From positions 248,001-312,000 of IMG/VR virus record IMGVR_UViG_3300023184_000025: a stretch of DNA of 64,000 nt. One strand, written 5' to 3'. The translations under genes were made by a program, and so were the position numbers. The notes under the pieces are model-generated. The model saw nothing but the letters and a program-made list of their open reading frames with translations, was not told where the DNA came from and ran no database searches. Positions 1-64,000 of this stretch are shown here, piece after piece. Positions within the stretch are counted from its first letter, which is position 1, and every line of letters begins with the position of its first letter.

Positions 1-1
1 A

Positions 2-559
2 AACACTGATGGTCGAGATGAGAGTCTTGTTGAGTTTTGCTTTGAACCCAATTATTTTGCCATGTACGATTGTTACAGTACCACCTATCCAAACGGAACG
101 TCGTTTCAGGCCTGGCGAGCAGGATTTAGAGAAGGCGTCAAGATGTGCCTGGACAAAGGTCATAAACCATCAGTGGCTGAATTTAGAGATCGTGTACATA
201 AACGTAATTTTGATCATCTTACAATTTGGCATAATGTAGGAACCGATGCTGAAAACGGCGCCTGGGCCATTGCTGGCAGTAGAATGGGTACTTACATGAC
301 TATGCTAACTGATTGGGATTATCGGCTAGTTCAAAATTTTGATGCGTTAGCAACCTTGTGGGATACTGTTAAAGACCACACTCCGGAAATTGTGTTTGAT
401 AGAATTGCCAACGAATTAAATCAACAATTAGATTTACCTGTTATTGTTTTGGGTCGAGAAGAAAGTGAATTTTTTAAACATCATTACCTAAGCAATTGGC
501 ACAATCGCGGCGTTATGGTACGAGAAATTGATGTTATTCGAAGTCAAGAAGGCTGGTAA
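2..559 (+). CDS. C-terminal part of a phage glycosyltransferase-like protein (5' truncated by window edge); paralog of 19799-21430 C-terminus
   Basis: Frame is open from base 2; FQAWRAGFREGVKM resembles YQTWRTAFREVSKL in 19799-21430. Confidence 0.55.
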   Translation, partial: NTDGRDESLVEFCFEPNYFAMYDCYSTTYPNGTSFQAWRAGFREGVKMCLDKGHKPSVAEFRDRVHKRNFDHLTIWHNVGTDAENGAWAIAGSRMGTYMTMLTDWDYRLVQNFDALATLWDTVKDHTPEIVFDRIANELNQQLDLPVIVLGREESEFFKHHYLSNWHNRGVMVREIDVIRSQEGW

Positions 560-1244
560 TAGCGTTGGCCAGGTCTTGATGTGCTTGCGGCCCGTAGTGA
601 AAGTTATCTCTTGCTTTATCTGATTGAGTTAATGGCGGGATTACATTATCTCCTAATACATCGTAGTCAACTGCCTGGTCATGCCAATTTGGGATGAAGC
701 TATGTACTAATTTGATATTTTTAGCTAACAAACATATTTTTTTAAAATTTGTAAACCAATTACTAAAGTTTTCTTCTGAAGAATAAAATGGCTCGCACTC
801 TGTCCGTTCGTCATCAAACCAGGCAGATTCAGGTCGCTCTCTGCGATGACTAAATGTATAATGTACAATTATAGCACTAGGGTGAAACAATGTTAGTAAC
901 TGTTGAAGTTTTCTTGCAATCCAGTCATTACTTGCTCCGTTTAAGCTAAAATTTAAAACTTGATGTGATAGATGTTGCTCAATGAGATCAGCATACCGTT
1001 TGTTATTATTAACACCTAGTCCTAGAGTAAAACTATCACCTAGTACCAGTATTGCATTAGGATTAAAGGTTGAAACATTGTGTGTTCTAAATCCTATTTC
1101 GTTAAATTGATAAGTTACAGATGGATGTTGCTTGAATACTTGACGATTTGGGCAATGTTCTAAACTGTCTAATCCTAGCTCTGTAGCATGCATGCCAGTA
1201 TAAAAAGGAATATTGATATATTGTTTGACAAGATCTGCATACAT
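534..1244 (-). CDS. SGNH/GDSL-like hydrolase/acyltransferase
   Basis: YQFNEIGFR, LGDSFT, GASN and C-terminal ARDNFH motifs; likely start MYADL at 1244. Confidence 0.65.
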   Translation of the reverse strand: MYADLVKQYINIPFYTGMHATELGLDSLEHCPNRQVFKQHPSVTYQFNEIGFRTHNVSTFNPNAILVLGDSFTLGLGVNNNKRYADLIEQHLSHQVLNFSLNGASNDWIARKLQQLLTLFHPSAIIVHYTFSHRRERPESAWFDDERTECEPFYSSEENFSNWFTNFKKICLLAKNIKLVHSFIPNWHDQAVDYDVLGDNVIPPLTQSDKARDNFHYGPQAHQDLANAITSLLDFE

Positions 1245-1258
1245 AAATATTTTTCTCA

Positions 1259-2350
1259 ATGAACGTTCTAATACTTACCCCCGATCGAGTAGGCTCTACT
1301 TTATTACAAAGATTGATAACAATCTACGCTAATGTCAATGAAAATTATGAGCCATTGACTATTAATTTACATGAGTTAACTAATGGCTTAGTGAGATACG
1401 ACCATGAAACATTTAATAGAAAAGTACTGGGCAAAAAAGCTGATGGTTGGGGATACCATCAAACTCTGCAGACTATTTCAGGATTAATTGACAATTGCGG
1501 CCATGATGTAGTAAGCCGTTTAGCTCACTATCATTTAAAAAATCGTAAAGATAACACAAGTGATCAATTGGCATTTTACAAATATCTCAATGAAAATTTT
1601 TATATTATTGCGGCCCGTCGAGAAAATTTATTTGAGCATGCAATGAGCTGGTGCATTGCGGTTGAGTCTAAAAAATTAAATGTATACTCGTTTGATGAAA
1701 AGTTTAAGACCTACAATGATATATTAAAAAATCCAGTTACCGTACAGGCTGAAATGATCAAGAAGTACCTAACACAGTACAGAGAATACATGGACTGGGT
1801 AGACAACCATTTTCAAGTCAACAGTTATTTTGAGTACGAACGTAATTTACCCAATATTGAAGAGTACATATTTAATTTAAGAGTTTTTCAAAAATATACA
1901 AAACCTCTTACCTGGGCCGACCGTTGGGACATATCCTGGAAGGATTGGAATCAAATGCATTACCTGTTAAGCTTAGTGCCGTTTGATCATAAATTTTCTC
2001 CTGACGAAACAAAATTTATGTCTGACAATATTGACTTATACACTCGGTGTAGGATAGACATACAAGACCTACAAGACCTAGGAGTGCTTGTGTCGGGAGT
2101 ACCTATCAAATTGCACACATTGCATCAGAAAACACAGTTAATTGCCAATGCTCCTGAATGTTTATTACACTATAATAATTGGGCACAACAAACCGCTGTG
2201 CCATATGCATTACCTTATACACCTGAACACATGACTCAAGTTGCAAAATTAGAACATGGTTTTTGGACTCAAGACAGTGGTAATCAACTGTCATACAACG
2301 ATATTAGTCACCAAAAATTACTTAACAGTGATCTAAAAGGATTTGAATGA
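1259..2350 (+). CDS. Sulfotransferase-like P-loop protein
   Basis: N-terminal TPDRVGSTLL, LHE, RRENLFEHAMSW resemble PAPS-binding motifs. Confidence 0.5.
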   Translation: MNVLILTPDRVGSTLLQRLITIYANVNENYEPLTINLHELTNGLVRYDHETFNRKVLGKKADGWGYHQTLQTISGLIDNCGHDVVSRLAHYHLKNRKDNTSDQLAFYKYLNENFYIIAARRENLFEHAMSWCIAVESKKLNVYSFDEKFKTYNDILKNPVTVQAEMIKKYLTQYREYMDWVDNHFQVNSYFEYERNLPNIEEYIFNLRVFQKYTKPLTWADRWDISWKDWNQMHYLLSLVPFDHKFSPDETKFMSDNIDLYTRCRIDIQDLQDLGVLVSGVPIKLHTLHQKTQLIANAPECLLHYNNWAQQTAVPYALPYTPEHMTQVAKLEHGFWTQDSGNQLSYNDISHQKLLNSDLKGFE

Positions 2351-4296
2351 TTATTGCATTTTATCCTGGAGCAGGCGGCAACAGGTATGCTCTAGCCCTA
2401 CAACAATCAATGGTGTTTGAGTCAAATCAAACGTATGATCATTTACTGAAGTCTCAAGATTTTGTCTATAGGTATTTAGAATCTGATACCATTGGTTTGA
2501 AAGATCAGGAATTAATACTCACACATTGTTTAAATGTTCCATTATTAAAATTGCATTTTCCTAATCAGACTGACATAGTAGTGATCATATCGGATCTTGA
2601 ATCTAGTTTAAAACGTGAATTTTATCTCGAAGACCAACACAGAGATAAAGACATGACAGACAAGGTTGAACATGCATTAGCACACATTAGCTTCCATTGT
2701 AGGTACTATAAACAATATCCAGTAAACTTAACCGGCGCTAGTTTAGTAATTGACATCAATAAAGACAACAGTGATTTTACCACAATGATGCGTAACGAAA
2801 TTAACAATATAGTTTGTGAAGAATACAACCAGGCCAGTAAACTTTATAATAAGTTACAACCACAAGATAGAGCAGACTTACCCGGGGATAAGATTGTTGA
2901 CGGTTTTAAATCTAAGTTTCTTGACGATGCTGAAAAAATGAGATTAGAACTAGATAAGTTTAGTCCTAGTTTGTGCTTGGCCAAATGGAAACAGGTTAGC
3001 CTGCACTTAGCAACAGGAATGAATAACAGTTGTTATCACCCGCCCTTGCATAAAATACCCATAGAAGAAATTGGACGTAATCCCGGAGCATTACACAATA
3101 CTCCATACAAGAAAGAACAACGTAAAATGATGCTCAACGGCGAGAGGCCCGCCGAATGTAGTTATTGTTGGACCATGGAAGATCTGGGCAAACTCAGTGA
3201 TAGACACTATCGCAGTGGGGAACCATGGGCCGCGATGGATTTTGGAAAAATTGTAAGTTCGGAGTGGAATGATGATTTTGTACCTAGTTATGTTGAAGTT
3301 AATTTTAATCATGCTTGTAATCTATCTTGTAGCTATTGCAGTCCACAATTTAGTAGTACTTGGCAGGCTGAAGTGGAACGCTCAGGTGGCTATCCTACTA
3401 CTACTATCCATAACGATCCTAGTTACTTCACTGGCAATAATCGACCTATACCCGCTAGTCATGAAAATCCTTATGTAGATGCTTTTTGGAAATGGTGGCC
3501 TACACTTTATCCGCAATTAAAACATTTCCGAATGACCGGTGGCGAGCCTTTGATGGATAAAAATACCTACAAGGTATTTGATTATGTATTAGCACTACCT
3601 AACCCTGAGTTGCACCTAAATGTAACCAGCAATTTCAGCGTAGAGCCGCAGTTATGGAACAAGTATTTTGATTATGTTAAAAAATTGTGCGACACTAACA
3701 TTGAACATTTTATGCAGTATGTTAGTTTAGATTCGGGTGTTTCTGAACATGCCGAATACATTCGCCATGGATTAAATTTTCATAGATTAAAAAGTAGAGT
3801 TAATCATTTCTTACACGATATTCCTAGCCGTAACAGTCTTACATTTATTATCACAATGAATAACCTCAGTGTGTTAGGACTAAAAAAACAACTTGAGTGG
3901 ATATTAGAACTACGAAAACAACATAGCAAGACATATCAACGTGTATGGTTTGACACACCATTACTCAGGCAGCCCACGTGGCAGAGCCTACAAATAATGC
4001 CTCCAGCGTATGCAGGCATACTTGAACGTACTGCTGACTGGATGGAACTTAATTTAGAAAACCCTAACGACCCATTTCACGGATTTAAAGACTACGAAGT
4101 ACAACGCCTTCGAAGAGACATTGCCTGGATGAAAGATGGACAGAAGTTGCAACAAGATTATGTTAATAAAAATCGTGCTGATTTCTATAGATTTTTTAAC
4201 GAACACGACGCTCGACGAGGAACAGATTTCTTAAAGACATTTCCAGAAATGTCAGATTGGTGGAAAGAATGCGAGTACCATGCTAGACAAACGTAA
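2347..4296 (+). CDS. Radical SAM enzyme (N-terminal Twitch/SPASM-like Cys cluster) fused to an extra N-terminal ~190-aa domain
   Basis: CNLSCSYC, TGGEP; upstream CLAKW..SCYH..CSYC; N-terminus IAFYPGAGGN. Confidence 0.85.
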   Translation: MIIAFYPGAGGNRYALALQQSMVFESNQTYDHLLKSQDFVYRYLESDTIGLKDQELILTHCLNVPLLKLHFPNQTDIVVIISDLESSLKREFYLEDQHRDKDMTDKVEHALAHISFHCRYYKQYPVNLTGASLVIDINKDNSDFTTMMRNEINNIVCEEYNQASKLYNKLQPQDRADLPGDKIVDGFKSKFLDDAEKMRLELDKFSPSLCLAKWKQVSLHLATGMNNSCYHPPLHKIPIEEIGRNPGALHNTPYKKEQRKMMLNGERPAECSYCWTMEDLGKLSDRHYRSGEPWAAMDFGKIVSSEWNDDFVPSYVEVNFNHACNLSCSYCSPQFSSTWQAEVERSGGYPTTTIHNDPSYFTGNNRPIPASHENPYVDAFWKWWPTLYPQLKHFRMTGGEPLMDKNTYKVFDYVLALPNPELHLNVTSNFSVEPQLWNKYFDYVKKLCDTNIEHFMQYVSLDSGVSEHAEYIRHGLNFHRLKSRVNHFLHDIPSRNSLTFIITMNNLSVLGLKKQLEWILELRKQHSKTYQRVWFDTPLLRQPTWQSLQIMPPAYAGILERTADWMELNLENPNDPFHGFKDYEVQRLRRDIAWMKDGQKLQQDYVNKNRADFYRFFNEHDARRGTDFLKTFPEMSDWWKECEYHARQT

Positions 4297-5422
4297 ACTT
4301 ATTCTAGATACATTTTGCGAAGTCTACGATCAACTACTACCCTGGGAAGATGAGTCTTTTTATGATTTTAGTAATCACACTATTGTTCCGGGTGCAATTT
4401 ATATTATAGGTCGAACACAATTTAATTTGAATAAAGAGAGAATTCGTGAGTTAGTTGAATCTGACACTATACGTGTTGTATTAAGCAATCCAGCTGAAGG
4501 CAGCGAAACGTTAAAAGCACATTGTGAGAGTGTGCATAACATTGCCGATCTTGTTGTGCAAGGGCGTATTTTATTAATTGGTGGTGGAGACATGGAGCCA
4601 GACTGGCCGTGTTTAGTCTATGATAGTTTCTTGCCCAAGATACATGACTATAAACAAAACCTAATAGAGATTAATCGGTCAGAGGCCTTGTACTCCGCGC
4701 CCAACAAGCCTTTTAAATTTTTGTTTTTAAATGGCCGCTTGAGAGGGCATAGAAAATTCCTAATAGAAAAACTTGATTTAATGGGACTGTTAGATCAAAG
4801 TCTGTGGACTAGTCTAGAATCTAGGCAAAGTATGTACTCAAATCTATGTGTGCCATTTAATGGACAGGATCTGATGTTTACTTTGAGAGAACCACACCTG
4901 TTGCCACCTAAATACGAAGTTGATCGTTATTGCAACAACATTGATCTAGTGCCCAAATTAGGCTTTATTAAACACAAGTTGTTTGATCAAGAATGGGGAG
5001 AAATCTATCTCAAAGCAGAACCCTATATTGATACGTATTTTAGTCTAGTTTCTGAAACAGTCTGTGATTATCCGTATAGTTTTAGAACTGAAAAAATTTG
5101 GAAACCTGTGGCCATTGGGCACCCGTGGATAGCGGCAGCCAATCGAGGATACTATCGAGACATGCGCAATCTGGGATTTCAAACATTTTCACATGTGATT
5201 GATGAAAGTTTTGATGAAATTGATAATACACAGGATAGACTCACACGTATTACACAAATAGTTGAAGATTTGTGTAAACAAGATCTTGATGAATTCCTTA
5301 AATCGTGTTATAATGTATGTAAATACAATCAACAACATCTGCTTGAAATGCGCCAAACTGTGCGTAAAGAATTTCCTAGACGATTCCTGCAATTTATTAA
5401 ACAAAGTCACTTTGATGAATGA
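4280..5422 (+). CDS. Glycosyltransferase-like protein (GT-B/GT10-like C-terminus)
   Basis: SLVSET..FRTEKIWKPVAIGHPW..GFQTF..DESFD; paralog family in window. Confidence 0.55.
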   Translation: MLDKRKLILDTFCEVYDQLLPWEDESFYDFSNHTIVPGAIYIIGRTQFNLNKERIRELVESDTIRVVLSNPAEGSETLKAHCESVHNIADLVVQGRILLIGGGDMEPDWPCLVYDSFLPKIHDYKQNLIEINRSEALYSAPNKPFKFLFLNGRLRGHRKFLIEKLDLMGLLDQSLWTSLESRQSMYSNLCVPFNGQDLMFTLREPHLLPPKYEVDRYCNNIDLVPKLGFIKHKLFDQEWGEIYLKAEPYIDTYFSLVSETVCDYPYSFRTEKIWKPVAIGHPWIAAANRGYYRDMRNLGFQTFSHVIDESFDEIDNTQDRLTRITQIVEDLCKQDLDEFLKSCYNVCKYNQQHLLEMRQTVRKEFPRRFLQFIKQSHFDE

Positions 5423-6758
5423 TTTAGAATTCCGCCAACAAATATTAGATACCAAAAGTTCTAGCTTCTGTGCGGCCAAATGGTACAATGCTACTATATG
5501 GCTAGGATCAGGCCAAACGACTAGCTGTCATCATCCGCCGGCACACGCTATTGATGTAGATGATATTAAACGCAACCCATCAGCGTTACATAACACACAG
5601 AGAAAAAAAGCCGATAGAGAAATGATGCAGAAAGGTGAGCGTCCTAGCGGTTGTGAATACTGCTGGAAAATTGAAGACATGGGCCGTGATGCTATTTCGG
5701 ACCGTGTGTACAAATCTCGAATATATCCTATAGAGGCATTACATGAAGCTTTCAATACCCCTGTCCATGAAGACGTTAATCTCAAAACTCTCGAAATTGC
5801 ATTCGATCGCACTTGCCAATTTGCTTGTAGTTATTGTAACCCTGCTTTCAGTAGCACATGGGTTAATGACATCAAAAAGCACGGCGCCTATACCGGCCTG
5901 GTGTCTGATGGGCGCAACCACTTTACTCATACTCACGATAGTTCTCAACTATACACGTTTAATCAAGCCAATCCTTACGTGGATGCGTTCTTTAAATGGT
6001 GGGAAACAGACCTACACCAAACACTACAAGAACTAAGAATCACTGGTGGCGAACCGTTGATGTCGGGTTATACTTGGAAATTGATTGAATGGTTCAAAAC
6101 AAACCAAGGTAAATCAACAACCAAGTTAGCTATCAACAGCAATCTGGGATTTGAACCTAACAAGCTTCAAGAGTTTATTGATGCTATACACACACTTCCG
6201 CATGTGGATCTATACACCAGCATGGAAGCAGTAGACACACAGGCCGAATATATTCGTGACGGACTTGACTATCAGCAATGGATCAACAATGTGCAATTGT
6301 TACTGGAGTCTGACTCCGTAAAGGCTGTGCATGTGATGTGTACCATTAACGCATTGTGCCTGGATAGTTTGCCTCGCTTGTTGTATCAATTGTTAGAATT
6401 CAAACAGATGTACGGCAGAGAGCGTGTGAATTTTACCTTGAATATACTGCGCTTCCCCAGCTTTCAATCACCATTGGTGCTGCCAGACCACCTACGTGCC
6501 CAGTGCAAGAACCAACTGATTGATTTCTTTGCACGTAATATCAACAACCCATATCTTCAAGAGCACGAAATCAATCATATACAACGATTGATTGACTATT
6601 TAGATATAGTTAAAACGCCGCACTCGGACACATTTGAAATGCCGGTGTTGCACAATGATTTCAAACAATTCTATTCGCAGTACGATGTTCGTAGATCGAA
6701 AGACTTTGTCAACACATTCCCCAATTTTAAAGAATGGTATGACTCAATACAAGTATAA
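5415..6758 (+). CDS. Radical SAM enzyme with N-terminal auxiliary Cys cluster
   Basis: CQFACSYC, TGGEP; CAAKW..SCHH..CEYC; start MNDLEF at 5415. Confidence 0.85.
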   Translation: MNDLEFRQQILDTKSSSFCAAKWYNATIWLGSGQTTSCHHPPAHAIDVDDIKRNPSALHNTQRKKADREMMQKGERPSGCEYCWKIEDMGRDAISDRVYKSRIYPIEALHEAFNTPVHEDVNLKTLEIAFDRTCQFACSYCNPAFSSTWVNDIKKHGAYTGLVSDGRNHFTHTHDSSQLYTFNQANPYVDAFFKWWETDLHQTLQELRITGGEPLMSGYTWKLIEWFKTNQGKSTTKLAINSNLGFEPNKLQEFIDAIHTLPHVDLYTSMEAVDTQAEYIRDGLDYQQWINNVQLLLESDSVKAVHVMCTINALCLDSLPRLLYQLLEFKQMYGRERVNFTLNILRFPSFQSPLVLPDHLRAQCKNQLIDFFARNINNPYLQEHEINHIQRLIDYLDIVKTPHSDTFEMPVLHNDFKQFYSQYDVRRSKDFVNTFPNFKEWYDSIQV

Positions 6759-8004
6759 CAGTACAGACCTAGTGCGTCCTACAGAACTCACCGAGCGTGA
6801 GCGTTTTCTATTAGAAGATTCTAAAACGTTCTGCATCTATCCCTGGATACATTTACACGCTTATCCCACCGGAGAAGCATATCCTTGCTGTCATGCTGAA
6901 ATGAAGCCCGGTGTTGTGGGTAATTGTCGCACAAACACACTAGAAGAAATATGGCGCGACAAACCCATGCAGAAACTACGTGCAGACATGTTGAGCGAAA
7001 CTCCACACGCCGCCTGCACACGCTGTTATGAACAAGAAGAGTCTGGATTCTTTAGTGGCCGCAAAAGCGCCAACAAGCATCACGGACATCAGATAAAGAA
7101 ACTGGAAGAAAATCCCTTTGAAATGACTTACTGGGACATTCGCTTTAGCAATTTGTGCAACTTAAAGTGCAGATCATGTGGACACATCTTTAGTTCACAG
7201 TGGTATCAAGACCAGGCCAAACTGGCCGGCGGTGATTGGAAAGATCGTAATACAGTACTAAACTATGCTGGCCGCACAGAAACAGACATGTGGACACAAT
7301 TAGAGCCTCATTTAGATTATGTAGAACAAATCTATTTTGCTGGTGGCGAGCCACTACTAATGGAAGAACACTACCGAATTCTAGATGAACTAGTGCGTCG
7401 CGGCCGCTTTGATGTACGTTTAATCTACAACACAAATTTTACACACACCGACCTTAAAGGTAATAGTGTATTTGAATACTGGAAACAATTTAATTCGGTG
7501 GCAGTTGGCGCAAGTCTAGATGCAATGGGACCACGTGCGGAGTACATACGCAAAGGCACTGATTGGGCAGTGGTAGAACAAAATCGCAGAGACATGATTG
7601 AGATCTGTCCAGGTGTAGATTTTTATATCAGTCCCACATTGAGTATTATGAATGCCATGCATTTAACACAATTCCATCGTGCATGGGTACAACAAGGCCT
7701 ACTAAAACCACAGGATCTTAATGTAAACATTTTACAAGATCCTGTGCATTATAGGATTGATATTGCCCCTGTTGAATACAAAGAGCGACTCACAGCACAG
7801 TATTATGATCATATCGAGTGGCTGACACAAGTAGGTGATCCGTTGGGTCGTGCCACACAAGGTTTTGAAAGTGCAATCACCTTTATGAATGCCATAGATA
7901 ACACACAGTTAATAGATCAATTTTGGCGTAAGACGCATGATTTGGACGGTATTAGAAACGAAAACATCTTGGATATCATCCCGGAACTAACAGCATTAAA
8001 ATGA
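6739..8004 (+). CDS. Radical SAM/SPASM(Twitch) enzyme
   Basis: CIYPW..PCC..CTRC then CNLKCRSC, AGGEP; start MTQYK at 6739. Confidence 0.88.
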   Translation: MTQYKYNSTDLVRPTELTERERFLLEDSKTFCIYPWIHLHAYPTGEAYPCCHAEMKPGVVGNCRTNTLEEIWRDKPMQKLRADMLSETPHAACTRCYEQEESGFFSGRKSANKHHGHQIKKLEENPFEMTYWDIRFSNLCNLKCRSCGHIFSSQWYQDQAKLAGGDWKDRNTVLNYAGRTETDMWTQLEPHLDYVEQIYFAGGEPLLMEEHYRILDELVRRGRFDVRLIYNTNFTHTDLKGNSVFEYWKQFNSVAVGASLDAMGPRAEYIRKGTDWAVVEQNRRDMIEICPGVDFYISPTLSIMNAMHLTQFHRAWVQQGLLKPQDLNVNILQDPVHYRIDIAPVEYKERLTAQYYDHIEWLTQVGDPLGRATQGFESAITFMNAIDNTQLIDQFWRKTHDLDGIRNENILDIIPELTALK

Positions 8005-9206
8005 ATTTACCACAGGATAAATTTTGTGTACTGCCTTGGATCAGCTTAGAAGCTAGTCCCATTGGTACTGTACGCCCTTGCTGTCTTGCTGAAGATGAGA
8101 TAGTTGATAATGCTGGTAATAAATTTGAATTAACCAAAGCTGACTTCGTTGAGATAAGAAATTCAGATTACATGAAAAATCTTAGACAGCAATTCCTAAC
8201 AGGACAAAAACCCGATACCTGTAAGAAGTGTTGGAATGAAGAAGATTCAGGTAGAACAAGTAAACGAATGCACACTATTGATCGATTAAAACATATTGTT
8301 GGCAATCAGTCCTGGAGCGAAGATGAAAAACCAATGATGTTCTTGGATTTAAAACTAGGAAATATCTGTAATCTTAAATGCCGTATATGTGGTTCGTGGT
8401 CATCAAGTTCGTATGCAACAGAAGAAATGATGGCTGTACCACACCAAGATCGTAAAAAAACATTTGCCTATCAGATGCTACGTGCTGGTAGTTGGCCAAG
8501 AGAAAATAAACAATTTTGGCAACAAATTGATCAATGCCTATCTGACATACACTATATAGAATTCACCGGTGGCGAACCTTTTATGATCAGCGAACATTTT
8601 GATATGTTACAAGGAATTGTAGACAGAGGAATTGCTGGACAAGTAGAGATACATTACAATACAAACGGAACCATAGTTCCTGAACGTGCGCCTGACATTT
8701 GGCGACACTTTAAAACAGTTGAAGTTGCATTTAGCATAGATGATATAGGACCACGATTTGAATACCAACGAATGAATGCCAACTGGAAAGACGTTAACAA
8801 AAATATTTCAGAATTTAAACGATTACAATCTACAATGCCAAACCTACAGTTACAATGCTGTAGTACTGTTAATGTTTTTAATGTACTATATCTTGAAGAG
8901 TTGGATGCATGGCACAAATTGGCTAATTTTGATTTTGTCTATTGGAATATGTTGCACGAAGCATATTATTTTAGCATAGGATCATTGCCCGAACTATCAA
9001 AACAATCTGTTAAACAAAAATTAGAAAGTACAGCAATCTCTGGCAGTACAAAACAGGAAGTTGAAAAAATTATTCAATTCATGATGCAAGGAACAAGTCT
9101 TGATGGTTCTTTGCTACGTGAAAAAATTAAAGAAATAGATCTACGAAGAAACCAGGATCTAAATCAACATCATTCAGAATTGTCTGACATAATTGACTAT
9201 GAATAA
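8001..9206 (+). CDS. Radical SAM/SPASM(Twitch) enzyme
   Basis: CVLPW..PCC..CKKC, CNLKCRIC, TGGEP. Confidence 0.88.
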   Translation: MNLPQDKFCVLPWISLEASPIGTVRPCCLAEDEIVDNAGNKFELTKADFVEIRNSDYMKNLRQQFLTGQKPDTCKKCWNEEDSGRTSKRMHTIDRLKHIVGNQSWSEDEKPMMFLDLKLGNICNLKCRICGSWSSSSYATEEMMAVPHQDRKKTFAYQMLRAGSWPRENKQFWQQIDQCLSDIHYIEFTGGEPFMISEHFDMLQGIVDRGIAGQVEIHYNTNGTIVPERAPDIWRHFKTVEVAFSIDDIGPRFEYQRMNANWKDVNKNISEFKRLQSTMPNLQLQCCSTVNVFNVLYLEELDAWHKLANFDFVYWNMLHEAYYFSIGSLPELSKQSVKQKLESTAISGSTKQEVEKIIQFMMQGTSLDGSLLREKIKEIDLRRNQDLNQHHSELSDIIDYE

Positions 9207-10497
9207 GCCCGAATCTTTGTGTATGGCACCATGGGTGCATACGTATTTAAGCCCACAAACAGAGCGCAGAATGTGCTGTGCTAGCCGTGAGCCTGCACAA
9301 AATTTTCAACAGTACATTGACACATCAGCAGGCACAGGAAAGTATATTCCACTCACACTAGATCAACACTGGAATAGTGATCATATGAAAAGTGTTAGAC
9401 AACGTATGATGGCAGGAGAAACTTTACAAGAATGTGACGTTTGTAATAGTAAACTGTTAAATACTGATGTCTATAGAACATATTTCTGGCACCTATTCAA
9501 ACATCGTTATGAAGAGGCCATGGAACAAACACAGCCCGACGGATCCACAACCATGAAACCAATAAGTTGGGATTATAGGTTTAGCAATCTTTGCAATTTC
9601 AAATGCCGTATGTGTGGGGATATGTTGTCTAGTAGTTGGGAAAGCGAAGAACGCCAACACAATCTTATTGACTATTCAGATCCACGAAATAACTGGATGA
9701 AGCCAGCAGTAAGAACAGAAATTAGCAAATTCCAAGACACACAGATTGAACAAGAGTTTGCACAGGCAGTTGAAGAACATCGTGTGGAAGAAGTTTATTG
9801 GGTCGGTGGAGAACCGTTGATGTATGAACAACATTGGCGGTATATGAAACGTATTATTGAATTAAATGATGGAGGCAGAGTATATGCTAGATATAACACT
9901 AATCTTAGCCGTGTTGATTATCGTGGCCGTAATCTCTATAGAGATATATTGGACCATATCAGGGACTGGCAGATATGCGCCAGCCTTGACGGAACAGGAC
10001 CCACGGGAGAATACATCCGCACAGGCTTGGAATATTCCACCTTCCTAAAAAACTTTAAACAGGGAGTTGAGATACAAAAACATCGCAGACAAATGCGAAT
10101 TGATTTTACACTCACATTGCCTGGACTATTCGAAGTAGACAATATACAGCAGTTATCAACCGAACTTGGTGTTGATATATTAGCCAAAGTAATTTTTAGT
10201 TTTAGCCCGGATATTATTATGAGTCCATTGGCATTGCCTCGTGAGTTACTAGACAGTACAGTAGATCGTCTAACAACTAACTTACCTCATGGTGCGTTGA
10301 AGGATGTGTTACTACAATTAAAATCACGACCAACTTTTGCAGAACAGTGGCCGGATACCTGGGAAAAAGGTCTTGCAAGAGGAAAGTTCAGAATGTTACA
10401 ATTAGAATCTATTAGAAATGATAAATTTGGGCTAGACCAAATACTACAACAGGACAATGAAATATATGGCTGGTGGAAAAATATTAGAACAGATTAA
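9193..10497 (+). CDS. Radical SAM/SPASM(Twitch) enzyme
   Basis: CMAPW..MCC..CDVC, CNFKCRMC, VGGEP. Confidence 0.88.
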   Translation: MTMNKPESLCMAPWVHTYLSPQTERRMCCASREPAQNFQQYIDTSAGTGKYIPLTLDQHWNSDHMKSVRQRMMAGETLQECDVCNSKLLNTDVYRTYFWHLFKHRYEEAMEQTQPDGSTTMKPISWDYRFSNLCNFKCRMCGDMLSSSWESEERQHNLIDYSDPRNNWMKPAVRTEISKFQDTQIEQEFAQAVEEHRVEEVYWVGGEPLMYEQHWRYMKRIIELNDGGRVYARYNTNLSRVDYRGRNLYRDILDHIRDWQICASLDGTGPTGEYIRTGLEYSTFLKNFKQGVEIQKHRRQMRIDFTLTLPGLFEVDNIQQLSTELGVDILAKVIFSFSPDIIMSPLALPRELLDSTVDRLTTNLPHGALKDVLLQLKSRPTFAEQWPDTWEKGLARGKFRMLQLESIRNDKFGLDQILQQDNEIYGWWKNIRTD

Positions 10498-11554
10498 AGT
10501 TGAACTTAAAAATAGAAACTTTGATAAACTTCACTCAGTTTATATTGACGTCTATGATAATTCGTTATCTCGTAAATGGTTAAATGCACTAAACGGGTTA
10601 TTAACAAACAACTCTCATTTAGAAAAAAATTTTTGTTTCTTAGGATTTACTCAAAGTCAGCGCAATGGGTGGTACATTCTTGAACAAGTAAACAAATCAA
10701 TAGATGCAATTAACCAGGCAAATATTGGATACGTCATTGATGATTATTTTACAATGGAAAACACTATCACCAATGATCCTGTAGGGTCAAGAACAGTTGG
10801 TAGGAATATGATTCATGAACGTTTAAATTGGTTGCATCGTTACTTTGAAGACCTGCAAGGTGTAAGCGGTAGCATGTCGGTTTATTTTAATCACGCCAGT
10901 GCTGACATACGTTGGCACATAAGACAATTAAATTTACTTTGTCATGAGTTTGAAACATGGGCATTAAGTTATCGTAAAGAAATAGAAGCACCCGAGTGGC
11001 AAAGACCCAGCCAACTAATGTGTTGGTTAAACGCACCAAGATTCACTCTTGACGAAAACGACTATGATTTATTTGGAGTTGAAACAATAAACCGCAGTCT
11101 TGGAGGAGTATTTGTTGGAGTCAACAAGGCAATTGGAAAACATCATTGGGAAGTATTCATGGATGAAGGCCGTGACAGTCGAGTTAGTGAATTAATCACT
11201 ACTTCTATGCGCAGTCAGACTGAAGCCGCTGGAGATTTTGATATTGAGTGGGCAAATAATCCAGGTAACCATAGCTGGCAACAAATTAAACTAGCTGAAT
11301 TTAAAGAGTGGTTACTGGTCAATGGGTTTGACCCCGATGATAAACTATTAACCATTGGACATCCTCAAGTGGGACAAGTAGATTTAAAACGTAGTTTTAA
11401 CACAGAAGATTACCTAACTATTTGGAATCAATTAAATAATAGTCTAGACGTATACAGCGTGAGTACTAGCAATAATTGTGCCGTATACGATTATCACTGG
11501 TCTGATTCAGACTTTATAGACCGTCAAATAAAAATAATTAATCGAAAGAACTAA
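10457..11554 (+). CDS. Hypothetical protein (LNWLHRYFE / LNLLCHEFE, possible metal-binding helices)
   Basis: Long ORF coupled within the operon; two HxxE-like motifs. Confidence 0.6.
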   Translation: MKYMAGGKILEQIKVELKNRNFDKLHSVYIDVYDNSLSRKWLNALNGLLTNNSHLEKNFCFLGFTQSQRNGWYILEQVNKSIDAINQANIGYVIDDYFTMENTITNDPVGSRTVGRNMIHERLNWLHRYFEDLQGVSGSMSVYFNHASADIRWHIRQLNLLCHEFETWALSYRKEIEAPEWQRPSQLMCWLNAPRFTLDENDYDLFGVETINRSLGGVFVGVNKAIGKHHWEVFMDEGRDSRVSELITTSMRSQTEAAGDFDIEWANNPGNHSWQQIKLAEFKEWLLVNGFDPDDKLLTIGHPQVGQVDLKRSFNTEDYLTIWNQLNNSLDVYSVSTSNNCAVYDYHWSDSDFIDRQIKIINRKN

Positions 11555-11555
11555 T

Positions 11556-11657
11556 ATGAACTGGCTAAAAAATTTAATCAAACGAATTCGCATGGACATT
11601 CGTTATCGTAAAAAGCTAAACGAATTGCGTAACAAAAAGCCTTTTATATACTGGTAA
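11556..11657 (+). CDS. 33-aa basic peptide MNWLKNLIKRIRMDIRYRKKLNELRNKKPFIYW (copy A; not in ORF track)
   Basis: Translated by hand; TAATG overlap with next gene; paralog at 12175. Confidence 0.8.
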   Translation: MNWLKNLIKRIRMDIRYRKKLNELRNKKPFIYW

Positions 11658-12178
11658 TGAAACAGCAAATCGAACAAGACATTTGGCAATGGATAACCGA
11701 ATACATAGAAGTCAATCACGAATTCTATGCTCACAAGTTTCCGCCTTGCCCTTATGCACGTGGCGCAAGATTAAAAGGCAGTTTGGATGTTGTTGCCTGG
11801 ACTTCCGGTAATACTAGAATCTTTATTAATACACAAACTGCCGATTTGCTACTGTCTGACAAGACTGTGCGTGTAATGGTATTCCCTCCCAGTTTACGAT
11901 GGAATTGGTTAACACGCTGGCACATTGCAAATCTAAATAAAACTATGATTCCCCAGGACTACTATATACAATATGGCGGAGCTGTGGGAACTACTAGTAG
12001 ATACCCTGGATTGCCTGGTGCGTATGTAATTGTAATTATTAATCAATTGAGCGATGTACTAGCAGGGCACACCGCATTGAAATCTACTCCGTATTATCGC
12101 AACTGGAGCAACACACACTATCACAATGTTGTGGAGCGCAGACAAGATATGTATAATCGTTATAAGGATATAAAATGA
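11657..12178 (+). CDS. Hypothetical protein (PPCPYA motif)
   Basis: Translationally coupled to both flanking peptides. Confidence 0.65.
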   Translation: MKQQIEQDIWQWITEYIEVNHEFYAHKFPPCPYARGARLKGSLDVVAWTSGNTRIFINTQTADLLLSDKTVRVMVFPPSLRWNWLTRWHIANLNKTMIPQDYYIQYGGAVGTTSRYPGLPGAYVIVIINQLSDVLAGHTALKSTPYYRNWSNTHYHNVVERRQDMYNRYKDIK

Positions 12179-12276
12179 ACTGGTTAAAAAACTTAATCAA
12201 TAGAATTAAACTTGAAATAAGATATAGAAAAAAACTCAAAGAGTTGCGTAAACGAGATCCATTTATCTACAAATGA
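12175..12276 (+). CDS. 33-aa basic peptide MNWLKNLINRIKLEIRYRKKLKELRKRDPFIYK (copy B; not in ORF track)
   Basis: ATGA overlaps with both neighbours; paralog of 11556. Confidence 0.85.
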   Translation: MNWLKNLINRIKLEIRYRKKLKELRKRDPFIYK

Positions 12277-13769
12277 AAAAATATTTAGGTATAAGTGCTG
12301 GATTCCATGATGCCGCTGTGTCTGTGATCACGGGTCACGGCGATATTTTATTTGCTGGTCACGCCGAACGCTACAGTAAAAACAAGCATGACCCTCATAT
12401 CAATCAAGACCTAATGGCCGAGGCATTGTTGCATGGTGAGCCGGATGTTGTTGCTTTTTACGAAAAACCTTGGCTTAAAAAGCTGAGAAACTTTTATGCA
12501 GGACAATATAATGAAGCATTGGATTTTACCGATATTACTGTTTGTAAGTATTTGCATAAACATGTACCTATATCTTTTCATAAGAAGCCACTATTTTTAC
12601 ATGCTGGACATCATTTGTCCCATGCTGCCGCAGGATTCCAAACCAGCCCCTTTACCAAGGCCACCGTTGTCGTTATAGATGCTATAGGAGAATGGGATAC
12701 TATTAGCATATGGGCCGCAACATATAATAGCAGTAATCAAGCAACATACAAAAAACTATGGAGTCAGAAGTATCCGCACAGTATTGGATTGTTTTATAGT
12801 GCAATTACTAAACGGATTGGACTACATCCAATGGATGAAGAATATATTACAATGGGTATGTCCGCCTGGGGCCGCTCTGTGTGGTATAATAAAATGAATT
12901 ATGATCTTGTTGCAGACCTTGATAAAATAGAATTTAAAAATAATTTACATCTTGGTCTGGATTCAACGTATTTAGAAGCTGGAACTAACGAAGACATTGC
13001 CGCATCAGCACAAGAATTAGTTGAAGAGTTAATTGGAAATGTAATGAAACTTGCCAGATCTTTTAACTGGAGCAATAATCTTGTTTATATGGGCGGTGTT
13101 GCTCTTAACTGTTTGGCAAATCGTAACCTAGGAGAATATTTTGAAAACATTTGGATTATGCCTAACCCTGGTGATGCTGGTAGTAGTCTCGGCGCTGCCG
13201 CTTATGCCTATCGTGGTAAAATCAATTGGAATAACGCTTATCTTGGCAGTGATATTAGCGGACCTTATCCTGTTAATGATATTATTGATGAGTTACTTTC
13301 TAGACAAATTGTCGGCGTGGCTTCCGGAAGAGCAGAGTTTGGTCCTAGAGCACTTGGCAACCGCAGTCTACTGGCAGACCCAAGAGGTTCCGAAATCAAG
13401 GACAAAGTAAATGAAATTAAACGTAGACAAAAGTTCAGACCATTTGCCCCAGTTATGTTGGAGGAACATGTTGATATGTATTTTGACATGCCTTGCGGTT
13501 TCAGTAACAGTAGGTATATGCAAGTCATCAGTCGCTGTAGGCATCCTGAGTTATTTCCTGCTATCATTCATCGGGATGGGACTAGTCGTGTTCAAACAGT
13601 ACCGCGAGATGGCTCAGGAATTAGACAGCTACTAGAAGCTTGGTATGCAAAGACTGGATGCCCGATGTTGCTTAATACCAGCTTAAATGTTAGAGGAGAG
13701 CCCATGGTAAATGACAGAGTAGACGCTGATCGTTTTGAATACCTTTATGGAGTTAAAGTATGCAGTTGA
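12273..13769 (+). CDS. O-carbamoyltransferase (CmcH/NodU/TobZ family)
   Basis: HDAA, AERY, HHLSHAA, GGVALNC, EFGPRALGNRS, RPFAP, LNTSLN. Confidence 0.95.
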   Translation: MKKYLGISAGFHDAAVSVITGHGDILFAGHAERYSKNKHDPHINQDLMAEALLHGEPDVVAFYEKPWLKKLRNFYAGQYNEALDFTDITVCKYLHKHVPISFHKKPLFLHAGHHLSHAAAGFQTSPFTKATVVVIDAIGEWDTISIWAATYNSSNQATYKKLWSQKYPHSIGLFYSAITKRIGLHPMDEEYITMGMSAWGRSVWYNKMNYDLVADLDKIEFKNNLHLGLDSTYLEAGTNEDIAASAQELVEELIGNVMKLARSFNWSNNLVYMGGVALNCLANRNLGEYFENIWIMPNPGDAGSSLGAAAYAYRGKINWNNAYLGSDISGPYPVNDIIDELLSRQIVGVASGRAEFGPRALGNRSLLADPRGSEIKDKVNEIKRRQKFRPFAPVMLEEHVDMYFDMPCGFSNSRYMQVISRCRHPELFPAIIHRDGTSRVQTVPRDGSGIRQLLEAWYAKTGCPMLLNTSLNVRGEPMVNDRVDADRFEYLYGVKVCS

Positions 13770-15247
13770 CAGATATACCCGTTAAGTTTAATTTTTCTAA
13801 ACATATCTTTGGAAAAAAGTTAGGCAATAAGATTGCACTAATTGACGATAGCAGTTCTATTAGCTACGAAATGCTCGAGCATAGATCTCGAGGATTTGCT
13901 AAAAGTCTCACAGACATGGGATTAACAAGAGAAGATCGTGTATTGATATTGATGCCGGACACTATCGAGTGCGGCATTGCAATACTGGGCTGTATATTAG
14001 GAGGATTTGTTCCAGTTATTGGAAACCCGTGGTCGCCTAAGAACACTATTTGTCATTTCATTGAATCCAGTGCCGCAAAAGTTATTATTTTTGCAAATAA
14101 TAGAACAACACAAAATCAATCCATTGACAGTTACCTTGCCGAAACTACGCATAAGCCCAAGCATGTGTTATCTATTGAACAAGTAAATATACTGAGTACT
14201 CCATCAAGTTTTGATCCTCCAACAACTCTCAGAGACGGCGAAGCATTTTGGTTATTTACTTCGGGTACCACAGGAGAATCTAAATCAGTTGTACATTCTC
14301 ATAAATCAATGATTGGTACAGGGTTAGGTTACGGAATCAATGTAGGTTATAAGTCTGACGATATTGTTTTTGCTACATCAAAATTGTTTTTTAGTTGGGG
14401 AATAAGTAGTGCATTTATATCTCCATTGACAGTGGGTGCCACAACAATATTGCATGGTAAATTACATACCCCTAGTACCGCGGCCAGGATATTTAAAAAA
14501 CACAAACCTACTTTATTTGGATCAGTTCCGTCTTTCTATGTTGGGTTGTTAAATGAAAATTTACCAATTAACTATGGGTCTTTAAGATTGTGTGTAAGTG
14601 CCGGTGAAGCAATAACATCTACTATGCAACAACAATGGCAGGAGTTAACAAAATTACCTATTATCGACGTGTACGGCAGTACAGAATTTCTACCAGTAAT
14701 TGTTTCAGGAAAATTATTACCAGGATTTTCAGGAATGGTAAAAGATGCTAACAATTGTGTTGTACAAAATCAAGTGGGAGAATTGTATATTGATGGTCCG
14801 TCAGTGGCTCTAAGATATCAAAATGAAACCAAAAAGTCCCAAGAAACTTTTATAGGTAAATGGTGTAGAACAGGAGACAAATTTATACAACATGGTGATA
14901 CATATCAATTTGTCGGGCGTTCTAAAGATATGCTAAGAGTAAATGCCAAATGGGTCAGCCCAACAGAAATAGAAAATTTATTAATATCGCACGAATTGGT
15001 ATTTGAAGCTGGTGTGTCGGGTATCGAGAACAGCGATGGGTTAACAGAGATTGTTGCATATATTGTACTAGCGCCCGATGTAGAAATCCCTAAAAATCTT
15101 GATCACCAATTAAAATCAGTGATCAAACACAAATTGGAGTATTTTAAGTGTCCTAAGTACATTCGTGTAACCAAGGAATTACCCAAAAATATCAATGGAA
15201 AAATACAAAGGTACTTGTTAAATGAAACATATGAACAATCAAATTAA
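13760..15247 (+). CDS. Aryl/acyl-CoA ligase (benzoate-CoA ligase-like, ANL family)
   Basis: FWLFTSGTTGESK, SKLFFSWG, SAGEA, YGSTE, TGD, GRSKD, LPKNINGK. Confidence 0.9.
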   Translation: MQLTDIPVKFNFSKHIFGKKLGNKIALIDDSSSISYEMLEHRSRGFAKSLTDMGLTREDRVLILMPDTIECGIAILGCILGGFVPVIGNPWSPKNTICHFIESSAAKVIIFANNRTTQNQSIDSYLAETTHKPKHVLSIEQVNILSTPSSFDPPTTLRDGEAFWLFTSGTTGESKSVVHSHKSMIGTGLGYGINVGYKSDDIVFATSKLFFSWGISSAFISPLTVGATTILHGKLHTPSTAARIFKKHKPTLFGSVPSFYVGLLNENLPINYGSLRLCVSAGEAITSTMQQQWQELTKLPIIDVYGSTEFLPVIVSGKLLPGFSGMVKDANNCVVQNQVGELYIDGPSVALRYQNETKKSQETFIGKWCRTGDKFIQHGDTYQFVGRSKDMLRVNAKWVSPTEIENLLISHELVFEAGVSGIENSDGLTEIVAYIVLAPDVEIPKNLDHQLKSVIKHKLEYFKCPKYIRVTKELPKNINGKIQRYLLNETYEQSN

Positions 15248-16469
15248 ATCCATTGTAGTCGTAGGAGGCGGCACAGCTGGCTGGATGAGTGCATGCTATA
15301 TGGTTAAGCAAGGATTTGATGTAACATTAGTTGAAAGCTCTAATGTTCCTACCATCGGAGTAGGTGAGAGCTGTTTGCCTGCAATAGGTATTTTCTGTGA
15401 TTCTCTCGGATTAAAAGAAGAAGAATGGATGCCCGAATCAAATGCCAGACATAAAATAGGGATCTTCCATTATAATTGGCTCAGAGAAAAAGATACTGTA
15501 TGGAAACACTTCTTCTGCTATGATCGTAACAATTGTAATGGACAATATTATTTAGAGTCAGGAATATTGCCGCCAGTTAAAGAAGGCAAGTATGCTTATC
15601 ATATTGATGCAATAGCGTTTGGACAAATGCTCCGGCGCCGAGTAGCAGAACCTGCTGGAGTAAAATATCTACAAGCACATATTGTTGATATTAAACAATA
15701 TGAAAATGGTTATGTTAGCGGACTTTTATTAGACAACGGGCAAACATTAAGCGCAGACTTTTATATTGATTGCTCGGGACCTACTAGACTTTTTGCAGAT
15801 AAAGTTGGAATTAAATTCAGCAAGTATGGAGATATACTTAATGATCGTGCTATGGTTTGTCCACAAGAACTTGATTCAGGCCCACAACCGCAATATACAA
15901 TTACCTATGCAGGAAAAGCAGGATGGATTTGGGACACAGGATTAGCTCATAGGAGAGGTTGTGGATATACTTACAGCAGTCAGTTTATCACTGACGAACA
16001 AGCGTGTAATGAATACCTAACATATTTTCCTAAAACAAACGTAGACAAACTTCGAGTCATCAAGTATGATAGCATGTATTCGCATAATCCTTTAGAAAAA
16101 AATGTATTAGCAGTTGGGCTGTCATCAGGATTTATAGAACCATTGGAAGCAACCAGCATATATCTTGTACAATACTACCTTGAAGCATTTGCAAGATTTG
16201 TTAACACCGGTCGAGATACAAAAATTTACAACAAAGCAACATTAAATTTAACCAAACAGTTATATGATTTTGTTTTGACCAATTACACATTGACTCAACG
16301 CAACGACACTGAACATTGGCGGTATTATCAAGATCTTGAACGTAAAATAAACACTAAAGAACTAACACGTTTTTGGGCTAACCAGCCGGACGTTGGCGTC
16401 TGGGAACTAACAAGAATGTTTTCACCTTTTAATTGGTGGAGCAAGGCCAAACACTTTGAGTTGTTGTGA
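15222..16469 (+). CDS. Flavin-dependent tryptophan halogenase-like protein
   Basis: GGGTAG, IGVGES, catalytic-Lys region ARHKIGI, IDCSG, GWIWDT, FIEPLEAT. Confidence 0.88.
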   Translation: MKHMNNQIKSIVVVGGGTAGWMSACYMVKQGFDVTLVESSNVPTIGVGESCLPAIGIFCDSLGLKEEEWMPESNARHKIGIFHYNWLREKDTVWKHFFCYDRNNCNGQYYLESGILPPVKEGKYAYHIDAIAFGQMLRRRVAEPAGVKYLQAHIVDIKQYENGYVSGLLLDNGQTLSADFYIDCSGPTRLFADKVGIKFSKYGDILNDRAMVCPQELDSGPQPQYTITYAGKAGWIWDTGLAHRRGCGYTYSSQFITDEQACNEYLTYFPKTNVDKLRVIKYDSMYSHNPLEKNVLAVGLSSGFIEPLEATSIYLVQYYLEAFARFVNTGRDTKIYNKATLNLTKQLYDFVLTNYTLTQRNDTEHWRYYQDLERKINTKELTRFWANQPDVGVWELTRMFSPFNWWSKAKHFELL

Positions 16470-16470
16470 T

Positions 16471-17532
16471 TTATAGATAAGTCTCTAATCCGCCTCGACG
16501 GCGAATGTCTTGAGTACAACAACTGATGCCCCCGTCAAAGAAATATTTGTGTCGCAACTCTGAAATTATTGGTTCAATGTTATGTTTTTTGCAAAAATCA
16601 AAAACCATCTTATTATAAGAACTAAAGATAACATGGTGTTCGTCTAACACCAAACAGTTAACATCAAACACAGTTTCTTTAACATATCCAGTCCACTTGG
16701 TTAGATATGTATCAACAAATTTAGCAAACTCAGTGGTTGGATTCTGACCTTGTACATACCAGCGTCCATTAAAGTTTTCTTGACGAAATTTTCCAACCTC
16801 CATGGCAGCAAAAATACTTGCGTCCCAAATTTTACACACTTCCCATCCAGGAAAATTTTCTTTGTAGTTGATGTCACCATCGTGCATGGTACTTAATATT
16901 ACCCCTGGTTTTAATATAGCAAAAACACTATCCCCGTGCCCATTTGTAACAGCTCTACGAAGTTTATATCGGCTATCTAGTACATTGTCTTGAATCCATT
17001 CCATCTGACCATCAGTTAGCCACTCGCTGTTGTCAAAGAATATGTCTGTGCCTACACGAACAATACAACTGGCAACTGCGTCTACCATAACGTGGGTAGG
17101 GTCATATATGTTATTGCGTGTATCAAAATTTTTATTGTGCGGATCAATTATGCTGCCTGGCTGTTTCTGTTCGTAGTCACGACATATAGTGTTCATTTCC
17201 GCAACATTCAATACTCTTAATAATTTTTCACCTAGAGTAATTTGCCAATCTCTAGGTGTTAGTGGTGGGATTGGGACACCTCGATCTGTTATTTGTAAAC
17301 TTTGCCATTGTTTAATTTTTGGAAGATCTGGTCTTTTAACTACTGCTCCATACGATTCGATTACTTTTTGTAAATTATCTAAATCTTCTGCAGACTCTTC
17401 AAGTATTTTAGTCATTTGACCTTTAACTTGTTCATCCTGGATAAAGTTAAAATATTCTGGCGTATAAACACGACCAACAATTACTTCTTCAAGTGGTTGC
17501 CAACTGGTGTAACTATTAATAATATTAGACAT
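16471..17532 (-). CDS. Amidinotransferase (glycine / inosamine-phosphate amidinotransferase family)
   Basis: NSYTSWQPLEEVIVG, PRD, GHGD, FDVN, DGGISCCTQD. Confidence 0.9.
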   Translation of the reverse strand: MSNIINSYTSWQPLEEVIVGRVYTPEYFNFIQDEQVKGQMTKILEESAEDLDNLQKVIESYGAVVKRPDLPKIKQWQSLQITDRGVPIPPLTPRDWQITLGEKLLRVLNVAEMNTICRDYEQKQPGSIIDPHNKNFDTRNNIYDPTHVMVDAVASCIVRVGTDIFFDNSEWLTDGQMEWIQDNVLDSRYKLRRAVTNGHGDSVFAILKPGVILSTMHDGDINYKENFPGWEVCKIWDASIFAAMEVGKFRQENFNGRWYVQGQNPTTEFAKFVDTYLTKWTGYVKETVFDVNCLVLDEHHVIFSSYNKMVFDFCKKHNIEPIISELRHKYFFDGGISCCTQDIRRRGGLETYL

Positions 17533-18685
17533 TTAATTTTCCTATTATTCTATTTAACTCTTCATATCCTGTGGACAAAAACAATTTCTGGTTGTGTCTG
17601 ACATCTTCTATGCATTGTTGATAAATCAATTCTGGATTAGAATTGATTTGTGTTAGTGTATCGACAATTGCCATCCACCGATTAGTATTATCCTGTATAC
17701 TATCATATTTGTTGTCAATACAATGATCAAAGGTTTTATAACCACGTTCTCTAAGAGTTGCCAGACTATTTGATGAACCAACAATTATAAAAGGTTGACC
17801 AAATTTAATTGCTTTCCATGTTTTTTCTGTTAAAAACGTACCCCCACTTTGGTCAGCATCAAAGTGTGTTTCTAGTATAATATGTATGTAGGATTGTGTA
17901 TATAAACTTGCATTGACAATGTGATGATCGTTGTGTTCTTTTTCTGATTGATTGTCGCAACTATATGGACCATTGTTTACAAAATAATCTAGTTCATTTC
18001 TTATTTTTATATAATCAATTTGAATTGGGTTATCATCAAAGTTATCATCGATGATGCATTTTGTATTGTAACTCCATAAACTGTTTTCTAATAATCCTTT
18101 GCGTTTTAAGTCTGCCAGGCAAGTGGCTCTCCACCACTTGTGAGTCCTACATAGTGCAGTAAATGTATACTGACGTTTTTCTGTGTTTATAGGAACAGCC
18201 ACCTGATCTCTATTGATATAACGAAAGAAAAACTCATGATCAGAAAAGTAATTTTCAGCCGCTGAATTAGCACTTATAAACGTGTAACATTTTATATCAA
18301 TGTTATGTTGATGACACAAGTTGTCTAGTCTTTGTGTTATTCTAGTTGGGTTATCGCCTTCGTGATAATAAAATAAAACATGTATTTCTTTGTCTTTTAT
18401 CTTTTTTAATGTATTAACAGGAATTAAAGAAAAATAATCGCATTGAAAATCAAACCATCCTATTGATATTGGGTATACTGACCCCTGTGGAGAAACCAAT
18501 GCTGAGTGTATGTTATACGGAATTTTGTAATATTGAAAATAATATAAAAGACGCAATGGTACAGTATACGGCCAGTGACTGTCAAATTTTCTCCAACTAG
18601 GAGTATATGGAACTGCGTCAAGAGTTGCTAAGTTTGGATATCCAATACTTGGAGTAGACAACACATCATAACAAAAGTTGATCAT
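17525..18685 (-). CDS. Glycosyltransferase-like protein (GT10-like C-terminus)
   Basis: ILET..FLTEKTWKAIKFGQPF..GYKTF..YD; start MINFC overlapping upstream stop. Confidence 0.55.
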   Translation of the reverse strand: MINFCYDVLSTPSIGYPNLATLDAVPYTPSWRKFDSHWPYTVPLRLLYYFQYYKIPYNIHSALVSPQGSVYPISIGWFDFQCDYFSLIPVNTLKKIKDKEIHVLFYYHEGDNPTRITQRLDNLCHQHNIDIKCYTFISANSAAENYFSDHEFFFRYINRDQVAVPINTEKRQYTFTALCRTHKWWRATCLADLKRKGLLENSLWSYNTKCIIDDNFDDNPIQIDYIKIRNELDYFVNNGPYSCDNQSEKEHNDHHIVNASLYTQSYIHIILETHFDADQSGGTFLTEKTWKAIKFGQPFIIVGSSNSLATLRERGYKTFDHCIDNKYDSIQDNTNRWMAIVDTLTQINSNPELIYQQCIEDVRHNQKLFLSTGYEELNRIIGKLNV

Positions 18686-19800
18686 TAATAAAAATCTTTT
18701 TTTATTTTTTCTAACATACTTTGTGCTTCTTTCCAAAGTATTTCTTCAAAGCCGCCGTTGTAAAAGTGATTCCAGTTGTGCTCTATAACTTCTTGTGCTC
18801 GATTAAACAAATCTTTTTTGCCGCTTGGTGTTAATTCGTCCAGGCTACGTAACAGGCTACTGATACGTTCGATACGAACGCCATCGTTGGCATAGTCATA
18901 GCTCTCGTCCCAGATGCCTTCAAATGTACGAAATCCATAACTGCGTAAGTATTCTAAACTACCCTGAGTACCTACAATAACAAACGGCATGCCCAAGGCA
19001 ATGGGTTTGAATGTTTTTTCAGTTAGATGTAGTCGACGTCCTGTGTACACAGTTTCTGTGACCAAATACAATAAACTATCTGCGGCTTCGTCGAACAAAC
19101 TAAGCCAGCACGAATGCATAGGATGATCAGTTTCGCCAGCAAATTGTATAGGTAAAGGTGTGCAAGCAAACACTGACTCAATGTCAGGATAACGTTCAGC
19201 CAGGGGTTTGATAGCTTCATGTATACTGATATTTTCTACAGGACATATCTCAGGACAACTGATATGATTATCCAACATTTGATTTTTAAATATGTGATAT
19301 AACATTTCCAGTCGGTGTTTGCGTTCACCGGCAATAATACGATTTGGAGCAATAAATGTTTTGGTGATCTTTCTCTTATCAGGTGTAGTAATTAGGAATG
19401 TTTTGTCGTACCCACGATACCAATCCAGTGCCGCCCACCCATGAAAAAAATAATAATAAGATTTCCAATTGTATTTTTTACACAGCTCCTCCACTGACTC
19501 ACTGTTAAACTCACTGGTTACTATTCCGTGGCACCGCCTTGCATCAACATAACTAATATTATCCAATGGATTTCTATCATAAACTTCAGCAAATAAATCG
19601 GCGTATATATCCAAATGAATTGGCTCTTGGTCGTGAAAGAATATATAATTAATCATATCTATGCTATTACCGCCAAAGTGAATCAAACTGTCAGGGTTGG
19701 TATTGCCCGGCGGATCGCAACAATACAATTTTGTATTTGGCACTTGATTTTTTATAAATGGCCAAAAAGTATTACCATAAATTTCGTCAATTCTAATCAT
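18685..19800 (-). CDS. Glycosyltransferase-like protein (GT10-like C-terminus)
   Basis: LVTET..LTEKTFKPIALGMPF..GFRTF..DESYD. Confidence 0.55.
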   Translation of the reverse strand: MIRIDEIYGNTFWPFIKNQVPNTKLYCCDPPGNTNPDSLIHFGGNSIDMINYIFFHDQEPIHLDIYADLFAEVYDRNPLDNISYVDARRCHGIVTSEFNSESVEELCKKYNWKSYYYFFHGWAALDWYRGYDKTFLITTPDKRKITKTFIAPNRIIAGERKHRLEMLYHIFKNQMLDNHISCPEICPVENISIHEAIKPLAERYPDIESVFACTPLPIQFAGETDHPMHSCWLSLFDEAADSLLYLVTETVYTGRRLHLTEKTFKPIALGMPFVIVGTQGSLEYLRSYGFRTFEGIWDESYDYANDGVRIERISSLLRSLDELTPSGKKDLFNRAQEVIEHNWNHFYNGGFEEILWKEAQSMLEKIKKDFY

Positions 19801-21430
19801 GTTTGATATATTCTATATAGGAAAAAAACCAGGGTTATTTGTGCATGAATGTGCAGTAACAAGCACGGAGCAGGCCTGTGAACTGAGTCGCACTCGATAT
19901 TGTTGGGTTGTAAATTACTTATCGAGCTATTCAGAGTTTAATTTTCTTTGGGAGCCGTCGCCCTGGCAAGCAAATCAACAACATGTATTTCCTAGTCAGT
20001 GGCAAAAAGACTCAGGTACATATCTAGTACCAAAAACTGGATTCACAGATATCAATTACCGCACAGACATGGTTGTTCAGACTAGACAATCTAGTGATGT
20101 ATACTTAATAGATCATATGGATAATTCTCTAGAATTGTCATTGAATACTCTGTCAGAAAAAATCACAATTAAAAAAGTGGTTAGATATTTTGACAATTAT
20201 CTTGACACTCTAACACGCATTGCTAAAACAGCCAACAATGACAATCTTGAATACGTTTGGATTTGCTCTACAATTTGTGATTATACTAATTTTGACTTTA
20301 CATGGCATCCTGATCCTTGGCAAAAAGAGTTGTTACATGTATTTCCTAGTAATGAACAAAAGTTTGGTGACACATTTTTAATGCATGTGCCAACGTTTAT
20401 TGAAAGAATCAAGGGTAGAGAATTACTTGAGTGGTATGATTTAAATTTTGTTGATTTACAGATCAAACGTAATCCAGTTCCAATAATTCAACATTCCTGT
20501 GACACACAAGTTACTGCACTAGATCCTGACTCTTTTTATGGTCCAGTAGGATTGTTTACTGTTCAAAATCCTCCAGCGGTGTACCCAACTGTTAATCTAT
20601 GGAGAGAACGAACCAAGACAGTTATTACATTGTCCCCAAACAACGATTGTGCGTTGATTCCACGAACAGCATTGTCTACAATCAACGCACAAGTCTACGA
20701 TTATCCGTACATTGATAAAACTCAGATTAGTCAAGATCTTGCATTGCAAGATATTGTGTTTATTAGCTACGACGAACCCGAAGCTGATGCAAACTATGAA
20801 AAATTGTTAACAAAATTTCCTCGAGCAAAACGTGTGCATGGCGTGGTTGGAATGGAAAATGCTCTGGCCGAAGCCGCTAGAGTTAGTCAAACACCTTGGT
20901 ACTTTGCAGTATTTGGAAAGACAGAGTTACACCCTGATTTTGATTTTACATTCCAACCAGACTATTTCCAACAACCTAAACATTATATCTTTTACAGCGA
21001 GAATCGTGTAAACAAATTGGTCTACGGAGAAATGGCTGTTATTATGTACAATTGCAATCTTATATTAGATAACATTGGCCAGGAATTTGGGTTAGATTAT
21101 ACAATGAGTTTCCCACACGAGGTTGTGCCAGTTATTAGCACCTATGGTAATTTTAACACAAGTCCATATCAAACCTGGAGAACTGCATTCAGAGAAGTCA
21201 GTAAATTATATGATATACAGTCTCGAACGCCAACAATTGAAACTGATTATAGAATTAATATTTGGGAAACAGTCGCCGACGGCAACTATGCTGAGTGGGC
21301 ATTGATAGGAGCCAAAGATGGCCGAGAATTTTATCTAGCATACAAAGATAACTATGAATACAGAAAAAATAGTTTTGACTGGCAATGGTTAAGAAATTAT
21401 TTTTCTGAACGTTACGGCAACGTTAGTTAA
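19799..21430 (+). CDS. Phage glycosyltransferase-like protein with three internal repeats
   Basis: Repeats FNFLWEPSPWQ..HVFPS / FDFTWHPDPWQ..HVFPS / FDFTFQPDYFQ; DIVFISYDEP. Confidence 0.5.
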   Translation: MFDIFYIGKKPGLFVHECAVTSTEQACELSRTRYCWVVNYLSSYSEFNFLWEPSPWQANQQHVFPSQWQKDSGTYLVPKTGFTDINYRTDMVVQTRQSSDVYLIDHMDNSLELSLNTLSEKITIKKVVRYFDNYLDTLTRIAKTANNDNLEYVWICSTICDYTNFDFTWHPDPWQKELLHVFPSNEQKFGDTFLMHVPTFIERIKGRELLEWYDLNFVDLQIKRNPVPIIQHSCDTQVTALDPDSFYGPVGLFTVQNPPAVYPTVNLWRERTKTVITLSPNNDCALIPRTALSTINAQVYDYPYIDKTQISQDLALQDIVFISYDEPEADANYEKLLTKFPRAKRVHGVVGMENALAEAARVSQTPWYFAVFGKTELHPDFDFTFQPDYFQQPKHYIFYSENRVNKLVYGEMAVIMYNCNLILDNIGQEFGLDYTMSFPHEVVPVISTYGNFNTSPYQTWRTAFREVSKLYDIQSRTPTIETDYRINIWETVADGNYAEWALIGAKDGREFYLAYKDNYEYRKNSFDWQWLRNYFSERYGNVS

Positions 21431-22541
21431 AAAAATCCATTACAGCTCTGGCCACAATTTCTGCCTGTGCAGTGGTAATTTGTGCATGCACTGGTAAACT
21501 CAAGCATGAGTCTGCTAGCCTTTCACTATTTGGAAAACTATCTGGGCCTGATACCCTAACATACACTGGTTGTTTATGTAACGCTAATGGAAATTGTATA
21601 CCAGTTTCAATTCCACGACTCAGAAGAAATTCTTTTAATTCATTTCTACGATCTGTTGCAATAACAAATTGATTATACACGTGAGTACTCACATCACTGT
21701 TTACTTTTGGTAATTGTATTTTATCACAACTTGATAAAATATTGTAATAAACAGATGCATTCTCTGTACGTCGTTGATTCCAGGTATCTAAGTGATCTAG
21801 TTTGGCTGATAAAATTGCTGCCTGCATAGAATCTAGTCTTTCATTCCAGCCAATGGTCTCGTGTACGTATTTTTCTTTTCTTCCATGATCTCTAAGCATT
21901 TTAACAATTTTAACTAATTCTTGACGGCCTGTAACTGCACCTGCATCTCCCATGGCACTTAAATTTTTTCCTGGATAAAAACTAAAACATGTTAAATCTG
22001 CTTGGCTGCCAATTGAATTTCCAAGGTATTTACATCCTGAACTCTGAGCCGCATCTTGTATGATTGGAATGCCGTTGGCGATTTTTTTGAGCTTTTTCAT
22101 ATCCACGGTTTGACCATACAGATCCACCACAATAATTGCTTTGGTTTTATTTGTAAGTGTTGATTCAATTTGATCAAGGTCCATGGTATAGTATTGATCA
22201 ATGTCGATAAAACGAGGACGAGCACTTAGTTGACTAGCGCACTCAGCTGACGCAACAAAGCTCATACTTGGAACAAGTACTTCGTCAGCAGGACGAACTC
22301 CTACTGCCCATAGACATAGCATTAACGCACTGGTTCCACTGCTTACACCTGCGCAGTCTTCGGATTGGGTATAGTCTTTCCAGGCAGTTTCAAAATTCAA
22401 AACTTCTTCCCCGCCAATAAATGAACTGTTGGTAATGCAACGTTCAATAGCCTGATCAACAGGAGTTTTTACTTCTAGGTATTCGCTATATAAATTTGCG
22501 TATGGTATTGTTATCGGCATTTTACTGGTCCTTGGTTCCAC
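21423..22541 (-). CDS. DegT/DnrJ/EryC1/StrS PLP sugar aminotransferase (DesV/EryCI-like)
   Basis: SSGTSAL, DAAQS, SFYPGKNLSAMGDAG, NERLDSMQAA. Confidence 0.93.
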   Translation of the reverse strand: MEPRTSKMPITIPYANLYSEYLEVKTPVDQAIERCITNSSFIGGEEVLNFETAWKDYTQSEDCAGVSSGTSALMLCLWAVGVRPADEVLVPSMSFVASAECASQLSARPRFIDIDQYYTMDLDQIESTLTNKTKAIIVVDLYGQTVDMKKLKKIANGIPIIQDAAQSSGCKYLGNSIGSQADLTCFSFYPGKNLSAMGDAGAVTGRQELVKIVKMLRDHGRKEKYVHETIGWNERLDSMQAAILSAKLDHLDTWNQRRTENASVYYNILSSCDKIQLPKVNSDVSTHVYNQFVIATDRRNELKEFLLSRGIETGIQFPLALHKQPVYVRVSGPDSFPNSERLADSCLSLPVHAQITTAQAEIVARAVMDFFN

Positions 22542-23893
22542 GAGATTCCAAATTTTTCATCGTCTCGAGCTTGATTAATTAATCTACTTACCACATGGTC
22601 GAATGCATCTAAGTATCCAACATCAGGTGGTAACGGTCTTATTGTTTTTTTAGAGTTAACAAATTCTTGCACTACAGTCTCTATACTACTATTAACTGTA
22701 TTTCCAATTATGTATCTTTCAGCGCCCGGGCGATCTAAAAATCCACTTTCGTGATATACATATACATCTCCCTTGACATCAACTGCCACAGCCACTTGAG
22801 GGAAGCTAGTTGGCACCATTTCTTTCCAGGAAATCATTGACAATGGTCCTGAATTTTTTCCATGTACCAGCGGTTCTAGTGCATATCCAAAATCCCAATG
22901 TGTAGTAGGCCATTTATTTGTTTTAAAATCTTTAATCAAATCAAAAATATCAACAAGATGCACTCTTTCTTCGTCGCTGATGATGCGAACATTTTGGCTA
23001 AAGTCTTCCCGCAATGTTACAAAATCTACAGGACGCTTGGTCCGTGAATTAATATAGTCAATAATGTTTATTAACTTAACAACATCCTTTGAGTGCCCAG
23101 GAAGTATAATCCAGTTAACTCCCACACGAACGTTGTCCGTTGAATTGATATACTCAATGATATTTTCAACAATACGATGATAGCTTTCAGAATGGCGAGT
23201 CACTTTAAATGCACTTTGTTCATCAACCCCGTACAGACTAAAACGAACAGCATGAAGGTCTTTCATTCCAGGATGTTGTTCTATGTATTTCCGAGTCATC
23301 ATATAGCCGTTGGTGTACAATTGCATTTTGTATCCACGTTCGGCGCCGTAGGTAATAATGTTGCCTAGATACTTGTTAGTCAGCGGCTCTAGACCCCCAC
23401 TAATGCGAAAACGGTCATCCCAGAATGCATCAGTTTTAATATCTTGATCAATGATCTGTTTGAAAATATCAAATCCATACTGCTCAAATTTCTTTTCGTA
23501 TTTGGCCACAGGATTTCGACCGCAGAAGTTGCAGTAAAACATACAGCTCATACCAGTGTACAGTCCAATACGATTTGGGTACATATAACTATGATCAATG
23601 GCCGCATGCAATGATCCGTTTGTTAGCAATGGAGTAATTGTGTTGGTCCAATATTTTGTACCGCCACCGTGATACAATATGTAATTCTGAGCTGGTTGAT
23701 TTTCTCTGAGCCCACTAGATATTATTAGTAGTTCGTTGGCAGATATTGATAGCTGTTTTGCAATTTCTCTTTGACTAATAAACGGATCATCAGCCAGTAA
23801 CTTACACACCTGTTGAGACACTGAGTCTAGGTGTGTAATATCTGCATTTAGCGGAGTAGCGACGTCGCTGTGTGTGTAACCTAATCTTGTCAT
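22511..23893 (-). CDS. desII: DesII-like radical SAM NDP-4-amino-4,6-dideoxyhexose deaminase
   Basis: YWTNTITPL..YP..IGLYTGMSCMFYCNFC, SGGLEPLTN, LYTNG, SLYG, TLREDFS, DVKGDVYVY.ESGF, YLDAFDHVV match DesII as I recall it. Confidence 0.85.
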   Translation of the reverse strand: MTRLGYTHSDVATPLNADITHLDSVSQQVCKLLADDPFISQREIAKQLSISANELLIISSGLRENQPAQNYILYHGGGTKYWTNTITPLLTNGSLHAAIDHSYMYPNRIGLYTGMSCMFYCNFCGRNPVAKYEKKFEQYGFDIFKQIIDQDIKTDAFWDDRFRISGGLEPLTNKYLGNIITYGAERGYKMQLYTNGYMMTRKYIEQHPGMKDLHAVRFSLYGVDEQSAFKVTRHSESYHRIVENIIEYINSTDNVRVGVNWIILPGHSKDVVKLINIIDYINSRTKRPVDFVTLREDFSQNVRIISDEERVHLVDIFDLIKDFKTNKWPTTHWDFGYALEPLVHGKNSGPLSMISWKEMVPTSFPQVAVAVDVKGDVYVYHESGFLDRPGAERYIIGNTVNSSIETVVQEFVNSKKTIRPLPPDVGYLDAFDHVVSRLINQARDDEKFGISWNQGPVKCR

Positions 23894-24993
23894 TTAACTA
23901 TATCAATCAGTTGATCTGCAATGTATTCCACTTCTAAATCTGTCAGCTCGGGGTATATGGGTAAACTCAATACTCGCCTGGCTAATGCACTGGCTTTGGA
24001 AAACATCCCAGGGCCAACAATCGATTCATATAATGGAATTTCGTGCAACGGAAGTTCGTAGTGTACTTTTGTTTCAATTTTTCTAAGCATTAGTTCTTTT
24101 TTAACTTCATTACGATTGTCTACGTCAACAACAAACTTGTGATTACAATGGTCAACATAATTTGATTTGTCAGTTAATGTTCTGATGTTTTGTTTAGAAA
24201 AATGCTCAATCCAATATCCTGCAATTTTACTTCTACGTTGCTGCCATTGATCAATGTATTTTGTTTTAACCATCATAGTAGCACAGTCAACTTCACTCAT
24301 ACGACTATTACTGCCAGTCATGGTATGTCCAGGTTTTCCGTTGTCCCTCCAACCCAACGCATATTCTTGCAACTTTGAATCATCAGTGACCACTGCACCA
24401 CCATTGCCGTAACAACTTAGATTTTTCATTGGATCGAAACTAATAGCTGTTGCATGTCCTATTCGTCGACCACGATCACTCAGCCAATGTTGTGCGGCAT
24501 CTTCAATTATGGTATTTGCCATAAGTTCCCAACCGTTGCGTATAGACGCACCATACAGCCCAACTAACACAATAGCATTGTAATTAACTAATTCAGGTAT
24601 TGCATAGTCTCGATCCATTATTCCATATGCATCTGTATCAACAATAGTAACGTCCCATCCTGAACGCAAAAATGCATTGATGGTAGCTGGATATGTAATT
24701 GCCGGAACTAACACATGGCAACGGTGGCCCCAGTCTCTTGATATGTAGTACTGTGCAATTATTTCCAATGCCTGTGTTCCACTATGACAAGTTATGGCAT
24801 ATTTGCTATTGTTTTTCTTGGCTAACCATGTTTCGAATTCTTTGGTATAGATTCCATTCATGAGATTACCAGATCGTAATACACAATCTGTAGCATCTAG
24901 AATTTCTTCTTTGATGTTGTTATACTGTTTTTGGAGCCCAGTAAAGGGAATTGTTAAGCCAGCTGTAGTAATTTTGAAATCCTTCGTGAACAT
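23890..24993 (-). CDS. DegT/DnrJ/EryC1/StrS PLP sugar aminotransferase
   Basis: HSGTQAL, EDAAQ, SFDPMKNL..GNGG, NSRMSE. Confidence 0.92.
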   Translation of the reverse strand: MFTKDFKITTAGLTIPFTGLQKQYNNIKEEILDATDCVLRSGNLMNGIYTKEFETWLAKKNNSKYAITCHSGTQALEIIAQYYISRDWGHRCHVLVPAITYPATINAFLRSGWDVTIVDTDAYGIMDRDYAIPELVNYNAIVLVGLYGASIRNGWELMANTIIEDAAQHWLSDRGRRIGHATAISFDPMKNLSCYGNGGAVVTDDSKLQEYALGWRDNGKPGHTMTGSNSRMSEVDCATMMVKTKYIDQWQQRRSKIAGYWIEHFSKQNIRTLTDKSNYVDHCNHKFVVDVDNRNEVKKELMLRKIETKVHYELPLHEIPLYESIVGPGMFSKASALARRVLSLPIYPELTDLEVEYIADQLIDIVK

Positions 24994-25888
24994 CGACTTT
25001 GGGATCGTAACCTAACATGGCACGAGCCTGATTAATATTTAACGCACCGCGACTGGGGAAGTCTGCATCTTTATCCCTGCACTCAATCTCGCCGCTGCCT
25101 ACTATACTTACAATCATTTCTGCCGCTTGTAATAAAGACACAGAGTGTGATTTAGTAATGTTAAATGTGTGATTTTTAGCACCGGGCATGGTGGCCGCGG
25201 CAACAATGCCATCGGCGGCATCGTCAACATAGGTAAAGTCTAAGGTTTCGTTGGCACCGTTTACTTTTAATGTGCCACCACGCATGGCAGTAAGCATAAA
25301 TTTAGCAACCACACGATCTTCCACATCCAGGGGTCCATACACAGCACTGGGACGAATGATAACAAATTCCATGCCAGTTCGTCGAGCATAGTCTTTGACC
25401 AACCACTCCCCTGCCAGCTTCATAATACCATACTGTCCCTGAGGGTTGCAGACAGCATCTTCTTCAACTTGATCAGTAAAGTCGCCATATACCATTGAAC
25501 TACTAATGTAAACAAATCGACGAACACCGTGCTTTTTGGCACTCTCAAGCAGATTAATCAAGCCCTCCATCATAACACGACTGCCATTGGCTGGATTGGC
25601 ATTGACAACTTTTTGCCTTGGAAAACTTGCCATGTGTACAACCACTTCGGGTTGTTGCACCTGCATCACATAATCAACTGTGTCTGCAGTCTCAATAGAT
25701 GCATTATAAAAACCAGGATGGGGGATTTTTTTAATACGCTCTTCCATCAAATAGTCCAACTCACTTTGTGGAATAATACCATAGGTTGTTTTGTTATCAA
25801 TGATTGAGGTTGTATGGTCAAGATTTTGTAATCTTGCTATGACGTTGTGACCAATAAGGCCTAACCCACCTGTTACTAGTATTTTCAT
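24920..25888 (-). CDS. NAD-dependent NDP-sugar epimerase/dehydratase (extended SDR)
   Basis: TGGLGLIG, SSSMVYG, YGIMK, VYGP, DFTYVDD. Confidence 0.92.
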   Translation of the reverse strand: MKILVTGGLGLIGHNVIARLQNLDHTTSIIDNKTTYGIIPQSELDYLMEERIKKIPHPGFYNASIETADTVDYVMQVQQPEVVVHMASFPRQKVVNANPANGSRVMMEGLINLLESAKKHGVRRFVYISSSMVYGDFTDQVEEDAVCNPQGQYGIMKLAGEWLVKDYARRTGMEFVIIRPSAVYGPLDVEDRVVAKFMLTAMRGGTLKVNGANETLDFTYVDDAADGIVAAATMPGAKNHTFNITKSHSVSLLQAAEMIVSIVGSGEIECRDKDADFPSRGALNINQARAMLGYDPKVDVHEGFQNYYSWLNNSLYWAPKTV

Positions 25889-25889
25889 T

Positions 25890-27071
25890 TTATATTGCCT
25901 TGTTTGTATTATCTATTTCTGGATTGTAGAACAATCTAGCCAGTGGAACAGCACTCACAGTACTGATCAAACTCATAATCACTACGGCAGCAAACATATT
26001 AACACTAATAATGTTGGCTGTCAATAACATGGTGACTAAAAAGATTTCCATTAGGCCTTTGTTTTGTAGCAAAGCAGTTTTGAAACAAACAACTCTGAGC
26101 CCTTGATCTCTGTAAGCCAACCAAACACCCACAAACTTAGTCCCGACAGCAATGATATACATTACAACTGCGCCTAGTAGGATAGTTTCTAAATCTAAGG
26201 TCCACGATGTCTTCAAACCAGCCCAAATAAAGAATACAGGCATCAACCAGACCATTTGCTGTTCAGCCATTCCTTCGTTCCATTCGATAGTGTGTCGTGG
26301 AGTAATCATACCTGCCAAGAACGCACCCAATACATAGTGCAATCCGGCCCAGTGACTAAAAGCCGCCATACACAATACCATGGCAACTGTTAAATTAGCA
26401 TAGGCATGTTTGCCAGCTAACTCTAAAATCTTTGGCCATGTATAATATAGAACTGTTAGTACTGCAAAGAAGATGCCTGAATAAAGAGCATACTTACCCA
26501 TACTTACAATTACAGCAACAGTGACCCACAAGACCAAATCGTCAAAGGTGACTAGAGCAAGTAATTTACGATACATGTCGCTACCGTACAATCCAACTTC
26601 TTTACAAGCTATGACCAACATCGGCATAGCAGTAATACAGGTAGCCACACCCATGCCCCAGGCATACTGCCAGAAAGGTCGTTCGGTAGTGTGCCAAACA
26701 GGATTGTCAAAGAACAACATGAAAGCACCACCGGCTAACAGGATGGGCACAATGATCACATTGAACGCTTGGCCCCAAATCTTGTTACCTTCTTGTGCTA
26801 TAACTTCTTTGGGTTTAAGTTCGATGCCAGCAATAAAGGCAAAGATTGAAATTGCTAAAATTTGAATAGCATCTAATCCTGTTTTGATTGGCGTAGTAAA
26901 TATTGTGCTAAACAGTTCGGGATAAAACTGTCCCAATGCACTTGGTCCCATGCAGATACCAAAGGCAATCTGCGCCATTGGTAACGGAATCCACTTTTCT
27001 AAACGTGTAATTTTTAAAATTAGCCACGGTACAAATACCATTGCGGCTATAATGAATAGTAAATTTCCCAT
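25890..27071 (-). CDS. Cation:proton antiporter (CPA2 family)
   Basis: Highly hydrophobic; ITAMPML, TFDD, LGAFLAG, PVFF..AGL, KG. Confidence 0.85.
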   Translation of the reverse strand: MGNLLFIIAAMVFVPWLILKITRLEKWIPLPMAQIAFGICMGPSALGQFYPELFSTIFTTPIKTGLDAIQILAISIFAFIAGIELKPKEVIAQEGNKIWGQAFNVIIVPILLAGGAFMLFFDNPVWHTTERPFWQYAWGMGVATCITAMPMLVIACKEVGLYGSDMYRKLLALVTFDDLVLWVTVAVIVSMGKYALYSGIFFAVLTVLYYTWPKILELAGKHAYANLTVAMVLCMAAFSHWAGLHYVLGAFLAGMITPRHTIEWNEGMAEQQMVWLMPVFFIWAGLKTSWTLDLETILLGAVVMYIIAVGTKFVGVWLAYRDQGLRVVCFKTALLQNKGLMEIFLVTMLLTANIISVNMFAAVVIMSLISTVSAVPLARLFYNPEIDNTNKAI

Positions 27072-27072
27072 A

Positions 27073-27333
27073 TTATTTCCCTTGTGTTTTTATCCAGAGT
27101 TCGTAGTAAGGGTCAAATCTCCAGTCCTGCGGCGGATCAAGCGGATCAAACTTCCAGGGATGTGTTTCTGGAGTTTCTGCAGGTATTGGAAATCTTTTTT
27201 GATAGCTAGAAAGAATATAGTCTCGAATCTGCTGATTACTGTATTGATCAGCGTACATTCCATCCACCAAAGGCTCAGGACTTTCAATTGATTTGAAAAA
27301 CCTAAAGATATTTATCCCCATCTGAGTTTCCAA
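27073..27333 (-). CDS. Hypothetical protein
   Basis: ORF in operon; TPETHPWKFDPLDPP. Confidence 0.55.
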   Translation of the reverse strand: METQMGINIFRFFKSIESPEPLVDGMYADQYSNQQIRDYILSSYQKRFPIPAETPETHPWKFDPLDPPQDWRFDPYYELWIKTQGK

Positions 27334-27641
27334 TAAGTTTCGCTTTGCTCGCTGAGTCTGGCTATAATACGATACAAGTGCCCATAACTAGAAATATCTG
27401 CTTGACGAATCCAGTAAGGTTTGTCCACAGCATGTTCCATGATAAACTTACCAGCGTCTGATTCCTGCCACTCATATATAGGTTGTGCCACATACAAATC
27501 AGGATCTTCTACATCGCCCATGCGGATCTCGTGTACACATACATCACGAAACTTTACAGCCCGATCTCTAATGATTTTAACCTGTTCGGGTTGCCATTGC
27601 TTGTATTCTGATTTGTGATCATAGATATCCGACATCGTCAT
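27312..27641 (-). CDS. Hypothetical phage protein (ends YWKLRWG; member of small paralog family)
   Basis: GDVEDPDLY motif; C-terminal family motif. Confidence 0.65.
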   Translation of the reverse strand: MTMSDIYDHKSEYKQWQPEQVKIIRDRAVKFRDVCVHEIRMGDVEDPDLYVAQPIYEWQESDAGKFIMEHAVDKPYWIRQADISSYGHLYRIIARLSEQSETYWKLRWG

Positions 27642-27659
27642 ATTATAACAAGTTTTTAT

Positions 27660-28868
27660 TTAAAGAGCAATGGCAGTAGCTAGTTCTGGAAAAGTATCTT
27701 TGAAATTTTCATTACGTATGACATCTAATGCTTGACTAATAGATAAAAATTTGTCCCAGGCATTTGAGTCAGCAGGTTGATTTATTACATTGATAATATC
27801 GTTGAATTCGGGATCAGTTTGTAATTTTGCAATGACCTTTTCTTTTATTTTATTGGGCATATTTTTAATAAAAAGATGATCTGGATTAACCAACAAATTC
27901 CAAAAAGGAGATTGTGGTAACAGTTTTGTTATCTCTTGTTTTATTTCTGGCAGACTGAATACATTAAACACATTAACTGTGGTAATACAATCAATAAAAA
28001 ATTTGGTGTTTTTTTCTTTAAAATATTTCTGCCATAGTAAAATATTATCAACAACGTCTTTGTATTTGATCCCATGGCGAATATATTCAAATTGTTTATC
28101 AATGCCGTCGATACTTACACCAATTTCAACTTCATTGAATTCATGTATTCTGGGAACTTTGTCAATGAGATTAACACTACCATTGGTGTTGATATATAAA
28201 TTTAATTGTTTGCTATGTCCATTTTCTGCAATTCGATCTAGTAGACCCAGCACTTTTTTATTGTATAACGGCTCGCCACCAAACAACTCTAGTCTTTTTA
28301 AATTTTTAGATAATTCATATATTTCGTCAAGTTGTTCCGTGCTCCAATTTTTTTCTGATACATTGATTGCATAGTGCCCTGGACCTATTGCCTGAGCTAA
28401 CTTATTGGCATCTTCGACCCAGCGACTACTATCTCCTGGATGGCACACACGACATTTAGCATTGCACACATTGCCATTTTTAATAGTTAGTATTTTAGGA
28501 CCTTTTAGATATTCTTTTTGTGCCAGTCCTTCTATCATTTCTTGTACAATGGTAGAATTATTAATAACAGAATAATCGCTGGTTTTGGTTTGAGAATTGT
28601 ATAATCTCAAACGGAGACTTTGTTTGTTGTTGTCTTCTTCATGCCAACATCGTTGACACATGTCGGGTCGTTGGTTATTCAAAAATTGATGTCTTAATGA
28701 CTCTAGATCTGCACTGGCCCATCGTTGCTGAATGGTACCATAATCTTGTGTCCAAGTGGTGCCACCTAGATACGGACACGGACTAAATGATTTCGTGGGA
28801 TGAGTTGTTAACTGTAAGAAAGGTGCTACACAAAAATTTTGTGGTAAGTTAAACATCTGTGTTGGCAA
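27660..28868 (-). CDS. Radical SAM/Twitch enzyme
   Basis: CVAPF..PC..CQRC, CNAKCRVC, FGGEP. Confidence 0.88.
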   Translation of the reverse strand: MPTQMFNLPQNFCVAPFLQLTTHPTKSFSPCPYLGGTTWTQDYGTIQQRWASADLESLRHQFLNNQRPDMCQRCWHEEDNNKQSLRLRLYNSQTKTSDYSVINNSTIVQEMIEGLAQKEYLKGPKILTIKNGNVCNAKCRVCHPGDSSRWVEDANKLAQAIGPGHYAINVSEKNWSTEQLDEIYELSKNLKRLELFGGEPLYNKKVLGLLDRIAENGHSKQLNLYINTNGSVNLIDKVPRIHEFNEVEIGVSIDGIDKQFEYIRHGIKYKDVVDNILLWQKYFKEKNTKFFIDCITTVNVFNVFSLPEIKQEITKLLPQSPFWNLLVNPDHLFIKNMPNKIKEKVIAKLQTDPEFNDIINVINQPADSNAWDKFLSISQALDVIRNENFKDTFPELATAIAL

Positions 28869-29526
28869 CTAATTCCGCCGCCAATGGGAAGATTGCTGTA
28901 ATGGCTTCAGCACAGGCTCGGGCAACTTCTTGGTGTTCTTTTTGTGTACCGTTGGCACTACGCAATTCAATAAAGTGAATCCATGAACGCAAGGTGCCAT
29001 TCATGTATAGTCTGCTTTCAATCAGGCCTTCGGGCAACACAGCTCGAGCTTGTTCTTTTGCAATGCCTTTTTCTATAGCTTCTGCGTAGGTTTGTTTGAC
29101 AGTTTCAATAATGAATTTTTGTTTAGCATCCCACCAGGCAGTTAGTTCTGCATTATTGATTTCTATGCTGTTCTGTCTATTTTTTACGTCTTGGAGTCTA
29201 GCTTCTCTCGTAACAAAATTGAGATCCTTCGTTGGATCAGCATAGCGTTGACTGAACTCTTGAAAGCTGAAACTTCTGTGTCTAAGGATTTGTCTGGCAA
29301 TATCTCTTGTGGTTGTGATTTCCATGCAGGCTGACACCATTTCGAGTGGACTCCAGTGCTGGTGCTTGACCAAGTATCGGATAAGTTTGTCTGATGTATC
29401 TGTGTTGAGCTGATTGGAGGGATTGCTGACACGGGCGCAATACGCAATGAGTTCCTGCGCATCTGCGATTCCCATATCTGCAAATCTCTCTGTTGGCTGT
29501 GAATAGGATAGTAATTGAACATCCAT
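28849..29526 (-). CDS. thyX: FAD-dependent thymidylate synthase
   Basis: HWSPLE, RQILRHRSFSFQEFSQRY, ARAVLP, QKEH. Confidence 0.97.
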   Translation of the reverse strand: MDVQLLSYSQPTERFADMGIADAQELIAYCARVSNPSNQLNTDTSDKLIRYLVKHQHWSPLEMVSACMEITTTRDIARQILRHRSFSFQEFSQRYADPTKDLNFVTREARLQDVKNRQNSIEINNAELTAWWDAKQKFIIETVKQTYAEAIEKGIAKEQARAVLPEGLIESRLYMNGTLRSWIHFIELRSANGTQKEHQEVARACAEAITAIFPLAAELVANTDV

Positions 29527-29531
29527 GATAT

Positions 29532-29834
29532 TTATAAATTGCCTAATAGTTTATCTGTTTCGGGTTGAAGAATATCAGCCACAGCCTCGATGTCAAGAAT
29601 AAAATCCATGTTAACAATGTCATCTTGGTTTTCTTGAATAAAACGTTCAACAACTACATGAATATCATCAATGTTAAGGCCTTGCTTTTTTAATGCTTGA
29701 AAGTTGATGGTTTTTTGCTTTTTATCAACAAGTTTAAAAACCATTTTCTTAACACACTCAAGAGGAATATGATTTAAATCAACATCATTGATAATCGCCT
29801 CCCACTTTTTTAAAAAGTCCTCACCTCGTTGCAT
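29532..29834 (-). CDS. Hypothetical phage protein
   Basis: ORF in operon. Confidence 0.65.
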   Translation of the reverse strand: MQRGEDFLKKWEAIINDVDLNHIPLECVKKMVFKLVDKKQKTINFQALKKQGLNIDDIHVVVERFIQENQDDIVNMDFILDIEAVADILQPETDKLLGNL

Positions 29835-30513
29835 CCGCTACCGCCTTTTTTGTTCTAGTGCGTTTGGTGGTAGTTTTAGTTTGTGGTACTCCTGACATTT
29901 GTGCGGCTTCTGACTTTAATCTGGCACTCTCAGCCAATAAGCCTTGTGCTTCTCTTTCCATGCGATCTGCTTGAGCCAATCGATCCTGGGCAAGCTGTAC
30001 ATCGTCTAGTGCCAGTGCGGCATCAGATCCTGCAACATTTGATCCTCGTTGTAGATTTGATCCTGAACCAACTTCGCGACCAAAGTCGTCTCGACGATTT
30101 ACTTTTCCGGTCATTCCACGATTTTTGTCAAGGTCAGCCATTTCACGAATAGCACTTTCTCCCAACCTCATCTTACGAATGATGCCATTCATTTCTTCAA
30201 GATTGACATGGCTAGATGCACTAGCAGTAACAGTGACCTGTTTTGCCTGCACCTTTTTAATCATGCCTTCTGCATGTAAAGTTTGTAGCATGGGACGACC
30301 ATCAGAAAACAATGTACGGAATAATGCATCCCCGAGATTTTCTGCTGACTGACCCTCCGGTGACTCTAATGTACGCATGATAGAATCATGTAAATGTACT
30401 GCCAGGGTGTCTGGGTAGACAACCAACGCCATGTGCTCTTCACCGGGCACTTCTCTAAAAACAATAGCAACCTTGCGATCACCGTGTTTACCAATATGTT
30501 TAATCATATTCAT
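29821..30513 (-). CDS. Hypothetical phage protein with C-terminal coiled coil and basic tail
   Basis: ORF with RBS; heptad pattern. Confidence 0.7.
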   Translation of the reverse strand: MNMIKHIGKHGDRKVAIVFREVPGEEHMALVVYPDTLAVHLHDSIMRTLESPEGQSAENLGDALFRTLFSDGRPMLQTLHAEGMIKKVQAKQVTVTASASSHVNLEEMNGIIRKMRLGESAIREMADLDKNRGMTGKVNRRDDFGREVGSGSNLQRGSNVAGSDAALALDDVQLAQDRLAQADRMEREAQGLLAESARLKSEAAQMSGVPQTKTTTKRTRTKKAVADATR

Positions 30514-30716
30514 TCTCCTTTGTTGTTTTCTTCTTCGGCAATTGATGCCTCTGCACGTGATATAACTGAGTTTACAAAAATAGCAAGTTTGTCATATACG
30601 TCACCAATTGATTTCATCTCGTCGGCTCTAAAAGCGCCGCGACTACAAGCCAAATCTATGATGTTCTTAATCACAATAAGATCTGTGATTTTAATTTGAT
30701 TGTCGGTATCATCCAT
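30510..30716 (-). CDS. Hypothetical phage protein (IIDLACSRGAF motif)
   Basis: Coupled ORF. Confidence 0.65.
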   Translation of the reverse strand: MDDTDNQIKITDLIVIKNIIDLACSRGAFRADEMKSIGDVYDKLAIFVNSVISRAEASIAEEENNKGE

Positions 30717-30733
30717 ACTGATATTTACTGAAT

Positions 30734-30767
30734 AAAAAACCCGGAAGAATAAAATCCTCCGGGTTTA
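30734..30767 (-). terminator. Intrinsic terminator after vWA gene
   Basis: aaacccgga..tccgggttt stem with U-tract on - strand. Confidence 0.75.
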
Positions 30768-30785
30768 TTACGAGTTTTGGACAAA

Positions 30786-32078
30786 TTAGTCTTGGTCGCC
30801 TTCGCCGTACAATGCCCAAACACCAAATGGTGGATCAGGATTACGGTCACCGTGTATGATCCACAGCGTATCACAGTAGTTGGGATCACCCCAGCTACCA
30901 AACGGATAGCCGTCTGTGAATACCACAAGCTTTTTAGGCTCAATCTCGGCACCCTTGAGGTACTTGAAAATAGCATCAAAGTCTGTGCCACCGCCACCTT
31001 GGATGTCGTATTCAGTAATGTCTTCTAGATTATCGCTGTCATACTGCTGTGGATTGTATGTTTCTGTGTCAAATGTAAACACATGAATACGATACGAGTC
31101 AAACGATTCCATGATACCCTGTATCTCGCTCAGGAAGTCTTTGCATTGTTCAGGGCTAATTGAACCTGACGTGTCAATGGCCACAGCAATGTCAATGGCG
31201 TCATTGGTCTTCATTCCAGGCATCACAGCATCCATATCCCAACCTTTGCGGCTGGTACGCATCCAGGAGTAGTCACTTTTAATAGTGCTCTCTAATTGCA
31301 TACGAAGCATCTCACGCCAGTCCATCTGTGGCTCTGTTAATTCTTGAAGCATACGCTTGACACCTGCGGGTAAATTACCAGCATCGCAGGTTTGTGCGGC
31401 ACTTAAAACAGCAGACTTGATCTCGTCACGAATACGATCTTTTTCTTCTTGCGAAAGTTTTGGTCGTCCTTTGCCTTCTTTGTCGCCATCACCATCACTA
31501 TCACCACTGCCGTCACTCTCATCATCACCATCCATGTGCTCGTCGAGCATTTTGTCAATAAGCTGATCTATATTAAGTTTTTCTGCGTTTTCGTACAAGA
31601 TATCATAGATCTCTTCTGAGCTTTTACCTTCGTATTTTTGATCATACAAACATGGTACGCTGGTGATGAATTCACCTACTTTGTGTTTCTTTAAATCTGC
31701 GTTAACACAATAATCGTTTGCAATATTCCAAAGTTGATGGTCGCGGTTGCCTTTGCGACCAAAGTGATCGTAGACACAATGTAGTACTTCGTGTCCAAAC
31801 AAAAACTCAATTTCTTTGGGTTTAAGCAGTTTAATAAAACGGGTATTGTAATAGAAGTTGCGGCCATCTGTAGCGGCAGTACTGCACCATTCATCTGCGT
31901 TTACTAGTTTTAACCGAGTTGCTAGGTTGCCAAAGAAGCTGGTCCGGAGCAACATGCCAACTCTTGCAGTAACAAGTAATTCACGAACTTCTCTGTCCAA
32001 TTTAGGATCTGTTGGACCAATTAGATTTTTAAACTTTTTAGAAAGTTCTTTTTTGTTTTCGGTAGTTGCGGTACTCAT
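30786..32078 (-). CDS. Metallopeptidase-like (HExxH) + vWA domain protein, MoxR partner
   Basis: TAATDG, GHEVLH, DTSGS MIDAS, GGGTDF, FTDG. Confidence 0.88.
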   Translation of the reverse strand: MSTATTENKKELSKKFKNLIGPTDPKLDREVRELLVTARVGMLLRTSFFGNLATRLKLVNADEWCSTAATDGRNFYYNTRFIKLLKPKEIEFLFGHEVLHCVYDHFGRKGNRDHQLWNIANDYCVNADLKKHKVGEFITSVPCLYDQKYEGKSSEEIYDILYENAEKLNIDQLIDKMLDEHMDGDDESDGSGDSDGDGDKEGKGRPKLSQEEKDRIRDEIKSAVLSAAQTCDAGNLPAGVKRMLQELTEPQMDWREMLRMQLESTIKSDYSWMRTSRKGWDMDAVMPGMKTNDAIDIAVAIDTSGSISPEQCKDFLSEIQGIMESFDSYRIHVFTFDTETYNPQQYDSDNLEDITEYDIQGGGGTDFDAIFKYLKGAEIEPKKLVVFTDGYPFGSWGDPNYCDTLWIIHGDRNPDPPFGVWALYGEGDQD

Positions 32079-32104
32079 TTAGGCTCCTTGTTTAACTATA
32101 CTGT

Positions 32105-32133
32105 ATTATAGCAATTATTGATTTATTGGTCAA
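32105..32133 (-). promoter_or_regulatory. Sigma70-type promoter TTGACC-17-TATAAT
   Basis: Direct match, 17-bp spacer. Confidence 0.75.
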
Positions 32134-32143
32134 CTACAGATTG

Positions 32144-32515
32144 CTACTTGTCATTTGTATGTGCCAGTTGAAAATAGGCCAGTTCTTTGTCTGTGGCCAG
32201 GTAAATTCTGAGATCATTGTAGCAATTGGTCCAGGACCAATGTGGGTTGCATTCAGATGGTAGATCTTTGAAACCTGGTTTAATCCAACCACCCTTGGCT
32301 GCCATCATTGGTACTTTGGTTACTAACCAACTGTGAATCTCTTCATATTGCCTAACTTCGGCACTCCAGCCATAGGCCTTAGTTAGAAATTGCAATGCTT
32401 GATTGTAGGCCAGCGGCCCTTCTCCGTTGCTCATGCGTTGACTAAATCCAACGTAGTATTCAAACCAACTACGGTATCTATAGCGGCCGTCTAATTTGTA
32501 TGTATTGTATTTCAT
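32144..32515 (-). CDS. Hypothetical phage protein
   Basis: Coupled ORF; C-terminal family motif. Confidence 0.65.
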   Translation of the reverse strand: MKYNTYKLDGRYRYRSWFEYYVGFSQRMSNGEGPLAYNQALQFLTKAYGWSAEVRQYEEIHSWLVTKVPMMAAKGGWIKPGFKDLPSECNPHWSWTNCYNDLRIYLATDKELAYFQLAHTNDK

Positions 32516-32748
32516 CTTAGATATTTAAGGCCAAATAAAGTAGCATCGTATGGATCTTTAAAAATAAAATCCACAGTCCAGGTATTAATCAGAGCGTCTA
32601 GATCTAGTACAGGGCTTTGGTAGTACCAACGACTTTTATCTCTGCCAAAATCTTGATAGACTTTTCTCAAAAAAGTCTGGACTTGGTTATGACTGTACGG
32701 ATCAAAACTAATCCGTACAGTAGCATAAGAGGGAGTCCGTTCATGCAT
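32512..32748 (-). CDS. Hypothetical phage protein (FxFxD..A..F.LK family)
   Basis: C-terminal DFIFKDPYDATLFGLKY. Confidence 0.65.
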   Translation of the reverse strand: MHERTPSYATVRISFDPYSHNQVQTFLRKVYQDFGRDKSRWYYQSPVLDLDALINTWTVDFIFKDPYDATLFGLKYLR

Positions 32749-32791
32749 AGCCCTATGCCCTCATCCAAGAAGTTGAACGGACTCCAAACAC

Positions 32792-33892
32792 TTAGCCGTT
32801 AGCCTGCAAGATGTACTTGCCGTAACGTTGATGAAACTCGTCAAAGTTCTTGAGTTTGGTAGGCATGAACGGCAAGTTGTATGTGGTAAGCGCAATACGA
32901 GCACCCATAACAACTAACTCGGTTTCAAAGTTCTTCATCATGTAACCGATAAAGTTATCTGCCATCTCGTGGAACTTCTTGTCATCAACTTTGGCCTCAA
33001 CAGCATCTTTAAGTTCGTAGCACATTGACACTACCAACGAATACATGGCACTTACTTCTTTGACTTTTAGTTCTGTCTCTTTACCACGCAAGATATCTTC
33101 CGGCTTGGGCAGTTTACTAGCAATCTTACGATGAGCCATAAACTTAACAGCAAGTCCTTCACCGACAGAACCTGCAATTAAGTCTGTAAGTGTGGTGTCG
33201 TCTGTGTCCTCGTCTGCCAACAGTTCGCTAACAAAGGTCCACGAACGTGGTGTAGCAAAGGCACGGCTGGAGCTCTTGGCATCAAAGTCGTACAAGTCTT
33301 GTTTGGCAAATGTAATGTAGCCAACAACGTCTTTGTGAATCTGATTGCGAACAGCCCAGTCTTGCCAGCTTGAAAAGTCCACACGCATCTCCACGTGAAC
33401 AAAACGGTTCGCTAATGGAGTAGGCATACGATATGTAACACCTTTGTCGCTTTCACGATTACCTGCGGCAATCATTACAACATTGTCGGGCAATTTATAT
33501 TTGCCAATGCGACGATTCAAAACAAGTTGGTAAGCCGCGGCCTGTACAGCAGGAGCCGCTGAATTCATTTCATCCATGAACAAAACTACAACTGGATACT
33601 TACTGGCCAACTCTTCATCAGGCAAGTCGATGGGAGGTGCCCAATCCATCTTACCAAGTTCTTTGTTATAGAACGGAATACCTCGAATATCTGTAGGATC
33701 CATTTGACCCAAACGAAGGTCGATCATAAAGCCGCCGAGATCTTGGGTAATCTCTGCAACAACGTCGGACTTGCCAATGCCGGGGGGACCCCACAAGAAC
33801 AAGGGACGTTTTTTAGCAAAACATTTTTTAATTGCACGACGAGCACCTTCTGAGGTAACTGTACGGTGATCTGATGCTGATACTTTTGGCAT
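32792..33892 (-). CDS. MoxR-family AAA+ ATPase
   Basis: GPPGIGKS, FMDEMN, AAGN, PLANRF, TPRSW. Confidence 0.92.
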   Translation of the reverse strand: MPKVSASDHRTVTSEGARRAIKKCFAKKRPLFLWGPPGIGKSDVVAEITQDLGGFMIDLRLGQMDPTDIRGIPFYNKELGKMDWAPPIDLPDEELASKYPVVVLFMDEMNSAAPAVQAAAYQLVLNRRIGKYKLPDNVVMIAAGNRESDKGVTYRMPTPLANRFVHVEMRVDFSSWQDWAVRNQIHKDVVGYITFAKQDLYDFDAKSSSRAFATPRSWTFVSELLADEDTDDTTLTDLIAGSVGEGLAVKFMAHRKIASKLPKPEDILRGKETELKVKEVSAMYSLVVSMCYELKDAVEAKVDDKKFHEMADNFIGYMMKNFETELVVMGARIALTTYNLPFMPTKLKNFDEFHQRYGKYILQANG

Positions 33893-33928
33893 AGGGCTAT
33901 TTCTTTCTTAAGTTGTTACAATACTAAT

Positions 33929-33957
33929 ATTATACAAAAATCTGTTTTACTGGTCAA
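33929..33957 (-). promoter_or_regulatory. Sigma70-type promoter TTGACC-17-TATAAT
   Basis: Direct match. Confidence 0.75.
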
Positions 33958-34385
33958 CTGTTTTCTGCAAGTTCTTCTTCTTCATTGTCCCAGTCTGAGT
34001 CACTAGAGGTTTCAATTTCTATATGACCAAACTTGAGCAACCCGGCCTCTGCAGAAACTTCAAACGGGTATTCAAATTCAACGAATGCACCAAGTTCCTG
34101 CAAAAATTCTTCAGAGTATTCTTTGTCACGGATGTCTTCAACACGTATGCAACCAATACTGCCCGAATCCACCGAGTGGCTAGTTCTCATGTTGGAGCCG
34201 TAAGTACCGTCACCGTATGCAGTACCAAAGCTGGCAAAGCGCCGACCATCTTTGAGTGTAAACTCACCTTCTACACCGCGACCAAGTGCGCCAGGCGGAA
34301 AGAACAAACCAACACATTCTCCCCAGGCATCGTGCATGACATAGCACAGATCACCAACATAGTATTTTCCTGCGGGCATTGTCAT
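33954..34385 (-). CDS. Hypothetical phage protein (GDLCY / TAYGDG / VDSGSIG)
   Basis: ORF with RBS. Confidence 0.7.
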   Translation of the reverse strand: MTMPAGKYYVGDLCYVMHDAWGECVGLFFPPGALGRGVEGEFTLKDGRRFASFGTAYGDGTYGSNMRTSHSVDSGSIGCIRVEDIRDKEYSEEFLQELGAFVEFEYPFEVSAEAGLLKFGHIEIETSSDSDWDNEEEELAENS

Positions 34386-34394
34386 ACTAATTCC

Positions 34395-34562
34395 TTAAGA
34401 GTTAACAGTTTGATACGGGCTAAGATCTTCGTCACTGTCTGTGTCAGAAGCTTCATAAACCCAAGTAATCGGCACTTCCAAAATCCTTGCCACAGTCACA
34501 GGCAAATAGCCTTCTTCGAGCAAGTCGTTGATCTCAATTGATAAGTCTGCCATTCTGCTCAT
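34395..34562 (-). CDS. 55-aa protein MSRMADLSIEINDLLEEGYLPVTVARILEVPITWVYE.., HTH-like (not in ORF track)
   Basis: Hand translation; fills gap between neighbours. Confidence 0.65.
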   Translation of the reverse strand: MSRMADLSIEINDLLEEGYLPVTVARILEVPITWVYEASDTDSDEDLSPYQTVNS

Positions 34563-34565
34563 AGT

Positions 34566-34796
34566 TTAACCCCAGTCCTTTTTGTCACCATATTGTTCGT
34601 TCCAGTCGTAACCGGCATTGTATTCTGCAATTTCTTCATCTGACATAGCAGTGACCTTGTCACCGTTGTATGTTCCTTCGGGGAACCAGTGAGGATTACG
34701 GTCACGATGATAGTAAGAATCGGCACTACCACGATCGTACAAGGATCCGTGACGTTGACGATCAAACTGTGGTAGCATCTCAAGTGTAACTGTCAT
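34566..34796 (-). CDS. Hypothetical phage protein (HGSLYDRGSADSYY)
   Basis: ORF with AAGGAG RBS. Confidence 0.75.
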   Translation of the reverse strand: MTVTLEMLPQFDRQRHGSLYDRGSADSYYHRDRNPHWFPEGTYNGDKVTAMSDEEIAEYNAGYDWNEQYGDKKDWG

Positions 34797-34820
34797 TTTT
34801 TACTCCTTTACTATACCTAT

Positions 34821-34849
34821 ATTATAGTAGAATTGGAATTATTGGTCAA
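34821..34849 (-). promoter_or_regulatory. Sigma70-type promoter TTGACC-17-TATAAT
   Basis: Direct match. Confidence 0.75.
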
Positions 34850-35018
34850 GTGGTACAAACAACTTGGTGCCTTCGCCCATGACAACCTTGTATGCTTCTA
34901 TAGTGGACTGAGGCTGTGCCAAGGGATTTTTTTGGATAAATTGCAGGGTTTCCAAAAAGCCCATGCCCAAAAACTCTGACTCTTTTTTTATAACTTTGAT
35001 TGCTGTACGTATTTGCAT
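34839..35018 (-). CDS. 59-aa hypothetical protein MQIRTAIKVIKKESEFLGMG.. (not in ORF track)
   Basis: Hand translation; AAGGAG RBS and own promoter. Confidence 0.7.
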   Translation of the reverse strand: MQIRTAIKVIKKESEFLGMGFLETLQFIQKNPLAQPQSTIEAYKVVMGEGTKLFVPLDQ

Positions 35019-35047
35019 ACTGGCTCCTTTTTGTTAAACTATGCTAT

Positions 35048-35076
35048 ATTATAGCAAATTGGGAAATACCGGTCAA
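35048..35076 (-). promoter_or_regulatory. Sigma70-type promoter TTGACC-17-TATAAT (extended -10 TG)
   Basis: Direct match. Confidence 0.78.
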
Positions 35077-35082
35077 CCAAAA

Positions 35083-35466
35083 TTAAACCCAGCTGTCCAC
35101 CATCAAGACGGGCTTCTTAAGCACTCGTTTTACAAAGTCCTCGGGCTCGTCATCTGCACGTACCAGCACAAAGCCCATGCTCTCTACCAAGTCCACCTCG
35201 CATACTTGCAGGTCCACTGCGGCGGCCTCAAAGGCAATGTTCATCTTGGTCAGGGCATACTTGACGCCTGCTTGGAATGCCTCGTACTCGTTTGCACCCG
35301 TTTCATCAAAGTCAAACTCTGTTTCCATAATGTGCGCAAACTCTTGTCCATCTGCCACAATGAACTTGTTTATCTTCTTCCAGTTGCTCTGCTTCTCACT
35401 GTCAAAGTGGTCACAGCATTCGTTAATGTCAAAACTAGCAAAGTTGTCATAGTTTACTGTAGTCAT
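35083..35466 (-). CDS. Hypothetical acidic phage protein
   Basis: ORF with RBS and promoter. Confidence 0.7.
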   Translation of the reverse strand: MTTVNYDNFASFDINECCDHFDSEKQSNWKKINKFIVADGQEFAHIMETEFDFDETGANEYEAFQAGVKYALTKMNIAFEAAAVDLQVCEVDLVESMGFVLVRADDEPEDFVKRVLKKPVLMVDSWV

Positions 35467-35497
35467 TTCTCGCTCCCTTTTGTGTTAACATGTGTAT

Positions 35498-35602
35498 ATT
35501 ATAGCAAATAGGCAAATTCTGGTCAACCACAAGAATTGTGGTATTTTTGCAACAAAAAACCCTACAAAATGTAGGGTTTTTATGTGTTGTTTTAACGCAA
35601 CA
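35498..35602 (-). promoter_or_regulatory. Sigma70 promoter plus two TGT(T/G)G-N8-CAACA palindromes flanking a hairpin/terminator
   Basis: TTGACC-17-TATAAT 35498-35526; palindromes 35537-35554 and 35585-35602; aaaaaccctaca..tgtagggttttt. Confidence 0.7.
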
Positions 35603-35613
35603 GTTGGTCAGAT

Positions 35614-36783
35614 CTATGCCATTAAATGATCATTTTTTTGTAGATAAAAATGACCGTTTAGCATGCCCACAAATCCATCAAACTTGTTGTCAAAAGTATA
35701 TTTTAAATATTTTTTATCAATATTTTTTTCAATATGTTCTATACCTTTGAACCAACATTGATATTCTTTGGTATTTTTGAACCCTTGGAAAAACCAGTCG
35801 TCCCACTCGCACCAAATTGGGCTGGATGATTTTTGAACTTGAAATGTGTCTAATTTCCAATTTGGATAGATTATACCGCGAGAAATCACTTCATAAGCTT
35901 GCCGACTTGCAAAACCAGGAGTGGGCCAGGTCAATATAGATTTTAACATTGGATTTTGCTCAAACCATGACATGATCATGTGCGATTGTTTAATTATAAT
36001 TTCAGGCAGGTCTGGACTCCAGTAAAATAATACCAACTCTGCATTATCATAGTCTTGATTATTGAGTCCACCTTGGCAATTGTTAACCAGAGTATCTAGA
36101 AAATAAACAGCATATTTGTTGTCCTTGATACACACCCGAGGTTTATCGATACCCACAACAATTGCAGTTTTTAATCCTCGGTCCAGGTTTACCAGTTGCC
36201 CTTTTTCGCGAGTGTTTGAATAACGAGTTACAAAGTGAGGATTAAGATGTTCTCTAGTTGTTTTTAACCACTCTTCTCCGTCGTAGTTTTGAAAACTATC
36301 AACAGTTGCCTGCGACACATCGTAATAGGTTATTTTTGTATTGGGACTGCGAGATCGTATTTGGTCTAGTCCCATACGAGTTGTTAACTCAAATTCTGCT
36401 TCGATGTTTCTTGCATCAGTCACACCACGATTGGCAATAACAGTAGGAGTGTGTGACCGATTCCAGATGGTTACAATTTCATCAATATGACATCCAGCAT
36501 CAAAAAAAGCATCAACTAGAGTTTGGCTGTCACTTCCACCGCTATAATTTACTATAACATAGTCGTATTTTTCTCGTATCTGACGGGCTCGAATCTTATA
36601 CAGGTCCAGTATACTAATCTCTGGTTCGTGTGTCCAATTAGCGGTATTCCAGACATTATCACAAAACTGCCACTGTGGGTAGTTTTTTGTTTTGGTCCCA
36701 GCAATACATGCATCTATTTTGCTTCTGTATTGCTGGGCACCAACTGTATAAAACCCAAGTTTGGGATTGATACCATTGATCAT
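35614..36783 (-). CDS. PP-loop (N-type ATP pyrophosphatase-like) protein
   Basis: RARQIREKYDYVIVNYSGGSDS. Confidence 0.65.
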   Translation of the reverse strand: MINGINPKLGFYTVGAQQYRSKIDACIAGTKTKNYPQWQFCDNVWNTANWTHEPEISILDLYKIRARQIREKYDYVIVNYSGGSDSQTLVDAFFDAGCHIDEIVTIWNRSHTPTVIANRGVTDARNIEAEFELTTRMGLDQIRSRSPNTKITYYDVSQATVDSFQNYDGEEWLKTTREHLNPHFVTRYSNTREKGQLVNLDRGLKTAIVVGIDKPRVCIKDNKYAVYFLDTLVNNCQGGLNNQDYDNAELVLFYWSPDLPEIIIKQSHMIMSWFEQNPMLKSILTWPTPGFASRQAYEVISRGIIYPNWKLDTFQVQKSSSPIWCEWDDWFFQGFKNTKEYQCWFKGIEHIEKNIDKKYLKYTFDNKFDGFVGMLNGHFYLQKNDHLMA

Positions 36784-37715
36784 TGGACTGTTAAATTAAG
36801 CTGTTTAGAAATAATTAAGAATTTTCTTTTCTCTTCTTTTAAGAACTCAGCTGGGGAAAAGTCTTTTGCAGGTGCCATGTATAAAGATTTCAATTCACGT
36901 TGAACTTCTGCAGAACTGGCCACGGTCCTGATATATTGTAAAATTTCAGGATCAGCTCCTCGATTGGCTATCAACACTGACCATCTGTAGTATTGATGAT
37001 CGTTAATTTTGAGTTCTTGAAGAGTGGGAACATTTTTAAAAGCGTCTACTCTGGTAGGACTACCCACAGCCACAGGCACTAGTTTGCCAGAACTGATGTA
37101 CTGGTCAAGCAACATTGCGGATTCGTTAAGATAAGTCAATTGGCCTCCCAACAAATCTGCTATAGCAGGACCTTTGTAAGGCACATGAACAAAATTGCTT
37201 TTGTCGCCGGCAACCAGGGCTGATATAGTATGTCCAGCACCGCCAACGCCTGAGCTTCCGTAGTTTACCTCTCTAGTTTTGGTATAGGTCACAAAGTCCT
37301 GCCAATTCTTTATTCCAGTTTGAGAATTAACCACCACCACTGAGGGCTCTGTTCCTAGATGAGCTACAGTAACAAAATCTGTGCTTGGATCATAAGCGTT
37401 GGTGCTTGGATTTAAAATAGGCAAACTAACCAAAGAAGGTCCAGCAACCAACAGTACAGTTTCCCCAGGAGTTTTTAGTGCAGCCATATGGGCGTGAGCA
37501 ATTCCGCCACCTGCTCCCAGTTTGTATTCAACTTGAACTCGATATCGATTTTTGTCAATAGCTGACTCGATCACACGAGCAACACGGTCAGCACTTCCGC
37601 CAGCGGAGTACTGCACCATAATTTTGATTTCTTTGGGTGGCTGGTTAGCCATGCTGGACATCGAAAGTGTACCTAGCAATAAACCAAAACAAAATGATAA
37701 TGATTTTTTAAACAC
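36780..37715 (-). CDS. Bug/TctC tripartite tricarboxylate transporter substrate-binding protein
   Basis: Signal peptide, YSAGGSAD, KLGAGG, YGSSGVG, VHVPYKG, VPTLQE; GTG start at 37715 with AAGGA RBS. Confidence 0.9.
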   Translation of the reverse strand: MFKKSLSFCFGLLLGTLSMSSMANQPPKEIKIMVQYSAGGSADRVARVIESAIDKNRYRVQVEYKLGAGGGIAHAHMAALKTPGETVLLVAGPSLVSLPILNPSTNAYDPSTDFVTVAHLGTEPSVVVVNSQTGIKNWQDFVTYTKTREVNYGSSGVGGAGHTISALVAGDKSNFVHVPYKGPAIADLLGGQLTYLNESAMLLDQYISSGKLVPVAVGSPTRVDAFKNVPTLQELKINDHQYYRWSVLIANRGADPEILQYIRTVASSAEVQRELKSLYMAPAKDFSPAEFLKEEKRKFLIISKQLNLTVQ

Positions 37716-37885
37716 GTAATATTTCCTTAAAAAGTTGAATTGTAATGCTTGTGGAAGAATTCCACTTACAGTAGGCGTTCTGTTATAGTATAACAGTAAA
37801 GACATCACTATGTCAAGTGTCAATTTGATCTGACGTCGGCCCTTGCCGGCGTTGCAAAATTATTTATAAATTGAAATAACTTGGT

Positions 37886-37917
37886 CAAAAAAAAGCCCAC
37901 CATTGGTGGGCTTTTTA
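37886..37917 (-). terminator. Intrinsic terminator
   Basis: aaaaagcccacc..ggtgggcttttt. Confidence 0.85.
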
Positions 37918-37924
37918 ATATATG

Positions 37925-38824
37925 TTAAGCTACAAACGGAGTGTATTCAATACCTGTTGTGGCCAAGCCAACTAGGCCAATAGTGGTTTCAAATGCTGGC
38001 AACTCACTAGCAATAACTAGCACATCTGCTTGACTTAACTTGTTGTTGGTCATCCAAGTTGTGTATTCTGTTACTTGTGCCAATGTAGCTGTGCTACCAA
38101 ATACGTTTTTATAAACTTGTTTAATAAATGTTTCATCACTAACACCGCCGGCGTCTGCTTTGTAAACATCAGTGGCCAACAATGCTGTGGCCAATTGTTT
38201 GTTTGTCCAGCCTGCGTCAGCAAGATAGATGCCAATGCCTTCATATGCTTTAGTAACATCTGCAACACCAAGTGCGGCTGCCAGCAATGCATATACATCG
38301 CCTGCGCGACCTGCGGCATCATAGGCAATGGCTTTGTTGGTGAACACCACACGCTCATGATCAGCAAGATTGAATTCCATGTTGCTAACTAATGCGCTTG
38401 CCAAAGTTACTTTGCTGGCAGTTTTAGTAATGGTATACTCTGTGCTAGCGCCACCCATTGTGTAAGTGTCAACGCCAGCGGTACCCGTAACATCAACAAC
38501 AATGTCAACAGTACCATCGCCAACACGACCCGTGCCCACCACACCAAATGTAGCGACTTTACCAGCAGTACCAACTGTGGCAACTGTGACAATCAAGTTG
38601 TTTGTACTTGTACCGCCCAACGCTGTGCCCGCAAGGGTGATTGTATCACCTGCCGCATAACCCGAGCCTGCACTGGCTACCAAGCTGTCAAGAACAACGG
38701 AGTATACCCCGTCAGTTTTGGTAACATCAAAAGCGGCGCCAGTGCCTGTACCTCCTGTTAACCCTGTAACATTTTGGTATGTGGCATTAACTGCTTTGTC
38801 TTTGATTGTGATTGTTGTTGTCAT
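37925..38824 (-). CDS. Thr/Gly/Ala-rich surface protein with DUF4214/S-layer-like C-terminus
   Basis: ERVVFTNKAIAYD..AGDVYAL..FIKQVYKNVFG..VGLATTGIEY. Confidence 0.6.
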   Translation of the reverse strand: MTTTITIKDKAVNATYQNVTGLTGGTGTGAAFDVTKTDGVYSVVLDSLVASAGSGYAAGDTITLAGTALGGTSTNNLIVTVATVGTAGKVATFGVVGTGRVGDGTVDIVVDVTGTAGVDTYTMGGASTEYTITKTASKVTLASALVSNMEFNLADHERVVFTNKAIAYDAAGRAGDVYALLAAALGVADVTKAYEGIGIYLADAGWTNKQLATALLATDVYKADAGGVSDETFIKQVYKNVFGSTATLAQVTEYTTWMTNNKLSQADVLVIASELPAFETTIGLVGLATTGIEYTPFVA

Positions 38825-38950
38825 TATTTTTCCTTATAAAATGAATATCAACTAGTATATAGCGTTTTTACTAAGAAGTCTAGAAAAGACCAACTGAACT
38901 TGTGCGTATGCGCACATGTTTGTCACGGAAAAATGATTTTTTGGCAAAAG

Positions 38951-39190
38951 TTATCCGTAAAAATGCTTGTATAACATACCGGCTGTGTAAATGGTCAGCA
39001 ATACAGCATTGGATGTGATCATTGATTTGTGTTTCATTCGTATGCTAACAGCCAACCACAGTCCAGTTTCCAAAAAACACATGATTGCACCCAGCGGATA
39101 AAAGTCCAAAGAAACGCAGACAGCACCAACAATTGAAATTGTGGTAGCAGTCCATTCAACTATTGCTTCTCTGTTCAGCTTCATACCCAA
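38951..39190 (-). CDS. Small 3-TM membrane protein
   Basis: Hydrophobic segments. Confidence 0.65.
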   Translation of the reverse strand: MGMKLNREAIVEWTATTISIVGAVCVSLDFYPLGAIMCFLETGLWLAVSIRMKHKSMITSNAVLLTIYTAGMLYKHFYG

Positions 39191-39223
39191 CTAGTATAAC
39201 ACAGACAAGAATGCACAGTCAAG

Positions 39224-39252
39224 AAAAAGCCCACCAATTAGTGGGCTTGTTT
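39224..39252 (-). terminator. Intrinsic terminator
   Basis: aagcccac..gtgggctt with U-tract. Confidence 0.8.
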
Positions 39253-39270
39253 TATCTAATCTACTAGAAA

Positions 39271-39825
39271 TTAGAAACTACGTGTGTAGAATACATTGTA
39301 ACCATCTTGACGTGAATCACCGGTGATTCGGTCGAAACGGAAACCAACTGCATCCTTCTTGTTGATTGCATAAGTTACGCCAACACGAACTGTATCGGTG
39401 GTGTCTTTGTTTACATTGGCATTGTCTGCCGCTGTACGATAACGGTAAGCAACCTTAGCTGTCAAGCCAGAGCTCAATGGTACAGTAACACCTGGCTCAA
39501 TTGAGTAGTATGTAAACTGACCGCTGGTGCTGTACTTTTGGCCCAATGCCACTTTAGCGTAGCCTTTAACTGGTCCAAACAATGTAGTAGTTGCAGTACC
39601 GCCAACTTCTAAACGTGTGCTAACTGAATTTGTGTTGTCAGTTTGCGTTGATGAAAGTTGTGTGTGTACACCAAATGTATCATTGATACTTTCACTTAGA
39701 GCGAAGTTGGTACTCATTTGGTCATTGCCACCGATGGTGTTTAATTTTGTGCCTTCTACAGTAACTGATCCGGCAAACGCTGTGCTACTAATTGCAATAG
39801 CAATAAATGCTAAGATTTTCTTCAT
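39271..39825 (-). CDS. Outer-membrane beta-barrel protein
   Basis: Sec signal MKKILAF..AFA, alternating strands, C-terminal YTRSF BAM signal. Confidence 0.8.
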   Translation of the reverse strand: MKKILAFIAIAISSTAFAGSVTVEGTKLNTIGGNDQMSTNFALSESINDTFGVHTQLSSTQTDNTNSVSTRLEVGGTATTTLFGPVKGYAKVALGQKYSTSGQFTYYSIEPGVTVPLSSGLTAKVAYRYRTAADNANVNKDTTDTVRVGVTYAINKKDAVGFRFDRITGDSRQDGYNVFYTRSF

Positions 39826-39922
39826 TTTTATTTTCCTTAAAAAAAGAATGAGTTTTAAATCATTCACTATTATGTATCAGTGTTTGCAACAATGTTAATT
39901 AAAATTGGGGGTATTTTGGTCC

Positions 39923-39947
39923 AAAAAAAACCCGCCGAAGCGGGTTC
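39923..39947 (-). terminator. Intrinsic terminator ending the tmRNA
   Basis: aacccgc-ttcg-gcgggtt + U-tract. Confidence 0.9.
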
Positions 39948-39949
39948 TG

Positions 39950-40222
39950 AGTTTCTGTTACGAGGTATGTCTTACCCTAGACGGCTTTTATCAAGCTGCC
40001 AATGCGAACTGTTCGTCGTTTGCGTTTACGTTTTTTGCTTGATTTACGGTCATCGCCTACCGTGCTGTCCACTCTGTTACTCTTTGCCCTGTCAAAACCA
40101 TGCTCACCCCCGACAAGAATATACTAACCTAGTATACTCTTGGTGGAAGTGCCGGGGCTCGAACCCGGGTCCAAGACAACTTTCTCTTCGCCTCTTCCCT
40201 TTCGGGGTTTACAGCAATATTC
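39950..40222 (-). ncRNA. ssrA: tmRNA, circularly permuted (two-piece); tag ANDEQFALAA
   Basis: T-arm/acceptor ..GGGTTCGAGCCCCGGCACTTCCACCA (ends 40141) precedes 5' GGGGGTG (40111); G3:U70 pair; tag ORF 40023-39991. Confidence 0.93.
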
Positions 40223-40855
40223 TTATTTAATCAATCTACGCTTTTGTAAATTCAATTCTGCTATTTTAGCATCGTCTGGCTTTAGATAGTAATTCTTCTC
40301 ACCATCGTTATACCAGTGTCTACCAAACGCATTGTTGTTTTTATTCTTGCGTAGTTGAGTCCATTCAATTGTTGTTATCCAACCTTCTGGAATTTGTTCT
40401 TTATTATACTTTTTGCGTGATGACAAGTCAACCGCATCTTTACCCACACACCAAACTTTTCCAAACTGCGAATTGTTTTCTTTCTGTTGGTGTTGCTTTT
40501 CAGCAAAGGTCTTCTTACGCTTTTCCATTGCTGAGTCAGTGTTTGCCAAATCACACACCTTCTTTTGATGTTCTTTGTTTACAGAAAAATTGTGTTCAGT
40601 GCGAATACCTGTAAATGGATTTGGGTGTAGTTGATGACGCAACTTTCCCGCTTCTCGTTGTCTTATTCTTACTAATTCTTCTTTTGGGCTTAACTTTGCT
40701 AAACCCTGCCACGCAACATAATCTTGCCAACGACCATATTCTTCATATAACTTGCGATGTGCTTCTGCGTGGTCATCAACAGATAATTCTACAAGATTGC
40801 TTGGATCGTCTGTTCCGCCTGCGTGTTTAGGAATAATATGATGTTTGTGGCTCAT
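40223..40855 (-). CDS. HNH homing endonuclease
   Basis: HHIIPKHAGGTDDPSNLVELSVDDHAEAH; C-terminal repeat modules; TATAAATA upstream. Confidence 0.85.
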   Translation of the reverse strand: MSHKHHIIPKHAGGTDDPSNLVELSVDDHAEAHRKLYEEYGRWQDYVAWQGLAKLSPKEELVRIRQREAGKLRHQLHPNPFTGIRTEHNFSVNKEHQKKVCDLANTDSAMEKRKKTFAEKQHQQKENNSQFGKVWCVGKDAVDLSSRKKYNKEQIPEGWITTIEWTQLRKNKNNNAFGRHWYNDGEKNYYLKPDDAKIAELNLQKRRLIK

Positions 40856-40894
40856 ACAAGTATTTATACCTGTCGAACCAAAGTCCAGGATTAG

Positions 40895-41206
40895 TTAAAT
40901 ATTTCCTAATCCTACACGACTATAACCCAACTTGGATTTAATCTCTTTACGGTCTCGATTCTTCTCTGGTTTCCACGCCCGTGGGTCGACGGTTTCACCA
41001 GTTAGTTCATAACGAAAGTCTGGATCGTAAACCATATATCCCAGTTTGTTCCATTTGATTACCCCATCGTCAAATAGAAAAATACAACCACGACACATAC
41101 AGAAACTGGCACCGTTTTCACTCATTACATTACCATTCACCGTGCCAACATATTTGACCACATTACCCTGGTGCATTTCTTTAAGTGCTTCGTAGTAGTC
41201 AATCAT
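40895..41206 (-). CDS. Hypothetical protein
   Basis: Coupled ORF. Confidence 0.6.
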   Translation of the reverse strand: MIDYYEALKEMHQGNVVKYVGTVNGNVMSENGASFCMCRGCIFLFDDGVIKWNKLGYMVYDPDFRYELTGETVDPRAWKPEKNRDRKEIKSKLGYSRVGLGNI

Positions 41207-41433
41207 TCATCAACTCCAAAAACAAACTTGATACGATTGGCAACCACCTTGCCATCATATCGGGTGTCGTTAGCAACATCTAAACATTCATTGATGATTA
41301 GTTCTGCGAATTTTTCTAAACGGATCTTATCCCATTCTTGAATTTTGAATCCATCTTTGGGATCAAATTGGTATATCTTATCAGCAGATAAGTTAGCCTG
41401 TTCAGTAAGTTGTTTTATCTTCTGTTCGTTCAT
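41203..41433 (-). CDS. Hypothetical phage protein (EKFAELIINEC family)
   Basis: MNE.IK.L..QA..EKFAELI..EC pattern. Confidence 0.7.
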   Translation of the reverse strand: MNEQKIKQLTEQANLSADKIYQFDPKDGFKIQEWDKIRLEKFAELIINECLDVANDTRYDGKVVANRIKFVFGVDE

Positions 41434-41459
41434 AGTGGTCTTTGCGGTGTCCTACCCTT

Positions 41460-41502
41460 GCGTCCAGAACACTTTTCTCTTTGCTTCATACAGCAATAAC
41501 TC
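41460..41502 (-). pseudogene. Remnant of a second tmRNA acceptor-piece 5' segment
   Basis: gtcca..tttctctt..acagcaata..ctta aligns with 40169-40225 but breaks at the T-arm. Confidence 0.6.
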
Positions 41503-42147
41503 TTACTTATTGATTATACTGTCAACAAAGTCTAATAGCAATGCATAATGGCTACCTTGATGATATTTGCCCTTCATCCAACTGTAACTATCATACCAAT
41601 GCCGTTCACTTTCAGGATGACACCCTATTAATCCAATTTGGTTTTGAATTATGGCCATTGGATCACCATTGGCATAACGAGCAACAGTTTCGAACTTAGA
41701 CTCGTCTCCAACTAAAGCGCACCCGTCATACCAAAACATGTTTGTGGGAGTGCCGTTCCAGGTTATACTGATATTTTTTGCATGCGGCCTGCGAGTATCA
41801 GTGTCAGGGCGTGTTATATACTGTACTGCATCAACGCCGTCTAGCAAATTAAAATACTCACTGCCAGCCCAGTATGCACCCATACAGATACCAAGGTATG
41901 CTCCACCACGATTAACAAATTCCTGTATCCTAAGTCCGTTTTCTCTAGTTAAAAAATTAAAATTACTGGCATCTCCCAGACCACCGGGAAAACATATCAT
42001 GTCAACATCGTCAAAAAAATCCGCCTCTAATTCCTGGCGGGTGAATATTTTAAATGTGTAGTTTGACGAAAGGGCTTTAATGATACCGTTGCCACTTTGC
42101 ACGGAGCAATATGGTTGGTGCAAAAATAATGCAATGCGACCGTTCAT
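41503..42147 (-). CDS. Class I glutamine amidotransferase-like protein (BPL_N-like)
   Basis: FPGG, YLGICMGAY, HPE. Confidence 0.85.
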   Translation of the reverse strand: MNGRIALFLHQPYCSVQSGNGIIKALSSNYTFKIFTRQELEADFFDDVDMICFPGGLGDASNFNFLTRENGLRIQEFVNRGGAYLGICMGAYWAGSEYFNLLDGVDAVQYITRPDTDTRRPHAKNISITWNGTPTNMFWYDGCALVGDESKFETVARYANGDPMAIIQNQIGLIGCHPESERHWYDSYSWMKGKYHQGSHYALLLDFVDSIINK

Positions 42148-42149
42148 GA

Positions 42150-42281
42150 TTATTTGTGTGGTTTTAAAAAGTCATCGTCTTTTGAATCTTCATCAAATTT
42201 GGACCAATCGTAGGTAGCAACTGAATATATCCAATATCCATACAGTCCAAAAATTAAAATTAATAAAATTAGATTAGACAT
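42150..42281 (-). CDS. 43-aa single-TM protein (not in ORF track)
   Basis: MSNLILLILIFGLYGYWIYSVATYDWSKF.. Confidence 0.55.
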   Translation of the reverse strand: MSNLILLILIFGLYGYWIYSVATYDWSKFDEDSKDDDFLKPHK

Positions 42282-42295
42282 ACTACTCGAGATAT

Positions 42296-42808
42296 TTAGT
42301 CAACAGTTTTATTGACTGTTACCCCGGACTTTTCTAAAAATTTTACCCCTGAATCATCTCGGTATGCTTCTCCGTAAAATACTCTGCGTATTCCGGATTG
42401 ATAAATCAGTTTAGCGCATTCAATGCAGGGAGCATGAGTAACAAACAAATCAGCACCGTCGCCACTTTCTGTGCTCTTGGCCAATTTTGCAATGGCGTTA
42501 GTTTCAGCATGAAGTACCTCTGGTTTAGTTTTTAATCCGTATCTATACTCTTCTTCAGCATCTTCGTTATATTCTGTATACGGATACATCGATTCAAACT
42601 CATCGGGACTAATCCATCCTCCTGCTCCAGAGTCATATACTTTATCTTCGCAATTATTATCCCAACCAGCCGGCATACCATTGTAGCCAATTGAGATGAT
42701 TCTATCATCCTTGACCACAATAGCACCCACATGCAATCTACGAGCATGACTAAGTTTGGCAAATGTTTTAGCAACATCCATATAGGCCTGAATAAATTTC
42801 TGTTTCAT
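42296..42808 (-). CDS. dCMP deaminase
   Basis: GYNG, HAETNAI, PCIEC. Confidence 0.95.
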   Translation of the reverse strand: MKQKFIQAYMDVAKTFAKLSHARRLHVGAIVVKDDRIISIGYNGMPAGWDNNCEDKVYDSGAGGWISPDEFESMYPYTEYNEDAEEEYRYGLKTKPEVLHAETNAIAKLAKSTESGDGADLFVTHAPCIECAKLIYQSGIRRVFYGEAYRDDSGVKFLEKSGVTVNKTVD

Positions 42809-42809
42809 A

Positions 42810-43415
42810 TTAGTCTACACTTGGCCCATTGCCGTTTTTAAAGCCCACCTTTCCACCTTCAGATTCAATGCGTTTGATCACATCTTCGAATAAAATGGGT
42901 GTGTAATCGGTTTGCTCCACGCACACACAGTGATATCGCGGATCAATGTAGTTGCTGTAGATAACTTCTCCAGTATCAGCGTGTGCGCCACGAGGCTTCA
43001 TCACACGGTTAGCGTGAGTGTGTCCGTGAATGTTCACACCAAAGCGACCCAAACTTGCTTCATGCACAGGGATGTGGCTCAAGATCATTCCGTTCATCAC
43101 ATGATATGCTCGCAACTCACGAAAGTATTTGCGATATTCCTCATCACGAAAGATATCGTGATTACCACGGATCAGGACCTTGTCACCATTCAAGCGGGCC
43201 ATTGTTGGTAATGCTTTACGATTGATGACCACATCACCCAAATGATAGACCTTGTCGTTGGGCCGCACACGGTCATTCCAACGACAAATCATTTCTTCAT
43301 CCATTTCCTCAGCCGAGTCCCAGGGACGAAGTTTTGTAACACCATCGTTACGTGTGAAGCGACATACACCAGTATGTCCAAAATGTGTGTCGCTGACTAA
43401 AAATACACTAGGCAT
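42810..43415 (-). CDS. Calcineurin-like metallophosphoesterase
   Basis: SDTHFGH, LGD, GNHD, HGHTH. Confidence 0.92.
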   Translation of the reverse strand: MPSVFLVSDTHFGHTGVCRFTRNDGVTKLRPWDSAEEMDEEMICRWNDRVRPNDKVYHLGDVVINRKALPTMARLNGDKVLIRGNHDIFRDEEYRKYFRELRAYHVMNGMILSHIPVHEASLGRFGVNIHGHTHANRVMKPRGAHADTGEVIYSNYIDPRYHCVCVEQTDYTPILFEDVIKRIESEGGKVGFKNGNGPSVD

Positions 43416-43439
43416 ATATTGCTCCTTTCTTTAACTTAG

Positions 43440-43468
43440 ATTATACAATTGTTTGAGTTACCAGTCAA
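43440..43468 (-). promoter_or_regulatory. Sigma70-type promoter TTGACT-17-TATAAT
   Basis: Direct match. Confidence 0.7.
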
Positions 43469-43485
43469 CTGTTTTTGTAATAAAA

Positions 43486-43687
43486 AATAGTTAAAGGCAC
43501 TACCCTGTGTTTAAAGCATTAGGTTTTATCAACGGTATCAGCGTTGCCGTAACACTCCCATCAGCATGTTCAACCAAGTGCCACTTGGCTCGGCCAGTAT
43601 ATCGGCTACAGTAGGCTATGGGTGATCACTTCCCTGGTAGTTAGGATCTGCTGGCTAAGCTTTCTTTCGCTCACGCCTTTAACTATT
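43486..43687 (-). ncRNA. Candidate ~200-nt structured RNA closed by a 13-bp perfect stem
   Basis: aatagttaaaggc / gcctttaactatt; internal hairpins; no ORF. Confidence 0.55.
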
Positions 43688-43690
43688 ACA

Positions 43691-43939
43691 TTAAAAAACT
43701 TTGTCAGAACGTCTAGGTCGACGGTCTGGATTTTTCACTTCTGTAGGTTTTAACAAATACTCTCTACCCACATGTCCTGCTTCAATTTCCTTAAGAGCAG
43801 TGACTACTGCTCCGTTGGTGGAAGCAATGTGTGAGCGATAACCATTGCGAAGTTCTCTAACTCTGCGAGTTGCAATTAGCACAAGATCAAATCGGTTACC
43901 AACTTGTTCTACTGCGTCTTCTGATGTAATTCTTGCCAT
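43691..43939 (-). CDS. rpoZ: RNA polymerase omega subunit
   Basis: MARITSEDAV..NRFDLVLIATRRVREL..VTALKEIEAG. Confidence 0.92.
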   Translation of the reverse strand: MARITSEDAVEQVGNRFDLVLIATRRVRELRNGYRSHIASTNGAVVTALKEIEAGHVGREYLLKPTEVKNPDRRPRRSDKVF

Positions 43940-43947
43940 GTTAATCC

Positions 43948-45123
43948 TTAAAGGTATTTTTGATGTAGGCGTTGTGAGTCATCGCCTAAGTCTTTTATTA
44001 ATTTAGCATTGTAATAAAAGTGTTCTGTGTGATTGTTGTAATAGTTTTTTAAATCATTAATGCTGTGATCTGCAATTAATTTTTTAATTGATTGTATAGC
44101 CATTGATACCCTGTCATGAAAATCACGCACTCCTTGATACCTGTAATCAATTAAGTCATGCGGAAACCAAAATCCTTGTGCTTCTAAATTGCTTACTGCG
44201 TTATAACAAAGAGGTATAGCTACCAAATGATGCCAGAAAGCTCTCATGGTTTTCTCTGTGAATGCTTGATGTAAATCATTATTTTTTGTTTCTCTAATTA
44301 CCGAAGCAAAGCAACAGCGGTTGTTATTCCATGTAAAACTATCAACAAAACAAAATTGTTGAACTCTTTTTTTAATTGCAGTATTGTTGTTGATATTTTT
44401 TATTTTAACCTCACCATCGCTGTTGACTTTTGTGTCATACAATGATGATATCAAATCAATAGTGTCCTGACTTTTAAAATAAGTGATCTGTTCTGCATAG
44501 TCTAATAACACTTGTTTTGGTGGCAATTTATACAGGCTATCAAATAAACAATGATCTAAAAACTCTAATACTCGCATTGCAATATATGATCTATCATTGT
44601 AGTGTTTTGTACCACCAGCCCAATAACTAAAATGATATTGCATCATTTTATTTTTTTCAGTGACTATGTCTGGGTGACTAACAAATTCACCAGGACTAAA
44701 ACAAGTACGATAAGCACTTTCGCAATAGGCCCAGGACAACTCAACAATTGAAAACGATTTTTCGTGATAAATGTTGCACCATTCTTTCCACCAATTTTTC
44801 ATTCCTAAACTCTGACTTAACACCACAGTGATGTTTTCTATATCAGCACATTTTGTTCGTAACCACTGATGTAGATAAACCATTAACTCTTCGCTGATGT
44901 ATTCTTGGTACAATATAGCCACAGGCTGTGCAAAACTTGTACCAAAATCAAAATGTTGTGTTAATGCATCAAGTTTAGAAAAAACAAACTGTTTTAATTC
45001 AGTAGAATTTAACGTATCAGTGTTGGATATAAGATCGTCGCCAATTCTACAGGCTATTTTGTAGTTTGCTGGTTGTTGATGTGTTCTGATGTACCTAACA
45101 ACATCTTCGTTGGCAACGTTCAT
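43948..45123 (-). CDS. Glycosyltransferase-like protein (GT10-like paralog)
   Basis: VIRET..FTEKTMRAF..GF. Confidence 0.5.
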   Translation of the reverse strand: MNVANEDVVRYIRTHQQPANYKIACRIGDDLISNTDTLNSTELKQFVFSKLDALTQHFDFGTSFAQPVAILYQEYISEELMVYLHQWLRTKCADIENITVVLSQSLGMKNWWKEWCNIYHEKSFSIVELSWAYCESAYRTCFSPGEFVSHPDIVTEKNKMMQYHFSYWAGGTKHYNDRSYIAMRVLEFLDHCLFDSLYKLPPKQVLLDYAEQITYFKSQDTIDLISSLYDTKVNSDGEVKIKNINNNTAIKKRVQQFCFVDSFTWNNNRCCFASVIRETKNNDLHQAFTEKTMRAFWHHLVAIPLCYNAVSNLEAQGFWFPHDLIDYRYQGVRDFHDRVSMAIQSIKKLIADHSINDLKNYYNNHTEHFYYNAKLIKDLGDDSQRLHQKYL

Positions 45124-45554
45124 GAGTATTCGTAATTGACAGTTGAATCGTTGACTCTAAAGGTATTTGCGCCGTTTTTGATGTGAAATTTTCTAGCCAT
45201 TTCAGTGGGTGGACTAAGAGTAACAAATCTTTTAATATTGGGTTTATTTTCTCTTATGTGTCGAACTGCATCAAAGATGAGTTCGCGGCCTGCACCAGGA
45301 GCATAACTCCAGATAGTGTAGAATACTACAATACTAGGATCGTTTACTGGTTCAAATAATTCGCTTTCATCAAGCGGAACAATGTTTTGGTAGCTAGCAC
45401 AAGTGATGGCTTTGGCTTTACCACTTTCGTCACGGAGTACAAATATATCTCTATTTGTGCCTATGCGACTACTGGTTGGGATGTGAGGACGAACTGGATC
45501 TTCTTTGAGCAGTTCAATGATGTTGTCTGAAAATGATTGTACAAAGTGTAGCAT
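45120..45554 (-). CDS. Hypothetical phage protein, possibly GNAT-like
   Basis: EDPVRPHI, FYTIWSYAPGAGREL, VTLSP; true start 45554 (longer ORF overlaps tRNA). Confidence 0.65.
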   Translation of the reverse strand: MLHFVQSFSDNIIELLKEDPVRPHIPTSSRIGTNRDIFVLRDESGKAKAITCASYQNIVPLDESELFEPVNDPSIVVFYTIWSYAPGAGRELIFDAVRHIRENKPNIKRFVTLSPPTEMARKFHIKNGANTFRVNDSTVNYEYS

Positions 45555-45607
45555 GTTAACCTTATATATGACGTTATGTGTGTATTTAATATTAAAGACT
45601 AATATAA

Positions 45608-45682
45608 TGGCCGGTCCTGAGAGGATCGAACTCCCACCCTCTGTTTCGAAGACAGAGATGATATCCATTTCACCAAGGACCG
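45608..45682 (-). tRNA. tRNA-Arg(TCG)
   Basis: Cloverleaf, loop ctTCGaa, CCA encoded. Confidence 0.9.
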
Positions 45683-45685
45683 ATG

Positions 45686-45759
45686 TGGTGCTCTCAACAA
45701 GAATTGAACTTGTGTTTCGCCCTTACCAAGGGCGTGTAATGCCATTATACTATGAGAGC
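45686..45759 (-). tRNA. tRNA-Thr(GGT)
   Basis: Cloverleaf, loop ttGGTaa. Confidence 0.9.
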
Positions 45760-45800
45760 AGAATTTGTAATATTGATAAAGTTTTAATGTAAATAAAAAC

Positions 45801-46526
45801 ATGCCTAATTATGATTCCTTTTATAAAAATCTTGCTAACAAAACTGTAGACTGGTTGCCCATGGACACTGAAGAATTATACAAGAAAAATCTTGACAAAC
45901 GCCACGGTGATCTAGTACTACAGGGCTGGATAGATAATCACTTTACATATGAATTTAACTCACATGGGTTTAGGTGTAAAGAGTTTACCGACAAACCTAG
46001 TATCATGTTTCTTGGATGTAGTTTTACAATGGGTATGGGATTACCTGTAGACTTAATTTGGCCTGAGTTAGTATCAAAGAATCTAAATTTACAATGTGTT
46101 AATCTTGGCATTGCCGGCTCCTCTGCTGATACAGCATTTAGGTTATGCCATGGATGGCTAGATAAAATTAATCCAAACACAGTTATTTTTATGCAACCCC
46201 CGGGCATAAGATGTGAACTGGTAACCGACGATAGTATTAAAAATGTAGATATTGAAGATCCATCAACAAAAGAGTTTATCAAACTTTGGACAGTAGACGA
46301 AAATAATAATTATTTCAACACTGAAAAAAATACATTAGGTATACAAATGCTGTGTACTGCCAAAGGAATCAAGTTTGTTACAGTTAATGCTAACACACTC
46401 ACATCAAGCTACTCTAATTCATTTGGTAGAGACCTTTGCCATCCGGGCATTGACAGGCATCGAGTTTTTGCTGAACGATTGTCAATGAAGCTTGGAGCGG
46501 GTAGAGAGAATCGAACTCTCAACTAA
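45801..46526 (+). CDS. SGNH-like protein (paralog of 534-1244), antisense to tRNA array
   Basis: YEFNSHGFR, LGCSFT, NLGIAGSS, RDLCHPG. Confidence 0.7.
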   Translation: MPNYDSFYKNLANKTVDWLPMDTEELYKKNLDKRHGDLVLQGWIDNHFTYEFNSHGFRCKEFTDKPSIMFLGCSFTMGMGLPVDLIWPELVSKNLNLQCVNLGIAGSSADTAFRLCHGWLDKINPNTVIFMQPPGIRCELVTDDSIKNVDIEDPSTKEFIKLWTVDENNNYFNTEKNTLGIQMLCTAKGIKFVTVNANTLTSSYSNSFGRDLCHPGIDRHRVFAERLSMKLGAGRENRTLN

Positions 46527-46566
46527 ACCTTGGCAAGGTCTCGGGTTACCATTACACCATACCCGC
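46493..46566 (-). tRNA. tRNA-Gly(GCC)
   Basis: Cloverleaf, loop ttGCCaa. Confidence 0.9.
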
Positions 46567-46576
46567 ATTAAATAAC

Positions 46577-47047
46577 TCAAGCTACTTTTAAAGTTTTGAA
46601 ACGATCAGCGGCATAGCTTGCGGCAAATGCGTTGGGTTTAACAAACGGTACAACATTACATGTTCCTTTAATATAGCCAATAGCCTGGCTAATAACACAG
46701 CTAGATCCATACTGATCATCAGGGTTAATGTCCAAGTGGACTTGAACCTGTCTACCTTCAAATACATCTGCTAGCTTTAGGTACAACTCGCTAACTTTAT
46801 ACACTTCGGACATGAGGCGCATTGCTGGCCTATTGACTTTGTGATCGTAATCACGTTCACGTTGTACCTCACCAAATAACTTACAACCGTTATTTCCGTT
46901 AATGTGTACAACAATAGCCAAGACGTAGTCAGCATACCACTGACCGTCAACACGCATACGTTCAGAATCACAGCCTAGATAAATTTTAGTATCTGGCCCT
47001 TGCGCTTCAATAAAGCTCTTGATTTCTTCTAGATTAATTTTTTTCAT
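46577..47047 (-). CDS. RNase H-like YkuK/DUF458 family protein
   Basis: IYLGCDS, RLMSEV, VHLDIN, KPNAFAASYAAD. Confidence 0.85.
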   Translation of the reverse strand: MKKINLEEIKSFIEAQGPDTKIYLGCDSERMRVDGQWYADYVLAIVVHINGNNGCKLFGEVQRERDYDHKVNRPAMRLMSEVYKVSELYLKLADVFEGRQVQVHLDINPDDQYGSSCVISQAIGYIKGTCNVVPFVKPNAFAASYAADRFKTLKVA

Positions 47048-47058
47048 GATTACCTCAG

Positions 47059-47838
47059 TTACGAGCTGGCATCAAGTACATGACTATACATGATGTCCTT
47101 TACTGTAGCAGTCCTTTCATTTTTGTTTTTGCTTCCCAATACCACAATCACGTAGTCTTTGTCTTTTTGTGTCACAAACAAACTCATACACCAACCTGCG
47201 GCATTGGTAAGACCAGTTTTGCTAATCACAATGTTGTTAAATTCAAACAACAATGGTTGATTGGTATTGGTTAAGTTTACAATTTGAGATTTTTTCTTGA
47301 CCTGTGTTTCAATTGAAACAGTTTTCTTAACTGATGCTTCTTTAATAAACCAATAGCCGGATGCTGTTTGCACCATGTTGGCCACGTCATATACTGTGCT
47401 TACATTAAACACACTTAGGCCAGTTGGGTCAATAAATGCAGTATTATTCATTCCCCACACTTTGGCATGTAGGTTCATTTGTTTAACAAATTCGCTTCTT
47501 CCACCAGGATAATCTTCAGCAATAGTTTCGGCCGCGGCGTTGTCACTGCGAACTAGCATTGCATTTAACAGTTCGTATCTGGTGTAATATTGTCGTGGAA
47601 TACTACTTGGAACACGACCACTAAGTAAAAGTTTTCTACCTAGGTCTTTGTTGTAGTCAAGTGTGACCATTGCGGTCATTAATTTAGTAATACTAGCAAT
47701 AGGACGAATTTCTTCACCGTTGTGTACATATTGTGGTTTGTTGGAGACCACATCCAAGACTAATATACTTGAATCACTAGGAAATGCATAAGTGGGTATG
47801 CTAACCAGCATTGCAAGCATTATAAAAAGTCTCTTCAT
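47059..47838 (-). CDS. D-Ala-D-Ala endo/carboxypeptidase (S11, PBP7/PbpG-like)
   Basis: Signal peptide, ASITK, SDN, DPTGL, KTG. Confidence 0.92.
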   Translation of the reverse strand: MKRLFIMLAMLVSIPTYAFPSDSSILVLDVVSNKPQYVHNGEEIRPIASITKLMTAMVTLDYNKDLGRKLLLSGRVPSSIPRQYYTRYELLNAMLVRSDNAAAETIAEDYPGGRSEFVKQMNLHAKVWGMNNTAFIDPTGLSVFNVSTVYDVANMVQTASGYWFIKEASVKKTVSIETQVKKKSQIVNLTNTNQPLLFEFNNIVISKTGLTNAAGWCMSLFVTQKDKDYVIVVLGSKNKNERTATVKDIMYSHVLDASS

Positions 47839-47871
47839 GATGCTTCCTTTGTTCTATTATATATGCTAAAT

Positions 47872-47948
47872 TGGTGCCCCAGAGGAGACTCGAACTCCTA
47901 AAATTTGGCTTCTAAGACCAACACGTATACCAATTCCGTCACCGGGGC
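47872..47948 (-). tRNA. tRNA-Leu(TAG) with short variable loop
   Basis: Loop ctTAGaa; 77 nt, no long V-arm. Confidence 0.85.
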
Positions 47949-48111
47949 TTTAAATACAGTATGATTAATTGTAACACATCTACTGATATATTGTATGAGA
48001 AATTGGCAAAACAGTCTTATATTTCTCCAACTTACCATAGCACACATCGTGTGTTTGTTCCTGATCCACTGCTGAATACACCCAAACCTAAGTTTATTCC
48101 TGATCCATTAT

Positions 48112-48187
48112 TGGTACCAAGAGACGGGATCGAACCGTCCACACCCGGATTTTCAGTCCGGTGCTCTACCAACTGAGCTATCTTGGC
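48112..48187 (-). tRNA. tRNA-Phe(GAA)
   Basis: Cloverleaf. Confidence 0.93.
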
Positions 48188-48189
48188 AT

Positions 48190-48265
48190 TGGGGTAACTA
48201 ATGGGAATCGAACCCATATTAACGGAATCACAATCCGTGGTGTTAACCTTTACACTATAGTCACC
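48190..48265 (-). tRNA. tRNA-His(GTG)
   Basis: Cloverleaf, G-1:C73. Confidence 0.92.
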
Positions 48266-48270
48266 ATAGA

Positions 48271-48555
48271 TTAATCTTGGTCAGGCGGTAATCCATTACT
48301 GCGTCGATCACGAAGAGTATCAGTGTTCTGAAACATTCGTTTCTCTTGCTGTGTCAACTCTTTAAACGTTTTCCTGGGATTACCGCACATTACACAATTT
48401 GGGTTGCCACAGTTCATAGCATGATGCTTGGCAAACTTATGTGGTTCTTCAACTGGTATCCCAAATTCTTTGGCAATCTTTACCTGCTTGTTAATAGCAT
48501 TATCATCTTTAAGCAATCGCTTGCTATGTTTGAATTTATCGTTTTCGTCTGACAT
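48271..48555 (-). CDS. Basic protein with CGNPNCVMCGNPRK Cys cluster
   Basis: AGGAG RBS, Cys motif. Confidence 0.75.
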   Translation of the reverse strand: MSDENDKFKHSKRLLKDDNAINKQVKIAKEFGIPVEEPHKFAKHHAMNCGNPNCVMCGNPRKTFKELTQQEKRMFQNTDTLRDRRSNGLPPDQD

Positions 48556-48569
48556 TGAATACTCCTATA

Positions 48570-48659
48570 TGGTGGAAGCGGTGAGATTCGAACTCACGGA
48601 CCCTTGCGAGCCGACAGTTTTCAAGACTGTTGCCATAAACCTGACTCGACCACACTTCC
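48570..48659 (-). tRNA. tRNA-Ser(TGA)
   Basis: Long V-arm, loop ctTGAaa. Confidence 0.92.
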
Positions 48660-48662
48660 TGA

Positions 48663-49100
48663 TTATTCTACTTCAGGGGCAGGTTTAACTTTCCCCCATT
48701 CAATAAAATTAAATACTCTCTCTACAATAAAGAAAAAAGTCATATTTGTCAATGCCTGTGCTATTGCAAATAGCACAGCGTCGGACCCACTGCTTTTAAT
48801 AATGAATATGGCTATGAGATATCCAACAAACATAGTTATTGCACGATAGATAATGGTTTTAATTACACTACGTTTGATATTGTCAACTCCTGAATTGTTT
48901 CTTGCCCAACCAGTAAGCAACCACAACCTGTCATGCACATAATAAATTGCTGTGCCTACTACAATTATAATTAAGCCAACCATACCAGCTGACGACATGC
49001 TGGCGCCAACCAGCAGTGATAACAACATGGCAGCTACCACAGAGAAAAATCTGTATATAACTGCTTTTACTATTGTTCTTGTTTGTGTTTCTTTTATCAT
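48663..49100 (-). CDS. Tandem DUF2061-like membrane protein
   Basis: ET..RTIVKAVIYR..YYVHDRLW repeated as RSVIKTIIYR..FFIVERVF. Confidence 0.75.
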   Translation of the reverse strand: MIKETQTRTIVKAVIYRFFSVVAAMLLSLLVGASMSSAGMVGLIIIVVGTAIYYVHDRLWLLTGWARNNSGVDNIKRSVIKTIIYRAITMFVGYLIAIFIIKSSGSDAVLFAIAQALTNMTFFFIVERVFNFIEWGKVKPAPEVE

Positions 49101-49122
49101 ATTACTTCCTTATATTTAATAC

Positions 49123-49196
49123 TGGCGTACCCACTAGGACTCGAACCTAGACTGACGGTTTTGGAGACCGCGATGCTGCCATTACACTATGGATAC
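49123..49196 (-). tRNA. tRNA-Trp(CCA)
   Basis: Cloverleaf. Confidence 0.92.
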
Positions 49197-49200
49197 AAAT

Positions 49201-49278
49201 TGGAACAACGGGTGAGATTTGAACTCACGACTTTACGGATTTGCAATCCGTTGCTTTTGACCACTCAGCCACCGTTGC
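49201..49278 (-). tRNA. tRNA-Cys(GCA)
   Basis: Cloverleaf, U73. Confidence 0.9.
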
Positions 49279-49283
49279 ATAAT

Positions 49284-49360
49284 TGGTCGGAATAGTAGGA
49301 TTCGAACCTACGACCTCCTGGTCCCAAACCAGGCGCACTACCAGGCTGTGCTACACTCCG
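49284..49360 (-). tRNA. tRNA-Pro(TGG)
   Basis: Cloverleaf. Confidence 0.93.
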
Positions 49361-49366
49361 AATAAC

Positions 49367-49441
49367 TGGTGGGTGATGAGAGGATCGAACTCCCGACAAA
49401 CTGCGTGTAAGGCAGCGACTCTACCGCTGAGCTAATCACCC
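49367..49441 (-). tRNA. tRNA-Val(TAC)
   Basis: Cloverleaf. Confidence 0.93.
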
Positions 49442-49447
49442 TAAACA

Positions 49448-49521
49448 TGGAGCGGGGTAAGAGAATCGAACTCTCAGCATTAGCTTGGAAGGCTAAGGTA
49501 TTACCACTATACGAACCCCGC
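49448..49521 (-). tRNA. tRNA-Gly(TCC)
   Basis: Cloverleaf. Confidence 0.93.
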
Positions 49522-49539
49522 ATTGTAATTTACTTATAT

Positions 49540-49614
49540 TGGTAGCCATGGACAGTTTCGAAATGTCGACCCCGACCTTATCAAGATCGTGCTCTTCCTC
49601 TGAGCTACACGGCT
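49540..49614 (-). tRNA. tRNA-Ile(GAT)
   Basis: Loop ttGATaa; T-stem closes with T-A. Confidence 0.88.
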
Positions 49615-49620
49615 AAAATC

Positions 49621-49697
49621 TGGCAGGAGATATAGGATTCGAACCTATGCGTGTCGGAATCAAAATCCGATGCCTTAACCAACTTGGCGAATCTCCA
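49621..49697 (-). tRNA. tRNA-Gln(TTG)
   Basis: Cloverleaf. Confidence 0.92.
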
Positions 49698-49705
49698 ACA
49701 AAGCC

Positions 49706-49781
49706 TGGTGGTAATGGCTGGACTCGAACCAGCGATAGACTGCGTATGAAGCAGTTGCATTGGCCACTATGCTACATTACC
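49706..49781 (-). tRNA. tRNA-Met(CAT), elongator (Ile2 not excluded)
   Basis: Loop ttCATac. Confidence 0.8.
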
Positions 49782-49896
49782 ATATAGAGGCACTCTCAAC
49801 AGCAGGCCTAGGAGGCAATCTGGTTGCTGAAACTTTTGCATCTGCAGATACTCAGTTTCTTCTCCTGCTTTGACTTACGCCAAGAATGCTTTTATA

Positions 49897-49972
49897 TGGT
49901 AGGACGTATTGGATTCGAACCAATGACCAATAGATTAAAAGTCTACTGCTCTACCAACTGAGCTAACGTCCC
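49897..49972 (-). tRNA. tRNA-Lys(TTT)
   Basis: Cloverleaf. Confidence 0.93.
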
Positions 49973-50023
49973 ACTAATCTTCTCACTCTTATCACTGTCC
50001 ATGTGGACTCTCCTTAAAAACTA

Positions 50024-50099
50024 TGGTGGAGGATACAGGGATCGAACCTGCGACCTACTGGTTGCAAACCAGTCGCTCTCCCAACTGAGCTAATCCCCC
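50024..50099 (-). tRNA. tRNA-Ala(TGC)
   Basis: Cloverleaf, G3:U70. Confidence 0.93.
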
Positions 50100-50105
50100 A
50101 AATAC

Positions 50106-50182
50106 TGGTACCACCTGAGCGAGTTGAACGCCCTACCCCCAAGTTCGTAGCCTGGTGCTCTATCCAAATGAGCTAAGGTGGT
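50106..50182 (-). tRNA. tRNA-Arg(ACG)
   Basis: Cloverleaf. Confidence 0.9.
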
Positions 50183-50188
50183 ATAAAA

Positions 50189-50264
<76 letters not shown>

Positions 50265-50269
50265 TTGTT

Positions 50270-50345
50270 TGGCTCCTCGACCTGGGCTCGAACCAGGGAC
50301 AACTTGATTAACAGTCAAGTGCTCTACCAACTGAGCTATCAAGGA
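50270..50345 (-). tRNA. tRNA-Asn(GTT)
   Basis: Cloverleaf. Confidence 0.93.
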
Positions 50346-50534
50346 ATAAAATAGTTAACACACTCCGAGGAATGTGTGTATTAAAGCACTCTAAAATACT
50401 TAGGCTGCCTGTTCTTAAAGAATGCTTTAATACGCTGTAATTTTTCCCTACACAAGAGTAGTTCCATCCTACAGGCCGCCCATTTGCCCATGTTTAGAGT
50501 GCAGGCTAGGATCTCGTTTCCTATAACACTTTGG

Positions 50535-50708
50535 CTAATTTACACTAAACGTTGACAATTTGGTCAACGCTTCGTGATGTTTTCTAGCACGTTCAAACTT
50601 ATCTTGAATAAGTTTTTGAAGCTGTTCTTTGGACATCTCTCCGAGAGCAGTTTCATAAGCTTGTTCTACGATTCGTTCGTTTAATTTTTTGTAATCTATC
50701 TGTTTCAT
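50535..50708 (-). CDS. 57-aa helical protein MKQIDYKKLNERIVEQAYE.. (not in ORF track)
   Basis: AAGGA RBS right after the attenuator terminator. Confidence 0.65.
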   Translation of the reverse strand: MKQIDYKKLNERIVEQAYETALGEMSKEQLQKLIQDKFERARKHHEALTKLSTFSVN

Positions 50709-50720
50709 TTTTTCCTTTGT

Positions 50721-50760
50721 AAAAACAAAAAACCCCAGGGTGTTTAGTCCTAGGGTCCTT
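50721..50760 (-). terminator. Intrinsic terminator of attenuator 2
   Basis: GGACCCUAGG..CCUGGGGUUU + U-tract. Confidence 0.8.
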
Positions 50761-50781
50761 TTAGAATTTGATGTATTTTTA

Positions 50782-50913
50782 TTACATCTTGTCTCCTACG
50801 GACCCTTGATTTTCTGGAATTGTAATTGCACAGTTAAAATTAAAACCGCGTGACCAGGCAGATGCTGTCTGGAGCATAACGGGTTTTAACGATAACATGT
50901 AATGTTTGTTCAT
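50782..50913 (-). CDS. 43-aa putative attenuator leader peptide MNKHYMLSLKPVMLQTASAWSRGFNFNCAITIPENQGSVGDKM
   Basis: Directly after promoter 50924-50952; contains AGGGUCC complementary to terminator 5' arm. Confidence 0.7.
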   Translation of the reverse strand: MNKHYMLSLKPVMLQTASAWSRGFNFNCAITIPENQGSVGDKM

Positions 50914-50923
50914 CTTAGTTTCT

Positions 50924-50990
50924 ATTGTACTTTATTTATATCTTAAAGTCAACCTTTAAGGTAAAAATGTTGTGTTGTATAGATACAACA
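50924..50990 (-). promoter_or_regulatory. Promoter TTGACT-17-TACAAT with embedded TATAAATA and upstream TGTTG-N8-CAACA
   Basis: Direct motif matches. Confidence 0.75.
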
Positions 50991-50999
50991 CTCCTGAGT

Positions 51000-51074
51000 T
51001 GGTTGCGGGGGAAGGATTCGAACCTCCGTCTTCCGGGTTATGAGCCCGATAGTCTACCACTGACGTACCCCGCG
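51000..51074 (-). tRNA. tRNA-fMet(CAT)
   Basis: C1:A72 mismatch, three G-C pairs in anticodon stem. Confidence 0.92.
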
Positions 51075-51096
51075 GTAAAAGTTAGAGTTTTTATAT

Positions 51097-51172
51097 TGGC
51101 GGTCTTAGGGGGTAACGATCCCCACTCTTACGGCGTGACAAGCCGTCGTGCGTCCATGAACACTTTAAGACC
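51097..51172 (-). tRNA. tRNA-Asp(GTC), atypical T-loop ATCGTTA
   Basis: Loop ttGTCac, G73. Confidence 0.85.
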
Positions 51173-51175
51173 AAA

Positions 51176-51605
51176 TTTTTATAGTCAAGCACCGAGTATG
51201 CCAATTTAGGAGTCCGGTGCTTCCGTTCCAAAGCCGATGCAGTTATATCAGGATCCGCCTCCGGCCGATGGGACCCGAATAGTGTATGCGTCCATACACG
51301 ATACCTTATCGATGCTTGACTATAAAAACATATTGAAACACACTAACTACCTTGGTATGTACTAAAGTTCATAGAACCGCTACGACCCTATCTTTAATGT
51401 GCTTCAATATGCTCTGCATCCCCCGGCGGTAATTATAGAGTATCAAGATACGACGCTATCGTACCCATCACACACTCCTTCCACCCGCTTCCCGACAGGG
51501 ACCGTTCTCGCATTGCTAGCGGCCTTTTGGTTCGAAGACTACCACCCGTACATGTCACTGTACTTCTCATCGTGTGGGTCACACTATCCGGAGACACCCG
51601 GAACG
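51176..51605 (-). ncRNA. Cluster of candidate structured RNAs (stem-closed 51176-51328 and 51329-51411; GC-rich 51412-51605)
   Basis: 16-bp and ~18-bp terminal stems; no credible ORF. Confidence 0.5.
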
Positions 51606-51608
51606 TTC

Positions 51609-51695
51609 TGGTGGATGAGGTTGGACTTGAACCAACAATGCCATTACGACGGAAGATTTACAGTCTCCTGGGGTTACCAATTTTCCTACACATCC
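51609..51695 (-). tRNA. tRNA-Tyr(GTA)
   Basis: Long V-arm, loop ctGTAaa. Confidence 0.9.
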
Positions 51696-51887
51696 AAAAT
51701 TAGGATAAGCTACTTGTTTTCCAAACAAGCCCTTAATTGAGCGGTTACTCTGTCCATCTCTTTTATTCTAATGTCTGTGTGCAGAGAGATACTGCCTATC
51801 AGATTCTGGATTGCTCCGCTAACGGTCTTCTGCCACCGGACCTCTATCGCTAGTCAAGCGCCATTTTAACGAAAATAGTAACGGGAT

Positions 51888-51963
51888 TTGGTACTGGGTA
51901 CGGGAATCGAACCCGTCTTACAAACGTGAAAGGCTTGTGTCCTAACCGATAGACGAACCCAGC
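51888..51963 (-). tRNA. tRNA-Glu(TTC)
   Basis: Loop ctTTCac. Confidence 0.9.
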
Positions 51964-52088
51964 ATAAAGAAAAACCCTATAGCAGTCCAGTTAAGCAACC
52001 GAACAGGGCCGTGTTAAAGAGAGAAGCCACGGTTGCAGGACCTAGTGCTCTTGCGAGGAAGTATCCAGGCGATGTGGCTTCAAAAACT

Positions 52089-52178
52089 TGGCGGAGCGAC
52101 TGGGAGTCGAACCCAGTCAACGCTTTAACACGTTGTACGGATTAGCAATCCGCTGCCTTACCGTTCGGCCACCGCTCC
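52089..52178 (-). tRNA. tRNA-Ser(GCT)
   Basis: Long V-arm, loop ttGCTaa. Confidence 0.92.
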
Positions 52179-52187
52179 AAAAAAAAT

Positions 52188-52425
52188 GCTATATTAAAAT
52201 ACACTAAAGGAACCATTGTGCATCTATGTCTACACTATACGAACGTCTCGTATAGGCCTGCACGGTCATTACTGCCTACATACTCCGCCGCTTCTCTGGG
52301 ATTAGTTCCGTATCATCTAAACGGACCCCGGTTTCATAGACTGTAAGATTGCGTAGGGCGGCCCCTGTGCTCGCGTCTTACAGTCCCTAACGGTGTAGGT
52401 AACCTTTAATACATTTTAATATAGT
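52188..52425 (-). ncRNA. Candidate ~240-nt RNA closed by a ~22-bp stem
   Basis: ctatattaaaatgtattaaagg / cctttagtgtattttaatatag with G-U pairs. Confidence 0.55.
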
Positions 52426-52460
52426 AACCCTTGCGGGTTACTACATAAAAACTCTAAAAT

Positions 52461-52554
52461 TTTTAAAGAACATTGTTGATTTCTCAACGTATGCATCAAT
52501 TATATGACACTTTGCGATTTTTGTCAACTACTTGTTTGTTGTATTTTTACAACA
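52461..52554 (-). promoter_or_regulatory. Consensus promoter TTGACA-17-TATAAT, upstream TGTTG-N8-CAACA, downstream rrn-like boxA TGTTCTTTAAAA
   Basis: Promoter 52499-52527; palindrome 52537-52554; boxA 52461-52472. Confidence 0.78.
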
Positions 52555-52624
52555 CTCTGTTGTTGTCCGGAATTGCTTCCTTCATGTTTCTATTGTACTA
52601 GATCTGCCAATTTTGGTCTACCTA

Positions 52625-52657
52625 TAAAAAGAAAACCCGCCTAGTTGGCGGGTCTTT
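52625..52657 (-). terminator. Intrinsic terminator of attenuator 1
   Basis: AAAGACCCGCC-aacua-GGCGGGUUUUCUUUUU. Confidence 0.88.
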
Positions 52658-52675
52658 GTTGATAGTACTTTCTAG

Positions 52676-52780
52676 TTATCTAGATTTCTCAAGACCCGCA
52701 TCAGACATGTGTTCATAGTCATAACTCACAAAATCTCGTGTGTTACTATTAGTGTGCATAGACAATGGTTGATAGTTCAT
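52676..52780 (-). CDS. 34-aa putative attenuator leader peptide MNYQPLSMHTNSNTRDFVSYDYEHMSDAGLEKSR
   Basis: TATAAT 6 nt before ATG (leaderless); GCGGGUCUU is a perfect 9-nt complement of terminator 5' arm. Confidence 0.7.
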   Translation of the reverse strand: MNYQPLSMHTNSNTRDFVSYDYEHMSDAGLEKSR

Positions 52781-52883
52781 AGTACTATTATATATCCATA
52801 ATCTTTAAAAATTAATTTTTTCCTAGTTTTTTTACCAAAGCAACTACCCGGGTCCAAATAAATAAATTTTTAAAAAGTATCAA

Positions 52884-53588
52884 ATGATCAATACTAATAC
52901 AGATAAAATAATAATTATATGTTATTCTAGTTTTAGCGGCGGAAAATTTTTAGTTAACAGTCTAGGGTTAAGCAATAAAATTGTATTACAAGATATCAAC
53001 TTGGCAACACAGCAAGCAAATGGAAATTTCTCAAAACAGGAAAAGTTTGAATATTTTGTTACAAAATTAAACGAAAATGGACCCACTAAAGAATGGAACG
53101 ATCTTGGACTAGGGTGTTTTCAGTTTTTTGGTGTTCTTGACAAGGAATACTTGCAAAACAAAGTCACTGTAGAAAGATTTGACAACAAAATTTCAAATAT
53201 CATTGACAATGATCTAACATTTTTTCTAGTTGCACATAATTACATTTTTTTGCCAAAATATTTAGAGGTATGGAAGAATGCAAAAATTATAGTGTTTGAA
53301 AACTCTGATTTGTTTATTAAATGGAGAACAAACGGAAAACAGACTGACAATGGTGCGTTTTCAAGAGAGAAATTTTTAGATAAAAATGTAATACACTATT
53401 TTGACAATAATAATTATTTTTCAAAAATCAAGACCCTAGACGAGATTGAAAAAATGCATCAGGTATTAGACTTACCTGACTTTGATAAAGAGTTAGTATC
53501 AAACTACTATGATTTATGGATGAGCAAGTTACTAGAAAATAAAATATACTGGGAAAAAAGTAATAAATCTGGCAGAATCAATTTTTAA
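52884..53588 (+). CDS. Hypothetical protein (sulfotransferase-like N-terminus ICYSSFSGGKFL)
   Basis: AT-rich ORF; N-terminus resembles that of 2347. Confidence 0.55.
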   Translation: MINTNTDKIIIICYSSFSGGKFLVNSLGLSNKIVLQDINLATQQANGNFSKQEKFEYFVTKLNENGPTKEWNDLGLGCFQFFGVLDKEYLQNKVTVERFDNKISNIIDNDLTFFLVAHNYIFLPKYLEVWKNAKIIVFENSDLFIKWRTNGKQTDNGAFSREKFLDKNVIHYFDNNNYFSKIKTLDEIEKMHQVLDLPDFDKELVSNYYDLWMSKLLENKIYWEKSNKSGRINF

Positions 53589-53669
53589 GTATGTTTATTT
53601 CCTTTTTGTATCATTGGTTTAAATATTATATAAATCAAAGCCGTAGCTGGCATCATAAAGGAGTAATCA

Positions 53670-54404
53670 ATGGTTACCAAGAAAGCACCAGTCAGAAAGG
53701 CACCTGTCAAGAAAGTAGTTGCTAAAAAAACACCTGTTAAAAAGGCACCCGTTAAAAAGACAACCACAGCACCAATTGTGATTGATGTCAGTAGCACTAC
53801 TAAATCAGCATCATCCATGTTGGACAAGGCCATAGACCTAATCAAGTGGGTGGACACACCGTTCAAACTGTTTGAAGTTATCTTGTTGGCCAGCGTGTTC
53901 TTTTTTGGCTATTTCGCCTGGGACAGCAGAACTGTTATTTTAAATGCAATAACACAAAGCAGTCATATAACAAATCTCAAAGAAGTAAATCATCTTATAC
54001 CAGTTGCTGTTGGTCTACAAAAAGACTTGGATGCGGTATCTGTAGTAGTACACAAAGCCAGTTTAGTTACCAACACCCGAACAACCATGTTAGCTTTTGG
54101 TCCTAAGGGCAGAGATAATGCATTAGACGGGTTGGTTTCCAGTTTGTTCAACAAAGATCCCATACGCAATGCCGCTATCATTGGCATGCTCAACGGTGAA
54201 GTTGTTTGCGATAAGTTAGAAGTAACAGGCAAGACTTCAGAATGGGAAGTCAAGCAAGGCGCCACATTTATCTGTCGTGGTGGTATTCCTCCAGAAGTGG
54301 GAGATTTTGATGGATACGTGTCAGTTGGATTCAAAACAGAACCAACAGAACTAACTGTGGTTAAAACTAGAATTAATCTAGCCACATCTGAGATGTCGCA
54401 ATGA
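53670..54404 (+). CDS. Single-TM protein with KKAPV repeats and periplasmic domain; possible T4 T-type holin
   Basis: Basic repeat tail, one TMD, two Cys in C-domain, AAGGAG RBS. Confidence 0.5.
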   Translation: MVTKKAPVRKAPVKKVVAKKTPVKKAPVKKTTTAPIVIDVSSTTKSASSMLDKAIDLIKWVDTPFKLFEVILLASVFFFGYFAWDSRTVILNAITQSSHITNLKEVNHLIPVAVGLQKDLDAVSVVVHKASLVTNTRTTMLAFGPKGRDNALDGLVSSLFNKDPIRNAAIIGMLNGEVVCDKLEVTGKTSEWEVKQGATFICRGGIPPEVGDFDGYVSVGFKTEPTELTVVKTRINLATSEMSQ

Positions 54405-54745
54405 AATGGCTAATAGTATTTTTATTACTGCTAATTTCATGTATACCAAGTTCAAGTCAGCCGTGTGATGATTGTATAGGTGGAGTTGTTGCTACAGATA
54501 CTAACACTTGTTTGGTATCTAATTTTTATAAAATTGCTTATTCAATTCATGACCCTGGTTTACGACACCAACAGTTATCATCGTGGTTAACAACCAACGG
54601 AAACAAATGTGACAGCAAACAACTTGTTATAATTTGGAATCGTCTTGCTGAATGGGGTGGCGCCGCCGACTCAGCAGAATTGCGAGGCAAACTACTTTAT
54701 TATTTTTCTAGAGCCGAAGAGAGGGAACGCAAGGAAAAATCATAA
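54401..54745 (+). CDS. Secreted Cys-containing protein
   Basis: Signal peptide; coupled to previous gene. Confidence 0.6.
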   Translation: MKWLIVFLLLLISCIPSSSQPCDDCIGGVVATDTNTCLVSNFYKIAYSIHDPGLRHQQLSSWLTTNGNKCDSKQLVIIWNRLAEWGGAADSAELRGKLLYYFSRAEERERKEKS

Positions 54746-54978
54746 TGGATGCAATCAGATGGTTCCCAATAGTGCAACCAAGTTACGCAAATGTAGATGG
54801 TATTTTAGCCGATGTTCACGCAAGAAAAAATGAAGAACGCTGGGCTGAATACAACAAAGAGTTAGTTGAAAAAATACATTTCAGGGACTATTTGTATGAT
54901 TTGTATTTGAAAAGAGCACACGAAAATCACATACGCATGGAAATATTCAACGTGAGTACCATAGATTATTATGTTTAA
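54745..54978 (+). CDS. Hypothetical protein
   Basis: Coupled ORF. Confidence 0.55.
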   Translation: MDAIRWFPIVQPSYANVDGILADVHARKNEERWAEYNKELVEKIHFRDYLYDLYLKRAHENHIRMEIFNVSTIDYYV

Positions 54979-54987
54979 TTAAAATTG

Positions 54988-56076
54988 TTATATAACTTTA
55001 TCAGCGGTATTAACTAGGTCGTCAAACTGTTTAATTTGCCATTGATGCTTTTTGGCAAGATTGAGAATATTATCAACATTATTGCAAGCTAATTTTATTA
55101 AATTTTGATGATTGTGTTTGATATCGTTAATTAAATCATTCTCCAAGGCACCGATGTTATTAACTAAAAATTCCACGTTTTCAACAATTGCATTTAATCG
55201 TTGTTCGTGGTCAAGTATGTTGTCATATTTGATAGGCAAATATTCTTCAAAGGTTTTGAATCCCATAATTGATAGTTGTTTGAGTACTCCGGGAATTCCA
55301 GCAATTATAAAAGCATGATTATTTAATATTGGAATCCAGGTTTTTTCTGTGAAAAAAACAGCATCAACCGAATTTGTATTATTAAAAATAGTTTCGGGCA
55401 CAATTGAAAAACCTGTGTTATCATAAAGTTTAACGTCGTAAGGTACCGGAAGAAAAAAATAAGAGTAACCAAACGGTTTAAATTTAACACTATCTGGTTG
55501 ACGTTGATATTTGTTTGTAAAATCAATGTATTCGTCAACTGTTATTTCAGGCACAGTTGAATGTTCTTGATTAATTTTATCTTTAATTGGATAAAACGAC
55601 CATATGCTGTTTTCTAACAAATTCTTTTGTTGTAACTTATATAGCAATCGAGTTCTGTTGAGTTTAGATGGTTTGCCGGTCAAGAATAAAAATGTATTTT
55701 TTACATTGGGTATTTTTTTAAAATCGCATAGTTTTTTAACTACAACTTCGTTGTAGATTCTTACTAAAAAATAATCTATTAGTAGAACATCATCAACAGC
55801 TGGATCCAACAGGTCTTGGTAATAAGGTTGATACCAGGAATCAAGTATAACAAAAATTCTTCCTTTCAATTTTCTCTTTGCTGTTTGCACTAGCGTTTTA
55901 TACCCTTGTCTCCAGTTAGTAGACATTTTATAATAAGGTACTTCCCATACACTAGCTAAAATAGTATCACAGTCTGTGTTGTACTCTTTAAGAAAATTTT
56001 CAGCCTGCTCAACGGAAAAAGTATCTCCTTGGAAGATATATTCTTCACATCTGATAACTTGAAACTTATTGTTCAT
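54988..56076 (-). CDS. Glycosyltransferase-like protein (GT10-like paralog)
   Basis: FLFLTGK..R, SIVPET..FFTEKTWIPILNNHAF..GFKTF..YD. Confidence 0.55.
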   Translation of the reverse strand: MNNKFQVIRCEEYIFQGDTFSVEQAENFLKEYNTDCDTILASVWEVPYYKMSTNWRQGYKTLVQTAKRKLKGRIFVILDSWYQPYYQDLLDPAVDDVLLIDYFLVRIYNEVVVKKLCDFKKIPNVKNTFLFLTGKPSKLNRTRLLYKLQQKNLLENSIWSFYPIKDKINQEHSTVPEITVDEYIDFTNKYQRQPDSVKFKPFGYSYFFLPVPYDVKLYDNTGFSIVPETIFNNTNSVDAVFFTEKTWIPILNNHAFIIAGIPGVLKQLSIMGFKTFEEYLPIKYDNILDHEQRLNAIVENVEFLVNNIGALENDLINDIKHNHQNLIKLACNNVDNILNLAKKHQWQIKQFDDLVNTADKVI

Positions 56077-56094
56077 ACTCTATTTAAACTTGTT

Positions 56095-56119
56095 AAAAAG
56101 CCCGGTTGCCCGGGCTTTT
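56095..56119 (-). terminator. Intrinsic terminator after groEL
   Basis: aaaagcccgg..ccgggctttt. Confidence 0.88.
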
Positions 56120-56122
56120 AGA

Positions 56123-58041
<1,919 letters not shown>

Positions 58042-58151
58042 ATTTTTCTCCTTTAAAGTAAGCAAGATTTTATTCATGACCCGCGAACGGCATCACGAAT
58101 CAATATTTATAATTCGTTATTTTATACTATACAAAAAATATTTGCAACCAA

Positions 58152-58508
58152 TTAGGTAAAAGATAACTCAGCTGTGATTTTGTGCAAGCGATCAAATCTG
58201 AAACTACGCCATTCTTCTTTTTCCAAGTCATATACACGCACAACATCCTCTGTGGGTTCTTTGCGTTCTTTCTTGGGAAGTGCCGATTCTGTTACAGCTT
58301 CCCATTTGATTAAGTCATTATTAAGAGTACATTTCATTTGTCGAATTGTACCATCAGCTTTGACAAACTCAATGCTGACAGAGCCTGCTTGTAGTAAGCC
58401 ACGTACCCAATCTCGTATGACAATTTTCTGCGTGTCATCTGCTTCTTGATATTGTGTGCCTGGCGCACTTTTAAGAAGACGAACCATTTCTTGTTTAGAC
58501 CAATCCAT
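58152..58508 (-). CDS. WYL-like/SH3 beta-barrel phage protein
   Basis: FVKADGTIRQMKCTL..VYDLEKEEWRSFR. Confidence 0.75.
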   Translation of the reverse strand: MDWSKQEMVRLLKSAPGTQYQEADDTQKIVIRDWVRGLLQAGSVSIEFVKADGTIRQMKCTLNNDLIKWEAVTESALPKKERKEPTEDVVRVYDLEKEEWRSFRFDRLHKITAELSFT

Positions 58509-58515
58509 AATTACC

Positions 58516-58740
58516 TCACTTGTGTTTTAATGCAAACCAACTGGCAGTTGCATTGTTATAAAAGAAAAAAATTGTATATTTAGGGTTCATTTGATGTCCA
58601 TTTATTGCATCAAACTTGGGAGGATAATATTGAAAGTCAAAGTCTGAACCTTGCCGAAGACCGCTGTCTCTCAACTCTTGTACTATTTCCATAACACGAG
58701 TTGGGTTGTGTCCTTCGAGCGTTACTTCAATCATGCCCAC
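58516..58740 (-). CDS. Hypothetical phage protein (F.F...A..F.LK family)
   Basis: C-terminal IFFFYNNATASWFALKH. Confidence 0.65.
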   Translation of the reverse strand: MGMIEVTLEGHNPTRVMEIVQELRDSGLRQGSDFDFQYYPPKFDAINGHQMNPKYTIFFFYNNATASWFALKHK

Positions 58741-58949
58741 CTCAGTAAGAACAATGTTAACATTTTTTCATCTCTAAACTCAAATACACCTTCTCCAATG
58801 AATCTCCAACCATCTATTGCAGTATTTCCAAATTGTTCTTTGCACCATTCTATACATGGCGTCCAGCCCACATACACATGTTTAGAAACACTACCGTTTA
58901 CAGGAGGCATAATACTGGCCACATACCACCCTGATAAACTGTTAATCAT
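58731..58949 (-). CDS. Hypothetical phage protein (WC..FG..W..FEFRD..F.LRW family)
   Basis: Start likely 58949; family motif. Confidence 0.65.
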   Translation of the reverse strand: MINSLSGWYVASIMPPVNGSVSKHVYVGWTPCIEWCKEQFGNTAIDGWRFIGEGVFEFRDEKMLTLFLLRWA

Positions 58950-59493
58950 CTTCCCATTCAACAGGTGCCCATCCAAGTTTACGTAGATCTTCCCGGATCT
59001 CTTGGGTGACCACACCTTCGGGCACATAGTCACGTCCGTCTGGATCAGTAGTGGGCTCATAATGATCTAAACCAAAACCGGATTCTTTGTTACCAATGCC
59101 AGAACAGTACCAATCAATGTAATCGCCTTTTTCCTGCATGTCAGCAACAATGCCTCCGCTGTGCCGCCAACTGCAACTCCAACGTTGGTTTTTTAAGATA
59201 GGCCAGGTTTCCAATTTTTGAAACTGCATGTTGCACATGGCCGCATACAAGTTCTGTGCATAATTGTCGCTGGCTTTTACTTTGTCACAGATCCATTCAG
59301 TGCCACGGAGATCGTATTCCATATTGTCTTTTTGCCATTCTGGATCTGCAACATTAGCTTCATCCTGCTCACGCCAAGTTTTATACATTTCTATATAGTC
59401 AGGATTGGGCAACTTGCCTTGTTCCTCACAGCGTTTAACATATCCTTCCTTTTGAAAGGTATGTCGTTCTGGACTGCTGTTTATCTTGGTCAT
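58942..59493 (-). CDS. Hypothetical phage protein (YAQNLYAAMCN, WSCSWR, GDYIDWYCSG)
   Basis: Coupled ORF. Confidence 0.75.
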   Translation of the reverse strand: MTKINSSPERHTFQKEGYVKRCEEQGKLPNPDYIEMYKTWREQDEANVADPEWQKDNMEYDLRGTEWICDKVKASDNYAQNLYAAMCNMQFQKLETWPILKNQRWSCSWRHSGGIVADMQEKGDYIDWYCSGIGNKESGFGLDHYEPTTDPDGRDYVPEGVVTQEIREDLRKLGWAPVEWEDD

Positions 59494-59735
59494 TGTAGTT
59501 TTCTTGTGGATTCTTCGTCAAAACTGTTTAACAGTTTTTCTGCCAACGCAGGATCTTCTTCCATGAGTTCTTCAAAGTCAACAGGACGACTTTGTTCTGC
59601 TAATTCTTCTGGTGTTAGATTAGAAAACATCTCAATAAGCTCTTTCTGCAGAGCATCAAGTTCTTCTTGTGTTCCATCAAAATCATCAAATGCACCAGGT
59701 GCAAACTCTACTTTTGATTTCTGCGAATTAGTCAT
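59490..59735 (-). CDS. Acidic hypothetical protein
   Basis: RBS, coupled. Confidence 0.7.
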   Translation of the reverse strand: MTNSQKSKVEFAPGAFDDFDGTQEELDALQKELIEMFSNLTPEELAEQSRPVDFEELMEEDPALAEKLLNSFDEESTRKLQ

Positions 59736-59750
59736 TGTGAATCCTTGTTA

Positions 59751-59825
59751 TGGTCCGGCCTACAGGAATCGAACCTGTATTGATAGCTTAGAAGGCTACT
59801 GTTCTATCCATTGAACTAAGGCCAG
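59751..59825 (-). tRNA. tRNA-Arg(TCT)
   Basis: Cloverleaf. Confidence 0.92.
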
Positions 59826-59830
59826 GTTGT

Positions 59831-59916
59831 TGGTGCGACTGGCCGGAATCGAACCGGCACGCCATTACAGCGAGAGATTTTAAGTCTCTTGTGTCTACCT
59901 ATTTCACCACAGTCGC
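59831..59916 (-). tRNA. tRNA-Leu(TAA)
   Basis: Long V-arm. Confidence 0.93.
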
Positions 59917-59917
59917 T

Positions 59918-59992
59918 TGGTGGGCCCACTTGGAATTGAACCAAGACTCGACCGATTATGAGTCGGTTGCTTTACCATTAAGCTATAAGCCC
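59918..59992 (-). tRNA. tRNA-Ile2(CAT, lysidine type)
   Basis: GGGC acceptor, loop ctCATaa. Confidence 0.8.
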
Positions 59993-60008
59993 AGTACGAG
60001 TAATTATA

Positions 60009-60545
60009 CTAAAATTTGTTTTCAACTTCGTTCAACTTGTGTTGCGCAATGGCTTCTGTGAGTGCTTGCACAACAAACTGATTGAATGTTACATCTTGCT
60101 CATGTGCAAGTTTCATGTATTTTAACAGCTCTTCATCACTAAAGTCAAGTGGCACTTGCACACGAGTATCATACACCTCGCCTGCCTTGATAGCCAAACA
60201 CTTCTGAATAAAGTCGTCATCCACTTCTAGATCCACATAGTCAACATTGTCCCAGGCTTGGTTCAGCATTTCGCCGCGAGTCTTGGCTTCTTTGTTGTAC
60301 TTTTTAACATAGTCAGAATTGATCATGCGATATGCACGATTGTTTGTGTAGTCGCAGACTGCCACTTCATAGACCTTTTGACTCTTAGTGCTGAATACAA
60401 CATTGAAACTCCAACCGCCTTCATCGTGAACACCGTTCCAGCTACTCAACTGATAACTATTTGATCCGTAACAGTTCCAACCAAAATCACCACCTTCGGT
60501 GATTTTATAGTCAACTAATTCCATCCATTCTTTCATTGTGATCAT
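60009..60545 (-). CDS. Hypothetical protein with C-terminal ribbon-helix-helix-like segment
   Basis: AGGAG RBS; LAHEQDVTFNQFVVQAL. Confidence 0.7.
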   Translation of the reverse strand: MITMKEWMELVDYKITEGGDFGWNCYGSNSYQLSSWNGVHDEGGWSFNVVFSTKSQKVYEVAVCDYTNNRAYRMINSDYVKKYNKEAKTRGEMLNQAWDNVDYVDLEVDDDFIQKCLAIKAGEVYDTRVQVPLDFSDEELLKYMKLAHEQDVTFNQFVVQALTEAIAQHKLNEVENKF

Positions 60546-60579
60546 ATGATATACTCCTGATTAGATACTAATTATACAC

Positions 60580-60732
60580 TTATACAATTTTAAAGTCAAC
60601 GGCACAACAACATGTTTGATGTTTTTCACGTCGTTGGTATGCCGTTTTCAATTCTTCTTTGCGCATGCGATATTTTGGTGTGCGCAAATCTTTGGCAACA
60701 AGGTTTTTGGGTTTGAGTTGTTTAATTTTCAT
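60580..60732 (-). CDS. 50-aa ArfA-like basic peptide (not in ORF track)
   Basis: KNLVAKDLRTPKYRMR..AYQRREKH. Confidence 0.55.
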   Translation of the reverse strand: MKIKQLKPKNLVAKDLRTPKYRMRKEELKTAYQRREKHQTCCCAVDFKIV

Positions 60733-60741
60733 ACTGCACCA

Positions 60742-61083
60742 TTAAAAGTTAACTCCACGAACATCAGTATTTAAGTTGGGCTTCATGCTACGGATCAAAT
60801 CACGTTCAAAATTGTGAGCTTCTGTCTTGCCACGTACCACAGCCATCACACGAACAGTGAATGTGTCAGTACCACGCTCACGCATGGTCTCGTACAACAT
60901 CCAGGATTTGTCTTCTGAACGCATACGATAAACGTGTTTGTTGCAACGAACCAACACACTTTTCTTAACAGTACTCATTGTTTTAGCTGTGACACCAATG
61001 TAGAAGTCTGTACCGCTTTCAATCATATAAATGATGTGAGTGCGGTCTGTACGCTTTTTACGGGTTACTGTTTTTGTGTTCAT
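60742..61083 (-). CDS. GIY-YIG-like endonuclease
   Basis: IYMI..FYIGVT..R..H..E..LN; start 61083 behind promoter 61090-61118. Confidence 0.7.
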   Translation of the reverse strand: MNTKTVTRKKRTDRTHIIYMIESGTDFYIGVTAKTMSTVKKSVLVRCNKHVYRMRSEDKSWMLYETMRERGTDTFTVRVMAVVRGKTEAHNFERDLIRSMKPNLNTDVRGVNF

Positions 61084-61089
61084 GTATAT

Positions 61090-61146
61090 ATTATAGCAAA
61101 ATGGGCATTTCCAGTCAACCAAAACCAGTGTTGTTTTTATACAACA
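61090..61146 (-). promoter_or_regulatory. Promoter TTGACT-17-TATAAT with upstream TGTTG-N8-CAACA
   Basis: Direct motif matches. Confidence 0.75.
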
Positions 61147-61264
61147 TGCTGGAATATACACTGGATTAAGCTGGATTAATATTAGATAATCCAATAATAT
61201 TATCGGGGATTATTGATAATATTAACTCTATATTCACTTATTATAGCAAAATGGTAATTATTGG

Positions 61265-61624
61265 TCAACCTGAATAATTATCGAGAAACTTTTGTAAATC
61301 CCCGTACAAAGTTGCCAGCATTGCTTCTTTACTGGAAAACATAACTATTTGTTTATTTTTTAAATCAATATAATAAGGAAAAGTCAACTTACGATCTAAC
61401 GCCAGTAATCCTTTCTTATTGAGATTTTTTTTAATCTCAATTGCAACAGTCCAACTTTCAATTTCTAAAAATTGAAAAGCCTTATATCCGTTGTCAGTGA
61501 GCCTTAACCCACCACTGGATCGGATATTGCAGTACCAAGTTTTAAGTGCTTTTTCTGTGGTTACAGACAATGAATTGGGTAACAATTCAACTAACGTTTG
61601 CGTTAGTTCATTTTTGTTTACCAT
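61265..61624 (-). CDS. Hypothetical phage protein (GGLRLTD.G, PYY)
   Basis: Coupled ORF. Confidence 0.7.
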   Translation of the reverse strand: MVNKNELTQTLVELLPNSLSVTTEKALKTWYCNIRSSGGLRLTDNGYKAFQFLEIESWTVAIEIKKNLNKKGLLALDRKLTFPYYIDLKNKQIVMFSSKEAMLATLYGDLQKFLDNYSG

Positions 61625-61910
61625 CTGGAAAAATCTGGGGGCCTTGCTTTAACAACACCACTGAGAATTTGTCAGTCTTAAATTGTGTGTTAAGTTTTTT
61701 TGCTAGATTAATTGCATGACCGCTATTGGAAAAACTAACCTTCTTGTACTTTGGACCGGGGTATTGAACTAGCATGTTTGATGTTTTAAGATTGATAGGT
61801 AGCCCGTCAAAGAACACAGCCCAGATCCCTTCAGCCGCAAGTACCTGCTCAGTCTTGTAATTGACTTTGTTGGTTAGTTCTACTAGAACTTTAGGTTTTG
61901 GTCTGCTCAT
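61608..61910 (-). CDS. Hypothetical basic phage protein (MSRPKP.., KYKKVSFSN.GHA)
   Basis: AGGAG RBS. Confidence 0.75.
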   Translation of the reverse strand: MSRPKPKVLVELTNKVNYKTEQVLAAEGIWAVFFDGLPINLKTSNMLVQYPGPKYKKVSFSNSGHAINLAKKLNTQFKTDKFSVVLLKQGPQIFPDGKQK

Positions 61911-61963
61911 TGTTAAACTCCTACTTTTATTTATCCCGTTATGTAGGTAGTTTTTAGGTAGTT

Positions 61964-62170
61964 TTAGAATGAGCCGCCGGCGACCTCAATGCTGGTTATA
62001 GGTTCTACAGGGGTTGCAGTAGACTGTTCACGTAGTACTTGAAGACTTAACAATAATTTTGTAATATCCCCATGCAAGTCTCTGGCTTCGTTGACAGTCA
62101 TGATCAAGTCACGTTGACTTCTGCTTTCTGCTGCCTTGACTCGATCAATGAATTTGTTGATGTGTAACAT
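61964..62170 (-). CDS. Hypothetical phage protein
   Basis: Coupled ORF. Confidence 0.65.
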   Translation of the reverse strand: MLHINKFIDRVKAAESRSQRDLIMTVNEARDLHGDITKLLLSLQVLREQSTATPVEPITSIEVAGGSF

Positions 62171-62535
62171 TATGTTCTTTTTAGATAAGGTGCTAGATTA
62201 GGAGGAGTCCACCCCACTGGCTTTAACACCTTACCATCTTCACGTTTGCGCACCTTGCCAGTTAACCGGTCAATTTTAGCAAAGTTTGTTGACATAACTT
62301 GTTTCCAAGCGCCTTCACCGTCGAACCCAGCAGATTGAATAGCACCAATGGTAACAACTAAAATATCAATTAATGCATCCAGTGCTTCAGCATCATCAGC
62401 AATGCCTGCTTTGAGCTCGTTGTATTCTTCGTCGATTAGATCTAAATACATTGTGTATTGATCGTTATTGCGTACACCCACTGTTTGGTCGCAGGCTCGC
62501 ATGAATTTTTCTTGATCTCTAAACGGATTTGTCAC
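62170..62535 (-). CDS. MazG-like NTP pyrophosphohydrolase
   Basis: IDEEYNEL, DALIDILVV, TNFAK, REDGKVLKP; GTG start 62535. Confidence 0.85.
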   Translation of the reverse strand: MTNPFRDQEKFMRACDQTVGVRNNDQYTMYLDLIDEEYNELKAGIADDAEALDALIDILVVTIGAIQSAGFDGEGAWKQVMSTNFAKIDRLTGKVRKREDGKVLKPVGWTPPNLAPYLKRT

Positions 62536-62965
62536 AGGCTTCTTCCTCGGTATAAAATGGTCCAGTGTATGAATAACGCTGAAGTGTAATAAGTTTTGGA
62601 CATTGCACAACATCCCAGACTCGTCCTGTCTTTAGCCGATACCATCCTGCGGCAAACCACGACTTGGATTTTTCTTCCTGTGTCCAAATGGGTAGTTGGC
62701 GCTTGACATCAAAAATTGGATTATATGGATGGTCTGTGGTTGGATATCCATGTACTTGGTTAGGTTCAGGTACAGATCTTTGTTTAATAGGTTCAAAGTC
62801 AATGCCAATACGTTGTTGCACCATACTCAGTGTTTTAAAACACGTGGTTAGATCTTTTATTTTAACAGAAAATCCGTCAGGTCCAGATTCAATGTTACCA
62901 ATCTTACGATCGTTTTCTTTCAAGATCCAATATTGATTTGGAATAACTGCTTTAGCTATGATCAT
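62519..62965 (-). CDS. Hypothetical phage protein
   Basis: Coupled ORF. Confidence 0.7.
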   Translation of the reverse strand: MIIAKAVIPNQYWILKENDRKIGNIESGPDGFSVKIKDLTTCFKTLSMVQQRIGIDFEPIKQRSVPEPNQVHGYPTTDHPYNPIFDVKRQLPIWTQEEKSKSWFAAGWYRLKTGRVWDVVQCPKLITLQRYSYTGPFYTEEEACDKSV

Positions 62966-63959
62966 TTAATACTCCTTGATATGTTGCGTTTAGCCAGCGA
63001 GCAAACTGTTCGGGGTTTTCGCTGATACGACTGAGCTCGTACTTGCCACAAAACTTCATAAATCTGACACCAACTTGTCCAATGTCTCGATGGCTGATCT
63101 GTTCATGTATTGCTTGATCAACTTGTTGTTTAATTTCTTCTGGCTGTTCGCCAAGATCAATCAAATGTCGATTGCGTTCGTAGTCATCTAACACACGATG
63201 TTCTAGACCGTTGTGGTCTGTCCAACGCTGAAGCATCATATTATTCCAAGCATATCCTTTTTTATTCATATCTTCGAATGCTTCTTGTAGGCCAATTTTA
63301 TTTTTAGTTCCTTTAAGGCGTACCCCAGGATAGGCACTAAAAACATTATCGGATGTATCACCACGCATACATTTTTCAAATAGAAGCCATTTTGGATTTG
63401 GAATAGTTTTAGGTTGTTTTGTTTTTTTATCAATTACAGGTTTACCTTTGGCATCAAATATGCCATTGATTGTAAGTAGCTCATCAGTTATGCCATTGTA
63501 CTGTTGCACATTGTTGGCCAGTAACTGCACAAAATCTGTGTCACTCGAAATAATAATATGATTGTCTTGTGGGTGCAGAGCAGTCCAACGTGCAATTACA
63601 TCATCTGCTTCTGCATTGGGTTGTCGGATTACTGAACAGTTTGTTTGCTCTAGCAAATATTTAGTCAGATTATCATAGGTTTCCCAGAACAATTTGTCTT
63701 CTTCTTGCTCTTTTTCTGACATGGCCGCACGTGATTCTGCACGGTTTGCTTTGTAGGGCTTGTAAAAATCCTTACGCCAGCTACGACCTTCGAGTGCAAA
63801 TACCACATGGTCTGCATTAAATTGTCGTGCTACTTTGTTAATTGACGCCAGCGTAATGTGCAATGCATATCCAATTTTTTCCCAAGCATCCTCTGCCCTG
63901 TAGGCCACATGCCTAGCACGAAAAAACATGTTAGAAGTATCGATTAAAAGATATTGCAT
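62952..63959 (-). CDS. rnh: 5'-3' exonuclease / T4-type RNase H (FEN family)
   Basis: LIDTSN, WRK..YKANR, EADD, SSDTDF.QL, GDTSDNV. Confidence 0.92.
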   Translation of the reverse strand: MQYLLIDTSNMFFRARHVAYRAEDAWEKIGYALHITLASINKVARQFNADHVVFALEGRSWRKDFYKPYKANRAESRAAMSEKEQEEDKLFWETYDNLTKYLLEQTNCSVIRQPNAEADDVIARWTALHPQDNHIIISSDTDFVQLLANNVQQYNGITDELLTINGIFDAKGKPVIDKKTKQPKTIPNPKWLLFEKCMRGDTSDNVFSAYPGVRLKGTKNKIGLQEAFEDMNKKGYAWNNMMLQRWTDHNGLEHRVLDDYERNRHLIDLGEQPEEIKQQVDQAIHEQISHRDIGQVGVRFMKFCGKYELSRISENPEQFARWLNATYQGVLNDHS

Positions 63960-64000
63960 GTTGACTCAAATCAAATGGTTACTAATAACATATTGTAGCA

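What the first reader, a model, noticed from the sequence alone, without database searches (positions are those of the whole stretch)
52625..52792. Attenuator 1: leaderless 34-aa ORF with an SYDYEHMSD run upstream of tRNA-Ser(GCT)/Glu/Tyr/Asp/fMet
Seen: ORF MNYQPLSMHTNSNTRDFVSYDYEHMSDAGLEKSR (52780-52676), with TATAAT 6 nt before the ATG. Codons 28-30 read GCGGGUCUU, a perfect 9-nt complement to AAGACCCGC of the terminator. Eight of the nine preceding codons encode S, Y, D, E or M, the amino acids of the five downstream tRNAs. Two Ser codons are AGT, which is read by Ser(GCT). A, C, G, I, K and W are absent before the antiterminator. Caveat: two further sigma70-like promoters (52592-52620, 52499-52527) lie downstream of the terminator, so read-through would add to basal expression rather than gate it.
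Basis: partly seen in the sequence, partly recalled or inferred. Interest (0 to 1): 0.85.

Follow-up and report, generated by a model that had tools for sequence, protein, structure and literature searches.

The report
Translation-coupled attenuator heading phage tRNAs
A tiny gene in front of a giant phage's tRNA genes overlaps an RNA on/off switch for transcription, and a related switch heads the tRNA arrays of more than 100 other uncultured phages, pointing to an undescribed way for phages to tie tRNA production to how well translation is running.

Summary
The elements are TATAAT, 6 nt, ATG, a 34-codon ORF, an intrinsic terminator, and a 9-nt complement to the terminator's 5' arm inside codons 28-30. 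Such a complement arose in 32 of 200,000 shuffles and in no other terminator of the window. Two related lineages keep the ORF frame, the leaderless spacing, an internal hairpin and both switch strands. One has an 11/12 promoter.

A second module of the same design heads the next tRNA cluster. Its family has 109 distinct IMG/VR copies. An ORF crosses the antiterminator strand in 108/108, in varying frames. Both alternative helices covary. tRNAs follow in 81/81 loci, mostly without an intervening promoter.

The best reading is a ribosome-dependent transcription attenuator: fast translation lets the terminator form, and slow or absent translation lets the antiterminator form.

The codon-to-tRNA matching idea is weaker. 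Only codons 19-23 strictly match, the match decays in one lineage, and the family shows no such tracking. Two conserved downstream promoters form a self-sufficient unit in other phages, so read-through only adds to tRNA transcription. No transcript data were obtained, and only three lineages carry module 1.

The parts
52787..52815 (-). Promoter P1: -35 TTAATT (52815-52810), 17-nt spacer, -10 TATAAT (52792-52787). A start 7 nt after the -10 would be the A of the ATG, giving a leaderless mRNA.
   Evidence: Sequence. The -10 and the 6-nt spacing to the ATG are identical in all three lineages. L028 has TTGACT-17-TATAAT and L004 has ATAACA-17-TATAAT. No transcript-start data exist.
52676..52780 (-). 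Leader ORF: 34 codons plus TAA, with no Shine-Dalgarno sequence.
   Evidence: Frame, length and stop are kept in three lineages with no indels, and dN/dS is about 0.3-0.4 between the window and the other two. No Pfam or PHROGs family matches, and there is no relative among 1.84 billion representative proteins.
52721..52746 (-). Internal hairpin inside the ORF (codons 12-20), 10 bp. It is a candidate RNA-polymerase pause or synchronising hairpin.
   Evidence: All 10 pairs are kept in the three lineages, and the three stem substitutions all preserve pairing. Local fold z-scores are -2.6 to -4.8. The pause function is inferred.
52712..52726 (-). Codons 19-23 (AGU UAU GAC UAU GAA). They are read by Ser(GCU), Tyr, Asp, Tyr and Glu, the four elongator tRNAs encoded downstream. 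A stall here leaves the antiterminator strand free.
   Evidence: L028 keeps the run (SYDYE). L004 has SYNYE.
52691..52699 (-). Antiterminator 5' strand (A), GCGGGUCUU, at codons 28-30.
   Evidence: It is a perfect complement of 52656-52648. It is the minimum-free-energy partner in the naked and the nascent RNA and is invariant in three lineages.
52671..52684 (-). Small hairpin (UCUAG-AUAA-CUAGA) between the two switch strands, with the stop codon UAA (52678-52676) in its loop.
   Evidence: The same feature, a hairpin holding the stop codon, is found in 92 of 108 members of the module-2 family.
52622..52656 (-). Intrinsic terminator: 5' arm AAGACCCGCC (B, 52656-52647), loop, 3' arm GGCGGGUUUU (C, 52641-52632), then a U tract.
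   Evidence: Bare helix energies are -16.7 kcal/mol for the terminator and -14.5 for the antiterminator. Invariant in three lineages.
52592..52620 (-). Promoter P2 (TAGACC-17-TACAAT, then AGAAAC), downstream of the terminator. A 12-codon leaderless mini-ORF follows at 52585-52547.
   Evidence: Conserved in three lineages. The TACAATAGARAC motif recurs at other promoters in this phage group.
52499..52527 (-). Promoter P3, a perfect TTGACA-17-TATAAT.
   Evidence: Conserved. Equivalent tandem promoters precede the same spacer RNA in five other phages that lack module 1.
52179..52470 (-). GC-rich structured spacer RNA between P3 and tRNA-Ser(GCU).
   Evidence: Fold energy -89.9 kcal/mol. It recurs in 14 held loci, nine of them outside the module-1 lineages. 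No Rfam match. Low RNA coverage with a wrap-around joint.
51000..52178 (-). First tRNA sub-cluster: Ser(GCU) 52178-52089, Glu 51963-51889, Tyr 51695-51609, Asp 51172-51097, initiator Met 51074-51000, separated by structured spacers.

Best explanation
The region 52815-52622 (minus strand) is a ribosome-dependent transcription attenuator at the head of the phage's first tRNA sub-cluster.

Proposed mechanism:
1. A sigma70-type promoter starts a leaderless RNA at the AUG of a 34-codon ORF.
2. As the RNA emerges, GCGGGUCUU (codons 28-30) pairs with the 5' arm of the terminator before the 3' arm is made. An RNA that is untranslated, or whose ribosome lags at or before about codon 23, therefore carries the antiterminator, and the polymerase reads on towards the tRNA genes.
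3. A ribosome that keeps pace covers codons 28-30. It then sits on the stop codon 12 nt further on. The terminator forms and the roughly 155-nt transcript ends.

The element thus converts translation speed into read-through. Poor translation gives more transcription into the tRNA genes. Because two conserved promoters lie downstream, this read-through supplements the basal tRNA transcription and does not gate it.

Shown here: the sequence elements, their non-random complementarity, their conservation, and the covariation-backed existence of the same design in front of many phage tRNA arrays.
Inferred: that P1 fires at the AUG, that the ORF is translated, and that termination depends on translation.
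For: 1. The 9-nt complement is non-random (32 of 200,000 shuffles). It is unique among about 10 terminators in the window.
2. The antiterminator is the minimum-free-energy fold of the nascent RNA in all three lineages until the 3' arm emerges. At equilibrium the terminator wins, with P = 0.72, 0.98 and 0.98. This is the kinetic-switch energy relation also reported for bmrB, where the anti-terminator is less stable than the terminator (PMC4191407).
3. With the A site at codon 24-25 or later, or at the stop codon, the footprint covers the antiterminator strand. At codon 23 or earlier the strand is free.
4. The -10, the 6-nt spacing, the ORF frame and stop, the internal hairpin, strands A, B and C and the stop-codon hairpin are conserved in L004 and L028, while codons 5-27 diverge by 22%. 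L028 has an 11/12 promoter.
5. Independent support for the design comes from module 2 (window 50952-50721) and its 109 distinct IMG/VR relatives.
   - An ORF of 35 codons or more crosses the A strand in 108/108 and stops mostly 14-21 nt later.
   - GGGTCC occupies three different codon phases (63/40/5).
   - The A:B pair is A-U 57, G-C 43, G-U 4, with 4 mismatches. The B:C pair is C-G 45, U-A 28, U-G 35, with no mismatch.
   - A same-strand tRNA follows within 1.5 kb in 81/81 loci.
   - 84/98 have an 11-12/12 promoter before the leader, and only about 25/98 have one after the terminator.
6. Leaderless spacing of 2-11 nt occurs in 24/106 family members. It also occurs at another strong promoter in the window, at 61095.
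Against: - There is no transcript evidence. Metatranscriptome contigs do not cover 52686-52873, although the neighbouring protein gene is also uncovered. No RNA run holds the leader.
- Only three lineages exist, and the switch strands are invariant, so module 1 itself offers no covariation.
- Module 1 is not detectably homologous to the covariation-supported family.
- There is no region that sequesters the antiterminator strand when translation is absent. Untranslated RNA should therefore read through, unlike trp.
- The window's own -35 is weak (3/6).
- Translation of a leaderless ORF in an unknown host that uses Shine-Dalgarno sequences for about 40% of long ORFs is assumed, not shown.
- P2 and P3 downstream are conserved and sufficient in other phages, so the regulatory gain may be small.
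Confidence: 0.5

Rival explanations
1. The attenuator senses the supply of the very tRNAs, or their amino acids, encoded downstream (Ser-GCU, Tyr, Asp, Glu). Ribosomes stall at the matched codons 19-23 when those charged tRNAs are scarce. This gives feedback control of that tRNA cluster.
For: - Codons 19-23 are five consecutive codons read by all four downstream elongator tRNAs, and they occupy the zone where a stall leaves the antiterminator free.
- 5 of 8 stall-zone codons match. The same level is reached in 0.2% of leader x array pairs, in 1.1% of 8-codon windows in this phage's long genes, and in 0 of 82 other arrays.
- L028 keeps SYDYE.
- By my count from the alignment, the number of matching codons over codons 8-24 stays at 7, 7 and 8 of 17 in the three lineages despite turnover.
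Against: - L004 has D21N, S12C, S26C and D27N with the same five tRNAs downstream.
- Met and TCT codons are not read by the downstream tRNAs.
- Codons 19-20 lie in a conserved RNA hairpin, which by itself explains their conservation.
- The module-2 family keeps a conserved peptide core whatever tRNAs follow. Tracking there is negligible, 0.18 against 0.164 when permuted.
- A mixed run with one or two codons per tRNA gives low sensitivity in the attenuation model of PMC1183508.
- With no anti-antiterminator, any delay anywhere in the ORF has the same effect, so special codons are not required.
Confidence: 0.15
2. An ordinary stand-alone small phage gene. P1, a 34-aa peptide with a function of its own, and a plain terminator that also insulates the tRNA promoters. 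The upstream complement has no regulatory role.
For: - The ORF is kept open in three lineages, and dN/dS is about 0.3-0.4.
- The unit has its own promoter and terminator. It is absent from other phages that carry the same P2/P3-spacer-tRNA unit.
- Homology in L004 begins right at the promoter, as it would for a mobile gene cassette.
- Gene callers recorded the ORF.
Against: - It leaves the 9-nt complement unexplained, both its chance level (32 of 200,000 shuffles) and its invariance amid 22% local divergence.
- The middle of the peptide is poorly conserved, with 10 of 34 residues changed at 89% DNA identity.
- Much of the synonymous signal sits in an RNA hairpin.
- No protein family or relative exists.
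- The detailed layout equals that of a family whose RNA switch is under selection.
Confidence: 0.2
3. A non-coding small RNA of about 155 nt, running from P1 to the terminator, whose conserved 5' end and 3' hairpins act in trans. The ORF is incidental.
For: - The conservation pattern is high at the 5' end (first 12 nt) and in the 3' 60 nt, with a variable middle.
- It ends in a terminator hairpin with a U tail, as many sRNAs do.
- Sub-threshold Rfam near-hits are to sRNA and leader models and rest on the terminator.
Against: - No indel or stop has arisen in 105 nt across three lineages, though this is only a weak test, roughly a 25% chance by my own rough estimate.
- The naked RNA prefers the antiterminator, so an untranslated RNA would terminate poorly.
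- In the analogous family an ORF spans the switch in 108/108 copies despite frame changes, which a pure sRNA would not need.
- No abundant RNA is seen here, although stable spacer RNAs nearby are very abundant.
Confidence: 0.1
4. Chance juxtaposition. A spurious TATAAT and a chance ORF in AT-rich DNA sit next to a terminator that merely ends stray transcription entering the tRNA region.
For: - TATAAT-like hexamers and 30-40-codon ORFs are common at about 33% G+C. The window has 264 ATG ORFs of 25-60 aa. Promoter-like sites are near the shuffle expectation, 29 found against 24 expected.
- The window's -35 is poor.
Against: - The block from 10 nt upstream of the -10 to the terminator is conserved as a unit in two other lineages, and one of them has an 11/12 promoter.
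- The statistics for the complement and the codon run argue against chance.
Confidence: 0.05

Closest known systems
Leader-peptide transcription attenuators of amino-acid operons (trpL, hisL, pheL, thrL, leuL)
   Same: - A short promoter-proximal ORF.
- An intrinsic terminator whose 5' arm can instead pair with an upstream strand.
- Control codons about 15-27 nt upstream of that strand.
- A hairpin inside the leader that could serve as the pause site.
- A stop codon placed downstream of the antiterminator 5' strand. PMC1183508 describes placing the stop far downstream in region II as one way to obtain low basal read-through.
- A race between ribosome and polymerase.
   Different: - It precedes tRNA genes of a phage, not biosynthetic enzymes.
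- It is leaderless.
- No region 1 sequesters the antiterminator strand, so absence of translation should give read-through, not super-attenuation.
- The candidate control codons are a mixed run, not repeats of one codon.
- Strong promoters lie downstream of the terminator.
- Rfam leader models do not reach threshold. Trp_leader scores 21.8 bits against a gathering score of 41, and the match rests on the terminator.
Ribosome-mediated attenuators that sense translation rate or inhibition (B. subtilis bmrB-bmrCD; PMC4191407)
   Same: - Efficient translation of a leader ORF prevents an antiterminator that is less stable than the terminator.
- Any slowing of the ribosome favours read-through. In that paper codon optimisation of the leader increased termination.
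- The ribosome is the sensor, and no specific amino-acid codon run is needed.
   Different: - bmrB has a 5' UTR and a predicted anti-anti-terminator.
- It controls a drug exporter and responds to antibiotics.
- Here the output would be tRNA transcription in a phage, and no inducer is known.
Head-of-tRNA-array leader element found here (window 50952-50721; 109 distinct IMG/VR copies). No description was found in the literature searches or in Rfam, Pfam or PHROGs.
   Same: - The order of parts is identical: sigma70 promoter, short ORF (leaderless in about a fifth of copies), hairpin inside the ORF, A strand containing GGGUC, short extension helix, small hairpin holding the stop codon, B strand containing GACCC that doubles as the terminator's 5' arm, then a U tract.
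- The genomic niche is the same, at the head of a same-strand tRNA cluster.
   Different: - No detectable sequence homology at DNA or peptide level.
- The family peptide has a conserved core (W..IN..S.DRTPE) that module 1 lacks.
- The family is followed by a conserved 180-nt RNA, while module 1 is followed by a different spacer RNA.
- Most family members have no promoter after the terminator, whereas module 1 has two.
T-box riboswitches
   Different: T-boxes bind tRNA directly, have no leader ORF and control aminoacyl-tRNA synthetase and amino-acid genes. No T-box match was found.

Membership tests
Leader-peptide (ribosome-mediated) transcription attenuator | A short ORF begins close to the transcription start, upstream of the regulated genes. 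| tested here: met
   A 34-codon ORF lies 6 nt after TATAAT, and this is conserved in three lineages. The transcription start itself was not mapped.
Leader-peptide (ribosome-mediated) transcription attenuator | An intrinsic terminator lies between the leader ORF and the downstream genes. | tested here: met
   A 10-bp stem with 6 G-C pairs plus a U tract at 52656-52622.
Leader-peptide (ribosome-mediated) transcription attenuator | An antiterminator helix is mutually exclusive with the terminator. | tested here: met
   A 9-bp perfect complement overlaps 9 of the 10 nt of the terminator's 5' arm. It arose in 32 of 200,000 shuffles, is unique among the window's terminators, and is the minimum-free-energy fold of the nascent RNA in three lineages. 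It is invariant, so no covariation is available.
Leader-peptide (ribosome-mediated) transcription attenuator | A ribosome that completes the ORF masks the antiterminator 5' strand, and a ribosome stalled at the control codons does not. | tested here: met
   In silico geometry only. The strand lies in codons 28-30 and the stop is 12 nt after it. Footprints with the A site at codon 24-25 or later give P(antiterminator) = 0, and at codon 23 or earlier the strand is free.
Leader-peptide (ribosome-mediated) transcription attenuator | The control region holds a run of regulatory codons cognate to the product of the operon. | tested here: inconclusive
   5 of 8 stall-zone codons are read by the downstream elongator tRNAs, with empirical p about 0.002-0.01. 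The match falls to 4 of 8 in L004. Met and TCT do not count. Two of the codons lie in a conserved hairpin.
Leader-peptide (ribosome-mediated) transcription attenuator | An upstream segment (region 1) pairs with the antiterminator 5' strand, so untranslated leaders terminate. The same hairpin pauses the polymerase. | tested here: not met
   A conserved hairpin exists at 52746-52721 but does not involve the A strand. No upstream partner for A appears in any fold. Pausing cannot be tested here.
Leader-peptide (ribosome-mediated) transcription attenuator | The attenuator is the gate for downstream expression, with no promoter between the terminator and the genes. | tested here: not met
   P2 (9/12) and P3 (12/12) lie downstream. 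They are conserved, and in other phages they suffice without this leader.
Leader-peptide (ribosome-mediated) transcription attenuator | Read-through responds to translation rate or to charged-tRNA supply. | not testable with these tools
   This needs reporter assays, in vitro coupled transcription-translation, or end-mapping in infected cells.
Rfam amino-acid operon leader families (Trp_leader, Leu_leader and others) | The covariance-model score reaches the gathering threshold. | tested here: not met
   Trp_leader scores 21.8 bits against 41, and Leu_leader 18 against 50. The alignment rests on the terminator hairpin.
Head-of-tRNA-array leader family (module 2 type, defined here) | Sequence homology to the family profile, at DNA or peptide level. 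| tested here: not met
   nhmmer finds module 2 at E = 4e-21 and nothing at 52.6-52.8 kb. The peptide HMM gives no hit.
Head-of-tRNA-array leader family (module 2 type, defined here) | The architecture: an ORF crossing the A strand, an extension helix, a hairpin holding the stop codon, a B strand shared with the terminator, and a position heading a same-strand tRNA cluster. | tested here: met
   for module 1. for the family.
Head-of-tRNA-array leader family (module 2 type, defined here) | A conserved RNA of about 180 nt lies immediately before the first tRNA. | tested here: not met
   The profile hits 50533-50368 at E = 1.4e-40 but does not hit 52179-52470, which is a different conserved spacer RNA.
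T-box riboswitch | A specifier stem and a T-box sequence, detected by the Rfam model. | tested here: not met
   No T-box match at E up to 10.

The most novel reading that the evidence does not exclude
Large uncultured phages carry a previously undescribed class of leader-ORF attenuators at the head of their tRNA arrays. These measure how well the infected cell is translating and raise phage tRNA transcription when translation falters, for example when host tRNAs are depleted or cleaved. In the window's lineage a second, independently evolved copy has acquired control codons matched to the four elongator tRNAs it precedes. That would make it a direct feedback sensor of those tRNAs' supply.
Probability: 0.15. 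Interest if true: 0.9.

Novelty: new variant of a known kind. Interest (0 to 1): 0.68.

Why it matters
How phages regulate their tRNA arrays is largely unknown. The arrays are usually treated as constitutively co-transcribed cargo that fixes codon-usage mismatch or replaces host tRNAs lost during infection.

A translation-coupled switch in front of the arrays would mean the phage measures translation performance and adjusts tRNA output accordingly. The switch is conserved in more than 100 uncultured phages, both alternative helices covary, and an ORF is always threaded through it.

It would extend leader-peptide attenuation, known for amino-acid operons and some resistance genes, to tRNA genes and to viruses. 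It would also provide a compact, portable sensor of translation rate.

For the specific finding, the codon-matched version would be the first case of tRNA genes being feedback-controlled through the codons they decode. The present evidence leaves that open but unlikely.

Tried and rejected
1. More lineages of module 1. Exact and degenerate DNA patterns were run on the switch arms, the loop, the 5' end, the internal hairpin and the downstream block, in viral, metagenome and genome collections. I also ran nhmmer over all held loci, a cluster look-up and an exhaustive HMMER search with the peptide. Together they gave only the L004 group and L028. The five other hits to the arm pattern are unrelated chance hairpins in GC-rich genomes.
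2. Transcript evidence. Four lake metatranscriptomes show tRNAs and very abundant spacer RNAs but nothing usable over the leader, and the neighbouring protein gene is equally blank. A leader-only query found no RNA run that holds it.
3. Precedent recalled from memory. I remembered that the E. coli tRNA-Phe genes pheU and pheV have a Phe-rich leader and attenuator. In K-12 only about 105 nt separate each gene from the upstream gene. For pheU, the one sequence I read, that gap holds a terminator and a TTGACG-17-TTTAAT promoter and no leader ORF. I dropped this.
4. TnaC-like arrest motif. The family peptide core has W-x2-I-x5-D-x2-P spacing like TnaC, but there is no Pfam match to any leader family. 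I dropped this as unsupported.
5. Homology of module 1 to the module-2 family was not detected.
6. dN/dS as proof of translation. The values of 0.3-0.4 rest on few changes. The synonymous changes at F17 and Y20 are explained by a conserved RNA hairpin. I did not use them as proof.
7. Cultured phages. There is no DNA or peptide match in 50,697 phage records.
8. Literature. Four full-text searches found no description of attenuators in front of phage tRNA arrays.
Full report
CONTEXT

The window is part of a 345-kb uncultured phage contig from a freshwater metagenome, IMGVR_UViG_3300023184_000025. A 262-kb contig is identical over the region. The window encodes GroEL, carbamoyltransferases and a radical-SAM protein. 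It also carries 28 tRNAs and a tmRNA, all on the minus strand. No cultured phage matches at DNA level.

The finding lies in a 260-nt gap between a plus-strand gene starting at 52884 and the first tRNA sub-cluster on the minus strand. That sub-cluster is Ser-GCU, Glu, Tyr, Asp and a CAT tRNA.

THE OBSERVATION

- TATAAT at 52792-52787, then 6 nt, then ATG at 52780.
- A 34-codon ORF ending in TAA at 52678-52676.
- A terminator at 52656-52632 with a U tract.
- GCGGGTCTT at 52699-52691 (codons 28-30), the exact complement of the terminator's 5' arm.

The downstream promoters score 9/12 (52620-52592) and 12/12 (52527-52499).

The complement is not chance. It arose in 32 of 200,000 shuffles of the upstream 150 nt. 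Of about ten strong terminators in the window, this is the only one with such an upstream partner. The S/Y/D/E/M run is also unusual, being the only one among 264 small ATG ORFs.

Two corrections matter for the interpretation. The CAT tRNA at 51074-51000 is a true initiator (C1:A72 mismatch, GGG/CCC anticodon stem), so it does not read the internal AUG. TCT is not read by Ser(GCU). The strict match is therefore codons 19-23 (AGU UAU GAC UAU GAA) plus GAU at codon 27.

STRUCTURE

The naked leader folds into the antiterminator. The bare helices are worth -14.5 kcal/mol (antiterminator) and -16.7 (terminator).

Folding nascent RNAs of increasing length shows the antiterminator as the minimum-free-energy structure in all three lineages until the 3' arm has emerged. 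At equilibrium the terminator wins, with P = 0.72 in the window and about 0.98 in the other two. A less stable antiterminator that can still form first is the energy relation reported for bmrB (PMC4191407). PMC1183508 describes trp attenuation as a race between the ribosome and the polymerase.

Ribosome footprints with the A site at codon 24-25 or later, or at the stop codon, cover the antiterminator strand. At codon 23 or earlier the strand is free.

The stop codon lies 12 nt beyond the strand, in the loop of a small hairpin. PMC1183508 notes that a stop placed far downstream in region II lowers basal read-through.

No upstream segment pairs with the antiterminator strand. Untranslated RNA should therefore read through, which differs from trp.

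COMPARATIVE EVIDENCE FOR MODULE 1

Searches of viral, metagenome and genome collections gave two related lineages. These are the L004 group (five contigs, 89% identical over 730 nt) and L028.

- In L004 homology begins about 10 nt upstream of the -10, and the upstream gene is different.
- All three lineages keep TATAAT-6 nt-ATG, the frame, the length, the stop, both switch strands, the stop-codon hairpin, and promoters P2 and P3.
- L028 has TTGACT-17-TATAAT and L004 has ATAACA-17-TATAAT.
- Codons 5-27 are the most diverged part, 78% identical against about 96% for the flanks.
- The peptides are MNYQSLSMYTKCDARDFVSYNYEHMCNAGLGKSR (L004) and MNYQSLSMYTKRDTRDFVSYDYERMFNAGLGKSR (L028).
- dN/dS is 0.3-0.4 between the window and the others, on few changes.
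- A 10-bp hairpin inside the ORF (52746-52721, codons 12-20) keeps all its pairs. The three substitutions in it are all pair-preserving. This explains two of the synonymous changes and offers a candidate pause hairpin.
- The switch strands never vary, so they are conserved but cannot covary.

No further lineage was found by any route.

A SECOND MODULE AND ITS FAMILY

The gap before the next cluster (tRNA-Asn onward) has the same design:
- TTGACT-17-TACAAT at 50952-50924.
- A 43-codon ORF at 50913-50782.
- AGGGTCC at 50806-50800, complementary to GGACCCT at the start of the terminator's 5' arm (50758-50749).
- The terminator 3' arm at 50740-50733, then a U tract.

A scan for that terminator returned more than 120 IMG/VR contigs, 109 of them distinct. 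The upstream strand was not part of the pattern, so the following results are unbiased.

- In 108/108 copies an ATG ORF of 35 codons or more runs through GGGTCC and stops before the terminator arm. The stop is TAA in 100 and TAG in 8, mostly 14-21 nt after the strand.
- GGGTCC occupies three codon phases (63/40/5). The RNA motif and the fact of being translated are therefore conserved, not the local peptide.
- The variable pair of the antiterminator is A-U in 57, G-C in 43 and G-U in 4, with 4 mismatches.
- The corresponding terminator pair is C-G in 45, U-A in 28 and U-G in 35, with no mismatch.
- A 4-5-bp extension helix is present in 88/108, against 6/108 after shuffling. A hairpin containing the stop codon (paired in 92/108) fills the interval.
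- In 81/81 loci with enough sequence a same-strand tRNA follows within 1.5 kb, usually 250-550 nt away. Usually no tRNA lies upstream.
- 84/98 have an 11-12/12 sigma70 promoter before the leader. Only about 25/98 have one between the terminator and the first tRNA, against 2/98 in shuffles. In most phages the array can therefore only be transcribed through the switch.
- 24/106 have only 2-11 nt between the -10 and the ATG.

This is strong evidence that leader-ORF attenuators control tRNA arrays in this phage group.

Module 1 has the same order of parts and the same niche. It is not detectably homologous to the family.

THE CODON-MATCHING IDEA

For module 1, 5 of the 8 codons in the stall zone are read by the four downstream elongator tRNAs. 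That level is reached in 0.2% of family leader x array pairs, in 1.1% of 8-codon windows in this phage's long genes, and with none of 82 other arrays. L028 keeps 5/8 and L004 drops to 4/8.

Several points weigh against the idea.
- The family keeps a conserved peptide core whatever tRNAs follow. Tracking there is negligible, 0.18 against 0.164 and 0.233 against 0.218 when leaders and arrays are permuted. That excess is small enough to come from shared ancestry.
- Two of the matched codons lie in the conserved hairpin.
- With no anti-antiterminator, any delay in the ORF would have the same effect.

I rate this specific reading at about 0.15.

THE DOWNSTREAM PROMOTERS

P2 and P3 are conserved in all three lineages.

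The spacer RNA that follows them (52470-52179) recurs in other phages. In L078, L051, L103, L086 and L114 it is preceded by two promoters of the same type and followed by Asp-Glu(-Tyr), without module 1. The promoter-spacer-tRNA unit is therefore self-sufficient. Module 1 is a lineage-specific addition, and its read-through can only supplement tRNA transcription.

TRANSCRIPTS

Lake metatranscriptome contigs cover the tRNAs and, at very high depth, two inter-tRNA spacers. They do not cover the leader or the neighbouring protein gene, so the absence is uninformative. No RNA run holds the leader.

KNOWN FAMILIES

- No Rfam family reaches threshold. The Trp_leader near-hit (21.8 bits against 41) rests on the terminator hairpin.
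- The peptides match no Pfam or PHROGs family.
- Literature searches found no attenuator described for phage tRNA arrays.
- A remembered precedent at E. coli pheU/pheV was checked on the K-12 sequence and not supported.

VERDICT

The attenuator architecture is supported, directly by statistics and conservation and indirectly by a covariation-backed family of the same design. The codon-to-tRNA matching is unusual but unproven, and the family does not share it. The regulatory weight of the element is limited by two downstream promoters.

The most likely mechanism is translation-rate-dependent termination (confidence 0.5). The main rivals are an ordinary small gene (0.2), the codon-specific sensor (0.15), an sRNA (0.1) and chance (0.05).

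Noticed in passing
window 50721-50952 (minus strand); L004 6126-6350; L020 8465-8760; about 109 distinct IMG/VR loci (L033-L148): A conserved head-of-tRNA-array element. It consists of a near-consensus sigma70 promoter, a 35-74-codon ORF with the core W..IN..S.DRTPE, and an antiterminator/terminator switch whose two helices both covary. tRNAs follow in 81/81 loci. I found no match in Rfam, Pfam or PHROGs and no description in the literature searches.
   Followed up: yes
window 50368-50533 (minus strand): An RNA of about 180 nt immediately upstream of the first tRNA of the Asn cluster. It is conserved in at least 90 of 98 family loci (nhmmer E down to 1e-40) and has no Rfam match. Its structure and function are unknown.
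   Followed up: partly
window 51464-51558 and 51731-51878 (minus strand): Two inter-tRNA spacers (Tyr-Asp and Glu-Tyr) are covered at very high depth (about 400-2100) by short contigs from four lake metatranscriptomes, 90-95% alike. The corresponding spacer sequences recur in 13-21 other phage loci. They are abundant, stable, conserved RNAs of unknown kind.
   Followed up: partly
window 51696-51888: The window has 193 nt of structured RNA between tRNA-Glu and tRNA-Tyr. In the L004 lineage the two tRNAs are only 5 nt apart. This is an inserted element, and it is one of the highly expressed spacers.
   Followed up: partly
window 52196-52417: RNA contigs from two metatranscriptomes show a joint that goes back 222 nt (52417 to 52196/52203), with 1-3 extra letters, inside the GC-rich spacer before tRNA-Ser. 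This could be a circular or permuted RNA, or a tandem copy in a relative.
   Followed up: no
window 52179-52470; L078, L051, L103, L086, L114: The spacer RNA downstream of P3 includes a GNRA-capped hairpin whose changes between lineages all preserve pairing (two A-U to G-U). It is conserved in other phages, where it precedes an Asp-Glu(-Tyr) cluster behind two tandem promoters.
   Followed up: partly
window 52547-52585 (minus strand): Promoter P2 (TACAAT) is also followed by exactly 6 nt and an ATG. This opens a 12-codon ORF (MKEAIPDNNRVL) that is conserved in three lineages with one replacement and one synonymous change.
   Followed up: no
window ~61095 and ~35503 (minus strand): Two near-identical strong promoters (TTGACT or TTGACC, 17 nt, TATAAT) are each followed by 6 nt and an ATG. 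One opens a 113-codon ORF and the other a 14-codon ORF. Leaderless starts may be a regular feature of this phage.
   Followed up: no
promoters at window 50924-50929 and 52592-52597; L020; many family loci: The motif TACAAT-AGARAC (a -10 plus the initial transcribed region) recurs at promoters across this phage group. It may be a group-specific promoter signature.
   Followed up: no
window 39900-40269 (minus strand): A phage-encoded tmRNA with tag peptide ANDEQFALAA. It matches the betaproteobacterial model (120 bits) and also the permuted-tmRNA model (112 bits). This is a possible host clue.
   Followed up: no
window 50526-50708 (minus strand, approximate): A roughly 60-codon ORF with a good Shine-Dalgarno sequence sits between the module-2 terminator and the conserved 180-nt RNA. 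It would be expressed only by read-through of that terminator.
   Followed up: no
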